Shown here one piece after another: positions 1 to 64,000 of a stretch of 64,000 nucleotides of DNA. The position numbers were made by a program, and so were the translations under genes. Source of the stretch: Eledone cirrhosa (Eukaryota); the NCBI GenBank assembly GCA_964016885.1, contig OZ024745.1:17546001-17610000 (forward strand), read 5' to 3'. Position 1 is the first letter of the stretch. Every line of letters starts with the position of its first letter. The notes beneath the pieces were generated by a model. It had not been told where the DNA came from, did not search any database, and was given only the letters and a program-made list of their open reading frames with translations.

Positions 1-3000
1 CTGAATATAATATATATATATAAGGATGTCGCTCTACATGTCTGAATATATAATATATATAAGGCTGTCGCTCTACATGTCTGAATATATAATATATATA
101 TATATAAGGCTCTCGCTCTACATGTCTGAATATATAATATATATATATAAGGCTGTCGCTCTACATGTCTGAATATAATAATATATATATATATAAGGCT
201 CTCGCTCTACATGTCTGAATATATAATATATATATATATATAAGGCTCTCGCTCTACATGTCTGAATATATAATATATATATATATAAGGCTGTCGCTCT
301 ACATGGCTGAATATATAATATATATATATAAGGCTGTCGCTCTACATGTCTGAATATATAATATTTATATATAAGGCTGTCGCTCTACATGTCTGAATAT
401 AATATATATATATATATAAGGCTGTCGCTCTACATGTCTGAATATATAATATATATAAGGCTCTCGCTCTACATGTCTGAATATATAATATATATATATA
501 AGGCTGTCCCTCTACATGTCTGAATATAATAATATATATATATATAAGGCTCTCGCTCTACATGTCTGAATATATAATATATATATATAAGGCTCTCGCT
601 CTACATGGCTGAATATATTATATATATATATAAGGCTGTCGCTCTACATGGCTGAATATATAATATATATATATAAGGCTCTCGCTCTACATGTCTGAAT
701 ATATAATATTTATAAGGCTGTCGCTCTACATGTCTGAATATATAATATATATATATAAGGATGTCGCTCTACATGTCTGAATATAATAATATATATATAT
801 ATAAGGCTCTCGCTCTACATGTCTGAATATATAATATATATATATAAGGCTCTCGCTCTACATGTCTGAATATATAATATATATATATAAGGCTGTCGCT
901 CTACATGTCTGAATATATAATATTTATAAGGCTGTCGCTCTACATGTCTGAATATATAATATATATATATATAATGCTCTCGCTCTACATGTCTGAATAT
1001 ATAATATATATATATAAGGCTGTCGCTCTACATGTCTGAATATATAATATATATAAGGCTGTCGCTCTACATGTCTGAATATATAATATATATATATAAG
1101 GCTGTCGCTCTACATGTCTGAATATAATATATATATATATATAAGGCTGTCGCTCTACATGTCTGAATATATAATATATATAAGGCTGTCGCTCTACATG
1201 TCTGAATATATAATATATATATATAAGGCTGTCGCTCTACATGTCTGAATATATAATATATATAAGGCTGTCGCTCTACATGTCTGAAAATATAATATAT
1301 ATATATAAGGCTCTCGCTCTACATGTCTGAATATATAATATATATATATAAGGCTGTCGCTCTACATGTCTGAATATATAATATATATAAGGCTGTCGCT
1401 CTACATGTCTGAATATATAATATATGTAAGGCTGTCGCTCTACATGTCTGAATATATAATATATATAAGGCTGTCGCTCTACATGTCTGAATATATAATA
1501 TATATAAGGCTGTCGCTCTACATGTCTGAATATATAATATATATAAGGCTGTCGCTCTACATGTCTGAATATATAATATATATATATAAGGCTGTCGCTC
1601 TACATGTCTGAATATATAATATATATATATATAAGGCTCTCGCTCTAGATGTCTGAATATATAATATATATAAGGCTGTCGCTCTACATGTCTGAATATA
1701 TAATATATATATATATAAGGCCGTCGCTCTACATGTCTGAATATATAATATATATAAGGCTGTCGCTCTACATGTCTGAATATATAATATATATATATAA
1801 GGCTGTCGCTCTACATGGCTGAATATATAATATATATATATATAAGGCTCTCGCTCTACATGTCTGAATATATAATATATATATATATAAGGCTCTCGCT
1901 CTAGATGTCTGAATATATAATATATATAAGGCCGTCGCTCTACATGTCTGAATATATAATATATATAAGGCTGTCGCTCTACATGTCTGAATATATAATA
2001 TATATATATAAGGCTGTCGCTCTACATGGCTGAATATATAATATATAATATATATAAGGCTGTCGCTCTACATGTCTGAATATAATAATATATATATATA
2101 AGGCTCTCGCTCTACATGTCTGAATATATAATATATATATATATAAGGCTCTCGCTCTACATGTCTGAATATATAATATATATATATATAAGGCTCTCGC
2201 TCTACATGTCTGAATATATAATATATATATATATAAGGCTCTCGCTCTACATGTCTGAATATATAATATATATATATATATAAGGCTCTCGCTCTACATG
2301 TCTGAATATATAATATATATATATATAAGGCTGTCGCTCTACATGTCTGAATATATAATATATATATATATAAGGCTGTCGCTCTACATGTCTGAATATA
2401 TAATATATATATATATATATATAAGGCTCTCGCTCTACATGTCTGAATATATAATATATATAAGGCTGTCGCTCTACATGTCTGAATATATAATATATAT
2501 AAGGCTGTCGCTCTACATGTCTGAATATATAATATATATATATATATATATAAGGCTGTCGCTCTACATGTCTGAATATATAATATATATATATATATAA
2601 GGCTGTCGCTCTACATGTCTGAATATATATTTATATATATAAGGCTGTCGCTCTACATTTCTGAATATATAATATATATAAGGCTGTCGCTCTACATGTC
2701 TGAATATATAATATATATAAGGCTGTCGCTCTACATGTCTGAATATATAATATATATATATAAGGCTGTCGCTCTACATGGCTGAATATATAATATATAT
2801 ATACAAGGCTTTTGCTCTACATGTCTGAATATATAATATATATAAGGTTGTCGCTCTACATGTCTGAATATATAATATATATATATAAGGCTGTCGCTCT
2901 ACATGTCTGAATATATAATATATATATATAAGGCTGTCGCTCTACATGTCTGAATATATAATATATATATATAAGGCTGTCGCTCTACATGTCTGAATAT

Positions 3001-6000
3001 ATAATATATGATATATATAAGGCTCTCGCTCTACATGTCTGAATATATAATATATATATATATAAGGCTGTCGCTCTACATGTCTGAATATATAATATTT
3101 ATAAGGCTGTCGCTCTACATGTCTGAATATATAATATATATAAGGCTGTCGCTCTACATGTCTGAATATATAATATTTATAAGGCTGTCGCTCTACATGT
3201 CTGAATATATAATATATATATATAAGGCTGTCGCTCTACATGTCTGAATATATAATATATATAAGGCTGTCGCTCTACATGTCTGAATATATAATATATA
3301 TATATATAAGGATGTCGCTCTACATGTCTGAATATATAATATATATATATATAAGGCTGTCGCTCTACATGTCTGAATATATAATATTTATATATATAAG
3401 GCTGTCGCTCTAGATGTCTGAACATATAATATATATATATAAGGATGTCGCTCTACATGTCTGAATATATAATATATATATAAGGCTGTCGCTCTACATG
3501 TCTGAATATATAATATATATAAGGCTGTCGCTCTACATGTCTGAATATAATATATATATATATAAGGCTGTCGCTCTACATGTCTGAATATATAATATAT
3601 ATAAGGCTGTCGCTCTACATGTCTGAATATATAATATATATAAGGCTGTCGCTCTACATGTCTGAATATATAATATTTATAAGGCTCTCGCTCTACATGT
3701 CTGAATATATAATATATATATATATAAGGCTGTCGCTCTACATGTCTGAATATATAATATATATAAGGCTGTCGCTCTACATGTCTGAATATATAATATT
3801 TATATATAAGGCTGTCGCTCTACATGTCTGAATATAATATATATATATATATAAGGCTGTCGCTCTACATGTCTGAATATATAATATATATAAGGCTGTC
3901 CCTCTACATGTCTGAATATATAATATATATATATATAAGGCTCTCGCTCTACATGTCTGAATATATAATATATATATATAAGGCTGTCGCTCTACATGTC
4001 TGAATATAATAATATATATATATATAAGGCTCTCGCTCTACATGTCTGAATATGTAATATATATATATATATAAGGCTCTCGCTCTACATGTCTGAATAT
4101 ATAATATATATATATATAAGGCTGTCGCTCTACATGGCTGAATATATAATATATATATATAAGGCTCTCGCTCTACATGTCTGAATATATAATATATATA
4201 TATATAAGGCTGTCGCTCTACATGGCTGAATATATAATATATATATAAGGCTGTCGCTCTACATGGCTGAATATATAATATATATATATAAGGCTCTCTC
4301 TCTACATGTCTGAATATATAATATTTATAAGGCTGTCGCTCTACATGTCTGAATATATAATATATATATATAAGGCTGTCGCTCTACATGTCTGAATATA
4401 TAATATTTATAAGGCTGTCACTCTACATGTCTGAATATATAATATATATATATAAGGCTGTCGCTCTACATGTCTGAATATAATATATATATATATATAA
4501 GGCTGTCGCTCTACATGTCTGAATATATAATATATATAAGGCTGTCGCTCTACATGTCTGAATATATAATATATATATATAAGGCTGTCGCTCTACATGT
4601 CTGAATATAATAATATATATATATATAAGGCTCTCGCTCTACATGTCTGAATATATAATATATATATATATATAAGGCTCTCGCTCTACATGTCTGAATA
4701 TATAATATATATATATATAAGGCTGTCGCTCTACATGGCTGAATATATAATATATATATATAAGGCTCTCGCTCTACATGTCTGAATATATAATATATAT
4801 CTATATAAGGCTGTCGCTCTACATGGCTGAATATATAATATATATATATATAAGGCTGTCGCTCTACATGGCTGAATATATAATATATATATATAAGGCT
4901 CTCGCTCTACATGTCTGAATATATAATATTTATAAGGCTGTCGCTCTACATGTCTGAATATATAATATATATATATAAGGCTGTCGCTCTACATGTCTGA
5001 ATATATAATATTTATAAGGCTGTCGCTCTACATGTCTGAATATATAATATATATAAGGCTGTCGCTCTACATGTCTGAATATATAATATATATATATATA
5101 AGGCCGTCGCTCTACATGTCTGAATATATAATATATATATATATAAGGCTGTCGCTCTACATGTCTGAATATATAATATATATATATATAAGGCTGTCGC
5201 TCTACATGGCTGAATATATAATATATATAAGGCTGTCGCTCTACATGTCTGAATATATAATATATATATATATAAGGCTGTCGCTCTACATGTCTGAATA
5301 TATAATATATATATATAAGGCTGTCGCTCTACATGTCTGAATATATAATATATATATATAAGGCTGTCGCTCTACATGTCTGAATATATAATATATATAT
5401 ATATATATAAGGCTCTCGCTCTACATGTCTGAATATATAATATATATATATATAAGGCTCTCGCTCTACATGTCTGAATATATAATATATATATATATAA
5501 GGCTGTCGCTCTACATGTCTGAATATATAATATATATAAGGCTGTCGCTCTACATGTCTGAATATATAATATATATATATATAAGGCTGTCGCTCTACAT
5601 GTCTGAATATATAATATATATAAGGCTGTCGCTCTACATGTCTGAATATATAATATATATATATATATAAGGCTGTCGCTCTACATGTCTGAATATATAA
5701 TATATATAAGGCTGTCGCTCTACATGTCTGAATATATAATATATATATATATAAGGCTGTCGCTCTACATGTCTGAATATATAATATATATAAGGCTGTC
5801 GCTCTACATGTCTGAATATATAATATATATATATAAGGCTGTCGCTCTACATGGCTGAATATATAATATATATAAGGCTGTCGCTCTACATGTCTGAATA
5901 TATAATATATATATATAAGGCTGTCGCTCTACATGGCTGAATATATAATATATATAAGGCTCTCGCTCTACATGGCTGAATATATAATATATATATATAA

Positions 6001-7133
6001 GGCTCTCGCTCTACATGGCTGAATATATAATATATATATATAAGGCTGTCGCTCTACATGTCTGAATATATAATATTTATAAGGCTGTCGCTCTACATGT
6101 CTGAATATATAATATATATAAGGCTGTCGCTCTACATGTCTGAATATATAATATATATATATATAAGGCCGTCGCTCTACATGTCTGAATATATAATATA
6201 TATATATATAAGGCTGTCGCTCTACATGTCTGAATATATAATATATATATATATAAGGCTGTCGCTCTACATGGCTGAATATATAATATATATAAGGCTG
6301 TCGCTCTACATGTCTGAATATATAATATATATATATATAAGGCTGTCGCTCTACATGTCTGAATATATAATATATATATATAAGGCTGTCGCTCTACATG
6401 TCTGAATATATAATATATATATATAAGGCTGTCGCTCTACATGTCTGAATATATAATATATATATATATATATAAGGCTCTCGCTCTACATGTCTGAATA
6501 TATAATATATATATATATAAGGCTCTCGCTCTACATGTCTGAATATATAATATATATATATATAAGGCTGTCGCTCTACATGTCTGAATATATAATATAT
6601 ATAAGGCTGTCGCTCTACATGTCTGAATATATAATATATATATATATAAGGCTGTCGCTCTACATGTCTGAATATATAATATATATAAGGCTGTCGCTCT
6701 ACATGTCTGAATATATAATATATATATATATATAAGGCTGTCGCTCTACATGTCTGAATATATAATATATATAAGGCTGTCGCTCTACATGTCTGAATAT
6801 ATAATATATATATATATAAGGCTGTCGCTCTACATGTCTGAATATATAATATATATAAGGCTGTCGCTCTACATGTCTGAATATATAATATATATATATA
6901 AGGCTGTCGCTCTACATGGCTGAATATATAATATATATAAGGCTGTCGCTCTACATGTCTGAATATATAATATATATATATAAGGCTGTCGCTCTACATG
7001 GCTGAATATATAATATATATAAGGCTCTCGCTCTACATGGCTGAATATATAATATATATATATAAGGCTCTCGCTCTACATGGCTGAATATATAATATAT
7101 ATATATAGGGCTGTCGCTCTACATGGCTGAATA
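1..7133. repeat. Minisatellite: core AAGGCTGTCGCTCTACATGTCTGAATA followed by a TATAA(TA)n-type spacer; units about 39-51 bp, roughly 160-170 units (estimate); runs off the window start
   Basis: Directly visible tandem array with recurrent variants (CTGTC/CTCTC, ATGTC/ATGGC). Identical ORF translations at 4993/6058 and 5425/6490 show a 1065 bp higher-order duplication. Confidence 0.98.
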
Positions 7134-7389
7134 CGCTAAAAATGTAATCTGAGTTTTTCGAATATTAATAAAAAAACATTCGATTCGTTTGCAATCATGC
7201 AAACAGCATATTTTTTAAAGCCATATCAGTATAATGAGCCCCTCATTATTGCTCTTGTGTTTTCATGTAAACAGAACTGCAGGCACTAATGTTTCTGGAT
7301 ATAACCCATCATCAGTACAGTTCACTGTTCTCCTGCCAACTGTCGAATCGAATATAATTATTAATATTCGAAAAGCTCATATTACATTT
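7108..7389 (-). mobile_element. Short PLE pLTR-like element with a degenerate hammerhead and a partial inverted repeat
   Basis: 7139-7186 is an imperfect inverted copy of 7344-7389. It contains an HHR scaffold at 7275-7322, and its left end equals the minisatellite core. Confidence 0.6.
7275..7322 (-). ncRNA. Degenerate type I hammerhead ribozyme
   Basis: Minus strand AACTGTA-CTGATGA-TGG(GTTATAT)CCA-GAAAC-ATTAGT-GCC-TGCAGTT: 7 bp stem I and an intact CUGANGA/GAAA core, but the cleavage triplet is GCC instead of GUC. Confidence 0.65.
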
Positions 7390-7641
7390 ATACCATAATC
7401 GTGGTTTTGTCTTTCCGTGTAATTGTTTTTCACCGCACCAAATAATGACGTATTATCTTCGTGTTTTCCCATTCTTTGCCAGGGAACGTTTCCACGAACC
7501 AAAGTATCGCCTTCCTGTCTACCTCCGGTTGCAACGTTTTCTGAAATATTGACTTCTGCATTCGCAGATTGACTTTTTTAGTTTCAGAAGATCCCGTTAA
7601 GGGTGAAAGCAGTGATTCTTTGCTTAAACTTTAATCTGTTA

Positions 7642-7699
<58 letters not shown>

Positions 7700-7702
<3 letters not shown>

Positions 7703-7806
7703 GATATTAAACAAATGGAAACTACATTTATAAAACCATATTTATTTCATTATATATATTTCAGGGATATCGTTGTAACCCAACAATTTTAAATAAAACT
7801 TTTGCA
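7700..7806 (+). mobile_element. Miniature insertion of the 28.4-32.4 kb PLE family: 70 bp inverted arm plus ~36 bp 3' tail
   Basis: 7700-7770 matches 28477-28547, and 7772-7808 is the reverse complement of 28379-28413. Left flank is (TA)n. Confidence 0.7.
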
Positions 7807-8413
7807 TATGTATATATGCACATACATATATGTGTAAAGACACACAGTATTATGTATATATATACATACATGCACACACATATATATGTACGTATGGGTT
7901 TACCGAACATTTATTATAATGTTCGGTTTGTTTGTAAACAGCCCAAATTACGCCCTACTTATATTTAGGTGTCAGCCGTACTAAGAGTGAGAAATGAAAT
8001 TTCGTTTCATTCTTTTCCATTTATCGTTTTCGGTATGCCCGGCCGACTAACTCACTCAATATGCAAACAGTCTGCACAGCCGTTAAATCATCTGACAGAA
8101 AGGTATACGATGCTGACGATAGCTAATAAGCTTGAAACTAGTACATCGTTCCTGTGTCAGTGTTGAAGAAAAGGGCGACCATGTTTGCCGAACACAGTAC
8201 GGCGTAATTTCGGATGTTTGTTTACAAACAAACCGAACATTATAATAAATGTTTGGTAAACCCATACGTACATATATATATATGTTTGCATGTATGTATA
8301 TATATACATACTACTGTGTGTCTGTACACATATATGTATGTGCGTATACATACTTATATTTAGGTATCAGCCGTACTAAGAGTGAGAAATGAAATTTCGT
8401 TTCATTCTTTTCC

Positions 8414-8415
<2 letters not shown>
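7806..8415 (+). mobile_element. Retrozyme-like non-autonomous element, copy A (monomer ~395 nt plus ~64 nt direct overlap, 5' inverted segment)
   Basis: Direct repeat 7956-8020 / 8351-8415. 7806-7955 is an inverse of about 8200-8352. HHR at 8107-8149, no credible ORF, ends in (TA)n. Confidence 0.8.
8107..8149 (+). ncRNA. Minimal type I hammerhead ribozyme
   Basis: ACGATG-CTGACGA-TAGCT(AATA)AGCTT-GAAAC-TA-GTA-CATCGT: perfect 6 bp stem I, full core, palindromic ACTAGT stem III, GUA cleavage triplet. Confidence 0.9.
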
Positions 8416-8444
<29 letters not shown>

Positions 8445-9384
8445 GAAATAAGACCGTCTTTGCTGCAATCATTGGAGACACCCTCAACAATTTTCCGAAA
8501 TATTCGGTAAGGTTGAAATGACAGGAACAACTTCTGGCCGTCATAAGGTCACATATCGTGTAAAAAGCATCAATACTGAAATATGTAATTTAAGACTGCA
8601 ATGAGAACAAATGAGCTAGTATATAGCTATACACTTAATGTTCAAGAAAACGTAGAATTGGGTATATTATAAACATTTATCTGAATTCCTTTTTAGTCCC
8701 GTAACTCGCGTGGGCGTCATAGGGCGTTGTATTGCAATACGGCGTTTCTGGGACATTTCAAAACCTGGCGGTGCCCATCCCCTCTCTACGTTTGAACACA
8801 GCAGATATTTTCCAGGGAATTTTAGAACGTGAAATAAGGGAAGAGCCAAAAATACGTTTGCTATCAACCTCGAATGAATGGAAGGCAAAGTAGACATCGA
8901 ATGGTATTTTTACTCAGAGAGAAGCGAGTCTAACATGACACCGCAAAGTATTCTATCTGATGTTCTAATGTATCTGCCAATTCGCCGCCTTGCTATATAT
9001 GTATATATAAAAGTATATAGATTATATGCATTGCACCCCATAATACACTGTCAGTTATAAATAGTCAATTTTAGTGTCATTCATCTGTATCGTTTACCCT
9101 CTTAGTTTGTATCCCAGCCATTCCTCATGCAAATGTTGTTCTAAAATATATTGCTTCATAATTTCGATACTTAAGTTTTATAATTCGATATGACTACAAC
9201 GTTAAGTAATCCATTCTTGAGCCTAAACTATTAGAATTTATAGTGTTGGCGGTGGCCCTGGAAATGGCGACAATGGCGTGTTGAGTTGATTGTTAATATA
9301 TAATGTAGTGTGTTAAATAAACAGAATGGAATCGAATTATCATTATAAGCAAACGGTGCTCCAGGAGCTGGTCGCACCGCAACC

Positions 9385-9532
9385 CCGTCGAAGGTATTTC
9401 GTCGGAGAATGCTGTGAGAGACGCGTCTGAATAACCATTCCACTTAACGAGGCTCACACTTGCGGATAGCCAACTCCGTGCCGGTGATGGTGAGAAGAGA
9501 GGTGATCCTAGGGCCAAGGACACCAGCAGTCC
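9385..9532 (-). mobile_element. 3' fragment of a CRE-like (REL endonuclease) non-LTR retrotransposon
   Basis: Translates as GVLGPRITSLL...EPR*VEWLFRRVSHSILRRN, resembling the WLFQRLSLAVxRGNA terminus. Related copy at 36760-36895. Confidence 0.6.
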
Positions 9533-9828
9533 CCACTAATAATATTATATTGCATTTCGGAGATTCTTGCCAGAGTTAAATTCTGTAATTCGTCAAGCAT
9601 TCCTTGTTCACAAAATTATCCAACATATATCCTTACATTTATATATGTAATATTTATTATCACTTATTAGTAAATAGCATTGTGGGTTCAAACAACAGAA
9701 TAGTCATAATGGTGCGTTGTTTTTATGTCGGAATTTATGAATTTGACAGGAAAAGAGTTGTAAGAATGAAAGAGAAATATTTTATTTCAACCCCATTGCG
9801 ACACTGAGATGTGTCTTGCTTCTCTATG

Positions 9829-10012
9829 ATAATTGTTTCTACTTTAGGCACAAGGCCAGCAATTACCCAGTACATTACTGGTACTTTATTTTATCGACCC
9901 AGTAAGGATGAAAGGGAAAGTGAACCTCGGCGGCATTTGAACTCAGACCGTAAAGGGACGTAATTATGCTGGAAAGCATGGCGTCCGACCCTCTACCGAT
10001 ACTGCCAATCCA
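9829..10012 (-). mobile_element. tRNA-derived SINE
   Basis: A box TGGCAGTATCGG, B box GAGTTCAAATGC, body GTCGATAAAATAAAGTACCAG, tail GTAGAAACAATTA. Confidence 0.9.
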
Positions 10013-10493
10013 ATGATATCCAACTGGCTTAAGGAATCAGTATTTCTCAAACAACAATACTGAACTTCAAATGACAGCTTACAAAGATATCAGTGAAACA
10101 GATAGCTATCTATCTAATCAGAAACTACAATATGGTTATTGCTGTATAATTGACAGATTTACGGAACTTTCAGAAAAATATTACTATCATATAAGAGAAA
10201 CAAAAGCGTTGACTGGCGCAGTAAAATCTTCCTGACAACTAACTTTGATCTTCTGATTTGGTTACGCTAAACAACATCAAGAAGCACATCAACAATAATA
10301 AAAGCATCGAAGAAATATAGGTCACAAGCAAAACAACAAAGACATCGACATATGACAGTAGATGAAACTATAATATACAATCTTTCACTTTGAAGTATGC
10401 AATAGAGAGGATAAACGTAAATGAGAAATAGTTTGAAAGTATCACAAATGCTGATGTGTGAAAGTTTATTTGTACATAAGTATGTATATAACG

Positions 10494-10552
<59 letters not shown>

Positions 10553-10554
<2 letters not shown>

Positions 10555-11303
10555 TGCCGACGACATAGTTTTGGTGACAAATACAGTGAAGGAGGAAGAG
10601 GTTTTGATGCGGGAGGTTGAGACTGTGTCGATGAGTGTGGGGCTGAGAATGAATGAGATTAAAACAAAATATCTAGTAGATAATGTTGAGAAGCAGAGTG
10701 GATCACTAACGTAAGCGGGAAGCCGCTAGAATTGGTTGAGGGTTTTCTGTATTTGGGAGCAAAGATTGGGAATACGGAAGATGATGTGGTTGAGAGGAAG
10801 TGCAAAGCCTGGGCGGCGTGCCACAGCTTGAGATCGGTGTGGAAGTCGGACCTGCGTAAAGACCTGAAAATCCGCCTCTTCATTGCTGTAGTGGAGTCTA
10901 TGCTGCTGTACGGGTCTGAGACTTGGATACTGACCAAGAAATGCACTCAGATGGTGGATGGGTGCTACACGAGAATGCTGACGATGGCTCTGAACATTAA
11001 TCAATATACACTGAGGATGAAAACTCAGAGCTGTATGGGAGCCTCCCACAAGTCAGCTCAAAAGTGACACAAAGGAGACTGAGGTTAGCTGGACATACTC
11101 ACCGACATCCAGAGTTGACATTGCACTCAGTGTTACTGTGGGAGCCCCTACATGGACACACTGGAAGAGGAAAACCAAGGTTAACGTATATTGATGCCCT
11201 AAGGACAGACACTGGTCTGTTGGAGAGGCAGGACATGGTAGCGATAATGAGGGACAGAGACCGCTGGAGAGAACTCATCCATGGATCTCGGGAATTTTAC
11301 CCG

Positions 11304-11307
<4 letters not shown>
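10553..11307 (+). mobile_element. 5'-truncated RTE-clade LINE (RT C-terminus), inactive
   Basis: ADDIVLV, FLYLG, LLYGSETW, RLRLAGH, GKPRLTY motifs with a stop and a frameshift. (TA)n on both sides; close paralog of 27174-28336. Confidence 0.92.
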
Positions 11308-11358
<51 letters not shown>

Positions 11359-11596
11359 ATACAATTGAATATATGAGAGGGATGAATACCAATACAAGTA
11401 TACATGTGTTCAAGACTATTTTGAGTTTCTAACTCAATATATGATATATATATATTATATATATATATATGTAGGAGGTGAGTTTTATTGTAGTACAATA
11501 AAGCAATGCAGATATCGGATAAGAAGCACTCTACAGTTTGTAGGACTAGAGTATACATAATATATAAGATCAAAAGATGGTTAAATGAGTTCCATG

Positions 11597-11667
11597 TATT
11601 TTATTATGCGCATTTCAAAAACAAATATCATCATGCAATAACATTTGTGTTTTCATCAGATAAAATA
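11597..11667 (-). ncRNA. Type I hammerhead ribozyme (left arm)
   Basis: Reverse complement of 11751-11821. Confidence 0.85.
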
Positions 11668-11750
11668 GGAGGACATGATATGAAGGTTAAAAACACTTGT
11701 GGGATATGTTGATTTAAAACTGCACTATCCACAAGTGTTTTTAACCTTCA

Positions 11751-11821
11751 TATTTTATCTGATGAAAACACAAATGTTATTGCATGATGATATTTGTTTT
11801 TGAAATGCGCATAATAAAATA
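11751..11821 (+). ncRNA. Type I hammerhead ribozyme (right arm)
   Basis: TATTTTAT-CTGATGA-[15 bp stem II, one mismatch]-GAAAT-GCGC-ATA-ATAAAATA: 8 bp stem I, palindromic TGCGCA stem III, AUA triplet. Confidence 0.88.
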
Positions 11822-11852
11822 CATGGAACTCATTTAACCATCTTTTGATCTC

Positions 11853-11861
<9 letters not shown>

Positions 11862-11906
<45 letters not shown>

Positions 11907-11978
11907 ATATATATATCTCTCTTCTTCTTCTTCTTCTTCTTCTTCTTCTTCTTCTTCTTCTTCTTCTTTTTCTTCTTC
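11862..11978. repeat. (TA)n followed by (CTT)n microsatellite
   Basis: Directly visible. Confidence 0.95.
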
Positions 11979-12327
11979 ATAACGGTGTGGATGTATTTAA
12001 AGTCATGTATGAAAATATATCGTGATTTGTAATGCTACACGAAGGAGAAAGAGCAATATTCTCCATCGATACTAGAGTTCGCCAGAGAGATTATTTTGCT
12101 CCATTTCTTTTTAATTTACTTGGCTTAATGTCATTTGCTCAATATATTTATGCAGAAGAAGTATATTTGTGGAACGCACCATTATCAAAGTTGTTTGAGA
12201 TAATTATTAGTTAGGTATCGAATCCGCCGAGTGTAGTTTTGTCGATTATCATTATGATGTCGATAAAATAAAGTACCATAAACACCCTGGTGTTTTTACC
12301 CACCCCAAACCTTGTTCGCCTTGAGCC

Positions 12328-12504
12328 CATCGGCAGAGGGTCGAACGCTATGTTTTGCAGCACAGAGTTACGCTCCATTCTGCTCTGAGTTTAAATGCCG
12401 CCGAGGTTAACTTTGTCTTTCATCCTTATGCGGTCGATAAAATAAAGTACCAGTAACGTACTGGATTAATTGCTGGCCTAGTGCCAAACGTAGAAACAAT
12501 TATT
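12328..12504 (+). mobile_element. tRNA-derived SINE, slightly 5'-truncated, preceded by older SINE remnants
   Basis: Same body and tail as the other copies. Confidence 0.85.
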
Positions 12505-15500
12505 AACCCTTTATAGCAGCACAGAAACGCCTTCGGTGAGTGTATGAGATTGAGTGAGTTGTAGATTGACGTTATGCTGTGTGATTTAGCAGTTAGAGAT
12601 GATGTCATACTTTGTGACAAATAGGGCTGACGTCATCCTTGATATTTGGATATATTTTAGAACGATCACCCCCACCCCCCAAAAAAACACTTTTACACTA
12701 ACTATTCTGGGTATCGAATAATTTAATAACATGTTACCTATCTAGAATATATTGTTCTCATTTGAGAAGATTGGATACAAATATTGTAGAACACTAATGT
12801 ACTCTAATGAATTTTCTGACCTTATTGCTCCTCATTTCCTTTCGGCAAATATATTTTGAAAGTTAAGTGTATTTTTAGAGATACATTTCTGTCGCAAAAC
12901 ATAATTGAAAATCACGTCTCTTTGAAGAAGAACCTAATTGGCCAAATAGCTTTTGTGACAGGATATCTATGAATATCTTCATGTATCTCTTTATAGCATG
13001 AACATACATTCTATATAATATGAACCTAGTGATGATTATAATTTTGGCTTCATGACAACGGAAAAGTAAAAGAAAATAGGTATTGATGGGAATAAATGGG
13101 AACAGAGTAGCTACAAATGTTTGTTTATAAGAAACATGTTTCTTTTAATATATTATTTTGTCAAGCACAATCTATAATTCAATTAGTGGAAAATTATGTG
13201 CTAGAGTAATGTTTGTCTTAGAGAATTATGTTATCAATATAACATGATGCCATTAATAATCCTAGAGATAGACACGTAGAATATACTAATGCCTACGCAA
13301 TTGGTTTAAATGGATTGTTGTAAAAGTGTATAAAGTATAGACCTGAATTATTATGGGTTTCATTAATTTAGCTGTGTATACGTTACGCATGTGTTTGGAT
13401 GAGTGTCATTGTGTATAAAATCTATTTAATGTATAGAGTTAATTATCATACCTATACCAGAAAGGAAACTGGGTTTCTTCACTCTTGTTTAATTGCAGTT
13501 TTGCGTTACCGCTCATTATAACCGACATATGTTATGTTTACATGGCGATTTGTTTGGAAACATGTCAAAAGAAGGCTTACAATACGGGTTCTATCGTTTC
13601 AATGTAAATATAAAGATTCAATAAGTTCAATAAGTAAGTAACAGTTGTATAAACAATAAATTATATTCATAGGTGGCAGCAGATTGTATTATGGAGAAGA
13701 TGATGAGATACTTAAAGAGGTTATAAAGACAGAAAATAATGAACAACATATAAAGTTTATATGTCTGGTTAGTGGCAACTAGTGCAATGTGGCAAGAGAG
13801 AACATTGTAGTATTCTACTCTGGATGTGGATGAGCTTCCTTAACACATTCTAATACTAATGATCTTCCTTTTAACTGTTGGGAACCGATGTCTATTATAA
13901 TGACATGTCAGGAAATGAGTTTCTGTTGGTCGATGTTCCTGGAAGGAAAGAATATACGTAATGATTAGAAGGGATCAGACATATGGAAGAGAAGAGACGT
14001 CCGTGAACTTGGGATTATATGAGTTGCGTTTCTCTGTATAAGCTCAATGATATCAGTTTGAATACAGCAACACTGTTAACGATATGGCAGCAGTAATCCA
14101 GTGGTGATCTCAGGAGCCTGCACATCTAGTATCTAAATACAAACATATTATACACAAACCATTTATGAACTTACAAAAGATTGCATGTGCATCACATTAC
14201 AGTGGTTGGGTTCTTCTATTTCTAAACATGAAGTTTGATTATTTATTTTACATTTTAGCACGTTGCTTTATCATCTCACACTTTAATATATATGTAATAT
14301 ATTCACGAATTGCTACAAATAATATAGGCTATACATACTTTAAATAATTGTGAAATCGCCTACTGCATTGGACGTTATAATTTAACATTCTATGTATATT
14401 GAAAATGATTCCCCCTCACTTGATATTTTACCACTGTTCTGAAAGAAAGCTAGTCCATCATTTATAAGCTTAAAATAGTTATAGCTTCTAGACATTATCT
14501 AAATATAAATAAACCTCGCGTGATTGTGTGTTCCAATAAGATAAAGAAATATCCATTAAGTATCTGTTTTATATTTATTTACATTATGGACGTTAACGTC
14601 TATTTTTATTTTATTATATGTTCTTTAATTATGCATAAGTTAACATATTCGATTGCGATCAACCAACTCTGCAAACAAAAATATTGTTCTAGCTGTATCA
14701 CGAATATATCTAACATACAATGAACAATCTACATTTTATCAGGAGATCTAATTTCGTGATAAATTATGTGCTGAGTTTAATTTCAATTTCTAAATGCGTC
14801 CACAACACATTTACTCTGAATTAATGGACGTATATCATTTATAAAAGATACGAACTAAGTTGTTGGAAGCAATCTAGTTTTTTGCTTTTTAGTTTTTTGT
14901 TGTATTTTTGCTGATTATGATAGTGGTTTTTTGTGTATTACTGTAAATATATCTCCCACGAAACATGTAACCTTTAAATTGGAAACTATAAAATACATCA
15001 GATTTCCCATCTAATAGTTATTTTAAAAATATTTCCATTATTTCATTGACAGCAATACTATCCAATAGATGGTAAATGATATACTGTATCACATAAAACA
15101 GTAACACGTTTAGGACAGGAGCATGACTATATTCAGACAGTCGCCTCAAATTTGGAGTGTAACTTTAATCAATAAACAGGGAATTGCATACATTTCACAG
15201 ACTAGAATTTGAAGCCAGTTAAAACCATTCTTATTTAACATTTATATAAATCATATCAATCTTGGTAGGGAAAATATAAAGCCCATCACATCGATTTCTA
15301 TCAATCCTTCGAAAAACAAATGATTTGTTTCGTTATGGGAGCTGACACATGGAAACATCTTAAACCACTTCATTATCATGAATATTACATTTTCAATTAC
15401 TTTGGAGACACACGAATGCTTTGATCGATGTTATGAAATAAACCAAATATATTGGTCTGTGTTTAATTACTGAAATACATTTAAGATGTATAAAATCAAT

Positions 15501-17574
15501 ATAGGCCATGGCAATTAATGTTTAAGCAATTTATCTAGCAGCATCAAAGATCGACATTGTTTCGAATTTGTTTCACTGTCATATTTGTATTGAATATTAA
15601 TCCAGGAATTTCACACTAATGAATATATTTTACGTTGGAAGACAATTTTCATCTATGAGTGTAGTTCTTCAATTATGAAACGGGTGAAATCGGCTGTAAA
15701 TTCTAAGGTTATCAACACACACATTACGCAAAAGTTGACTATCTATTAAGGCAACATTACAGATTCATACCTTCTAATAATGTTCTTTATGTTCCATAAA
15801 GTAGAGCTATAATAAGTATATATATTAACCTAAAGTCTAGAATATTATTTCAAATTACAAGTACTAATATAAACGTGCTGAATAATAAAGTATAACACTC
15901 TTCTTATCAAGATCTTTAGATTTGTAAGCGTTTAGATATTGGAAATTAGTTTGGTTTAGCAGAAAATTGCTTAATACTTGCTTGGCGCATTTGAATTACA
16001 AATAACGGGAAACGATAACGAAGCAAACGCTAATTTGAATACATTTGCGTTTCAAATATGTATTGTTGCCTTCAAGGAATTTCAAGTGTGGAAGCTGTGA
16101 ATTCGTGAGTGTATATTATATAGGAAAAACTAACATGTCTTGAGGTTAAATATGATTGGAGTCTTCAATTGTGTTAATACGTTGTTTGTTAAGCTAGAAT
16201 ACATCTATTTTCAAAGCTTAATAGCGGGATTTTGTTAGATATATTAAAGCCATAAGGAATTGGATATGTAAATAGTTATGATGCTCAAAATAACAATATT
16301 CACGTATTTTAAATGGATTACCATGTGTAACATCTAGGATAGTATGCGAAACTCACTCTTTCGAACACTCTCTTGTACATGACAGTATTTCCCGCTCCCA
16401 TACACACAAGCACACATGCATAGACAAAATCAAACATACTTATCCCAAATTAGAGAAACAAACAAACATATATAATAATTAAAGGTACACGGATGTATAG
16501 GCAGTTAGGTAGATTCGCAGATATCTAGACAGATAGATCATTATATAGATAGAAATGGTATGATTTAGACAGTGTTGTCTATGTCATATGACATTTTGAA
16601 TATTTTCCATATAATATGATCAGTGTCTATCAAACGCTAGGGCAATATATCGCTCCCAGATCACAATTGAGGATATCTCAACACTAGATGAAGACTGAAG
16701 ACGCCTCAATATTATACGCATGGGCTTTTGTGAAATTAGTTACTGAAGATATAAAAACGTTATGTTGTTAGGACATCAGAATTTTAGAAATGATAATTAT
16801 ATCCGGTTAATCAAGTTAGTACTACTACACTAATTATAGTGATTATTTTTACATATCTATTAGACATAAATGTGTAATGAGGAAATATATTAGCCTGTGA
16901 CTAATATCATTTTAATCAATCAGTCCAGTGCTTCAGACAACTCCGGATATATTTCAATCTCACTAGATGTCTCATCGAAACATAGTTCACCATGCCAGAG
17001 GAATTAATGAGGAGAGAATCATCAGTGACATTGGCAATATTTCACACAAGTAGGTGTGACGAATTAACATATTTCAGCGGACAAATCATTGAAATAAATT
17101 ACTGAACTTTGTCCATCTATAACGAAGCTATTATTACCATATTGTGTGCAGGAAACGCTTAGCAGTTATTATTATATGGTAAGCAGAAAGCAATGACTAT
17201 CGTGGAGTTGTATTATGTTAATTAACCCGTCATATATGGCAAATATCACGTAAACAATTTTCTGATATATTAATATCATCACGTTTAACATAGCTGAACC
17301 GAGGTTTCTTTTCGAACCCATAGTGCAGAAAAGATCTGGAGATAGGGATTAACATGGCTATCATCAATAACGAGCAATATTTACTGTCGCTTTCAAAAGA
17401 TATCCCTCAGTACACTGAACAATAAAATATTAGTATCTTCTTTTCACCAGGACCTTGTGGGAACAAAATAAACTTAATGATTGTTCATTTACAACATTAG
17501 GGGCCGTTTTCACGTGTGTTAGAAAGAATCAGGCTGAATTAAGTGCAAATTAAGTTGGAAGAATTGGGGGACTG

Positions 17575-18050
17575 GTGCAGTAATGCATCAAAATCAGCGT
17601 TCGGTTGTCGGAAGAAAGAAAATAGTTTTAAAAGAGAAACTCGTTATCTTCAATTCGGTATTCGTACCAACCCTTACTTATAGTCATATATCTTGGGTAA
17701 TGAATGAAGGAATATGATCGCGAATACAAGCGGCCGAAATAGGGTTCCTCCGAAGGCTCTTTGGAGAAACGTTACTTTGGAGAAACGTTTCACTCCATTT
17801 AAAGCCGCTACTTCTCCGAATTGAGAGATCACAACTTCGAATATTAAGGACATGTAGCTAGAATGCCCCAGGAAAATATTGCTTGACAAACTTTACGGGC
17901 AAAACCCATCGACAGGAAACTATGAGGTAGACCTTGAGCAAGATGATGGGATAACATCCATGAGCTTGGCTAGTCTTACATGGGGATACAGCCGGATCAT
18001 TTGGAGATTGTTGCTTCTGAAAGGAGCCGCTGAAATGTTTCTGATATCTA
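17575..18050 (+). mobile_element. Old degenerate RTE-clade LINE 3' fragment (second family)
   Basis: IFNSVFVPTLTYSHISWVM..SRIQAAEIGFLRR..IERSQLRILGHVARMP..GRP, with many stops and frameshifts. Confidence 0.75.
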
Positions 18051-19662
18051 CTTTACCAGAATATGTTTTATAGCAAGTATATTAGTACTCCATGTGGAAG
18101 AAAATATTGAATAATCCCCAAATCAAATGTGTGTTTTATTTAATAAACGAGGAATTGAACAACATTTATTTATCATTTAATGTTGCTATTATATACGAGG
18201 ATATATTGAAAGTTCTTAGGCTGACTAATATACTCTCCTGGAATGTCCAATTCAGGTTTAATTTTCAACATAGACCCTGGGAAAAGAATCAATGCATCTA
18301 TTACTAAGATGTGTTGAAATATAATGTGTACAAGATTTCACAGGACTAACATCCGACACTTGTAAGATATCTCCACTAACAGTTTACAGTATACTGCACA
18401 TAGGATATCACCAGGGATGAAACACCCCAGACATTTCTAAAAGTATTCACCAGTTATACGCATATCCATGATATAGGGACTGAATTCTATATTGAAAAGC
18501 ATCATCAGACTTCCCACCTAAAACATTTTCTAGATACTAACATTCATGCATAAACTGGGTAGGTTAAGCAAACCACCTAGGGAATTTTGAGCCCGCATCT
18601 CAGGAGATGACAGGTGATTCTTTAATTACATTCATTTCATTTCAACACAACCATAAGCGAGTGGCTAATTTAGCAATTCATATTTCTCCCTCTATTAAAT
18701 ATCAGAACATTTGTCGTATATATAATGAATGGTACCAAAGCATTGCAATGTAAATAGTCATAAATTGCGTGTTTCCTTTACATTTGAAGATATTGTATAG
18801 AGAAAGAGAAGTATAAAGTGTAGGTATATATTTACAGATATTTTCAATATTTCCCAAAAGGCTTAACAAGTATCAGATTGATCGTATGTTAATAACACTC
18901 ATTTCTCCACGGCCGAAAACAAACGACAGTGTCTGCAGTTGATTCTTTATATCAAAGAAAAAATATTAACTGACAATAAGAGTAAATATGAAACATACGT
19001 CTCAATGTGACATATTTGATGTTGATTTGAAATGTAAATCAAATGTTCGTAATGAAAGGAATATTTATTCGAAATCATTCAAAGTAGATTAAGTATATTT
19101 GCACATAAACGAAGCTACACTCGGAAAGTATTCAAATATATTTGCACAAAGGTTCTTTTAAGTTCTAGTTAAACATAACCAATAATTCATTGTCCTTCCT
19201 AACAAAATATCTGGACAATAACTTGCTAAATAGTGTACTAACCATCGCCTCACTCTCCTATGTATGCGGCTCATTATACTGTTCAAAATATGAACTCCAG
19301 AGAGATATAGAATCCGTATCAATAAGTCAAACATGATATTATTTAAAACATTTTATGTGTTTGTTTTATAGAGCTTAAAGGACAGGCTCCTCTCAGAGGA
19401 ATCAGCCTTACCTCCTTGGGGAAATAACTAATTTCATAATGTAGACGTGCACACCATTATAACAAATAGTTTAATAATGGATCAACAGGGATTATATCTG
19501 TTACCCATTGCTCCACATCCTCTGTTGGTCCTGGGTTGCGTTTCGTCCGGCAGTTGCCAGCTTATATCGCAACTAAACATTATAGTTGATGGCTGTATCG
19601 CTATCCACCGCATGTGACCCATTTCATAGCAGAACAGTTCTGCCGAGTAAGCATTATTATGA

Positions 19663-19739
19663 ACGGGGTCGATAAAATAAAGTACCAGTAATTCACTGGG
19701 ATAATTGCTGGCCTTGTGCCAAAAGTAGAAACAATTATT
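19663..19739 (+). mobile_element. SINE 3' fragment
   Basis: ACGGGGTCGATAAAATAAAGTACCAG...GTAGAAACAATTATT. Confidence 0.85.
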
Positions 19740-20598
19740 TTGAATTAAATCTCTTTTCTTTTTAGATTCAAATCAAGCAAGGGTTACCTTTGTCGATGAT
19801 CGTTACTGGTATGATAATATAAATTAAGAGTAAAGCACAGGGGTCTATTTAATTGATTGCCCACTCAAAGAAATACATTTGACAAAGGCTAGACTGTTTT
19901 GTAAGAAGTAGACTTACGGTCAAGACGTCTTTTGGTCTCATTTCACTGGCTGGTATTTTGGGAATTTGGTTCCATCATAGAATATTGCAGGTAATAGGGC
20001 AGATATATTTTTTGTGGAAGTCCATCTAATGGTACCTAGCTTCACTTCAATGGCCACGGGTGACAGGGCTTGTGGATTATTTCAGCGAACCGCAAATACC
20101 TCTTTGTATATCTCAGTTAAGAAATTCAATATCATCAAAAAACCGATCGCCTACAATATCAATACAAGATGCAATAAGTTATCATTGGCTTTCTCAGGAA
20201 ACTGGACACTTTCCACTGTTTTAATTAACAGAATTTCCTATATACTGAATTATTGCGGATCTAACTGAAACTTCTACAGATAGGATTAAGGTTAAAAATG
20301 CTATGAGGCACATTCCTGGTGACAATGTGAAGAATCGGAGACTACAAATCGCCACCATTATACGAGACTAAGGTGTTCTTTATGTTTCTGTCAGTGCAAA
20401 ATGAACGGTGGCAATGACAATTTTCAAGGATGCGGTAATTAGTGAGTACTTAACCATGTACGCAATGTTAAAGTTTAACTTCTCTTTTGTTTTTCCAAGG
20501 AAATTTCATACACAATATTGTTAAACTGTGGCCATAGTGAAAATGTCAAGGAAAGGTCACGCCCCGTTGCAAAGTGCAGTTTCTCTCATAGTTTATTT

Positions 20599-20887
20599 CA
20601 GGTAAGGGCAACCTTTTTCGAGAAGCCGACCGCATAACATATGGCTCATCATCAGGAGGCCGCAAGTGCTAATTTACATTCGTGCCCACATTAAATAAAG
20701 GGTGGTAAATCAGGTTGTTTTGATTTGTTTCTTCAAAATTCGTACACGTTGTTTTCCTCGAACGTAAAAATGATAGAAATATGAATTACGACTGAAAATC
20801 TGGGGTAGAAAAATCAGAAAGATTTCACGTAGGTGAATTAGGTGAGCTATTCAGAAAGCTTCGCTGACCGCAGGATGCCCCTGACTG
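20599..20887. mobile_element. Degenerate hAT-type MITE
   Basis: Imperfect TIRs CAGGTAAGGGCAACCT / AGGATGCCCCTGACTG, with imperfect 8 bp flanks GTTTATTT / CTTTATAT. Confidence 0.45.
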
Positions 20888-20951
20888 CTTTATATCTTAC
20901 ATCCTACAAGAAATGTAAAAAAGATAATGTATTTACAGTAAAAAATATTTC

Positions 20952-21081
20952 TAACTACTAATATTATTACTAGCACTACTACTACTACTACTACTACAAC
21001 CACTACTACTGCTCCTCCGCCTCTGCCTCCGCCTCCGTCTCCTCCTCCCTCCTCCTCCTCCTCCTCCTCCTCCTCCTCCTC

Positions 21082-21129
<48 letters not shown>

Positions 21130-21165
21130 TTAATACTACTACTACTACTACTACTACTACTATTA
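20952..21165. repeat. Compound (TAC)n-(CTC)n-(TAC)n microsatellite
   Basis: Directly visible. Confidence 0.95.
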
Positions 21166-22058
21166 CAACAGTGGCTTCATCCCACTGGCTACATCATTCA
21201 TGTTTCTGATTTTGCCCGTATTGCACTGAAATAGTTACAAGTATTCTCTAATATAGCTTTACCAATAAAATGTATGGGAATATTGCTAGAGGAAGACTGC
21301 ACAGAAGCGGGAAGAATATAACTCGCGATAATATAGAAGAAAATCTCTCTCAAATCATGCCTTAGATATTATAAAAGTAGGGAGGACGTACTGTACTGAA
21401 TATATGTTTGAAATCTAGGCTGGGCTTTTAAAACTGGACGAGTTATGATTATGTCTCCTTTTATGGAATTCTCATATATGGAAGGCTATATCCGGTGCCA
21501 GCCCCCTTACACTGCTTCTTATAATGCTCTTCACGATCTAACTTCAGGGAAGGCAGCACTATTATTATTTATCTCCTTCAATACAATGCATTTCGACCAA
21601 TCGCAGTTGTTCATCTTGACGACTATCAGATTATTTTTAATGGTTTATATAAAATATCATAAGACGTAATTGTCTTAATTTTTGAATGGATGAACTATCA
21701 TTTGAAGAGTTAATGATGTATAATGTTGGGTAAACAAAGTATTTATTGCAGATCCAATATATTATGAATGTGGCTTTTTATTCACATAAAAAATCTATGT
21801 CTAACGAAACATGTAATGTTTTTAATTGAATAAAAATATAATTGATATATGCGACTGACATATAAGTATTTTAATGAATGAGAATTTCCCATCGGTTCAT
21901 GATGTAAACTGAAATCCGCTCTAAAAATTATCATTGGCTAATTAAGGGAGAAACTCATGCGTAATGTAAGTTAATTAAAATTGCTTAACCAAATTAAAGA
22001 ATTTGCTTCCGAAAAAAATTAAGTTAGAGAGTAATACAAATAAAAGCCTGACTTAATG

Positions 22059-22132
<74 letters not shown>

Positions 22133-22595
22133 TACGTGGACGAAATCAGGAACAATAGCCACAAAAATAGTTTATGCGTAGTTATTGTATATCTGTCCAT
22201 ACAAAACCAAATGGTGGAAACCAGCTAAGCTAAATAATCAAAGACGGTTGATGTTTTACAGGAAGGACCGAACTTTCTAATTGAAGATTGACTATTGTAT
22301 ATATTATGCTTTGCCATCTCTAGTTTCGAAATCAGCACCCAGATTTATGTGCATGTTGAAATTGGGGATTCTGTTGAACCTTACATTGATTTTGGTGAGA
22401 GGCCTTTTTTGACAAGCATTTCTTCAGGAAAGCAGCCTCAAGTGTAAACCTATTGTTGAGTGTATGAAGCGGTCCATCTTAATTCAATGTAAAGCTTGGC
22501 GATCAAGATCAGTTATAGCATAATCATACGTTCTGCAAAATTTACATATATCTAGCATCAATATTTACCTTTTAGTCGTCCATTAATTAATTCCT

Positions 22596-22779
22596 GGATT
22601 GGCAGTATCGGTAGAGGGTCGGACACCATGCTTTGACGCAAAGAGTTACGGCCCTTGCCATTCTGAGTTCATATCCCGCCGAGGTTAACTTTGCCTTTCC
22701 CCCTTACGGGGTCGATAAAATAAAGAACCAGTAATACACTGGATAATTGCTGACCTTGTGCCAAAAGTAGAAACAATTA
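22596..22779 (+). mobile_element. tRNA-derived SINE
   Basis: A/B boxes, conserved body and tail. Confidence 0.9.
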
Positions 22780-23372
22780 ATTACTTCCCCTCTTGTGAAG
22801 TATAAACCACCTGAAATGCGTGTCGCTTTGTAAAACATGGTAGTGGTCACTAGAAATTTATCCTAATATAGAAGTCTCCCAGTCTGATTTGATATAATTT
22901 TAAAATATTAGGTTAGTCTTTACGGTGAAACTGCACTTTGGGCCACGAAGTATTTGATGTAACTTTATATCTTAATTGCTTTACTTATTCATGATTTTAT
23001 AAAGGTCTGACTGAATGATTACTTGTTTAGTTCATTCATTCATTGAGCAATAATTGTAATTGACGGACAACTTTATCTATGTGATTATAGACATGATTAT
23101 ATATATTGTTGTAGATGTAGATGTAAATATATATTTACACCGAAACGCATATATGTGGATTGTTGTATTGTTGTATATATATATATATATATATATCGAG
23201 CTGGTCGCCAGAGAAACGATTGTAATATGTCTAATACATTTTAATTCGTCGCACCACTGATTCTCCGTTTCTTATGTGATATTATACTCTGCTCTGTAAG
23301 AGCATAGAGTGCGTAAACGGCCTACCGCATAGGAACGCTTTAAGCATCCCACACCCATTATATATATATATA

Positions 23373-23563
23373 TAACGAAGGAAGTGTGGTCAGGAACCAT
23401 GTAGACCACAACGCACCAGAGTACTCGATACTTAGAGTAGTAGAGTTGGAAAAGAGTCAGAACCCCGATGGCTGTGCTCCGGCCGTTTGGACAGCTAGAT
23501 CAGTTCAGATCTAGCCGTCGAAACGGCTGGAGCTCAGCCGTCAGGGTCCTGACTCCTTTCCTA
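23373..23563 (-). mobile_element. Short inverted-repeat element (family also at 49935-50060 and 50821-51035)
   Basis: Arms about 23448-23501 / 23508-23561 around CTAGATC-AGTTCA-GATCTAG, ~75 bp unpaired tail, (TA)n flanks. Confidence 0.75.
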
Positions 23564-23640
<77 letters not shown>

Positions 23641-23645
<5 letters not shown>

Positions 23646-23827
23646 TCTACTTTAGGCACAAGGCCAGCAATAAACCAGTTCATTACTGGTACTTTATTTT
23701 ATCGACCCTGTAAGGATGAAAGGCAAAGTCAACCGCGGCGGGATTTGAACTCAGATCGTAAAGGGACGTAACTATGCTGGAAAGCATGGCGTCCGACCGT
23801 CTACCGATACTGCCAATGCACCGCCTA
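23641..23827 (-). mobile_element. tRNA-derived SINE
   Basis: Full-length match to the other copies, inserted in (TA)n. Confidence 0.9.
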
Positions 23828-23886
23828 TATATATATATATATTAATTCAAAATATTAACAAAAATAGACATTCGTGTGATCAAGTA

Positions 23887-23953
23887 TATTTTATTATACA
23901 TATTTCAGAGGTACTGAGCTAACTTCAACAGTACGTCCTCATCAGATAAAATA
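23887..23953 (-). ncRNA. Type I hammerhead ribozyme in PLE 3' end
   Basis: TATTTTAT-CTGATGA-GGACGTACTG(12 nt loop)CAGTACCTCT-GAAAT-ATGT-ATA-ATAAAATA. Confidence 0.85.
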
Positions 23954-26029
23954 AGATGATGCATGACATACCCTGACACAGTAGATGGTTAAGATTCAGT
24001 CATGGTAGTGAATAAGATATGACAAAACTCAATATTTATATACCTTAAGATTGAGACATGAAAATATTTACATATAATACAGAGGGTGCATGTGAGAAAG
24101 CTTAAAAACACATAATAGCAATTTTCATAACTGTTAGAGATTCATATAATTTAAATTATTGATGAAAGAAGAAAGAAAGAAGAAAGAAAGAAGAAAGACA
24201 GAGAGAAACAGATGAGGAGAAAATATAGCTACTAGAAGTATAGAAAGCGAAAGAGAATTGATCAAGGATAGAGAGTCAAGGAGGAATAATTTCTATAGTA
24301 TAAAGCATAGGGAGGGAGATTTATATTGTCGTGTGATGAGATAATTCAGAAATTATATATATCTATAGAAACACATATATATATTGGGCATAGCTTGGTG
24401 AAAAAGTAAACTCGAATCTTTGAATTATTGAATTATCTAGAAGTATCCATCAATCTAAATATTAAATATATATGGGTGTAATTATATGAGGGTTTAATTT
24501 CGAGTCCTTAGTTAATTAGAAATATACTAACAATTAATTATATACCCTATATATATCCAAACGTATCCGGCTGACCGTTAAATTTCAAATCATATATGTT
24601 AGTTCAGAATAATGAATTAATCAAAATGTATAATATTTCAGGCTATAAATGTTTATAAATATCTATATTAATATTAAAGTATACTATCATATATAATTTA
24701 TAAAATCATATTTAAAGTAAACATGAGAAAGAAGACTTAATACGTTCATCCTCACGAAGGTAATACATATTAAATTATATTATCTTATATTATATTTAAA
24801 AAAAAAAAAGATTTTATATTGAAATAATTCACATTATATAATTTAGAAAATAATTACAGTTATAACTTTAAAAATTTTAAATTAACAATTTGAATGCCTT
24901 AAAGTATCTAAAGGCTTTATAATTAAACTTAAAAAAGGGTATTATTAAATTAGATATATGCATTTGTCTAAATATATACAAAGAGTATATTGTCTAAAGT
25001 TCAAGACGATATTAGTCAGTTATACTTAACATAATATAATATAATATAATAAATAAGTTACTGCTAATATTGTTAAAAAATTAAGGTTTTATGTACTAGA
25101 TATATACTATAAATATACAAATCAAACTTCATGAATCATAAGGATAAGAACCAGATTCAAGGTAAAAAAATAAATTGTGTACGATCATAAAAGTGCCAAA
25201 TATCTAAGCTGTATAATTTAAAAATACAAGAAAATGTTTTTTTTTTTTTTTAAGGGTCTATATTGTAGTATAATGTCATATTTAAAGTGTCTGCAACCAT
25301 GAGAAAGAGAAAACTTAAGGTAACCCGAATTTAATTAAATTAAAAAATAATAATCGTTATATAATTTAGAAAATATTTAACAATTATAACACTAGAATGT
25401 CCTTAAGTATCTAAAGTACTTATACATATAGCTAGAAACATGTTATTATACTAGATATATACATTTGTCCAAATATATATAGAGTATTCTGTTCGGAACT
25501 GAAGACGATATTAGTGATCCATATACATATAATAAATAATAAATACAATCATTGTTAGTAAAGTTATAATTGAAGTTTTACATCAAGTTAAGTGGAAAAA
25601 GTTTGTCGACTAGAATCGTGTGCGACGCATATACCATAAATATATATAAAAAATAAAAATAAATATATAAATCAAACATCCTGAATCATAAAACTAACAT
25701 ACTCCAAAAGAATAAACACACAAATACATAAATGCATGAATGATTTACGGTTCATTACAACTGTTAACCATATAAGCGATATATTCAAAAAAATATACAA
25801 GAATCCCAATCTAATTAAATGTATCTACACAATCAAATCATATGCATATAGATCAAGAGATCATGTTAACAATCTATATAATTATATACCTATACAGAAC
25901 CCATTAATCTAACATTAATCATATCATAAATGAATAAGAAATTATTATAAGGTTTTATAATCTGTTATACAGTTTTACGCACTCAGTTGATAAGAGACGT
26001 CAAAAATTAAAACCTATTTATTTAGTGTT

Positions 26030-27150
26030 TTTTCCTGACTTTTTGCGAGGCTTGGAATGTAGAGGAAGCTTTATGAAGGCAATTTGAGAATAATTCACTC
26101 TTTTAGTTAATTACATTTTCATAATTAGTAATTATTAATAGGGTCTCCATGGTACAGAGATTGCAGTTAGGTGATATTGAAGAATTCAAGTAGATTCTAC
26201 TATTACACAGCTTCGACCATGAAATCGAGTATTTTAAATTTTTGTCTTTTAACGACCATATAAGTTGTGATAAAGAAGTCGAAGATTTCCTATTAGGATT
26301 CGAAAAAGAGCATTTGTGATTCGAAAATCTTGATTTAAATGTCGATGAAGTTGCACCCATATAGGTGTATGTGATGTTATTTGCTTTTACGGTGCATTTA
26401 TAGACCAGATTGCTATCCAGACAATTATTTTGCAGAGGGCAATTTGGTCTATTTCTACAATTACATTTCGATTTATTGTTATTACTATAAATTGGACAAC
26501 TTACATTAACATTATTAGTACTTTGAAGTGTTACAGTGCTTAGATTAATGTTATTGTTATTCCTAGTATTAATATTGCGAGTGTTATTATATTCATTATC
26601 GTTAAATGTTTGTTGATTATGATTTAGAATTCTACTATTTATTTTTGCGATGTTCTGGGCCATATTCATAGTTGTAGTATAAGAAAGCTTAATTGTGTTT
26701 CTGTTAAATATGGAACGGTATTTGTGTTGAATGGGGAAGGATTTATCTAAAGCTTTAAAGAATAGATTTTCGAGTGGTGTTTTTATTGGTACAGAGGCCG
26801 GGGAAGGGGGTGGGGCACACACCATATAACTGATTTAGCTCTGATTTTTTTCACCGATTTGTTCACGGTACAGGTATATTTATTACAATTTTTAGAATCT
26901 CGTTTACATATGTTAGTCTTATTTTTATCAGGATCATAATTCAAATTATTCTTATCTATATATTCAATATTATCTTTATCATCTGCCTTTCATAGCGCGT
27001 CATTATAATATCCTGCTTTTTTATCAAACATGGATATTCTAGTTATGCGTTTCTGTACATTATTGACTATTGCATTTTTCACGGATTTAGGGTGATTAGA
27101 GTAATAGCTAACATAATTTAAGTTTTCATTGGGCTTATGGAAAGGGTAAT
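26030..27150 (-). pseudogene. Disrupted PLE polyprotein C-terminus (RT thumb, Zn linker, GIY-YIG endonuclease)
   Basis: CNCRNRPNCPLQNNC, LVYKCTV..YMGATSSTFKSRFSNH, CNLCTME; premature stops. Confidence 0.88.
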
Positions 27151-27173
27151 AAATATATATATATCTATCTATC

Positions 27174-28333
27174 TAAGGCGGGTTAAATTCCCGAGATCCA
27201 TGGACGAGTTCTCTCCAGCGGTCTCTGTCCCTCATTATCGCTGCCATGTCCTGCATCTCCAACAGACCAGTGTCTGTCCTTAGGGCATCAACATACGTTA
27301 ACCTTGGTATTCCTCTTCTAGTGTGTCCATATAGGGGCTCCCAAAGGAGTACTGAGTGCAATGTCAACTCTGGATGTCGGTGAGCATGTCCAGATAACCT
27401 CAGTCTCCTCTGTGTCACCTTTGAGCTGACTTTTGGGATGCTCCCATACAGCTCTGAGTTTTTCATCCTCAGTGTATACTGATTAATGTTCAGAGCCATC
27501 CTCAGCATTCTCGTGTAGCACCCATCCACCATCTGAGTGAGTTTCTTGGTCAGTGTCCAAGTCTCAGACCCATACAGCAGCACAGACTCCACTACAGCAA
27601 TGAAGAGGCGGATTTTCAGGTCTCTACGAAGGTCCGACTTCCACACCGATCTCAGGCTGTGGCACGCCGCCCAGGCCTTGCTCTTCCTCTCAACCACATC
27701 ATCTTCCGTATTCCCAATCTTTGCTCCCAAATACAGGAAGTCCTAAACCAATTCCAGCGGCTTCCCGTCTACATTAGTGATCCCCTCTGGCTTCTCAACA
27801 TTCTCTACCAGATATTTTGTTTTAGTCTCATTCCTTCTCAGCCCCACATTCATCGACACAGTCTCAACCTCCCGCATCAAATTCTCTGCCTCCTTCACTG
27901 TATTTGTCACCAAAATTATGTCGTCGGCAAATTCAGCATCCGATACCTTTTTCGCCCTAACTCTCCTGCTCTGAGCCGGTGCTACAGTAAAGCCAGAGTT
28001 CTGCTGTTTCTCCAGTGCATGGCGCATACAATAGTCCACTACGATGATAAAAAGGTAGGAAGCCAATGTATCTCCCTGGAGCACTCCAGCCAGTATCTCA
28101 AAGAACTCTGTCATCCCATCAGGTGTAATGACTTGGGCTTTGGTGTTGGTGTAGAGCAGTGATATCAGGTCCACTATCCTCTTGGGGATTCCATAAGCCT
28201 GTAAGATCTTCATCAGGCAGTAAGGGTCGACAGAATCAAAGGCCTTCCTAAAGTCAATGAAAACAATGACCGCAGGAAGGCACTTTGCTCTAGCTCCCTC
28301 TAATATCCTCGTCAGCATCAGGATGTGACTGGT

Positions 28334-28336
<3 letters not shown>
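27174..28336 (-). mobile_element. 5'-truncated RTE-clade LINE (RT domain), one in-frame stop
   Basis: FIDFRKAFDSV, GVLQGDTLA, FADDI, LLYGSETW; TAG at 27743-27745 splits the frame; TAGA/TA tail. Confidence 0.95.
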
Positions 28337-28383
<47 letters not shown>

Positions 28384-28519
28384 AAAGTTCTATTTAAATT
28401 GTTGGGATACAACAAGTAAATATTTGTATAACTGATATAACTGATATAAAGCACTCGACAAGTATTTGGAGTAGATATACGATATTAACAAATGGAAACT
28501 ATATTTATAAAACCATATT

Positions 28520-28584
28520 TATTTCATTATACATATTTCAAGGATACCAAGTTAAATTATGGTATGCCTTCATCAGACAAAATA
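28520..28584 (-). ncRNA. Type I hammerhead ribozyme (left arm of large palindrome)
   Basis: TATTTTGT-CTGATGA-AGGCATACCA(10 nt loop)TGGTATCCTT-GAAAT-ATGT-ATA-ATGAAATA. Confidence 0.83.
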
Positions 28585-31500
28585 CAATATATACCAGTTT
28601 TATAAATAAACATTGACGTACCCTTTCAAAATGCGACCGTTACTTTTGGAAGACATCAGGATAGTGGTTTGTTTATTTTAGTAAGTCGTAGTGTTAAGGA
28701 TAAGTAAAGAGACGGAGAGAGAGAGAGAAACCTGGAGAAAAGAAAGGGAGAGATAAATAAAGAAAAAGAGGAAAGAAAAAGAGGAAAGAAAAAGAAAAAA
28801 AGGAAAACAGAGGAAAACAACAGAGAGATATCAAACCACCAGACAGAGAGAAAAACCTCAAGAGAGAGATATATAAAGATAGAGAGAGGGGGAGAGAACG
28901 AAAACCTTAAGTCATGTCATATTAAGTTGAGTTAACCATTGAGATGAAATGAATAAATAAAATTAGAAATATTAATATTCATGAATGGAATATACGTATA
29001 TAATATGAGAAATTAATCATTGATTAATTATGATGAGATATTTAGTTTAAAAATTGAGATCAATATATTAAAAATTGGAATTTAAACATCACAAAATATA
29101 TATATTGCTAGAGAAATTACCTATCGTATAGCCCGTACATAGAGGCAAAGATACATAAATATATATATACACACACACTCAGAAAATACACATTATATCT
29201 ACTCCCGCATATAATATATACATACAAAGCATAAGTGATTTTTTTTATTACTGCTATACATTCCTTGTGTTATTAAAAAACATTTTTTGTATATATATAT
29301 AAATATATAGGATTAACTTTCATGCATTTATAGCTGTTAAAATTATGCATATCTGCAATCAAAACTGCATGGGTAAGCATGTACATGTACACACACAATT
29401 CCTAGCTATACATATATAAATATGTGTGTGCATCTTCACCCAATTGGTAGACACGCGTCACTCATTAATATATACAGACAGACATATTATCATAAAAAAG
29501 CATATAACACATGTATATGTATGTTAATACACATATATAGATACATAGTGGTATAGAGATAAGTATACATCAATATATTACATAGTACAATTGAGTATAT
29601 AAAATACAAAAGGATTATATTTTGGAAATATAATTATATCAATATAACTTAAAAGACAAACGAATTCTACAATTATCAAAATATTAAAATATTTTAAGAT
29701 ATTATAGAATATCTTAAGTTAAAATAATATGTTTAATAGATTTAGTATAGAAATTTATCTTACGTATATTTTAATCAAGATATTGAAAGGATAAACTTTT
29801 GAAAATTATGAGAAGCTATCAGAATAAAAACAAACCTAATAAAAAATAAATAAAATATCATATCAATATAACTTAAAAAACAAGGATTCTACATGAATTC
29901 AAAATATTAAAATATTTTAAAATATTATAGAATATTTTAAGCTAAAATAATATGTTTAATATATTTAGTATAGAAATTTATCTTACGTATATTTTATTTA
30001 AGATATTGAAAGGATAAACCTTTCTAGAGTAGTTTATTATATTTATATTTATATTTAGGAAGAAAATTTATACTTGAGTATTTAACCAAAGAAAATGAAA
30101 AAGGTGAAGGAATCTAATGATTTATCGACAAGTTTCTTATATTAACCAAATTACTTTATTAATTATACTACATTTAAATTTATATTTATATGTAAACGTT
30201 GAGTTCAACCTATGTCTGCAGCAACTGAATAAATTATTCCTTAAATTAAGAGAATTTTTGGTCTTTAATATAAAAAATATTTCCTCTATACAAAGATCAC
30301 AATTTTCTGAAGAGGAAATAAAAGGAGTAGCTTGTGAAATAATATTCCAAATCAGCGAATATTCAACATTATCTCGTTTTAGGTCCCATAATAGGCTAGA
30401 TAGCGAAGTTGAAATTCTTTTATAGATCCAAACAAAAAATCTTCAACTTCGCTATCTAGCCTATTATGGGACCTAAAACGAGATAATATTTAATATTCGC
30501 TGATTTGGAATATTATTTCACAAGCTACTCCTTTTAATTCCTCTTCAGAAAATTGTGATCTTTGTATAGAGGAAATGTTCTTTATATTAAAGACCAAAAA
30601 TTCCCTTAATTTAAGGAATGATTTATTCAGTTGCTGCAGACATAGATTGAACTCAACGTTTAAATATAAATATAAATTTTAAATGTAGTATAATTAATTA
30701 AGTAATTTGGTTAATATATGAAATCTGTCGATAAATCATTAGATTCCTTCACCTTTTTCATTTTCTTAGGTTAAATACTCAAGTATAAATTTTCTTCCTA
30801 AATATAAATATAAATATAATAAACTACTCTAGAAAAGTTTATCCTTTCAATATCTTAAATAAAATATACGTAAGATAAATTTCTATACTAAATCTATTAA
30901 ACATATTATTTTAACTTAAGATGTTCTATAATATTTTAAAATATTTTAATATTTTGATATCTGTAGAATCCTTGTTTTTTAAGTTATATTGATATGATAT
31001 TTTATTTATTTTTTATTAGGTTTGTTTTTATTCTGATAGCTTCTCATAATTTTCAAGAGTTTATCCTTTCAATATCTTGATTAAAATATACGTAAGATAA
31101 ATTTCTATACTAAATCTATTAAACATATTATTTTAACTTAAGATGTTCTATAATATTTTAAAATATTTTAATATTTTGATATTTGTAGAATTCGTTTGTC
31201 TTTTAAGTTATATTGATATAATTATATTTCCAAAATATAATCCTTTTGTATTTTATATACTCAATTGTACTATGTAATATATTGATGGATACTTATCTCC
31301 ATACCACAATGTATCTATATATGTGTATTAACATACATATACATGTGTTATATACTTTTTGATGATTATATGTCTGTCTGTATATATGCAGGAGTGACGC
31401 GTGTCTACCAATTGGGTGAAGATGCACACATATTTATATATGTATAGCTAGGAATTGTGTGCGTACATGTACATGCTTACCCATGCAGTTTTGATTGCAG

Positions 31501-32258
31501 ATATGCATAATTTTAACAGCCATAAATGCATAAAAGTTAATTCTATATATTTATATATATATACTAAACATTTTATTTAATAACACAAGGAATGTATAGC
31601 AGTAATAAAAAAAAATCACTTATGCTTTGTATGTATATATTATATGCGGGAGTAGATATAATGTGTATTTTCTGAGTGTGTGTGTATATATATATTTATG
31701 TATCTTTGCCTCTATGTACGTGCTATACGATAGGTAATTTCTCTAGCAATATATATATTTTGTGATGTTTAAATTCCAATTTTTAATATATTGATCTCAA
31801 TTTTTAAACTAAATATCTCATCATAATTAAACAATGATTAATTTCTCCTATTATATACGTATATTCCATTCATGAATATTAATATTTCTAATTTTATTTA
31901 TTCATTTCATCTCAATTATTAACTCAACTTAATATGACATGACTTAAGGTTTTCGTTCTCTCCCCCTCTCTCTATCTCTATATTTCTCTCTCTTGAGTTT
32001 TTTCTCTCTATCTGGTGGTTTTATATCTCTCTGTTGTTTTCCTCTGTTTTCTTTTTTTCTTTTTTCTTTCCTCTTTTTCTTTATTTATCTCTCCCTTTCT
32101 TTTCTCCAGGTTTCTCTCTCTCTCTCTCCGTCTTTTTACTTATCCTTAACACTACGACTTACTAAAATAAACAAACCACTATCCTGATGTCTTCCAAAAG
32201 TAACGGTCGCATTTTGAAAGGGTACGTCAATGTTTATTTATAAAACTGGTATATATTG

Positions 32259-32335
32259 TATTTTGTCTGATGAAGGCATACTATAATTTAACTTGGTATA
32301 TGTATAATGAAATAAATATGTATAATGAAATAAAT
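32259..32335 (+). ncRNA. Broken hammerhead (right arm): CCTTGAAA segment lost, downstream 19 bp duplicated
   Basis: Comparison with 28520-28584. Confidence 0.65.
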
Positions 32336-32371
32336 ATGGTTTTATAAATATAGTTTCCATTTGTTAATATC

Positions 32372-32419
<48 letters not shown>

Positions 32420-33721
32420 TACGCTATATAACACATTGTCTCTTTATACATCATGATATACATACTCAATTATGAATATTGTAGAGTGTTTGAAAAAATA
32501 AGCACGTATCAAAACATGCTTCTACATCATTTACTTTAATTTTACATATCCATAACATCTCACTTAATCCTTATGAATTATATATTTGGTGTCTGAAGAG
32601 AAGTTGAAACATTTTAAAAACGTTTATATTAACATATCTAATAACTGGAATAAAACGGATATAATAAAAGAAGTATATCACGTATTTGTGTTATACTATG
32701 TTATTTGATATCTGCATTCCAATGTTAGATATTAAATGCTAAAACATTTTTGAAAGAAAACATATAAAAACGATTTATATTGACTTACATTTTTATATTT
32801 TGTCTCATATTATCGTTCTATTTCTTCTTCTAATTCTCCATCTTTTTTTATACATCTCTTCTTCCTTCATTTTATTGGTTCTTTTATTTACTTATTTTTC
32901 ATCATGTCTGACGAATTTATATCTTCTCTATCATTATATATTATTATTACTGTTATTATTATTTATATTATTAGTATATGTTCATAACATTTATGGGAGT
33001 GTCTACGGCATTACAATGTGTTCGATTTCACTGAAGAATAATATGCTACTGTAAAATCTTAGGCTTAAAATATTTAGATCCTTTCATAAAGGCACAGGTT
33101 CGAAAACTAATTCCGCACATGAATATCTCTCGTTCCAGTGAGGAAGAAAAGAACTACGATTGTATGTCTATGTAACAGGGTCTAGTGACATTGCAAAGCC
33201 AATTTCACAAAGCATAGTGAAAGATTGAAGAGATGCAAGCGGTTTTTACATGCCTAGTGGCCATTGCTAAATAGTTTGAATGTTGGAGTCGATTAAAGAG
33301 GCAGCAACAAAACACTTTCCTTTTTGGCCAAGTGAAACGTAAAGAGGAAAAGCAGGGTTGAGATGTAAGCATTGTTTTCTATTAATGTTATTGAAAGGGG
33401 GATGAGAGTGGTGAGCGTGGCCCATTGCACCGTTCACCCCTAGCTATAGGCCTGTAAATCGGAGCTGGTGAACTGGGATAATGAACTTGCCCCAGCAGTC
33501 AGGCCAGCCGTTTTTTTCATGTTTTTTGTTAAACGAGTATCATTCGAACGTCTCTTCCATATTGAGCATTACCCATTGTTATAATTTTATGGTTATTTAC
33601 CTTCTATTTTGTTAAGCATGTATGCACCCCCACACATACGTAAATACACACCCACTGAATGTTTTCTCTTGTGTCGTCCTTAAAATGTTTTTAATTGAGA
33701 ATCATGATTATACTTATGCGC

Positions 33722-33937
33722 TGGAATGGCAGTATCGGCCCAACGTCAGATAATATGCTTTGTGGCATATAGTTATGGCCCTTTACGTTCTGTGTTCAAA
33801 TTCCGTCAAGAGTAGTTTTGCCTTTCATCCTTACAGGGTCGACAAAATAAAGTATCAGTTACGCTCTTGTATCAATTTATTCGACTTTCCCTTTCCCCAA
33901 CAATTGCTGGCCTTGTGCCTAAATTAGAAACCATTAT
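33722..33937 (+). mobile_element. Older, longer variant of the tRNA-derived SINE
   Basis: TGGCAGTATCGG, GTTCAAATTC, GTCGACAAAATAAAGTATCAG, an extra ~35 bp before TTGCTGGCCTTGTGCC. Confidence 0.8.
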
Positions 33938-34420
33938 TCTGATTATGTTGATCTTGATAACGTCGAGGGAGATATCAATGATGATGGTTGTGATCATGAC
34001 TCTGCTTGAGGCAATATTTCTAAAGAAAATATAAAACCTTTAACATAATATTAAATCAATGGATTTTAACATTCAGTAAATTGGAAAATATGTTGTTAAT
34101 GAATCGGCGAAGAGAAGAGAATATTAATGTGATACAGCTTACTGCCTATTAACAACTAGGAAATTAAATACAATTACAAAATCATGTATACAGAACTAAA
34201 ATCATCCACTAATTACATGTCTAAGTTAAACAGTTAGGCCCTTTTAATATGTGGGTATATTAAAACACTGTAATATGGAATGTATAATTACAATATTGAA
34301 ACCTAAAAACGGAAGCAAATAATCTCAATATAGAAATAGATGTGAAATCAACATAAGATTATATTTAAAAAAATTCATATAATAGAAACAAAGCCCGATG
34401 AAATAGATGCAGCATCATCA

Positions 34421-34451
<31 letters not shown>

Positions 34452-34794
34452 CTTCTTCTTCTTCTTCTATGTGTGTTTATGTGTACTTATGGTTTTGTGA
34501 ATGAATTCCTATAGAGGGAATATGAGCGGAAGCATTTCATATATATATATATAAGTGTATGTGTGTGGGTACGTGTGTGTATGTGTGAGTTTGTGTGATG
34601 CCTCTTTCTTTGTGTTTACCTTGTTTATTTTACATTCCCTGTATCCGTGTATTTCGGCAAATAGGTATCGTTAAAATATGACTTAATAGATTATTAAAAT
34701 GCCTTCAAGTTTGTGAACCTACCACGACACGAGTCTAATGACTGAGTGCAGCGAAACTAATAAACGAAAGATTATGAGTGAGAAAGCGTGAAAA

Positions 34795-34801
34795 GGAGAG
34801 A

Positions 34802-34888
<87 letters not shown>

Positions 34889-35065
34889 AGACAGAGAGAG
34901 AGAGAGGGGGTAGAGAGAGAGAGAGAGAGGGAGAGAGAGAGAGAGAGAGGGAGATAGAGAGAGAGAGGGAGAGAGAGAGAGAGAGAGAGAGAGGGGAGAG
35001 AGAGAGAGAGAGAGAGAGAGGGGTAGAGAGAGAGAGAGTGTGTGTAAAAAGGAGAGAGAGAGGGA
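34795..35065. repeat. (GA)n microsatellite
   Basis: Directly visible. Confidence 0.95.
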
Positions 35066-35367
35066 AGACACGGTGTTTATTTTGTAATTCGGTCGAATGT
35101 AATTTAATATATCATATAAGTATATATATTTACTTCTTGCTCCATAGTGATGTAGATAACACAAATTGTCAAGGACAAGTTGTGTGGCATAATGTGCTGA
35201 CCTCATAAAGTGAAATACTGCGATTGCTATTGGAGAAATATTTGGGACAGTGTCAATTACATCCTGATTATTACATATTAACTATTTGCAACACGTTTTC
35301 TCTCTCTGCCACATTGTTTTTCTTCGTTTGCTATATTTTGTAGGTCGTAGTCAACTATCGGAACAAA

Positions 35368-35526
35368 ATGAAAAATTTGAAAGGAATTCAGAGTTATATT
35401 GGTAAAGCTGCAAATTATGTAAATATTCCGTTTTTTGTAGCTGGAGTTTATACTACTACAGTTATTGTACTGTTGACTTCACAATCTTTACACATCACAC
35501 GGCTAGAGAAAAGATCTAACACGTCC
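35368..35526 (+). CDS. Coding exon 1 of short-chain collagen C4-like domain protein (hydrophobic anchor/signal)
   Basis: Polypyrimidine acceptor TTTTGTAG ending at 35343, ATG at 35368, hydrophobic IPFFVAGVYTTTVIVLL, donor GTAAGT at 35527 (phase 0, compatible with the next exon). Confidence 0.7.
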
Positions 35527-35605
35527 GTAAGTCTTTCATTTATGCACATTTGTTGAGATAATTGTCATTAAATTGTAAAACGCGATATTTACAAGCATAG
35601 ACTGA

Positions 35606-35810
35606 AGAGTTAATAAGCTGAAAAGTTCATAGGCTGACGAAAGTATTCTCACGGAATGACCAAATGATGTTTATGTTTCAACATAGACCGTGGAAATAAA
35701 CGACAATGTAATCATTAATATGAAGAGTAGAAATTAATGCATGCAAGATTTCACAACCCTAACAGCACTCATTCTTAGCCAGCCTATAATCTTTTCAGCC
35801 CATCCTTTTA
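35606..35810. mobile_element. Tc1/mariner-type MITE
   Basis: TIR GCTGAAAAGTTCATAGGCTG / CAGCCTATAATCTTTTCAGC; related to the copies at 57764 and 59285. Confidence 0.7.
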
Positions 35811-36155
35811 ATAATGTAAGTGATAATTTTGCGTTAACACCCAAGTCGGAAGGTCACTCTAATTGGAGTCTTTAAAAATCTTGCGCATTTTAAATCTAAT
35901 ACAATGAAGTGTTTTATAATTTATCGTTTAGATTGTCTTTTTATTCAGCAAGTAGTTGTAGTCTTTACAACACGATACCTCCAGTTTCGATTTACCTAAA
36001 TAAAAATAAATATTATGCAATATATGTAAACATATATAAATACATGTTTTAGAAGATCCCGTTAAGGTTTAAAGCAGCGATTCTTTGCTTAAACTTTAAT
36101 CGGTTATTTTAATAAATAAATATATATATATATACATATATTAATATATATATGA

Positions 36156-36186
<31 letters not shown>

Positions 36187-36376
36187 CGTGTGCGTGTGTG
36201 TCTGTGTCTGTGTGTGCTTGCGTGTACGTGTATGTACGTATGTGGGTGTGTGTACGTATTACATATATTACATATATTTATGATATATATATATTTAGAA
36301 GCAGGGGGAGATATATGTTATTATATATATAGATAGATAAATAGATAGATAGAGAGAGAGAGAGTAAGAGAGGGAG

Positions 36377-36452
<76 letters not shown>

Positions 36453-36759
36453 CATATATGCACGCGCGTGTGTTTATGTGTTACACAAACAACGTTATAT
36501 GAACATTGCGAACAGTAAATGTACTAAGATATTTACTTCGCTTCAGTTAAATAGTTCGTCACATTTTCAAGCAGCCCTCTTATTGATATTTAGCTTGTCC
36601 CATTAGTATTCCATACAACTAAGGGTCTAACACGTGTATCTCCTTTCATTTCTAGACTGATACGATACACTTATAAATGTGATAATAAAACACTTGCATA
36701 GTGGACAGATTTGAGGAAATAAACAAACACAATTAAGTTTGGAAAAGTGTAGCAGACAA

Positions 36760-36895
36760 GATCAACTCCTCCCTACTTATCACCATAGGCGCTGAGCTGG
36801 CCAGCCAGAGGTGTTAGCCTCGCCAGTTGGAATGGCTCTTCCAGCGCGTCTCCCTTGCCGTCCTCCGAGGAAACGCCTTCTCCATTCTGTCCGAT
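36760..36895 (+). mobile_element. 3' fragment of a CRE-like non-LTR retrotransposon
   Basis: IGAELASQRC*PRQLEWLFQRVSLAVLRGNAFSILS. Confidence 0.65.
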
Positions 36896-37436
36896 GAGGT
36901 TGTGGGGAGACCACCAATATGATTGAAGACTTGTCGTTTTATCAGTCAACCTGTAAAACTTTTCCTGATTTGTCTATGTTTTCTACGGCCATTAATCACT
37001 TGGTTGCCACCCGTGGCAGGTCGGTGTTACAGAAAACCTGTTCCGTAAGAATATATATTCCATGAAAATTCATCAGGTTTTCTTAGGATGTATATTTTGT
37101 CTGGTTTGCCCTAATAATTAGTTCCCCACTCTCGTATTAGTAAGTGGTTGAGGAATTCTATTCGTGTAAAAGAGCCAATCAATTTCCGAATCTAGTGAAT
37201 AGCCAACCACAGCTGTGGGTTTACAACTCTCTGGGCAAAGCAACGTGACACATATCGGTAGCTCACATACATATATCCTCAATGTTCCTCATAGTGTTTC
37301 ATTTGCTTGCATACACTCCTACCTACGCATACCATCACGCTCACACACACATATATACACACACACGCACACAGACACGTATCAGCATATAATATATGAT
37401 GGTAAGCTAGTATATTTTATGTCATTAAAGCATACA

Positions 37437-38479
<1,043 letters not shown>

Positions 38480-38526
38480 AATATATCTACATATATGTAT
38501 ATGAATATATATATATATATATCTAC

Positions 38527-38593
<67 letters not shown>

Positions 38594-38650
38594 CTACCTT
38601 GATTAAATCTTAATTATTTAACATCTCAGGGTATGTCATGTATCATTATA

Positions 38651-38702
38651 TTTTGTCTGATGAGAACGTACTGCTGTACCTCTGAAATATGTATAATACA
38701 AA
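38651..38702 (+). ncRNA. Type I hammerhead in a short PLE 3'-end fragment (same family as 23843-23980)
   Basis: TTTTGT-CTGATGA-GAACGTAC(TGCT)GTACCTCT-GAAAT-ATGT-ATA-ATACAAA; stems imperfect; flanks match the reverse complement of 23843-23975. Confidence 0.7.
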
Positions 38703-38865
38703 TGAATTGATCAAAAGAACATCTATTTATTAATATGTGTATTTTAATATTAATAACTCTGGAACATTATTTTTAACTGTAGAATGCTTCCAACTACTGT
38801 AAAACTCATTCGTTGATGTACTCACTGAATCTTGTTTAACTCTTTAGTATATATATTTTTATATA

Positions 38866-38935
<70 letters not shown>

Positions 38936-38974
38936 TATATAAATATATGTCTATATAAATATATATATATTATA

Positions 38975-39168
38975 GGGAATTGGATTCGCAATCGTAAGGT
39001 TGTGAGTTCGATTCCTGGACCAGATGATGCGTTATATCCTTGAGCAAGACACTTTATTTCACGTTGCTCCTTCTACCTGGAGTTGCGACCAATAGATAGT
39101 ATTAACAATTGGAAAGAACAACGGAAACATTGTTCCCTCGGTCCGATTTGACGAATGTCGATAGCTAA
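38975..39168 (+). mobile_element. Second tRNA-derived SINE family (CORE-like central domain), partial
   Basis: B box GAGTTCGATTCC; CCTTGAGCAAGACACTTTATTTCACGTTG; related to 47159-47552. Confidence 0.6.
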
Positions 39169-39189
39169 AAAATATATATATATATATAT

Positions 39190-39772
39190 ATATTGTTATA
39201 CTTTGGGAGGGTCATGTTGCCAATAAGAAACACACGCACCAGTGTTTCACTTCAACTTATTATAATAAATTTATAAATTTAGGAATTTATAAATTTCCGG
39301 TTGGTTGGTTGGTTCCACAACCAGATGGTTGTTTATATATTGTCAAAGTTCTTTCGTCACACATTCTGTGACCTCTTCAGGGACTGGGGCTTCTTTTCTT
39401 TGTTTTTTGTGCCTCTCCTTTGTTCTGTCCTACGCCATCTTGTTTTTACACACAAAAACAAGATTGTGTAGGACAGAACAAAAGAGAAGCACAAAAAACA
39501 AAGAAAAGAACCCCCAGTCACTGAAGAGGTCACATAATGTGTGACGAAAGAACTTTGACAATATATAAACAACCATCTGGTTGTGGAACCAACCAACCAA
39601 CCGGAAATTTATAAATTCCTAAATTTATAAATTTATTATAATAAATGGAAGTTAATGCACCTGGTGCGTGTGTTTCTTATTGGTAACATGACCCTCCCAA
39701 ATTATAACAATATCGGTTTCAACACACGTTTTCAGATAAAGAATCTTGCTAAACAAATTCAGAAACGAAATA
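39190..39772 (+). mobile_element. Inverted pLTR pair of the 61-64 kb PLE family (arms about 39190-39447 / 39454-39713, ~58 bp right tail)
   Basis: Near-perfect palindrome matching 61251-61570; HHR in each arm; (TA)n flanks. Confidence 0.88.
39517..39559 (+). ncRNA. Minimal type I hammerhead (mirror copy 39342-39384 on - strand)
   Basis: GTCA-CTGAAGA-G-GTCACA(TAATG)TGTGAC-GAAAG-AA-CTT-TGAC; CUU triplet, very short stem III. Confidence 0.72.
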
Positions 39773-40105
39773 TATATATATATATATACAGTCAAATATT
39801 ATAGTTTGATTGAAGCATTGTAGATAATATATAACGTTGAAAGAGATAGAAGGCTCGAAGGCTAAATAAAGCAAAATGGACTGTAATATGATGTAACTTT
39901 TACTTTTCTTTACCTCATCTTGCAGTCCATTTTGCATTGCTTTTGCCTTATATCTCTTTCAACGTTATCTATCTACCTTCCTATCTATCTATCTATCTAT
40001 ATATATAAATACATATATATAAATACATATATATATATATGTTATATATATATGTTATATATATGTTATATATATATGTTATATATATGTTCTATATAGT
40101 AATAA

Positions 40106-40295
40106 TAATTGTTTCTACTTTAGGCACAAGGCCAGCAATTACCCAGTTCATTACTGGTACTTTATTTTATCGACCCCGTAAGGATGAAAGGCAAAATCAA
40201 CCTCGGCGGGATTTGAACTCAGATCGTAAAGGGACGTAACTAGGCTGGAAAGCATGCCGTCCGACCCTCTACCGATACTGCCAATCCACCGCCCG
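40106..40295 (-). mobile_element. Full-length tRNA-derived SINE with 17 bp TSD
   Basis: TATATAGTAATAATAAT at 40093-40109 and 40296-40312. Confidence 0.93.
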
Positions 40296-40742
40296 TATAT
40301 AGTAATAATAATAATTGTGAAGACTAAAATCCAAACAGGGCTCGATAAGGATAAATATATATCAAATATATAAGAACTCTAGAGCAAATATTTATTAAAA
40401 TAACAGATTAAAGTTTAAGCAAAGAATCGCTGCTTTCACCCTTAAAAGTCCGCTATCAGGAGATTAGGTCATGGCTTTAGCGTACACCGAACGGACTGGT
40501 TTCTCTTTACTTTGTTCGTATTTTCTTGACCGATGTCTGTATCGACGATTGTGTTTGGATGCGATTTTCTTCGGAGGGCCTTTGCTTACTTTAATAATCT
40601 TGTTAATGGACGTGGATATTGACTGGATGTTTCCTACGGTATTTATCTCTTGTTCCTGAGAATTTTCTTGAGGTGATGCCTTTACTGCTATAATACCATA
40701 TGGAGTGAGCGGGTATATTGTTAGGGTATAGGTATCTTTACT

Positions 40743-40933
40743 AGGCGTTATTGGCAGTATCGGTAGTGGGTCGGGCTCCATGCTTTGCAGCGTAGAGGTT
40801 CGCCCCTTGACGATCTGAGTTCAAATCCCGCTGAGGTTAACTTAGCCTTTCATCCTTACGAGGTCGATAACATAAAGTACCAGTAATGCACTGGGATAAT
40901 TGCTGGCCTTCTGCGAAAAGTAGAAACAGTTAT
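40743..40933 (+). mobile_element. tRNA-derived SINE
   Basis: A/B boxes, body and tail. Confidence 0.9.
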
Positions 40934-43032
40934 TTTATTCTCCTGCGATTGGACACGTCACAACGTTCAAATCACTAATATAGTTCCACAGCTATCATAA
41001 AATATATATCATTATTCATTCTACAATCAAATACGCTTACCTGTTTCTATGTGCCTGTGTGTCTGTATGTCTGTCCGTATGTATGTGCGTGTTAATCTAT
41101 TTATGTGTACGTGTTAGTCCGTGTGAGTCTTGCATGTAAATATTCAATGATAATACATTCCAGTCTTAGATTCATTGGTTTGAATGCGGAGATATCTAGA
41201 TACTTGTTTCTGGAAAGAGAGGGTATATTATGTTCACCGATTCATCTTTAAACATATCCATTCTAAACTGCTTTAATATTTAGACAGACGAGGCAACGAC
41301 CACCAGAAAACGATATATATAAATTGCGATTAGAGATTACCATAAACTTATATTCCTCCGTAATATAGAAATAAAATCCAAGATAGTATGCAATGTTTCA
41401 TTATGAAATTATTTATGACAGACTATGTCTTCCTTCCAATTGCTTTCGATATGATCCAACCTATATCTAAGTGATAAAAAATATATCTATCAATTGAAAG
41501 GTCGTTCACGTGAAAGATCATTTATGAGATTTATTATTCATTACATTCATTTTCTGTTCAAACGTTAACAGTATCATATAACCTGAATGCAATAATCGGA
41601 TTGTTGTCTGTATTCAGCACTTAACAATTTCCAGCCAATATTGTCTTTCCTGCTGCAACTACAACGTGTCAATTTTAACTATATTCAATCATTCCATTCT
41701 TTTTTAGTATGAGTAATACTCGTACTTCTTAACATTATATCTATTGCATTGTAGATGGAACATCTATCCGCTTGATCACTTTTCTTAGATCCATATTCAA
41801 TCAAAACAATTCCTTTAAATTCACAGAATTTCCTTAAACATTGCTAAAACAAATGTAACTATTTCTTTTTAGCAGAACCGCAGATATCTCTAACGATATA
41901 AAGCCAAGTATAGACATTTTTTCTATTTTTATATATTCTGAACCATTGATGTGCGTACATGTTATCGCAACACGGACAATGTAACAACATGTGTTCATCA
42001 AGGACAATAAATAATTATCTATAAATTATCTCTACAGATTATATCCAAATCAGTTTTGTTTTTGTTAATGTACAAAACTCATTTTTAATGTATATATTCT
42101 GGTATTCTTGATGAAAGCAGGTACCAAATTACATTTAGCCTACTACTCGCTTTCACTATGAAACTGCTGTAATATGAATAGACGTTTCAGTTATTCTCCT
42201 TTTAAATGAGATCGAATGACCTTATAGAGATGTATTTCCTCGACAAATCGATAAACAGACACAGTATTTATTGAAAACAAAATTGTGAATGAAGTGAACG
42301 AACCGACTATAATTATCATTGCTAACAATTATTATTAACGATTCTTCACAATGTTAACAATCAAGAGGAATACCTAACATTATCAATTAGTTGCTATTGA
42401 TAAAAGGACAACATATGAAGAAAAAAAAGAAAAAAAAAAGAAATTGCGTAAAACACGTGAATATAAATGCCATACTGTAAGATATGAGAGTACAATAACA
42501 ATACTACTACAACAAACACACCGGGAAAGGCGGGACTCGATAAATCTCGATCGTAGCTCAACTCGATAGGAAATATAACAGCATTTTCTGTATATTATTA
42601 AGTTCAATTGTTTTACTTGCTATTCATACATCTGCCTATATATTTGTTGAACGGTTCATTTTATTTTATAGTAAATGATATTTTGTATTTGTATATTTTG
42701 GTTGAATGCATGCGCTATCCATCTGTGCAGGTTAACAAGATTTTATCCAACCCAATATTGTCGATGATCATAATGTGCAAGATGGGTGTGTAGCTCTTAT
42801 ACTTCAGGCTCCAGAGCAACTGGAGTAAACACAGTTTTAGGTGCGCCAGGGAAGAAATTATTTTGTTATCTACATTATCTAAATTGCTCCTTTAACAACT
42901 ACATTGTGTGTTTTGCTAAATACCATACCTGATCCGTCAAGTAGTGCACAACATGTTTAGCCTGAAATTTTGCATATGAACGAGAGAATGGCCGTAACTA
43001 CACTAAATTTTAAAATATTTAATTCATTTCAG

Positions 43033-43066
43033 AATTATGACAGAGAAATGTTTAATCCAAGCAACT
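43033..43066 (+). CDS. Coding exon 2 (34 bp; NYDREMFNPSN)
   Basis: TTCATTTCAG acceptor and GTAAGT donor; phase 0 to phase 1 bridges exons 1 and 3 exactly. Confidence 0.65.
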
Positions 43067-43749
43067 GTAAGTTTATACATCTTCAAAACGAACCAATTTT
43101 TCCTTCATATATATCATATATAGAATGTGTTAAGTAAGAATTCTCCAGCAATTCAGTATTTTAAAAGATTATGTATTGTGTATATACTACAAAGTACACT
43201 AGAACGTCATGTTTCACACTTGGGGGGATTTAAATGTATAATAAAATAATTAAATATATTTATTTTTCTCAGTTACTCACTTGCATGTTCCATTGTCCTA
43301 TCTCCCCCGACTATCTGGTATGTTTACCTTTTTTCTCTTTCTTCCTCTCTCCTCAAAACCTTTCCCATTTTTTTCTTCTTTTTCCTTATTTTTTCTTTTC
43401 TTTCCCTCCTGGATTTCGATTGAGAAAAGGCCTTGGGCGCACCGCTGATCGCTTATAGATGTCCTGTGTTAAGTGCCGAAACATCTTTACAGCTGATGAA
43501 GGATTTTTTTTCTTCTTTTCTTTTTTTCTCTTGTTTCGTCCATACTACCATCTTAAACTTTGTTTACAGTAACCACACAGCTCATTTAGTTTCTTATATA
43601 TATATATATAATTATATATATATATATAATTATACATTTAATCATAACATGAAAGAGTAAAACCACATATATGTTCATTTTACAATATATGTCTATATTA
43701 TGTTAGATTATTATGTAAGATTATACAATGCTCTTGCTCCGTATTCCAG

Positions 43750-43827
43750 ATATTCAATCAAGTTCTTTATACACTCAATGGGGCAGGAAGAAATGTACCG
43801 GAAGTTACGTTAGCGATGTTTACACAG
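43750..43827 (+). CDS. Coding exon 3 (IQSSSLYTQWGRKKCTGSYVSDVYTG)
   Basis: TTCCAG acceptor, GTAATG donor, phase 1-1; carries the YxxWGRxxC...VYxG start of the domain. Confidence 0.9.
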
Positions 43828-45423
43828 GTAATGTATTTGATGTCCTAATTGTTTTTTTCTAAGTTAAGGTAGCTTCTATATTACATACCTATTTTTATTA
43901 TAATTAGTTGCCTGTTGATATTTTTCCAATTTTATGTTGATAATATTATCAATCATTGATTATATATATTCCCTGCCTCCGTCTCACTCGCACACTCACT
44001 CACTCACTATTATAAACGTATTGGGATCCAGGTCCCCAGCATAGAGAATAGTTTTGAAGATGTATAAACTTACATTTAATCATTAAATCAATATATTAAA
44101 TAAATTTACAGTATTATGTTATAAAATAATCATTTACGAGACAGTCACTGGTAAATGGATACATAAATACATACATATGTTTATATTCACGAAGTGTACT
44201 TCAACAAAGTGTACAGGTGGGTTTGTTTACTCCAGAGTAATATAAAAATAAGAAGTGTAAGTCAACAGGTTAAAATTAGCTTCGTTTATTTAAATTCTTC
44301 GCTGCAATATATGTTTCGGTGATAACCATTATTGAAAAGCTATGGGACTGAAACAACGGAGGTAAAATTTCTTCCACCATTACTATTGTCTGTTTTTTTT
44401 TTCCATTCACGTTTTTTTTTCTATACCCCAAGGCCTTTTGGATTTGATCCTCCGTGATCTCTCCACCTGATGAGACAGCTTCCTTACGGTGCGGTAATCA
44501 CCGTGCGCTGCTGCTGCTCTTTGACGAAATCGGGTAGAGGTTTCAGGGAAACACTATTTTCATTCCTTGTCACCATGGCTCTTGCAACTGCCATCTCCTC
44601 CTCTGTGACTAGCACTGTCTCTATATTTCGGGCCACACCTGCGAAAGAAGTGGCCCCTTTTTCAGCGGCAACATTATTGCTGCCGCTACTGCTGCTACTG
44701 GTCTTGTTGTTGCTGTTGCTACTGCTATAAACGGAGTTGTTGGTGTTGTTGCTGTTATCACTGTTGTAGTTGGTTGTGTTTTTGGTTCCCCCGTTGTTGT
44801 TGTTTTCGGTGCAATTTGTATTGTTGCTGTTGGTGTTTTAGTTTATTTTCTTGTTAGTGGTATTAATATCATTGTTACATTTGTTGTCATTTTTTTCTGT
44901 TGTCTGTATTTTGGTTGACGCTGTTATTGTTGTAGTTGGTGTGGTAATTTTTTTAAAAATTAGTGTTCTGTGTTGTCTTTGTTCACGTTGTTTGTGGTTG
45001 TGTTTGTTGTATGAATTTCACTAACCCTCCTCTCAGCTTTTACGCCGTTGTCACACGACACCAGAAATATTGCTGGGGGGCGTGGCTCAGCCATGTTCTT
45101 TTGTTGTTTTTTTAATTTTCTAAAGTAAAATGGTCAAACATTTGGTCGAAAATACCCAAATATTATACTTTCCCCTTCACATGGCAAAGTCCAAGTGCTT
45201 ATATCCCTTACACAACAAGAAAAATTTAACGTCAAATAATTATAAAAGGTAAACTTACTGGGAGCGAGCAAAAAAGACGTCCGAACAGTCCAATAATAAT
45301 AATAATAATGATTTATTTATTTAATAATAATAATAATAATAATAATAATACGAACATAATCTTTGTCCGTTCCCTTGTTTTAATTTGGATTGCCTCGGGA
45401 ACGTAACCTTATTATGTAATAAA

Positions 45424-45496
45424 CTGTCTGATGAGATCATGGCACTAGGTACGCGGTATTGCGAGGACGCTGTCGTAATCGAAATATGTCTCACAG
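45424..45496 (+). ncRNA. Partly degenerate type I hammerhead, intronic
   Basis: CTGT-CTGATGA-GATCATGGCA(...)TGTCGTAATC-GAAAT-ATGT-CTC-ACAG; mismatch in stem III, 4 bp stem I. Confidence 0.6.
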
Positions 45497-45865
45497 CCTA
45501 ATCAATACAAGACTTTAACATGTGAATCTACTTCGAATTTTCTTATTCTAAATATACTCCTAGTTGGAAAAAGTAGGGTGAGTGCCTGGATTGAGTTGCA
45601 TCAATGTTTACCGTAAGGATCTAGCTCCTCAATGTAGAGCGCTTTATGGCGTAACCAATATATATATATTTATTTATCCTATATCTCAGATCAGTAGGCT
45701 TTGACCAGATATAAATAATAGGAAAAGAGAGGAAATGAAATTATATAGTGATTTTAGATATTAAATACATACACCTTACTATGAAAATTGATTTGATCAA
45801 ATTCTGAAAATATTGCATCTCTAACTCTTATTTTTTTTTATTATTACTTCGTACTGGACTTCCAG

Positions 45866-46401
45866 GTGTTGCTGCAGGAGGTTTGTTCAGTGATACAGGA
45901 GGTGGAAGCAATATTCTTTGTCTTCCAATGGATCCAGTCTGGGGAAACTTCACGGAAGCTGTAGAAACAGCATCAACCATATATGGAAGTGAGTATGAAT
46001 TATCAGGTTATAAGAAGACTCCTAAAATGGGTCTATTCCTCCGAACTAATTCCGACAATTTACATGATCATAATATACCCTGTGTTATGTGTGAAACCAA
46101 TGGACCAGCAACTGTAATGATGCTGCCGGGAAGAAACGAATGTTATACTGGTTGGTACTTGGAATATTCTGGATATTTAATGACTTCTCACTGGAAGCAT
46201 TCAGGGAGAACAGCTTATTTGTGTATCGACAAAGAACCTGAAGACGATAGATGTGGTCACCGAAATGAAAATGGAGCTCTATTTTATCATGTACAGGCAC
46301 AATGTGGTTCTCTTCCCTGTCCACCTTATAGAAATAATCAAGAGATAACATGTTGTGTGTGTAGCAAAAGACCTGACTCGATGAGAGGAGAACTTTCTTA
46401 A
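45866..46401 (+). CDS. Terminal coding exon: short-chain collagen C4-like cysteine-rich domain
   Basis: TTCCAG acceptor; GGGSNILCLP.DP.W, IYGSEYE, HDHNIPCVMC, PGRNECYTGWYLEYSGYLM, NGALFYHV..CGSLPCPPY..EITCCVCSK. The four exons total 807 nt, in frame. Confidence 0.93.
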
Positions 46402-46658
46402 GTATTATATAATCAGTAAATGGAAAAGTTGTTGTGATGTAAGAAATTTAATCACAAATACAGGCTCGATGATATGGAAAAACTAACGCAAAATACATAC
46501 AATATTCATAGATACACAGAGGAGATTTATAATAATAGTGTAATAAATATTTCAAATAGATTTTTATTGCAATTTCCTTATCTTAACTACAAACATAGAT
46601 CATCATGTATACCCATGTATACATACACACAAACACACAAACACACAGACACACGCAG

Positions 46659-46781
<123 letters not shown>

Positions 46782-47158
46782 ACAAAATGAACCATTTTCT
46801 TCTTATTGTCCCGTGTAATACAATATACATCACCATTTATATTAAACACAATATGAGATTAATTAAATTAATGCTATGAAAACAAATTGAGATTGTGGAG
46901 AGAATCAATTATAAAATAAAAACTAATTAAATTACTAATAATCGTTAATTATACTTGGTGTTGTTTTAGGTCAATGAATAATAAGGTATTTTTTATTCTT
47001 GGACAAGTATTTAGACTTGGCTCTATAAGTGTATTCTCAAGACCACCAATTTGAATATCCTTATTGATTCCCGTATCTTTGAAATATAGTACGACTACTA
47101 TTCTGGTTAATTTAACCGTGTATTTAATCATATATTCACTTAAGTGTTTATAAATAAA

Positions 47159-47552
47159 GGTGTGGGCTAGTGGTTAAAAAACTGGGTTCGTAAGCGTTAG
47201 GTTGCGAGTTCGGTTTCCAGATCGGGCGTTTAGTTATGTCCTTGAACAAATCCCATTATTTCCTGTTCTTTCAAGGACGGTGAATTGGCAGTATCGGTAG
47301 AGGGTAGGACATCTTTCTAGCATAGAGTTAGGTCCCATTACGATCTGAGTTCAAATCCTGCCGAGGTTAACTTGCCTTCCATCCATACGGGGTCGATAAA
47401 ATAAAGTATCAGTAATGTACTGGATAATTGCTGGCCTTGTGCCAAAGTAGAAACAATTATTTCACGTTCTATTTTTCTGCTAGGAATTGCAACTGGAAGA
47501 TAATATAAAGACCAATGAAAACATTGTTTCCTTGGTCAGATTTCACGAGTTC
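47159..47552 (+). mobile_element. CORE-like SINE interrupted by a full tRNA-SINE (47275-47461)
   Basis: Host A/B boxes at 47160-47220; imperfect TSD ATTATTTCCTGTTCT / ATTATTTCACGTTCT. Confidence 0.8.
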
Positions 47553-49778
47553 CACTCCATATCAATAAATCAATTTTTAATATATATTTGTTATTCATTG
47601 TATTAAAATCACATTAAGTACTTTTTCTTAGAGGTAATACTGATGTATTGTTGAAAACATTCTTCAAGTTTAATAGAGATGTTCATATTTCAGAAAATAG
47701 TTATAGGTTAACAGACGGTGTGCCGGCATGCACTAAAACTATCCCTGTACCCCAGTACAACTATTTTCAAGAACTAGACATTGTTTATCTTTATGGATAA
47801 TGTGTCAATTATTTAAAAAAAGACATGAGTAGATTAATATGAGGAATACATAAACGTTTGTTATCATTCCGAATATATTTGTCATTGATATGGAAGAAAA
47901 TACCTGTACAAAGTTTATGTACGTTTTGGATGTTACCCAAACATCTTGCTCGTCGTTTACCTCTGGGACTTCTACCATTTGGTTTTGACTGCAGAATCTG
48001 TCCAGCGATTATTTCCTGAGATATTCTAATGACATGTTCGTATTATCTGATCTGTAACATAAAGTAGAGGCTGTACCTGAAGCCTTGATCTCTGAGTCGT
48101 ACTTGATCTCTGAGCCGTACACTGAACAGTGATCCCTCGATATGAGAAATATAGAGTCACTTGGAGTGACTCTTATCTCCGAGCTCCGCAGTCTATCTGT
48201 ATAGTTACTCTAAACACTCTTCGAGGAAATCAAGCTTTGCCCACTTGTATTCCTGATCGTATTATTTCTATCACTACACACGATTCATAAGCTTAGGTTA
48301 GCATAGGAAGGAACACCGAATTTAAGTCAAACCCTCTGGTTTGACTTTTATACCTAACTCAATTATTCCAATGAGAGGTTGCTGAAGCTGATGCTTTACT
48401 GCACCAACTCCTGCAATTCGTGCACTTAATTCAATTTCTAGCCTACCATAACCCATGAAAGCTGACCTTAGATACTTGAGGTACTCCACCTACTTGAATG
48501 GAACTCAGCTCACAGGAGAATAAATTGATCAGGCTTCCAAGAGGAGACGAGTTACTCGGTATTCGTAGCACTGAGTTTATTTCGTGACGTGCATCATTCG
48601 GCTGCGAATCAATCAAGTGCATGTCGGAACTCACATTCTGCACAATGCCTTCTACAAATTCTAGTTGATTGATCCGACAGCCGACTGATGCTGTATCTTT
48701 TCTCGGTGCGTTTAATACAAATATCCTTGCGATGCCGGAGGATGCGGAGAGAGGGGAGGTCATGTGCGTGTGTGTGATGGGTCACGCGTCGAAACTGATT
48801 AGCAAGATTGAAGCAGTTCAACATGCAACGGCAAGTGTACATGAACTAAACAATACTGAACAATGCTCTATTTCATGTCTGATGACCGGCGATCGAAACT
48901 CGGTAAGTCAAGAGGAGTCTCAATATACTTCATACCTTTTTTCTTAAATATTATTTTTCATTCATAACTTATGGTTTTTTCACTAAATATATACCAATCA
49001 CCTTAAAGAACAAAAGAGCCCTATAGCAACAAATGCTTAAATTTCCAGAAGGAAAAGCATTTTTATAAGTAGGCGACATTTGGAATTAGTTTATATCCAG
49101 TATGTTTATATTGAACTATAAAAATAAGATATAAATTTAATAAAACTGCAATCTCCAATGGATCATCACACTTTTAACAAATATTATCTTCAATGATCAG
49201 ATACTTTTGTCGATTAAAATACTTTAAATCTAGTATAAATTTATTAGATGGCGGCTATATTGCAGCTGTTTTCGGTAAATGTATTTAATGAAAGAGAATC
49301 GAGATTGTGAGATTATTCCGAAATAAATCAAATGAACGCTATACAGTTGATTAAGATTTATTAAGCTATATACCTACGATGCCAGCGTCAATTAGATTAG
49401 AAAATATATTAACTCTACAGTCACTTTAATTTCTATTCAGTGAAGCGAACGTAATATTATTCTATTAATTCAAGAAACAGCTAAATTGCTACAATCCCGT
49501 TTGTATTCTCTGTGAGAGATGTCATATATTTCGGATTGCGTCAATATGAAACATCCATACATTCTCTCTAGTTGTTAGAGTAATGCTATTTGTGGATACG
49601 CAACATATTGTTCCTCCCTACGGTTGCGTATCTAGCACTATATTATTGAATGAATTACGCCCTCCGTTTTTTAAGATGGAAGGGTTATCTTTGACTACAA
49701 GTTGCCACTTATTCTTTTATATTAACTCAATTACGTTAGCTGGTCCTTAGTTTATCAATTTCTACAGGAATTCTGCTA

Positions 49779-49817
<39 letters not shown>

Positions 49818-49858
49818 CATATATATATACAAACACACACACACACATATATATATAT

Positions 49859-49903
<45 letters not shown>

Positions 49904-50785
49904 CACATTCACACATACATATATATATCGAATCAGTTTGAGACTGCTTAGACCATTAGTCAACAGCGTACTCGATACTTGGAGTAGTAGAGTATGGTTA
50001 TAGTATAAAGTCTCGGGACCCGACGGCTGAGCTCTCCCCGTTTCAACAGTTTGTTTCATATATACATATGAGAAACAGCCGTATTATATATGATTACGAA
50101 TCTATGTGTATTGTTATTTACAAATGCATAATTACTCAGCATTGTCGTTATATTATGAAAATGGGACTTAGTTTTTGATTTGTCCTAACAGGAATTGACT
50201 GATGTATTACTACATCCTATTGTTATTTTTTACTTTTCATCTTAGCTGTATCAGAAAAACACCGTAGAATGGCAAACTTGCATGCAAACAATGAATGTAT
50301 ATATTGGAAAGCTAAGAAATGGAAAGGAAACAGGACAATTTCTATGGATTACGTCAATTTTCTATCATAATACGAAACAATAAATTCAAATGTGTTGCGT
50401 GAAAACGAAAAAGTAAATACATTACGGAACATTTAATTATTTTTGGCAACGATTTCACATATCAAATAGCTATTTTAGAATAGAATTTCTATCATAGGAG
50501 AAACCATTTTCGTAATGGTTCTCTCTCAAAAATAATTTCTATTATGCTTTAAAGTGACGATCAAACAGAAGTACATTTTGGAGGATGCTTCTAGCACCGA
50601 TATTCATACCCACACACATTTTGATGGGTCTGACTATGATTATATTTGAAATAACTGATTTCTTATATGCATCTGACAGGGATAATCATAGAAAAACGTA
50701 TCTTATGATAGGTGTTTGACACACATATGAAGAGTATTTTAAGCTTTAATCTGTTATTTTAATATATATACAGTATATATATATA

Positions 50786-50820
<35 letters not shown>

Positions 50821-50824
<4 letters not shown>

Positions 50825-51032
50825 AACGAGTAGGACCCCGACGGCTGAGCTCAAGCCGTTTCGACGGCTAATTGTGGACTAAAAAGTCCAGAATTAGTCC
50901 AGAATTAGCCGTCGAAACGGCTTGAGCTCAGCTGTCGGGGTCCTACTCGTTCCTATTACCCACTCTACTACCCTAAGTATTAAGTACTTTGGTGCGTTAT
51001 GGTCCACCTGGTTCCTTACCACATTTCCTTCG

Positions 51033-51035
<3 letters not shown>
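50821..51035 (+). mobile_element. Short inverted-repeat element (family of 23373-23563)
   Basis: About 60 bp inverted arms, 11 bp tandem duplication at the centre, ~80 bp tail, (TA)n flanks. Confidence 0.78.
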
Positions 51036-51099
<64 letters not shown>

Positions 51100-51643
51100 T
51101 AGGTATGTATACGTACATACATATATGTATACAGACGTACAGTAGTATGTATATATATATACATACATGCACACATATATTATAATGCTCGGTGTGTTTG
51201 TAAACAAACTTCCCGTATTAAGCCGTAGTGTCTAGCAACCATCGTTGCTCGTTTGTTCAACACTGACAAAGGAACGCTGTACTAGTTTCAAGCTTATTAG
51301 CTATCGTCAGCAACGTATACCTTCCTGCCAGTTGATTGAACGTCTGAAAGTATATACTTTCCTTATGCATATTAACGGCTGAGTAGCCCAATTTGCATAT
51401 CGAGTGGGTTAATCGGCCGGGTGCACTGAAAACGATAAACGGAAAAAAATGAAACGAAATTTCATTTCCCACTCTTAGTACGCCTGTTACTTAAATATAA
51501 GTATGTATACGTACATACATATATGTATACAGACGTACAGTAGTATGTATATATATATACATACATGCACACATATATATATGTACGTATGGATTCACCG
51601 AACATAAGAGCGGGAAATGAAATTTCGTTTCATTTTTTTCCGT

Positions 51644-51646
<3 letters not shown>
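51100..51646 (-). mobile_element. Retrozyme-like element, copy C (monomer ~398 nt, direct overlap, short inverted end)
   Basis: Direct repeat starting near 51103 and 51501; HHR 51274-51316; inverted segment 51606-51646. Confidence 0.8.
51274..51316 (-). ncRNA. Minimal type I hammerhead ribozyme
   Basis: ACGTTG-CTGACGA-TAGCTAATAAGCTT-GAAAC-TA-GTA-CAGCGT; a stem I A-U pair is replaced by U.G. Confidence 0.88.
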
Positions 51647-51707
<61 letters not shown>

Positions 51708-52300
51708 GCGTGTGCGTGCGTGTGCGTGTGCGTGTGTGTGTGTGTGTGTGCACATATATATAATTGAGATATATCAATCAATTTCCTTTTCTTTTATGTG
51801 ACCTTAATATTTGTTTAAATATTTTGAATCTATTTTGCGTTTAGGACTGTATAAAACCGGTGTGTTATATTGATAATCTAAAACCTGCAAGCTGATTAAG
51901 TGATGATTTAGTTAACAGCATCGAGTGAAATAATTATGTGCAATAACATAATGTAGAAATTATTCAGATAATATTTGTTATCACTAATTTAAGAGTTATG
52001 ATTTGAGTTGATTAACAGGAATAAATGTTATATTAAAATAGAAATTTGGTGATTTGTATTAGTTGAGGTCCTAAAATCTAGACTCATTACTTCAGTACAA
52101 ATAAATAATTATATTTATTATTTTGTCGGTATCTGAAATGCTCTCTCGTCATCTACCAAGTGCTTTCTTCTTATCTGAGTTACAGGAGAAAATATATTGA
52201 AGAATCTTACCTGATATAAGTTATCTCATGTCCTCGTGAATAAAAAAAATACTGCCTCTCAATACACATTAATTATAGAACAGAATTATATTAATAAGAG

Positions 52301-52479
52301 AATTGTTTCTACTTTTGGCACAAGGCCAGCAATTAACCAGTACATTACTGGTACTTTATTTTATCGACCCCGTAAGGATGAAAGGCAAAGTTAACCTCGG
52401 CGGGATTTGAATTCAGACCGTAAAGGGACGTAACTATGCTGGAAAGCATGGTGTCCGACTCTCTACCGATACTGCCAAT
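52301..52479 (-). mobile_element. tRNA-derived SINE
   Basis: Matches the family consensus. Confidence 0.9.
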
Positions 52480-53121
52480 AATACAGATATCGCCCAACAT
52501 ATAAATGCTTATAAGATAATCGATATTATCTCAAGTTATGTGATAATAAAACACTGTTTACTGTAAGGGTAAACCAGGTAAATAATAACAGCAACAACTG
52601 CACACTTTCTGTTGGAAAATATTTTAATTAGATTAACTTATACCCAATTTCAATGTCTTTTATAAATTATTTCTCCTCCTTTTCATCCTCCTACTCCTTC
52701 TCCTTCTCATTATTATTACTATGGTGGTGGATTAACAGTGTCGATAGAGCGTCATGCATCATGCTTTGCAACATAGAGTGATGGCCCTTTCCCAAAATTG
52801 CTACTACTACTACTACTACTACTACTATTACAGCTGCAGCAGTTATGTATATTCACAAGAGAGTCAATTGTCATAAAGATGGTATTTTTGCACTAAGGAC
52901 ATCAAGTTATACAATTGTATACTAGAAGATGCGATGTATGATCTATGGCTTCTTGTATAACTTTAAATAGAGAAAGCTAAATATTGGAACAATGTTAAGA
53001 CAGATATAGAAATAAATTGATATTATGCCTAGTAAAATGTTGAGGCAGAAATAATCTTACTGGGTTTTATTTAACTTTATATAACAGACGCCACACTTCT
53101 CAAACGATATATTAATTTCAC

Positions 53122-53174
<53 letters not shown>

Positions 53175-53185
53175 GGGGCGGTATT

Positions 53186-54125
53186 GTATAGGTGTATTAT
53201 ATATAGAGAGAGATGGATAGAAATTTCATATAAACAGAAAATAACAAAACAAAAATTACTTTCTCTGGAAATTTCCAAAACGGATCACGTAATTCATAAA
53301 ATATGTTACTTAAAATATAAATGGGTAAATTAGATTGTTGAACAATTAAATGAAGCAAATAAACAAACATTTGTATATTATAATTTATAGAGGGCGATGA
53401 ATTGGCAGTATCGGTAGAGGGTTGGACGCCATGCTTTGATGCATAGAGTTGCGACCCTTGCCATTCTGAGTTCAAATGCCGCCTAGGTTAACTTTGCCTT
53501 TCATCCTTACGGGGTCGATAAAATAAAGTACCAGTAATGCACTGGGATAATTGCTGGCCTTGTGCCAAAAGTAGAAACAATTATAATTTATATATATATA
53601 TTTGTTTTGCAAGGTATGAATTCGTGTGTCGAAACAAATATTGTTATACTTGGGTCATATTGTTGTAATAATATTGCCAGAAATAATAACGGAACACACT
53701 GACTGTTTGGTTGGTTTTCGCTTCTGTATCTTTTGTATCTCCATAGTTAATTTATTTGCCAAATTAATTAAATATGGAGATACAATAGTTACAGAAGCGA
53801 AAACCAACCAAACAGTCAGTGTGTTCTGTTATTATTTCTGGCAATATTATTACAACAATATGACCCCAGTATAACAATATTTGTTTCGACACACGATTTC
53901 ATACCTTGCAAAACAAATATATATATGTTTTAATATACAAATGTTTGTTTATTTGCTTCATTTAATTGTTCAACAATCTAATTTACCCATTTATATTTTA
54001 AGTAACATATTTTATGAATTACGTGATCCGTTTTGGAAATTTCCAGAGAAATTAATTTTTGTTTTGTTATTCTCTGTTTATATGAAATGTCTATCCATCT
54101 CTCTCTATATAATACATGTATATAA
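53186..54125. repeat. Nested palindromes: outer arms about 53186-53382 / 53929-54125, inner palindrome about 53594-53926, SINE between
   Basis: Reverse-complement matches visible directly. The inner arms resemble the pLTR end at 61265-61340. Confidence 0.88.
53390..53582 (+). mobile_element. Full-length tRNA-derived SINE with 13 bp TSD
   Basis: ATTATAATTTATA at 53377-53389 and 53580-53592. Confidence 0.93.
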
Positions 54126-55649
54126 TAGAAAATGCGTCTATATATACGTGAAGAAGAAGAAGAAGAAGAAGAAGAAGAAGAAGAAGAAGAAGAAGAAGAA
54201 AACAACAGCAACGACAAATAATGATGATGCTTTCAGGATGACGTTTTCTACGATTGGCAAGAAAGTCTTAGGAGAGCTGGGCAGCAGGCGCTCTTCGAAG
54301 AAGAAATCCCACTAAAGTGAATGTTTCAGCCCTTAAATGTAGTCTGTCAGTGATATAGAAATGTACAGTACATAAAAGATAGTCGAACCATTAAAAACTT
54401 ACTTAGAATTAATTGTGATCCTCCTTTGTCGGAAGCGTAGGATTTCGCAATTTGTAATTTACGTTTATATTAAAACTTTAATTAATTTTTATAATTATGA
54501 CGAGAAAATGTGTTATCGATAGTAATAAAATTTTAGCAGTATTTAACTTAAATTGAAAAATATTAATTGTCAATAGTGAGTTTTTAATCAGATAACTTTA
54601 TAATGTAAATTACATAATCACTTAGGAAATATTAATTTGCCAATTTTAATAATCGCAGTAATAATTTTATAAAGCCTACAGGAAATAAAAAATAACGTTA
54701 CACACAATATGAACCAGAGGAAGTGAGATGACAAATGATAGAATTAAGGAAATTGTTTAGAATAGAAAAAGCGTATATAGGTAAATCAGCATTAGCGCTG
54801 TGTTAACAAAATGTATGCGTATCAAGATGAGTATTGTGATGAAAAAATATGGTATTGGGAATACTGATTAGAGAGAGAACAATTCACATGGCAATATCGA
54901 CATCTGTAATGATTTGGTAGAGTATTCTTATAAGAATATTAATTGGGTTGACAATGTATATACACTTATCTACATAAGTGTATCACTCACAATACAAATA
55001 TTTGTTCATGGTGACAATATTTAGAAAGAAAGATAAAAGCAAAATCAATGAGAGAACGGGCCAGGCGTAAGAAAGGTCAGATCTGACTGTATGGGAAAGT
55101 AGAGGAAAGGAATATGAAAACCATAAATGAGAGGAAAAGGTGGGTAAAGGAAGGACTCTAGGGTCACAGAATAAAGGAAGGGGTATGATTACTTTAATCA
55201 AAAACCATTAAATCATCACATTATGAATAGTGAGATGAGAAATTGTGTTTTATGAAGAGGCAAACAATAGTTCCCGACAACATATTTTACTATATCAACA
55301 ATACTATGATAAATACATATATAGAGAGAGGAGCATAAACGTATATCAATGTGATAACAAAATATAAAAGTATATCAACATAAGTGATCGTAGACCAGAC
55401 ATATAAGTATATCACCATGATTACTCTGGTGGCAAAATATATCGTTATTAGCATCAGTTTTGCGATATAATCATGATTTATATGGTGTCAATATCTAACC
55501 ATATTATATAAGCCGATAAAGCTGCAAGTCTAGAGCAAGATTATGGTAAGGGGAATTAATATTTTAATATTCAAACATGACGTATTTTCCATAAAATAGT
55601 TCAATGATTGATATTATTTTTTATAGCTCTACTTCTTATATATATAAAA

Positions 55650-55689
<40 letters not shown>

Positions 55690-56802
55690 TGAATCTTTTC
55701 TATATAAAGTCTTCTTAATGCATCTGATGTATTATTGTAACTTGTGTATTCCGAATATTTAACAATGATAAATATCTAATAGAAAGCCGAGTGTAGGTCA
55801 ACGCAGTTAAATGTTAGGTTTTACATAAAACCTTTTGTTAAAATTAAAAGTAAAAAGTAAAAAAAAAATTTCATAAATATATTTTGATAGCGATATGAAT
55901 AGAATGTTTGAAGAAGAGAACAGGCAATACAATATTCGTAAAGCCATCAGAGATAAAGGGAATTTTGGGTGAGTAATAGGTCGTAAAATTATTTTTCGCG
56001 CTAGCTATACACCTGGTGATTGCAAGGAAACAAACGTGAATATAAAGTAGATAATTTGAAGCAACAGCTATTTTCAGCTCAAATAACAAGTTGAAAATAT
56101 TGTCAAAAGCAATATAGCATATATTCCTGTGGGTTAATGCTATCTGATCTGATTAGTTTTCCATACGGATGCGTTTAAATTGAATATTACTGTTGATGTG
56201 GTAAGGGTGACCAAGTAAGACGGTACGATATGAGAACCTATCTGCTTTGAGTATAGGGGAATATTAAGGAAAGATAAATATATATTTCTAAATGAGTTCG
56301 TAGGTCTAACTAGCCAATGATACAAGAAAAAACATGATTATATATCAATATCGGATATAGTATTCTTTTCGAACATTAGGCGTATAAGCGAGGTAAATCA
56401 CTAAATGGAAAGACATAAAAATGTGCTTTAATGAAAGGAGGTAATTATAATACCTCACTTAAATAAATGTATTGCGTATGTCCGTTTAAGGAAAAACGTG
56501 ATAAAGGTAACATGTTTTATAGTTACTAAGGTAGGATATAGTGAATACAATATAATGACTGGAACAGAACTCTCGAGTTCAGAAAATATATTAGCTCACC
56601 AAAGCTAATATCACTTTACAAAGCATGGGTGAGATCTGTGAATAACTAATCTCCTACGACTGACACGGTGCTTATCAACTCATGCTGTTAGTTGATATCA
56701 CGGAAAAAGATAAATTGACTGTTTACCATGAAATCATTCGCCAGCATACTCCAGCCTCTTGCACATATACACCTACCCCTCACTTAGCTGCAGCTAACTC
56801 AC

Positions 56803-56912
56803 ATCCTACTCCCCATATCCTACTCTCCATATCCTACTCCCCATATCTTACTCCCCATATCCTACTCCCCATACCCTACTCCCCACATCTTACTCCCCAT
56901 ATCCTACTCCAC
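56803..56912. repeat. 14 bp minisatellite (CCTACTCCCCATAT)n, about 8 units
   Basis: Directly visible. Confidence 0.9.
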
Positions 56913-57763
56913 CATCAATCAGAGGATTCCGATTCTCAAACGTTTCGTTAGCCAACTAAAATGTGTAACATCCCAGGCATCCCTCAGCATAACGATGAAC
57001 CTCCAAATATTCTCTTGCAGCACTTCTATATTAACAGTACCCAGATTATACACACTAGCCGTAGATTGTCGGCAACTGTTATCAGTATAGATGTTTTCTT
57101 CAGAAATAAAAACAAAACAATGAAAAAGTGAAGAGTTAAAAATGTAACATATTGATGGAAATTATTTGATCCACCAGAGGTATTTAAAGAAAATAATTTC
57201 CAATTACTGTAAATATTAGATAAATTAGCAGGACTTAGATCAAGGGCACTGCCATGAATGCATATACCAATAAACTAGTAATATATAAGTAAGAATATAG
57301 TGTCTCGGCATGATGAGAACTTAATTTGAATTTATAAAGAATTTAACCATAATCTCTAAAAATGTGTTTAGTTTAATATACATTGTAAAAGAGAACCGCC
57401 TTATTGGTAGAGTCTCTAGGGGTACCAGACACATTAATTCACAATACACATTTCATTCTTCTGTCCTCCTAGTTCACTACATGCTAAAGAAAACTTTTCC
57501 TTTCCTAATTTTTCAGTCGATAAATCAAGTTTTAACACTGTAGGTCACTGTTTTCTTTTGCAGGTTTTCTCTGTGTAAGATTCAATTATGTTACAAACTG
57601 GCGTACAGTGTAAACAGGCTCTTGAATCTCAATCGCTTAACACAAAGACCCGATATATGTTAGCGTCTGCGAGCCTCTGGATGTTCAACAAACGTTAACC
57701 ACGCCATTGTTTCAGTCTTTGTAATCAATAATCTAAGGTAATACAGATTTGTGTGAGTGCTTG

Positions 57764-58179
57764 TACGAGGTTTGAGTGAAAAGTTCAAAGACTGAAAATT
57801 TCATAGGCTGGACACAATACTCTCATGGAATGGCTGAATGATGTTTACTTTTCAACATAGGCCCTCTAAATAAACAATGCAATTATTAATAAGATTAGGG
57901 CGGTGGATTGGCAGTATCGGTACAGGGTCGGACGCCATGCTTTCAAGCATAGTTACGTACCTTTACGATCTGAGTTCAAATCCCGCTGAGGTTGACTTTG
58001 CCTTTCATCCTTACGGGGTCGATAAAATAAAGTACCAGCAACGCACTGGTTAATTGCTGGCCTTGTGCCTAAAGTAGAAACAATTAATAAGAAGAATTGA
58101 AAATAATGTATGTAACATTTCACAGATCCGGCATCAATCCATCATAGTCAGACGATGAACTTTGCAGCCTACATTCGCA
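57764..58179. mobile_element. Mariner-type MITE interrupted by a full SINE (57897-58084, TSD ATTAATAAGA)
   Basis: TACGAGG...GAAAAGTTCA left TIR and degenerate right TIR; TSD at 57885-57894 / 58083-58092. Confidence 0.8.
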
Positions 58180-59284
58180 TGACAGTATATATTCTATTCA
58201 TACAGAAAGAAACATAACAACAGGGGTTTACTATCCAGAATCCTGATTAAATCTATATCGCTGTAGCTGCATGTTTCCTTTAACGTCATGAATGTTAGAT
58301 CACCAATTTTACCACCAAGCTTTCTGAAGTGCAGCAACGAAACCAAACTTGCTTCAATTGAAACCAAAGAAACATTAAAAACATTGTTCACACTTAATAA
58401 GTGAAGCAATCCCGGTTGATAATCACCAATCAATAATAACTTCGCAACGTTTTCCCTAGACAATATAATATATAAATCTTTCTTTAGCATAATGTTCATA
58501 CCATAAATCTTTGAAACAACACATAATGCTTTAGAATAATTTCTCTTAATCTTATTAAATGATTGCAGCTATAATGTAATATTTTTTGTACTTTTATATT
58601 TACGACTGGCGATATAAAATGGAAGAAAATATTACTCACTGATTATATCATTAAAAACCATTTGTAATATTTTTGTTGCTATTACTATTACTCACATTCT
58701 ACATATATATTAGCGAGAATACTATTAAGATAATCATCATGTCAGTAAAATGGGCACCGTAATTAAATATCTGAGAGAATTGTAGATTTAAAGATAGCTT
58801 CCACACACGATGGTTAACGTTCTTGTAGCAACCATCACCATAATCACCTCTGAAAATTATAGTCACATTAGATTTTGTCGCACATTTTCGGTGGTAAAAC
58901 TCGTAACTTTCAATCGTGGATTTCAACCGGCAGAAGGTTCTTGCACATTTCCTAACACACGTTGAAGATAATACAGATAACGTATGATGTCTGAATGTTC
59001 AATGTGCTTCCAAAGTAGAAGAAAGATTATTATTAATATATTAACTACTCACTATTTCTTAAAAAGTTAATATTCGTGTTGCATTATACTTAACCCTATC
59101 CTTATTTATTTTATAATCTCACCTCTCGAATACGCTAACAAAAACATTTAATATATGTTTATCTAGTTTATTCAAATGACTTGTTTCATTTAAACGTCTG
59201 ATAAAGTAATTATATGAGCTTGCATTTGTCAGATTTCATAGAAATTCAGTATAAATTCAACTGACACTGTTCTTCAAGTGATCG

Positions 59285-59468
59285 ACGAGGGTAGGCTGAA
59301 ATGTTCATAGGTTAACTATGATGGAGTGATTCTAGTGCTTTGAAATTTTGCGTGAATTAATTTCAACTCTTCTTATTTGATAACTACATTGTTTCATTCC
59401 AGAGAAAATATCGAAAAATAAACCTCATTTCTTCATTCAGCCTATGAACGTTTCAGTTGACCCTTCTA
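59285..59468. mobile_element. Mariner-type MITE
   Basis: ACGAGGGTAGGCTGAAATGTTCATAGG / CCTATGAACGTTTCAGTTGACCCTTC. Confidence 0.75.
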
Positions 59469-60329
59469 TAGACTTAAGCTGTTTATTTCAAGACTAGCAT
59501 AGTATCCGCCAAAATGACTTCCTTTATAGTAGACATCTGGATTTAATTAAAGAATTCCTTGATTACCACATTTTATCTAAAGATGCTTGAATTCGTAATT
59601 ATCCTTTACATTTAAACTTTCGCCACTCCGGCCATCACTTCAACGCATATTTTATTAATTCAAATCAATAAAAATACATTTCGTCCATATTTTCTTTAGT
59701 TGTTATCAAATATATAGGCAGTAAATTACGATGACTTTGTCATGTGTATCCCTCTATCTACCTATCTATCTACCAACTATCATTGCTAATTAGTGTTTAT
59801 TTTTGTTAGGGATTTTTGTAAAAAAACAAAGAATCATGTTAGTGAAAATACATAAATAGTAAAACTATAGATTGTCAGTGAAGCAGGTACACAGAAGGAT
59901 TGAGATGTAGGAAGATATAGATAGTGAGTTAGGTAAGTAGATTGGGATACAGATATTTAGATAGATATAGAGAAACGTAATAAGGTACGTGGGCAGATAG
60001 GTATGTATGTAGGTAGGTACATAGTAAGGTATACAGATAATAGCTGCTAGAGATAATAATACATTTGGCGATATTATATAGAAACTACTCAATATGATAG
60101 CTACAGCTTGATAATGCCTGTCCTTCCTATTTGGTGCCTGTTGCGGTTCGGTTACGTATGGCGAGTGTATGAAGACGGGTTGTCTGTCTTTGATTTGTAG
60201 AATTTGGAGGGTGAGTGTAGCTTGGTTTGGCAGGAGTCGTGAGTACAGGTTGGCATTTCGTTTAGGGTGTTTGCTGAGTGATGTTTGTGGACTGATTGGA
60301 ACGATAACGGCCTTATTAACACACATACA

Positions 60330-60535
<206 letters not shown>

Positions 60536-61250
60536 CATAAAATACAGTATATAGAGAAGAAAACCCCAAAAGGTACGTTTTCAATTACAGGGAGTAGAGG
60601 ACCACCAGAGTAAAAAGCATAATGTCTGAGCAAGGAGAGGAAAATACATATTAATTAAAAGAATAAAACAAAATACACAGACCAACCTTATATAACTATA
60701 ACGCCTGGACAGACTATAATAAGAGAATGTTTCACCATAAAAGTGTAGATACCATACCGCTTAGGGTTTCTGAACAGGTGTAAAGAGAGTCCACACTTCT
60801 AAAATACTTCAGGCAACTAAAATAACTTACATGGTAAAAAGATACTAAAATACGCGCGGTAAACAGTTCATAGTGGCTCGAATGGATCAAATAACCACTA
60901 GAAATAGCAGTCCATGACCATTCAACTTTAGAAGCTCAACTAACATAATGAAATGAATTAGGAGCCAGAATATTAAATTAAAAAACAGAGTTAAAAACTC
61001 GCGTTAATCCCCTGTAATTTAATGAGCTCAAAGTATAGATACCGGGCTCTTCATAATATAATAGACACAGAAGAAAACACAAAGGGGGTATGTTTTCAAT
61101 TACAGAGGGTAAAGAACTACTTGAGTGAAAAACATTAGGTCTAAGAAAGGAGTCAAAAATATATATTGATTAAAATAATAAATCAAAATGCACAGACCAA
61201 CGTTTTAAATACCATTTTTTTTATTTGATATATATATATATATATATACA

Positions 61251-64000
61251 TATTTCGTTTCTGAATTTGTTTAGCAAGATTCTTTATCTGAAATCGTGTG
61301 TTGAAACCGATATGGTTGTACTTTGGGAGGGTCATGTTGCCAATAAGAAACACACGCACCAGTTGCTTCACTTCAATTTATTATAATAAATTTATAAATT
61401 TAGGAATTTATAAATTTCCGGTTGGTTGGTTGGTTGTTACCATAATCAGATGGTTGTTTATATATTGTCAAAGTTCTTTCGTCACACATTCTGTGACCTC
61501 TTCAGTGACTGGGAATTCTTTTCTTTGTTTTTGTGCCTCTCATTTGTTCTGTCCTATGCCATTTTGTTTCTGTGTGTGTGTTGTGTGCTCACTCTGCGCA
61601 TGCGCCACATCCGGGTGTCTGTGTGTGTTTATATTCGTTTATTTATTTGTTTATTTACATGTTACAGGTTGGTTGTTTGTTCTATGTGCGTGTGTGTTTT
61701 AATTTTGTCCTTAATTGTAAGTTGTGATGTTGCTGTTCCACTCATATTTTCTATTTAATTTTGGTTGTAATTCTTTTATGTTTATTGCCTGTAAACATTG
61801 CGTCTTTTCTGTGTGTAGATTCTATTTTTATTTCTATGTTCTCTAATTTACCCTTATGTTCTATTTTAGCATGTTGGTAGGGTACGGATGATTCTTTACT
61901 ATCTTGAAGGTCGCGCCAGTGTTCATTTATCCGTTCCCCTATACTACGAGCTGTCTCATCTATGTACACTATATTTATGTCTCTACAGTGTCCTTCAGTA
62001 CAGCTTATGCTATTTACTACATTTCTAATTTTACAGTTAATATGGGGCTTAATTTACAGGTTATACATTTCTTATCTATACAGGGGGGTCTTTGAAAGGG
62101 GTATGTCTTGCTAATAAGTGTTTTTACGGAGGTACCTGGTCTTTCTACTATCTTAATATTGAGTTTATGTTTGTCTAGGGCCCTTCTAAATTTGTAAGCT
62201 AATTCACCTCTAGGGGTTGTATCGATGAACATTACACTCTGGTATTTATTGCTATCATACCATGAGTTTATTCTATTAGCCTTATTCCTAGTTCTTTCTA
62301 TTCTATTCCAAAATTTGAACCTATACAAGGGGCAGGTCCCATTTGTGTCATTATTTACCATTTTTTCCCATTTGGTTCTGGCTCCTCTATACACTGTGAT
62401 TTTATCTCTCTGATTGTAACCAGAGAACTGCATACGGTGGATGAAGTGTTGTATGTGTCTCTCTAGTTCTTCGGGGTTGCACATGCGGGACACGTTTCTC
62501 ATCACCCGTACCAAATCCGCAATCAGTATGTTGATTTTGGTATGGTCCGAAACAGCTGAGTTTCGGTGGATCAGATATTTGGAAGTCATGGGTTTGGCAT
62601 AATGGGAATGAAGGATTTGTTTTTTGTTATTAATGGTATCTAACCAGAGCACTGTGTCTAATACAGGTAATCGATGGTTGGGGTGTTTACTTGGGTAGTC
62701 TATAGTAACTCTAATACTCTGGTGGATGGAGTTAGTAATTTGCTGGATGCTTTCCATTGTGTTTTTCTTTAATTCCTGACTGTTCTCTAGTAGGGGTGTT
62801 TTAACTACGATGTTTATATCATCAACGTAGCGGGAGTACATAATCAGGGTTAAGGGGTCTTCTAATTGTTCTTTAAGTTTAAGTTTAAGTCTACTGTCCC
62901 ACCATACCATGAATAAGTTAGCTATGTCGCCTGCAATGCTAACACCAAATGGCTGCTCCTTCCTCTTGGGCATATGTTTTTCCATTAAATTTGAACATAT
63001 GTTCCTTAAGGGTTAATTTTATGCTGGCCTCCACCGCATGTGCAATCATTTTCTTCAGTTCATCGTGGTTTTCAGGTGTCCGTATGGCTCTCGTCCACCC
63101 GTTCCATCTATCTGTGTGGGTTTTCTTGGCCATTGAGGTAATGGTAGGTGGTCTGCCTCTTGCTGGTCTTGTAGGGTACAAGTTGCTAAGGTCATATGTG
63201 TCTAGCTAATTATTACTATAGGTAAGTTTAAGTAGGAGTCCCAGCTCACCGGTGTCAATCCCACAGAACTCAACATTGCTCTCACTGATCATTTCTACGC
63301 ATTTCTCCACAGTAAAATCCACATCAATAGATGGATACAGGGACACAACATCCATACTACCTATTATGCAGTTTGTTAGGTCCCTAGATCGGTTACTCTC
63401 GCCGATTCTGCTGAGGAGGTCCTCCGTGCTGTCACATACATCTGTGAACATTTCATTGATGGGGCGTATGATCAGGGAACGGAATTAGGACAGTCTGTAG
63501 TTACTAGCAATGTTAGCTCCACAGACTGGCCGTGTTGGTGGTCCCGTGACAGGGTCACCGCCCGTTTTATGGTCTTTTCGAAGCCCATACAACGCCGGCA
63601 CGTCCTTGTTCCAGGCCTGGAAGTTGTTGGCAGTCCTTTTGTTGGGCTGCATTATATTCGTCCACATCACCATATGGGCATTGAGGGCTTTTTCTCTATC
63701 CTCATGCTCCTGTGGTGTTACTTCTCCTGTGTTGGTGATGTGGGGTTGCCTGGATGTAGTTTGGCAGGCTGGCAACCGACATTCTGCCAGACTTGTCTGT
63801 TGGAAAGCATGCTATCTCTCCATTACGCGAGCTCTGCATGAGCTTACGCAAGCCATTTGCAGACTTTTCTCTCAATTGCGGGGTCTCCATTCTATTATGC
63901 TTCTTGCTATACTCTTCTATAATATTTCTAAGTTCGGATCTAGCTATACTAAATTGTGCTTCTGTTTGTTCATCGACCTCCGACGGCAATTGCGTGCGTT
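61251..64000 (-). mobile_element. Penelope-like retroelement (Neptune-type linker), disrupted RT + GIY-YIG ORF with 3' pLTR; continues past the window end
   Basis: PTDKSG, GSMDVVSLYPSI, FNGKTYAQEEGAAI/GVSIAGDIANLFM, YSRYVDDI, LPVLD, CIDKKCITC, YIDETARSIGERINEH; several stops and frameshifts. Confidence 0.93.
61467..61509 (-). ncRNA. Minimal type I hammerhead in PLE pLTR
   Basis: GTCA-CTGAAGA-G-GTCACA(GAATG)TGTGAC-GAAAG-AA-CTT-TGAC, about 240 nt downstream of the GIY-YIG frame. Confidence 0.75.

Follow-up and report, generated by a model that had tools for sequence, protein, structure and literature searches.

The window, a 64,000-nt stretch of the 3.0-Gb Eledone cirrhosa genome (G000:C5:17546001-17610000), begins inside a minisatellite that occupies positions 1-7133 on the forward strand. 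TRF counted 167 repeats of a ~43-bp unit between positions 5 and 7133, and inspection of 30 kb upstream of the window followed the array for a further 6.1 kb, to window coordinate about -6125 (G000:C5:17539875). The whole array measures 13,260 bp (~13.3 kb) and holds 311 units; the 7-kb minisatellite of the preliminary description is real and longer than was reported there. Both ends of the array pass into ordinary flank without N. At the far end, (TA)9 is followed by an AT-rich linker and then by a truncated first unit, and this junction occurs a single time in the genome, with no match to a known repeat. One read from four public runs, which include no long reads, aligned to the far flank.

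Each unit consists of AGGCTG, a 20-nt tail shared with a dispersed element, and a spacer of the TATATAA(TA)n type. Unit length ranges from 39 to 51 bp, and about half of it is (TA)n target DNA. The canonical spacer reads TATATAA(TA)nA, with n = 4, 6 and 7 in 81, 71 and 68 cases, respectively, and n = 5 in just 2 of the 239 canonical spacers. At one core position T replaces the family G in 282/311 units, so the expectation that all upstream units repeat the same element end did not hold. The family 20-mer is matched exactly by 29 of the 311 units, and the unit adjacent to the element body keeps the G. These template-like G units number 17 among the last 77 units and 12 among the first 234, an excess near the body that a 1,065-bp duplication explains in part and that is compatible with conversion starting at that end.

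The last unit continues uninterrupted into 7134-7344. This continuity had been noted before, and it stands; the sequence that follows had been taken for a unique element, and its internal 19-mer has 4,942 exact matches in the genome. A query of 7109-7400 returned 2,981 candidate loci, 40 of which were scored. Identity to the window element is 84-90% for the best 29 other loci, and most of these alignments begin at query position 6, that is, at window position 7114. The family end is the 20-mer at 7114-7133 (minus strand), rather than the 27-mer proposed earlier; it is an extension that only some copies have, located where cDNA synthesis presumably begins. The tail 20-mer has 2,669 exact genome matches, comprising the 29 in the array and 2,640 elsewhere. 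The preceding GGCTG (7109-7113, plus strand) is private to the array locus, being found ahead of 0 of the 76 other tail copies, and may partly duplicate the ATGGCTG of the tail itself.

The element body (7134-7344, minus strand) was delimited by similarity to the 29 best loci and by monomer spacing. It is 5'-truncated and represents about half of a monomer of 379-441 bp, the spacing of head-to-tail monomers seen at 8 loci. We also confirmed the partial inverted repeat that had been described beside it: the arm at 7344-7392 (minus strand) is a second short copy of 7137-7187 with 84% identity, from the tail-less start site, and such inverted arms are frequent among family loci. The right flank (7389-7645, plus strand) belongs to a different dispersed repeat, 87.6% identical over 257 bp to locus L029, which carries its own hammerhead-like motif near 7585. 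Thirty family loci, picked by their order along the genome, were sorted by form: the tail stands at the start in 10, the start lies ~25 bases further inward in 14, a single locus is a tandem junction, and the remaining 5 have other forms. The one monomer tested has no coding ORF; its longest stretch free of stops is 62 aa on the strand that carries the ribozyme and 110 aa on the opposite strand. The family displays partial tandems and inverted arms, an optional tail and microsatellite targets, all traits of Penelope-like elements (PLEs). The parent is probably a dispersed, non-coding, hammerhead-carrying element, either a non-autonomous PLE or a retrozyme, and likely PLE-mobilised. This agrees with the earlier proposal that a hammerhead-bearing PLE-type element supplied the unit from its end on the cDNA-start side. 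A search for an autonomous partner through one abundant GIY-YIG-like family (30 loci) did not find it, the hammerhead there being a different one.

The minus-strand hammerhead scaffold reported previously was confirmed at 7274-7323. By motif and alignment it is a type-I hammerhead with an 8-bp stem I, CUGAUGA, stem II, GAAA and a short stem III, and it has an extra A between stem II and GAAA. In the best 29 loci, CUGANGA is present in 25/29, GAAA in 29/29 and an NUH triplet in 25/29, with all three in 21/29. When 18 of these copies were aligned, 96% of cells across the three helices were paired, compared with 18-49% in slid controls. The same alignment contains no compensatory pair, so the assigned fold rests on the core motif and not on covariation. 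An Rfam scan at gathering thresholds gave no match in the window, and minimum free energy (MFE) folding of 7270-7325 failed to yield the hammerhead fold (z = -2.5). The cleavage triplet of an active hammerhead follows the NUH rule. The window copy has GCC instead, indicating that its ribozyme is likely dead. At position 7283 the family letter is also present in public runs, although the reads aligned to the element body came partly from other family copies and their alleles are not separable.

The preliminary description had read the (TA)n as a (UA)n tail of the element RNA on which synthesis could have re-primed. At true monomer junctions this tail is missing in 19/19 cases, and an A-rich linker precedes the family tail there. 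A further candidate junction (L144) was a loose-motif false match within flank and was excluded. (TA)n adjoins 41 of 51 insertion starts, and some of the other starts adjoin (GT)n or different simple repeats. Since (TA)n lies at insertion starts yet is missing from monomer junctions, it is target DNA, with no sign of an RNA tail.

The array itself records how its units multiplied. The youngest higher-order block (4954-7133, plus strand) comprises a 1,065-bp segment of 25 units present twice in tandem; the two copies differ by 2 mismatches in 1,090 compared bases, and the second copy ends the array. Identical runs of unit plus spacer reappear 25, 54 and 87 units apart, scoring 24, 17 and 9, respectively, whereas the highest score in 100 shuffles was 6. 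Rare variants recur with the 54- and 87-unit spacing at units 69/123/210, 72/126/214 and 52/105/192, and the blocks of 54 and 87 units are older and have diverged from each other. Multiplication of the copies took place at the DNA level, through nested blocks 25, 54 and 87 units long; the higher-order blocks and shared private variants bear out the earlier remark that DNA-level amplification contributed later. The spacer had been described as variable, which re-priming would explain. Its lengths cluster at 4, 6 and 7 TA with 5 almost missing, which fits inheritance and not random re-priming, and the spacer variation is passed on in blocks. Moreover, a repeat-adding reverse transcriptase (RT) would copy the G every time, and the units with T show that the array is not template-faithful. 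Unrelated minisatellites of 19-45 bp are common in the Eledone cirrhosa genome, and tandem duplications also occur inside family copies (L005 and L146). The duplication scan, over 27,224 family bases, gives a lower bound, as the imperfect case at L146 escaped it. The behaviour of the array is that of neutral repetitive DNA, and we put forward no function for it.

We then considered how often the tail is reiterated elsewhere. In the 3.0-Gb genome, all 271 matches to the unit pattern and all 286 matches to a tandem pattern (period 21-51) lie inside this array, while two-copy reiteration of the tail was found at the insertion starts of four further loci (L094, L095, L096 and L120). Tandem tail copies at independent insertions, as foreseen in the preliminary description, therefore exist in two-copy form, with no other array. 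It had also named two observations that would speak against its own reading, a 27-mer absent from the ends of other family members and tandem reiteration confined to this locus, and both were largely what we found. Outside the array there are never more than two tail copies among the matches listed. L120 has the form stub-(TA)37-full copy, exactly as predicted for a restart of synthesis. At L106 one duplication covers non-element flank as well as the tail, and it sits at the opposite end of an insertion. A candidate doubled tail at L121 was dropped as a chance 8-mer from a neighbouring repeat. A wider tandem search gave 234 matches, and among the 100 listed one was family-related (L106). Five unrelated arrays were inspected and none adjoins a family copy, hence the 11-13-mer they share was taken as chance.

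With one search pattern, doubled tails amount to 3 of ~2,640, about 0.1% of tails. For an internal site, the corresponding control yielded 2 of 4,942 (L128 and L129), both at an insertion edge (Fisher, p = 0.35 with the two counted). When only true interior duplications are counted at the control site, the comparison becomes 3/2,640 against 0/4,942 (Fisher, p = 0.04). In L129 the second copy begins further upstream than the first, an arrangement that simple slippage would not produce. Doubling of starts is thus a rare event, perhaps commoner at the edges of insertions than elsewhere; RT restart, slippage beside unstable (TA)n and templated repair synthesis could each give rise to it.

The origin of the unit from the element tail, the single-locus distribution and the block structure are direct observations, and the explanation in which we have good confidence is that a minisatellite of 13 kb formed at one locus from the element tail and grew by DNA slippage and block duplication after insertion. 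The course of events would be as follows. A PLE RT/GIY-YIG enzyme would have introduced a nick at a (TA)n target and begun copying the element RNA at an internal site within the tail, making the plus strand the first cDNA strand, with the inverted arm at the other end. The tail and the adjacent (TA)n would then have been doubled via ATA microhomology, and unequal exchange or slippage would have driven growth. For the doubling that seeded the array, our own estimate somewhat favours DNA slippage, gives a single RT restart a clearly smaller share and regards two successive insertions as improbable. Against this explanation count the doubled starts elsewhere, the forms of L120 and L129, the position of both control matches at an insertion edge and the search for the cognate RT, which did not find it. 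So do the truncation of the first unit and the additional GGCTG; these two look like aborted starts and are the best hints for restart, though later erosion of the array end would have a similar appearance.

A seed laid down by RT restart would differ from this explanation in the seeding step only. The PLE RT would copy 13-20 bases, release, realign by microhomology of 2-4 bases and restart, leaving two or three partial tails, and DNA-level expansion would supply the rest. We regard such a seed as a tentative possibility. The four other loci with doubled tails speak for it, as do the position of both interior-control matches at insertion edges, the lower p value obtained with interior duplications alone, and the two features of the array just named; in addition, the available part of PMC11167929 describes PLE RT initiating at internal RNA sites without target homology. 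Nevertheless, doubling affects a very small fraction of tails, each doubled tail also fits slippage beside unstable (TA)n or templated repair synthesis, the L106 duplication takes in flank DNA, and duplications exist in the interior of copies too. That PLE RT occasionally restarts once at initiation, in a single translocation of the telomerase-like kind, leaving doubled tails in ~0.1% of insertions, and that this array came from one of them, seems to us rather doubtful.

Telomerase-like processive repeat addition, in which the RT itself lays down many units by re-priming on a (UA)n tail, was the reading of the preliminary description, and we now consider it highly improbable. In its favour, the array lies on the cDNA-start side and keeps phase with the element, G units that resemble the template are somewhat commoner near the body, and PLE RTs and telomerase RT share common ancestry according to the portion of PMC8557442 available. 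However, one array among thousands of element copies, most units off-template at a fixed site, nested block duplications with discontinuous spacer lengths, and a monomer without (UA)n all stand against it, and the single-locus distribution together with the variant pattern already largely refutes it. A different concern is that part of the array length could be an assembly artefact, the 1,065-bp duplication or other blocks having been mis-joined from long reads. The near identity of the two 1,065-bp copies would suit such an error, and the six public runs listed include no long-read run. We judge it unlikely, because the mutual divergence of the 54- and 87-unit blocks resembles that of real duplications and the array ends join ordinary flanks without N.

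As established, the array is of little weight, one further retroelement-derived minisatellite. It is also a clear birth record, in which the parent element, the origin of the unit and the nested duplications are all legible. The hammerhead family, with its two start sites and rare doubled starts, offers a defined template and a signature, countable in the genome, for asking whether PLE RT can re-prime, a step that bears on the origin of telomerase repeat addition. If true, RT restart would provide genomic evidence that repeat addition exists in rudimentary form among the retroelements most closely related to telomerase. In the openly available literature we found no report of a minisatellite derived from the tail of a PLE, although this is weak evidence that none exists, and no result on PLE repeat addition or on abortive TPRT repeats.

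Telomerase and the bacterial DRT10 system, as presented in the available part of PMC12632851, resemble this locus in their short tandem repeats, structured RNA and related RT family. They make template-faithful repeats repeatedly, whereas the array units are off-template, inherited in blocks and confined to one locus; template fidelity, recurrence and a realignment tail were the telomerase-like features tested, and none was seen here. The family also resembles EN+ PLEs, for which the accessible text of PMC8557442 lists partial tandems, inverted arms, an optional tail and microsatellite targets, and that of PMC11167929 describes a tail, not always present, that lies between two internal sites where the RT starts. 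Like them, the family shows 5' truncation and partial tandems, has an inverted arm, carries the tail in some copies only and is biased towards (TA)n targets, and it differs in that its monomer lacks an RT/GIY-YIG ORF. Non-LTR retrozymes, or non-autonomous PLE pLTR derivatives, as outlined in the available parts of bioRxiv 10.64898/2026.07.22.740005 and PMC4209133, appear similar in their non-coding partial-tandem monomers of ~0.4 kb, their type-I hammerhead with short stem III and their many dispersed copies. Retrozyme arrays repeat the whole ribozyme monomer, whereas here the 20-nt tail alone was amplified and the unit contains no ribozyme.

The array has its nearest counterparts among retroelement-derived satellites, arising from part of an element with a terminal unit that continues into it, and holding hundreds of homogeneous units with locus-specific variants. 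SINE-derived satellites of squamates keep one longer terminal unit, and most of their primary duplications stay single instances, according to the available text of PMC10702118. The portion of PMC6947457 available covers minisatellites derived from Alu/B1, together with the Haber-Louis model, in which minisatellites are born from short repeats. Unlike the SINE-derived satellites, the array has a hammerhead-bearing PLE-type parent, a short unit that is half (TA)n, and a single locus. It is a retroelement-derived minisatellite of known kind, produced by ordinary DNA amplification.

At one locus elsewhere in the genome (L120:1480-1625; G000:C5:24.41 Mb), the family's 20-nt tail is found as a stub followed by (TA)37 and then by a full copy. 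With the pattern used in the search, this was the only locus other than the array in which the tail passes directly into (TA)n, and it is a natural model for the seed state of the array, the first duplication of the tail before array growth. Short direct duplications also edge very short insertions near position 1500 of two further loci, L128 and L129. These insertions begin at an internal site of the element; at L129, the start of the second copy lies upstream of that of the first. At L005:1214-1400, a 66-bp subrepeat from the interior of this family's element has expanded into several tandem copies.

Besides the hammerhead of the main element, eight more type-I hammerhead-like motifs were found in the 64-kb window (+7585, +8113, +38142, +39521, -61505, -51310, -28576 and -23945), none of which was detected at Rfam gathering thresholds (0/8). 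They belong to at least four repeat families other than that of the main element. The motif at 8113 is enclosed by the 134-bp inverted arms of a further element (7807-8352). The motif at 7580-7628 (+) has CAGAAGA where CUGANGA is expected; this core is shared by loci L029 and L024, while a second L024 copy carries the canonical CTGAAGA, and the family to which the motif belongs is very abundant in sequencing reads.

A 197-aa cysteine-containing open frame (45808-46398, +) has the appearance of a real coding exon, with no Pfam match at E 0.01.

A GIY-YIG-like PLE family (L098:2811-3482, L161-L189) is very abundant in the genome, with 13,988 candidates; in 19 of 30 loci, a compact hammerhead of its own lies 340-670 bases downstream. 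Within the window, the minus-strand motifs at 23945 and 28576 are two hammerheads that resemble each other and are separated by 4.6 kb. Between them lies a 243-aa ORF remnant (26834-26106, -) without a Pfam match, whose motifs resemble those of a PLE endonuclease region. The interval 23945-28576 (-) is probably what remains of a complete PLE that had two pLTRs, the terminal repeats of such elements, and has since decayed. A 331-aa RT remnant (62020-63012, -) gave a weak, below-cut-off match to RVT_1 (E = 0.001), and its motifs are reminiscent of PLE RTs.
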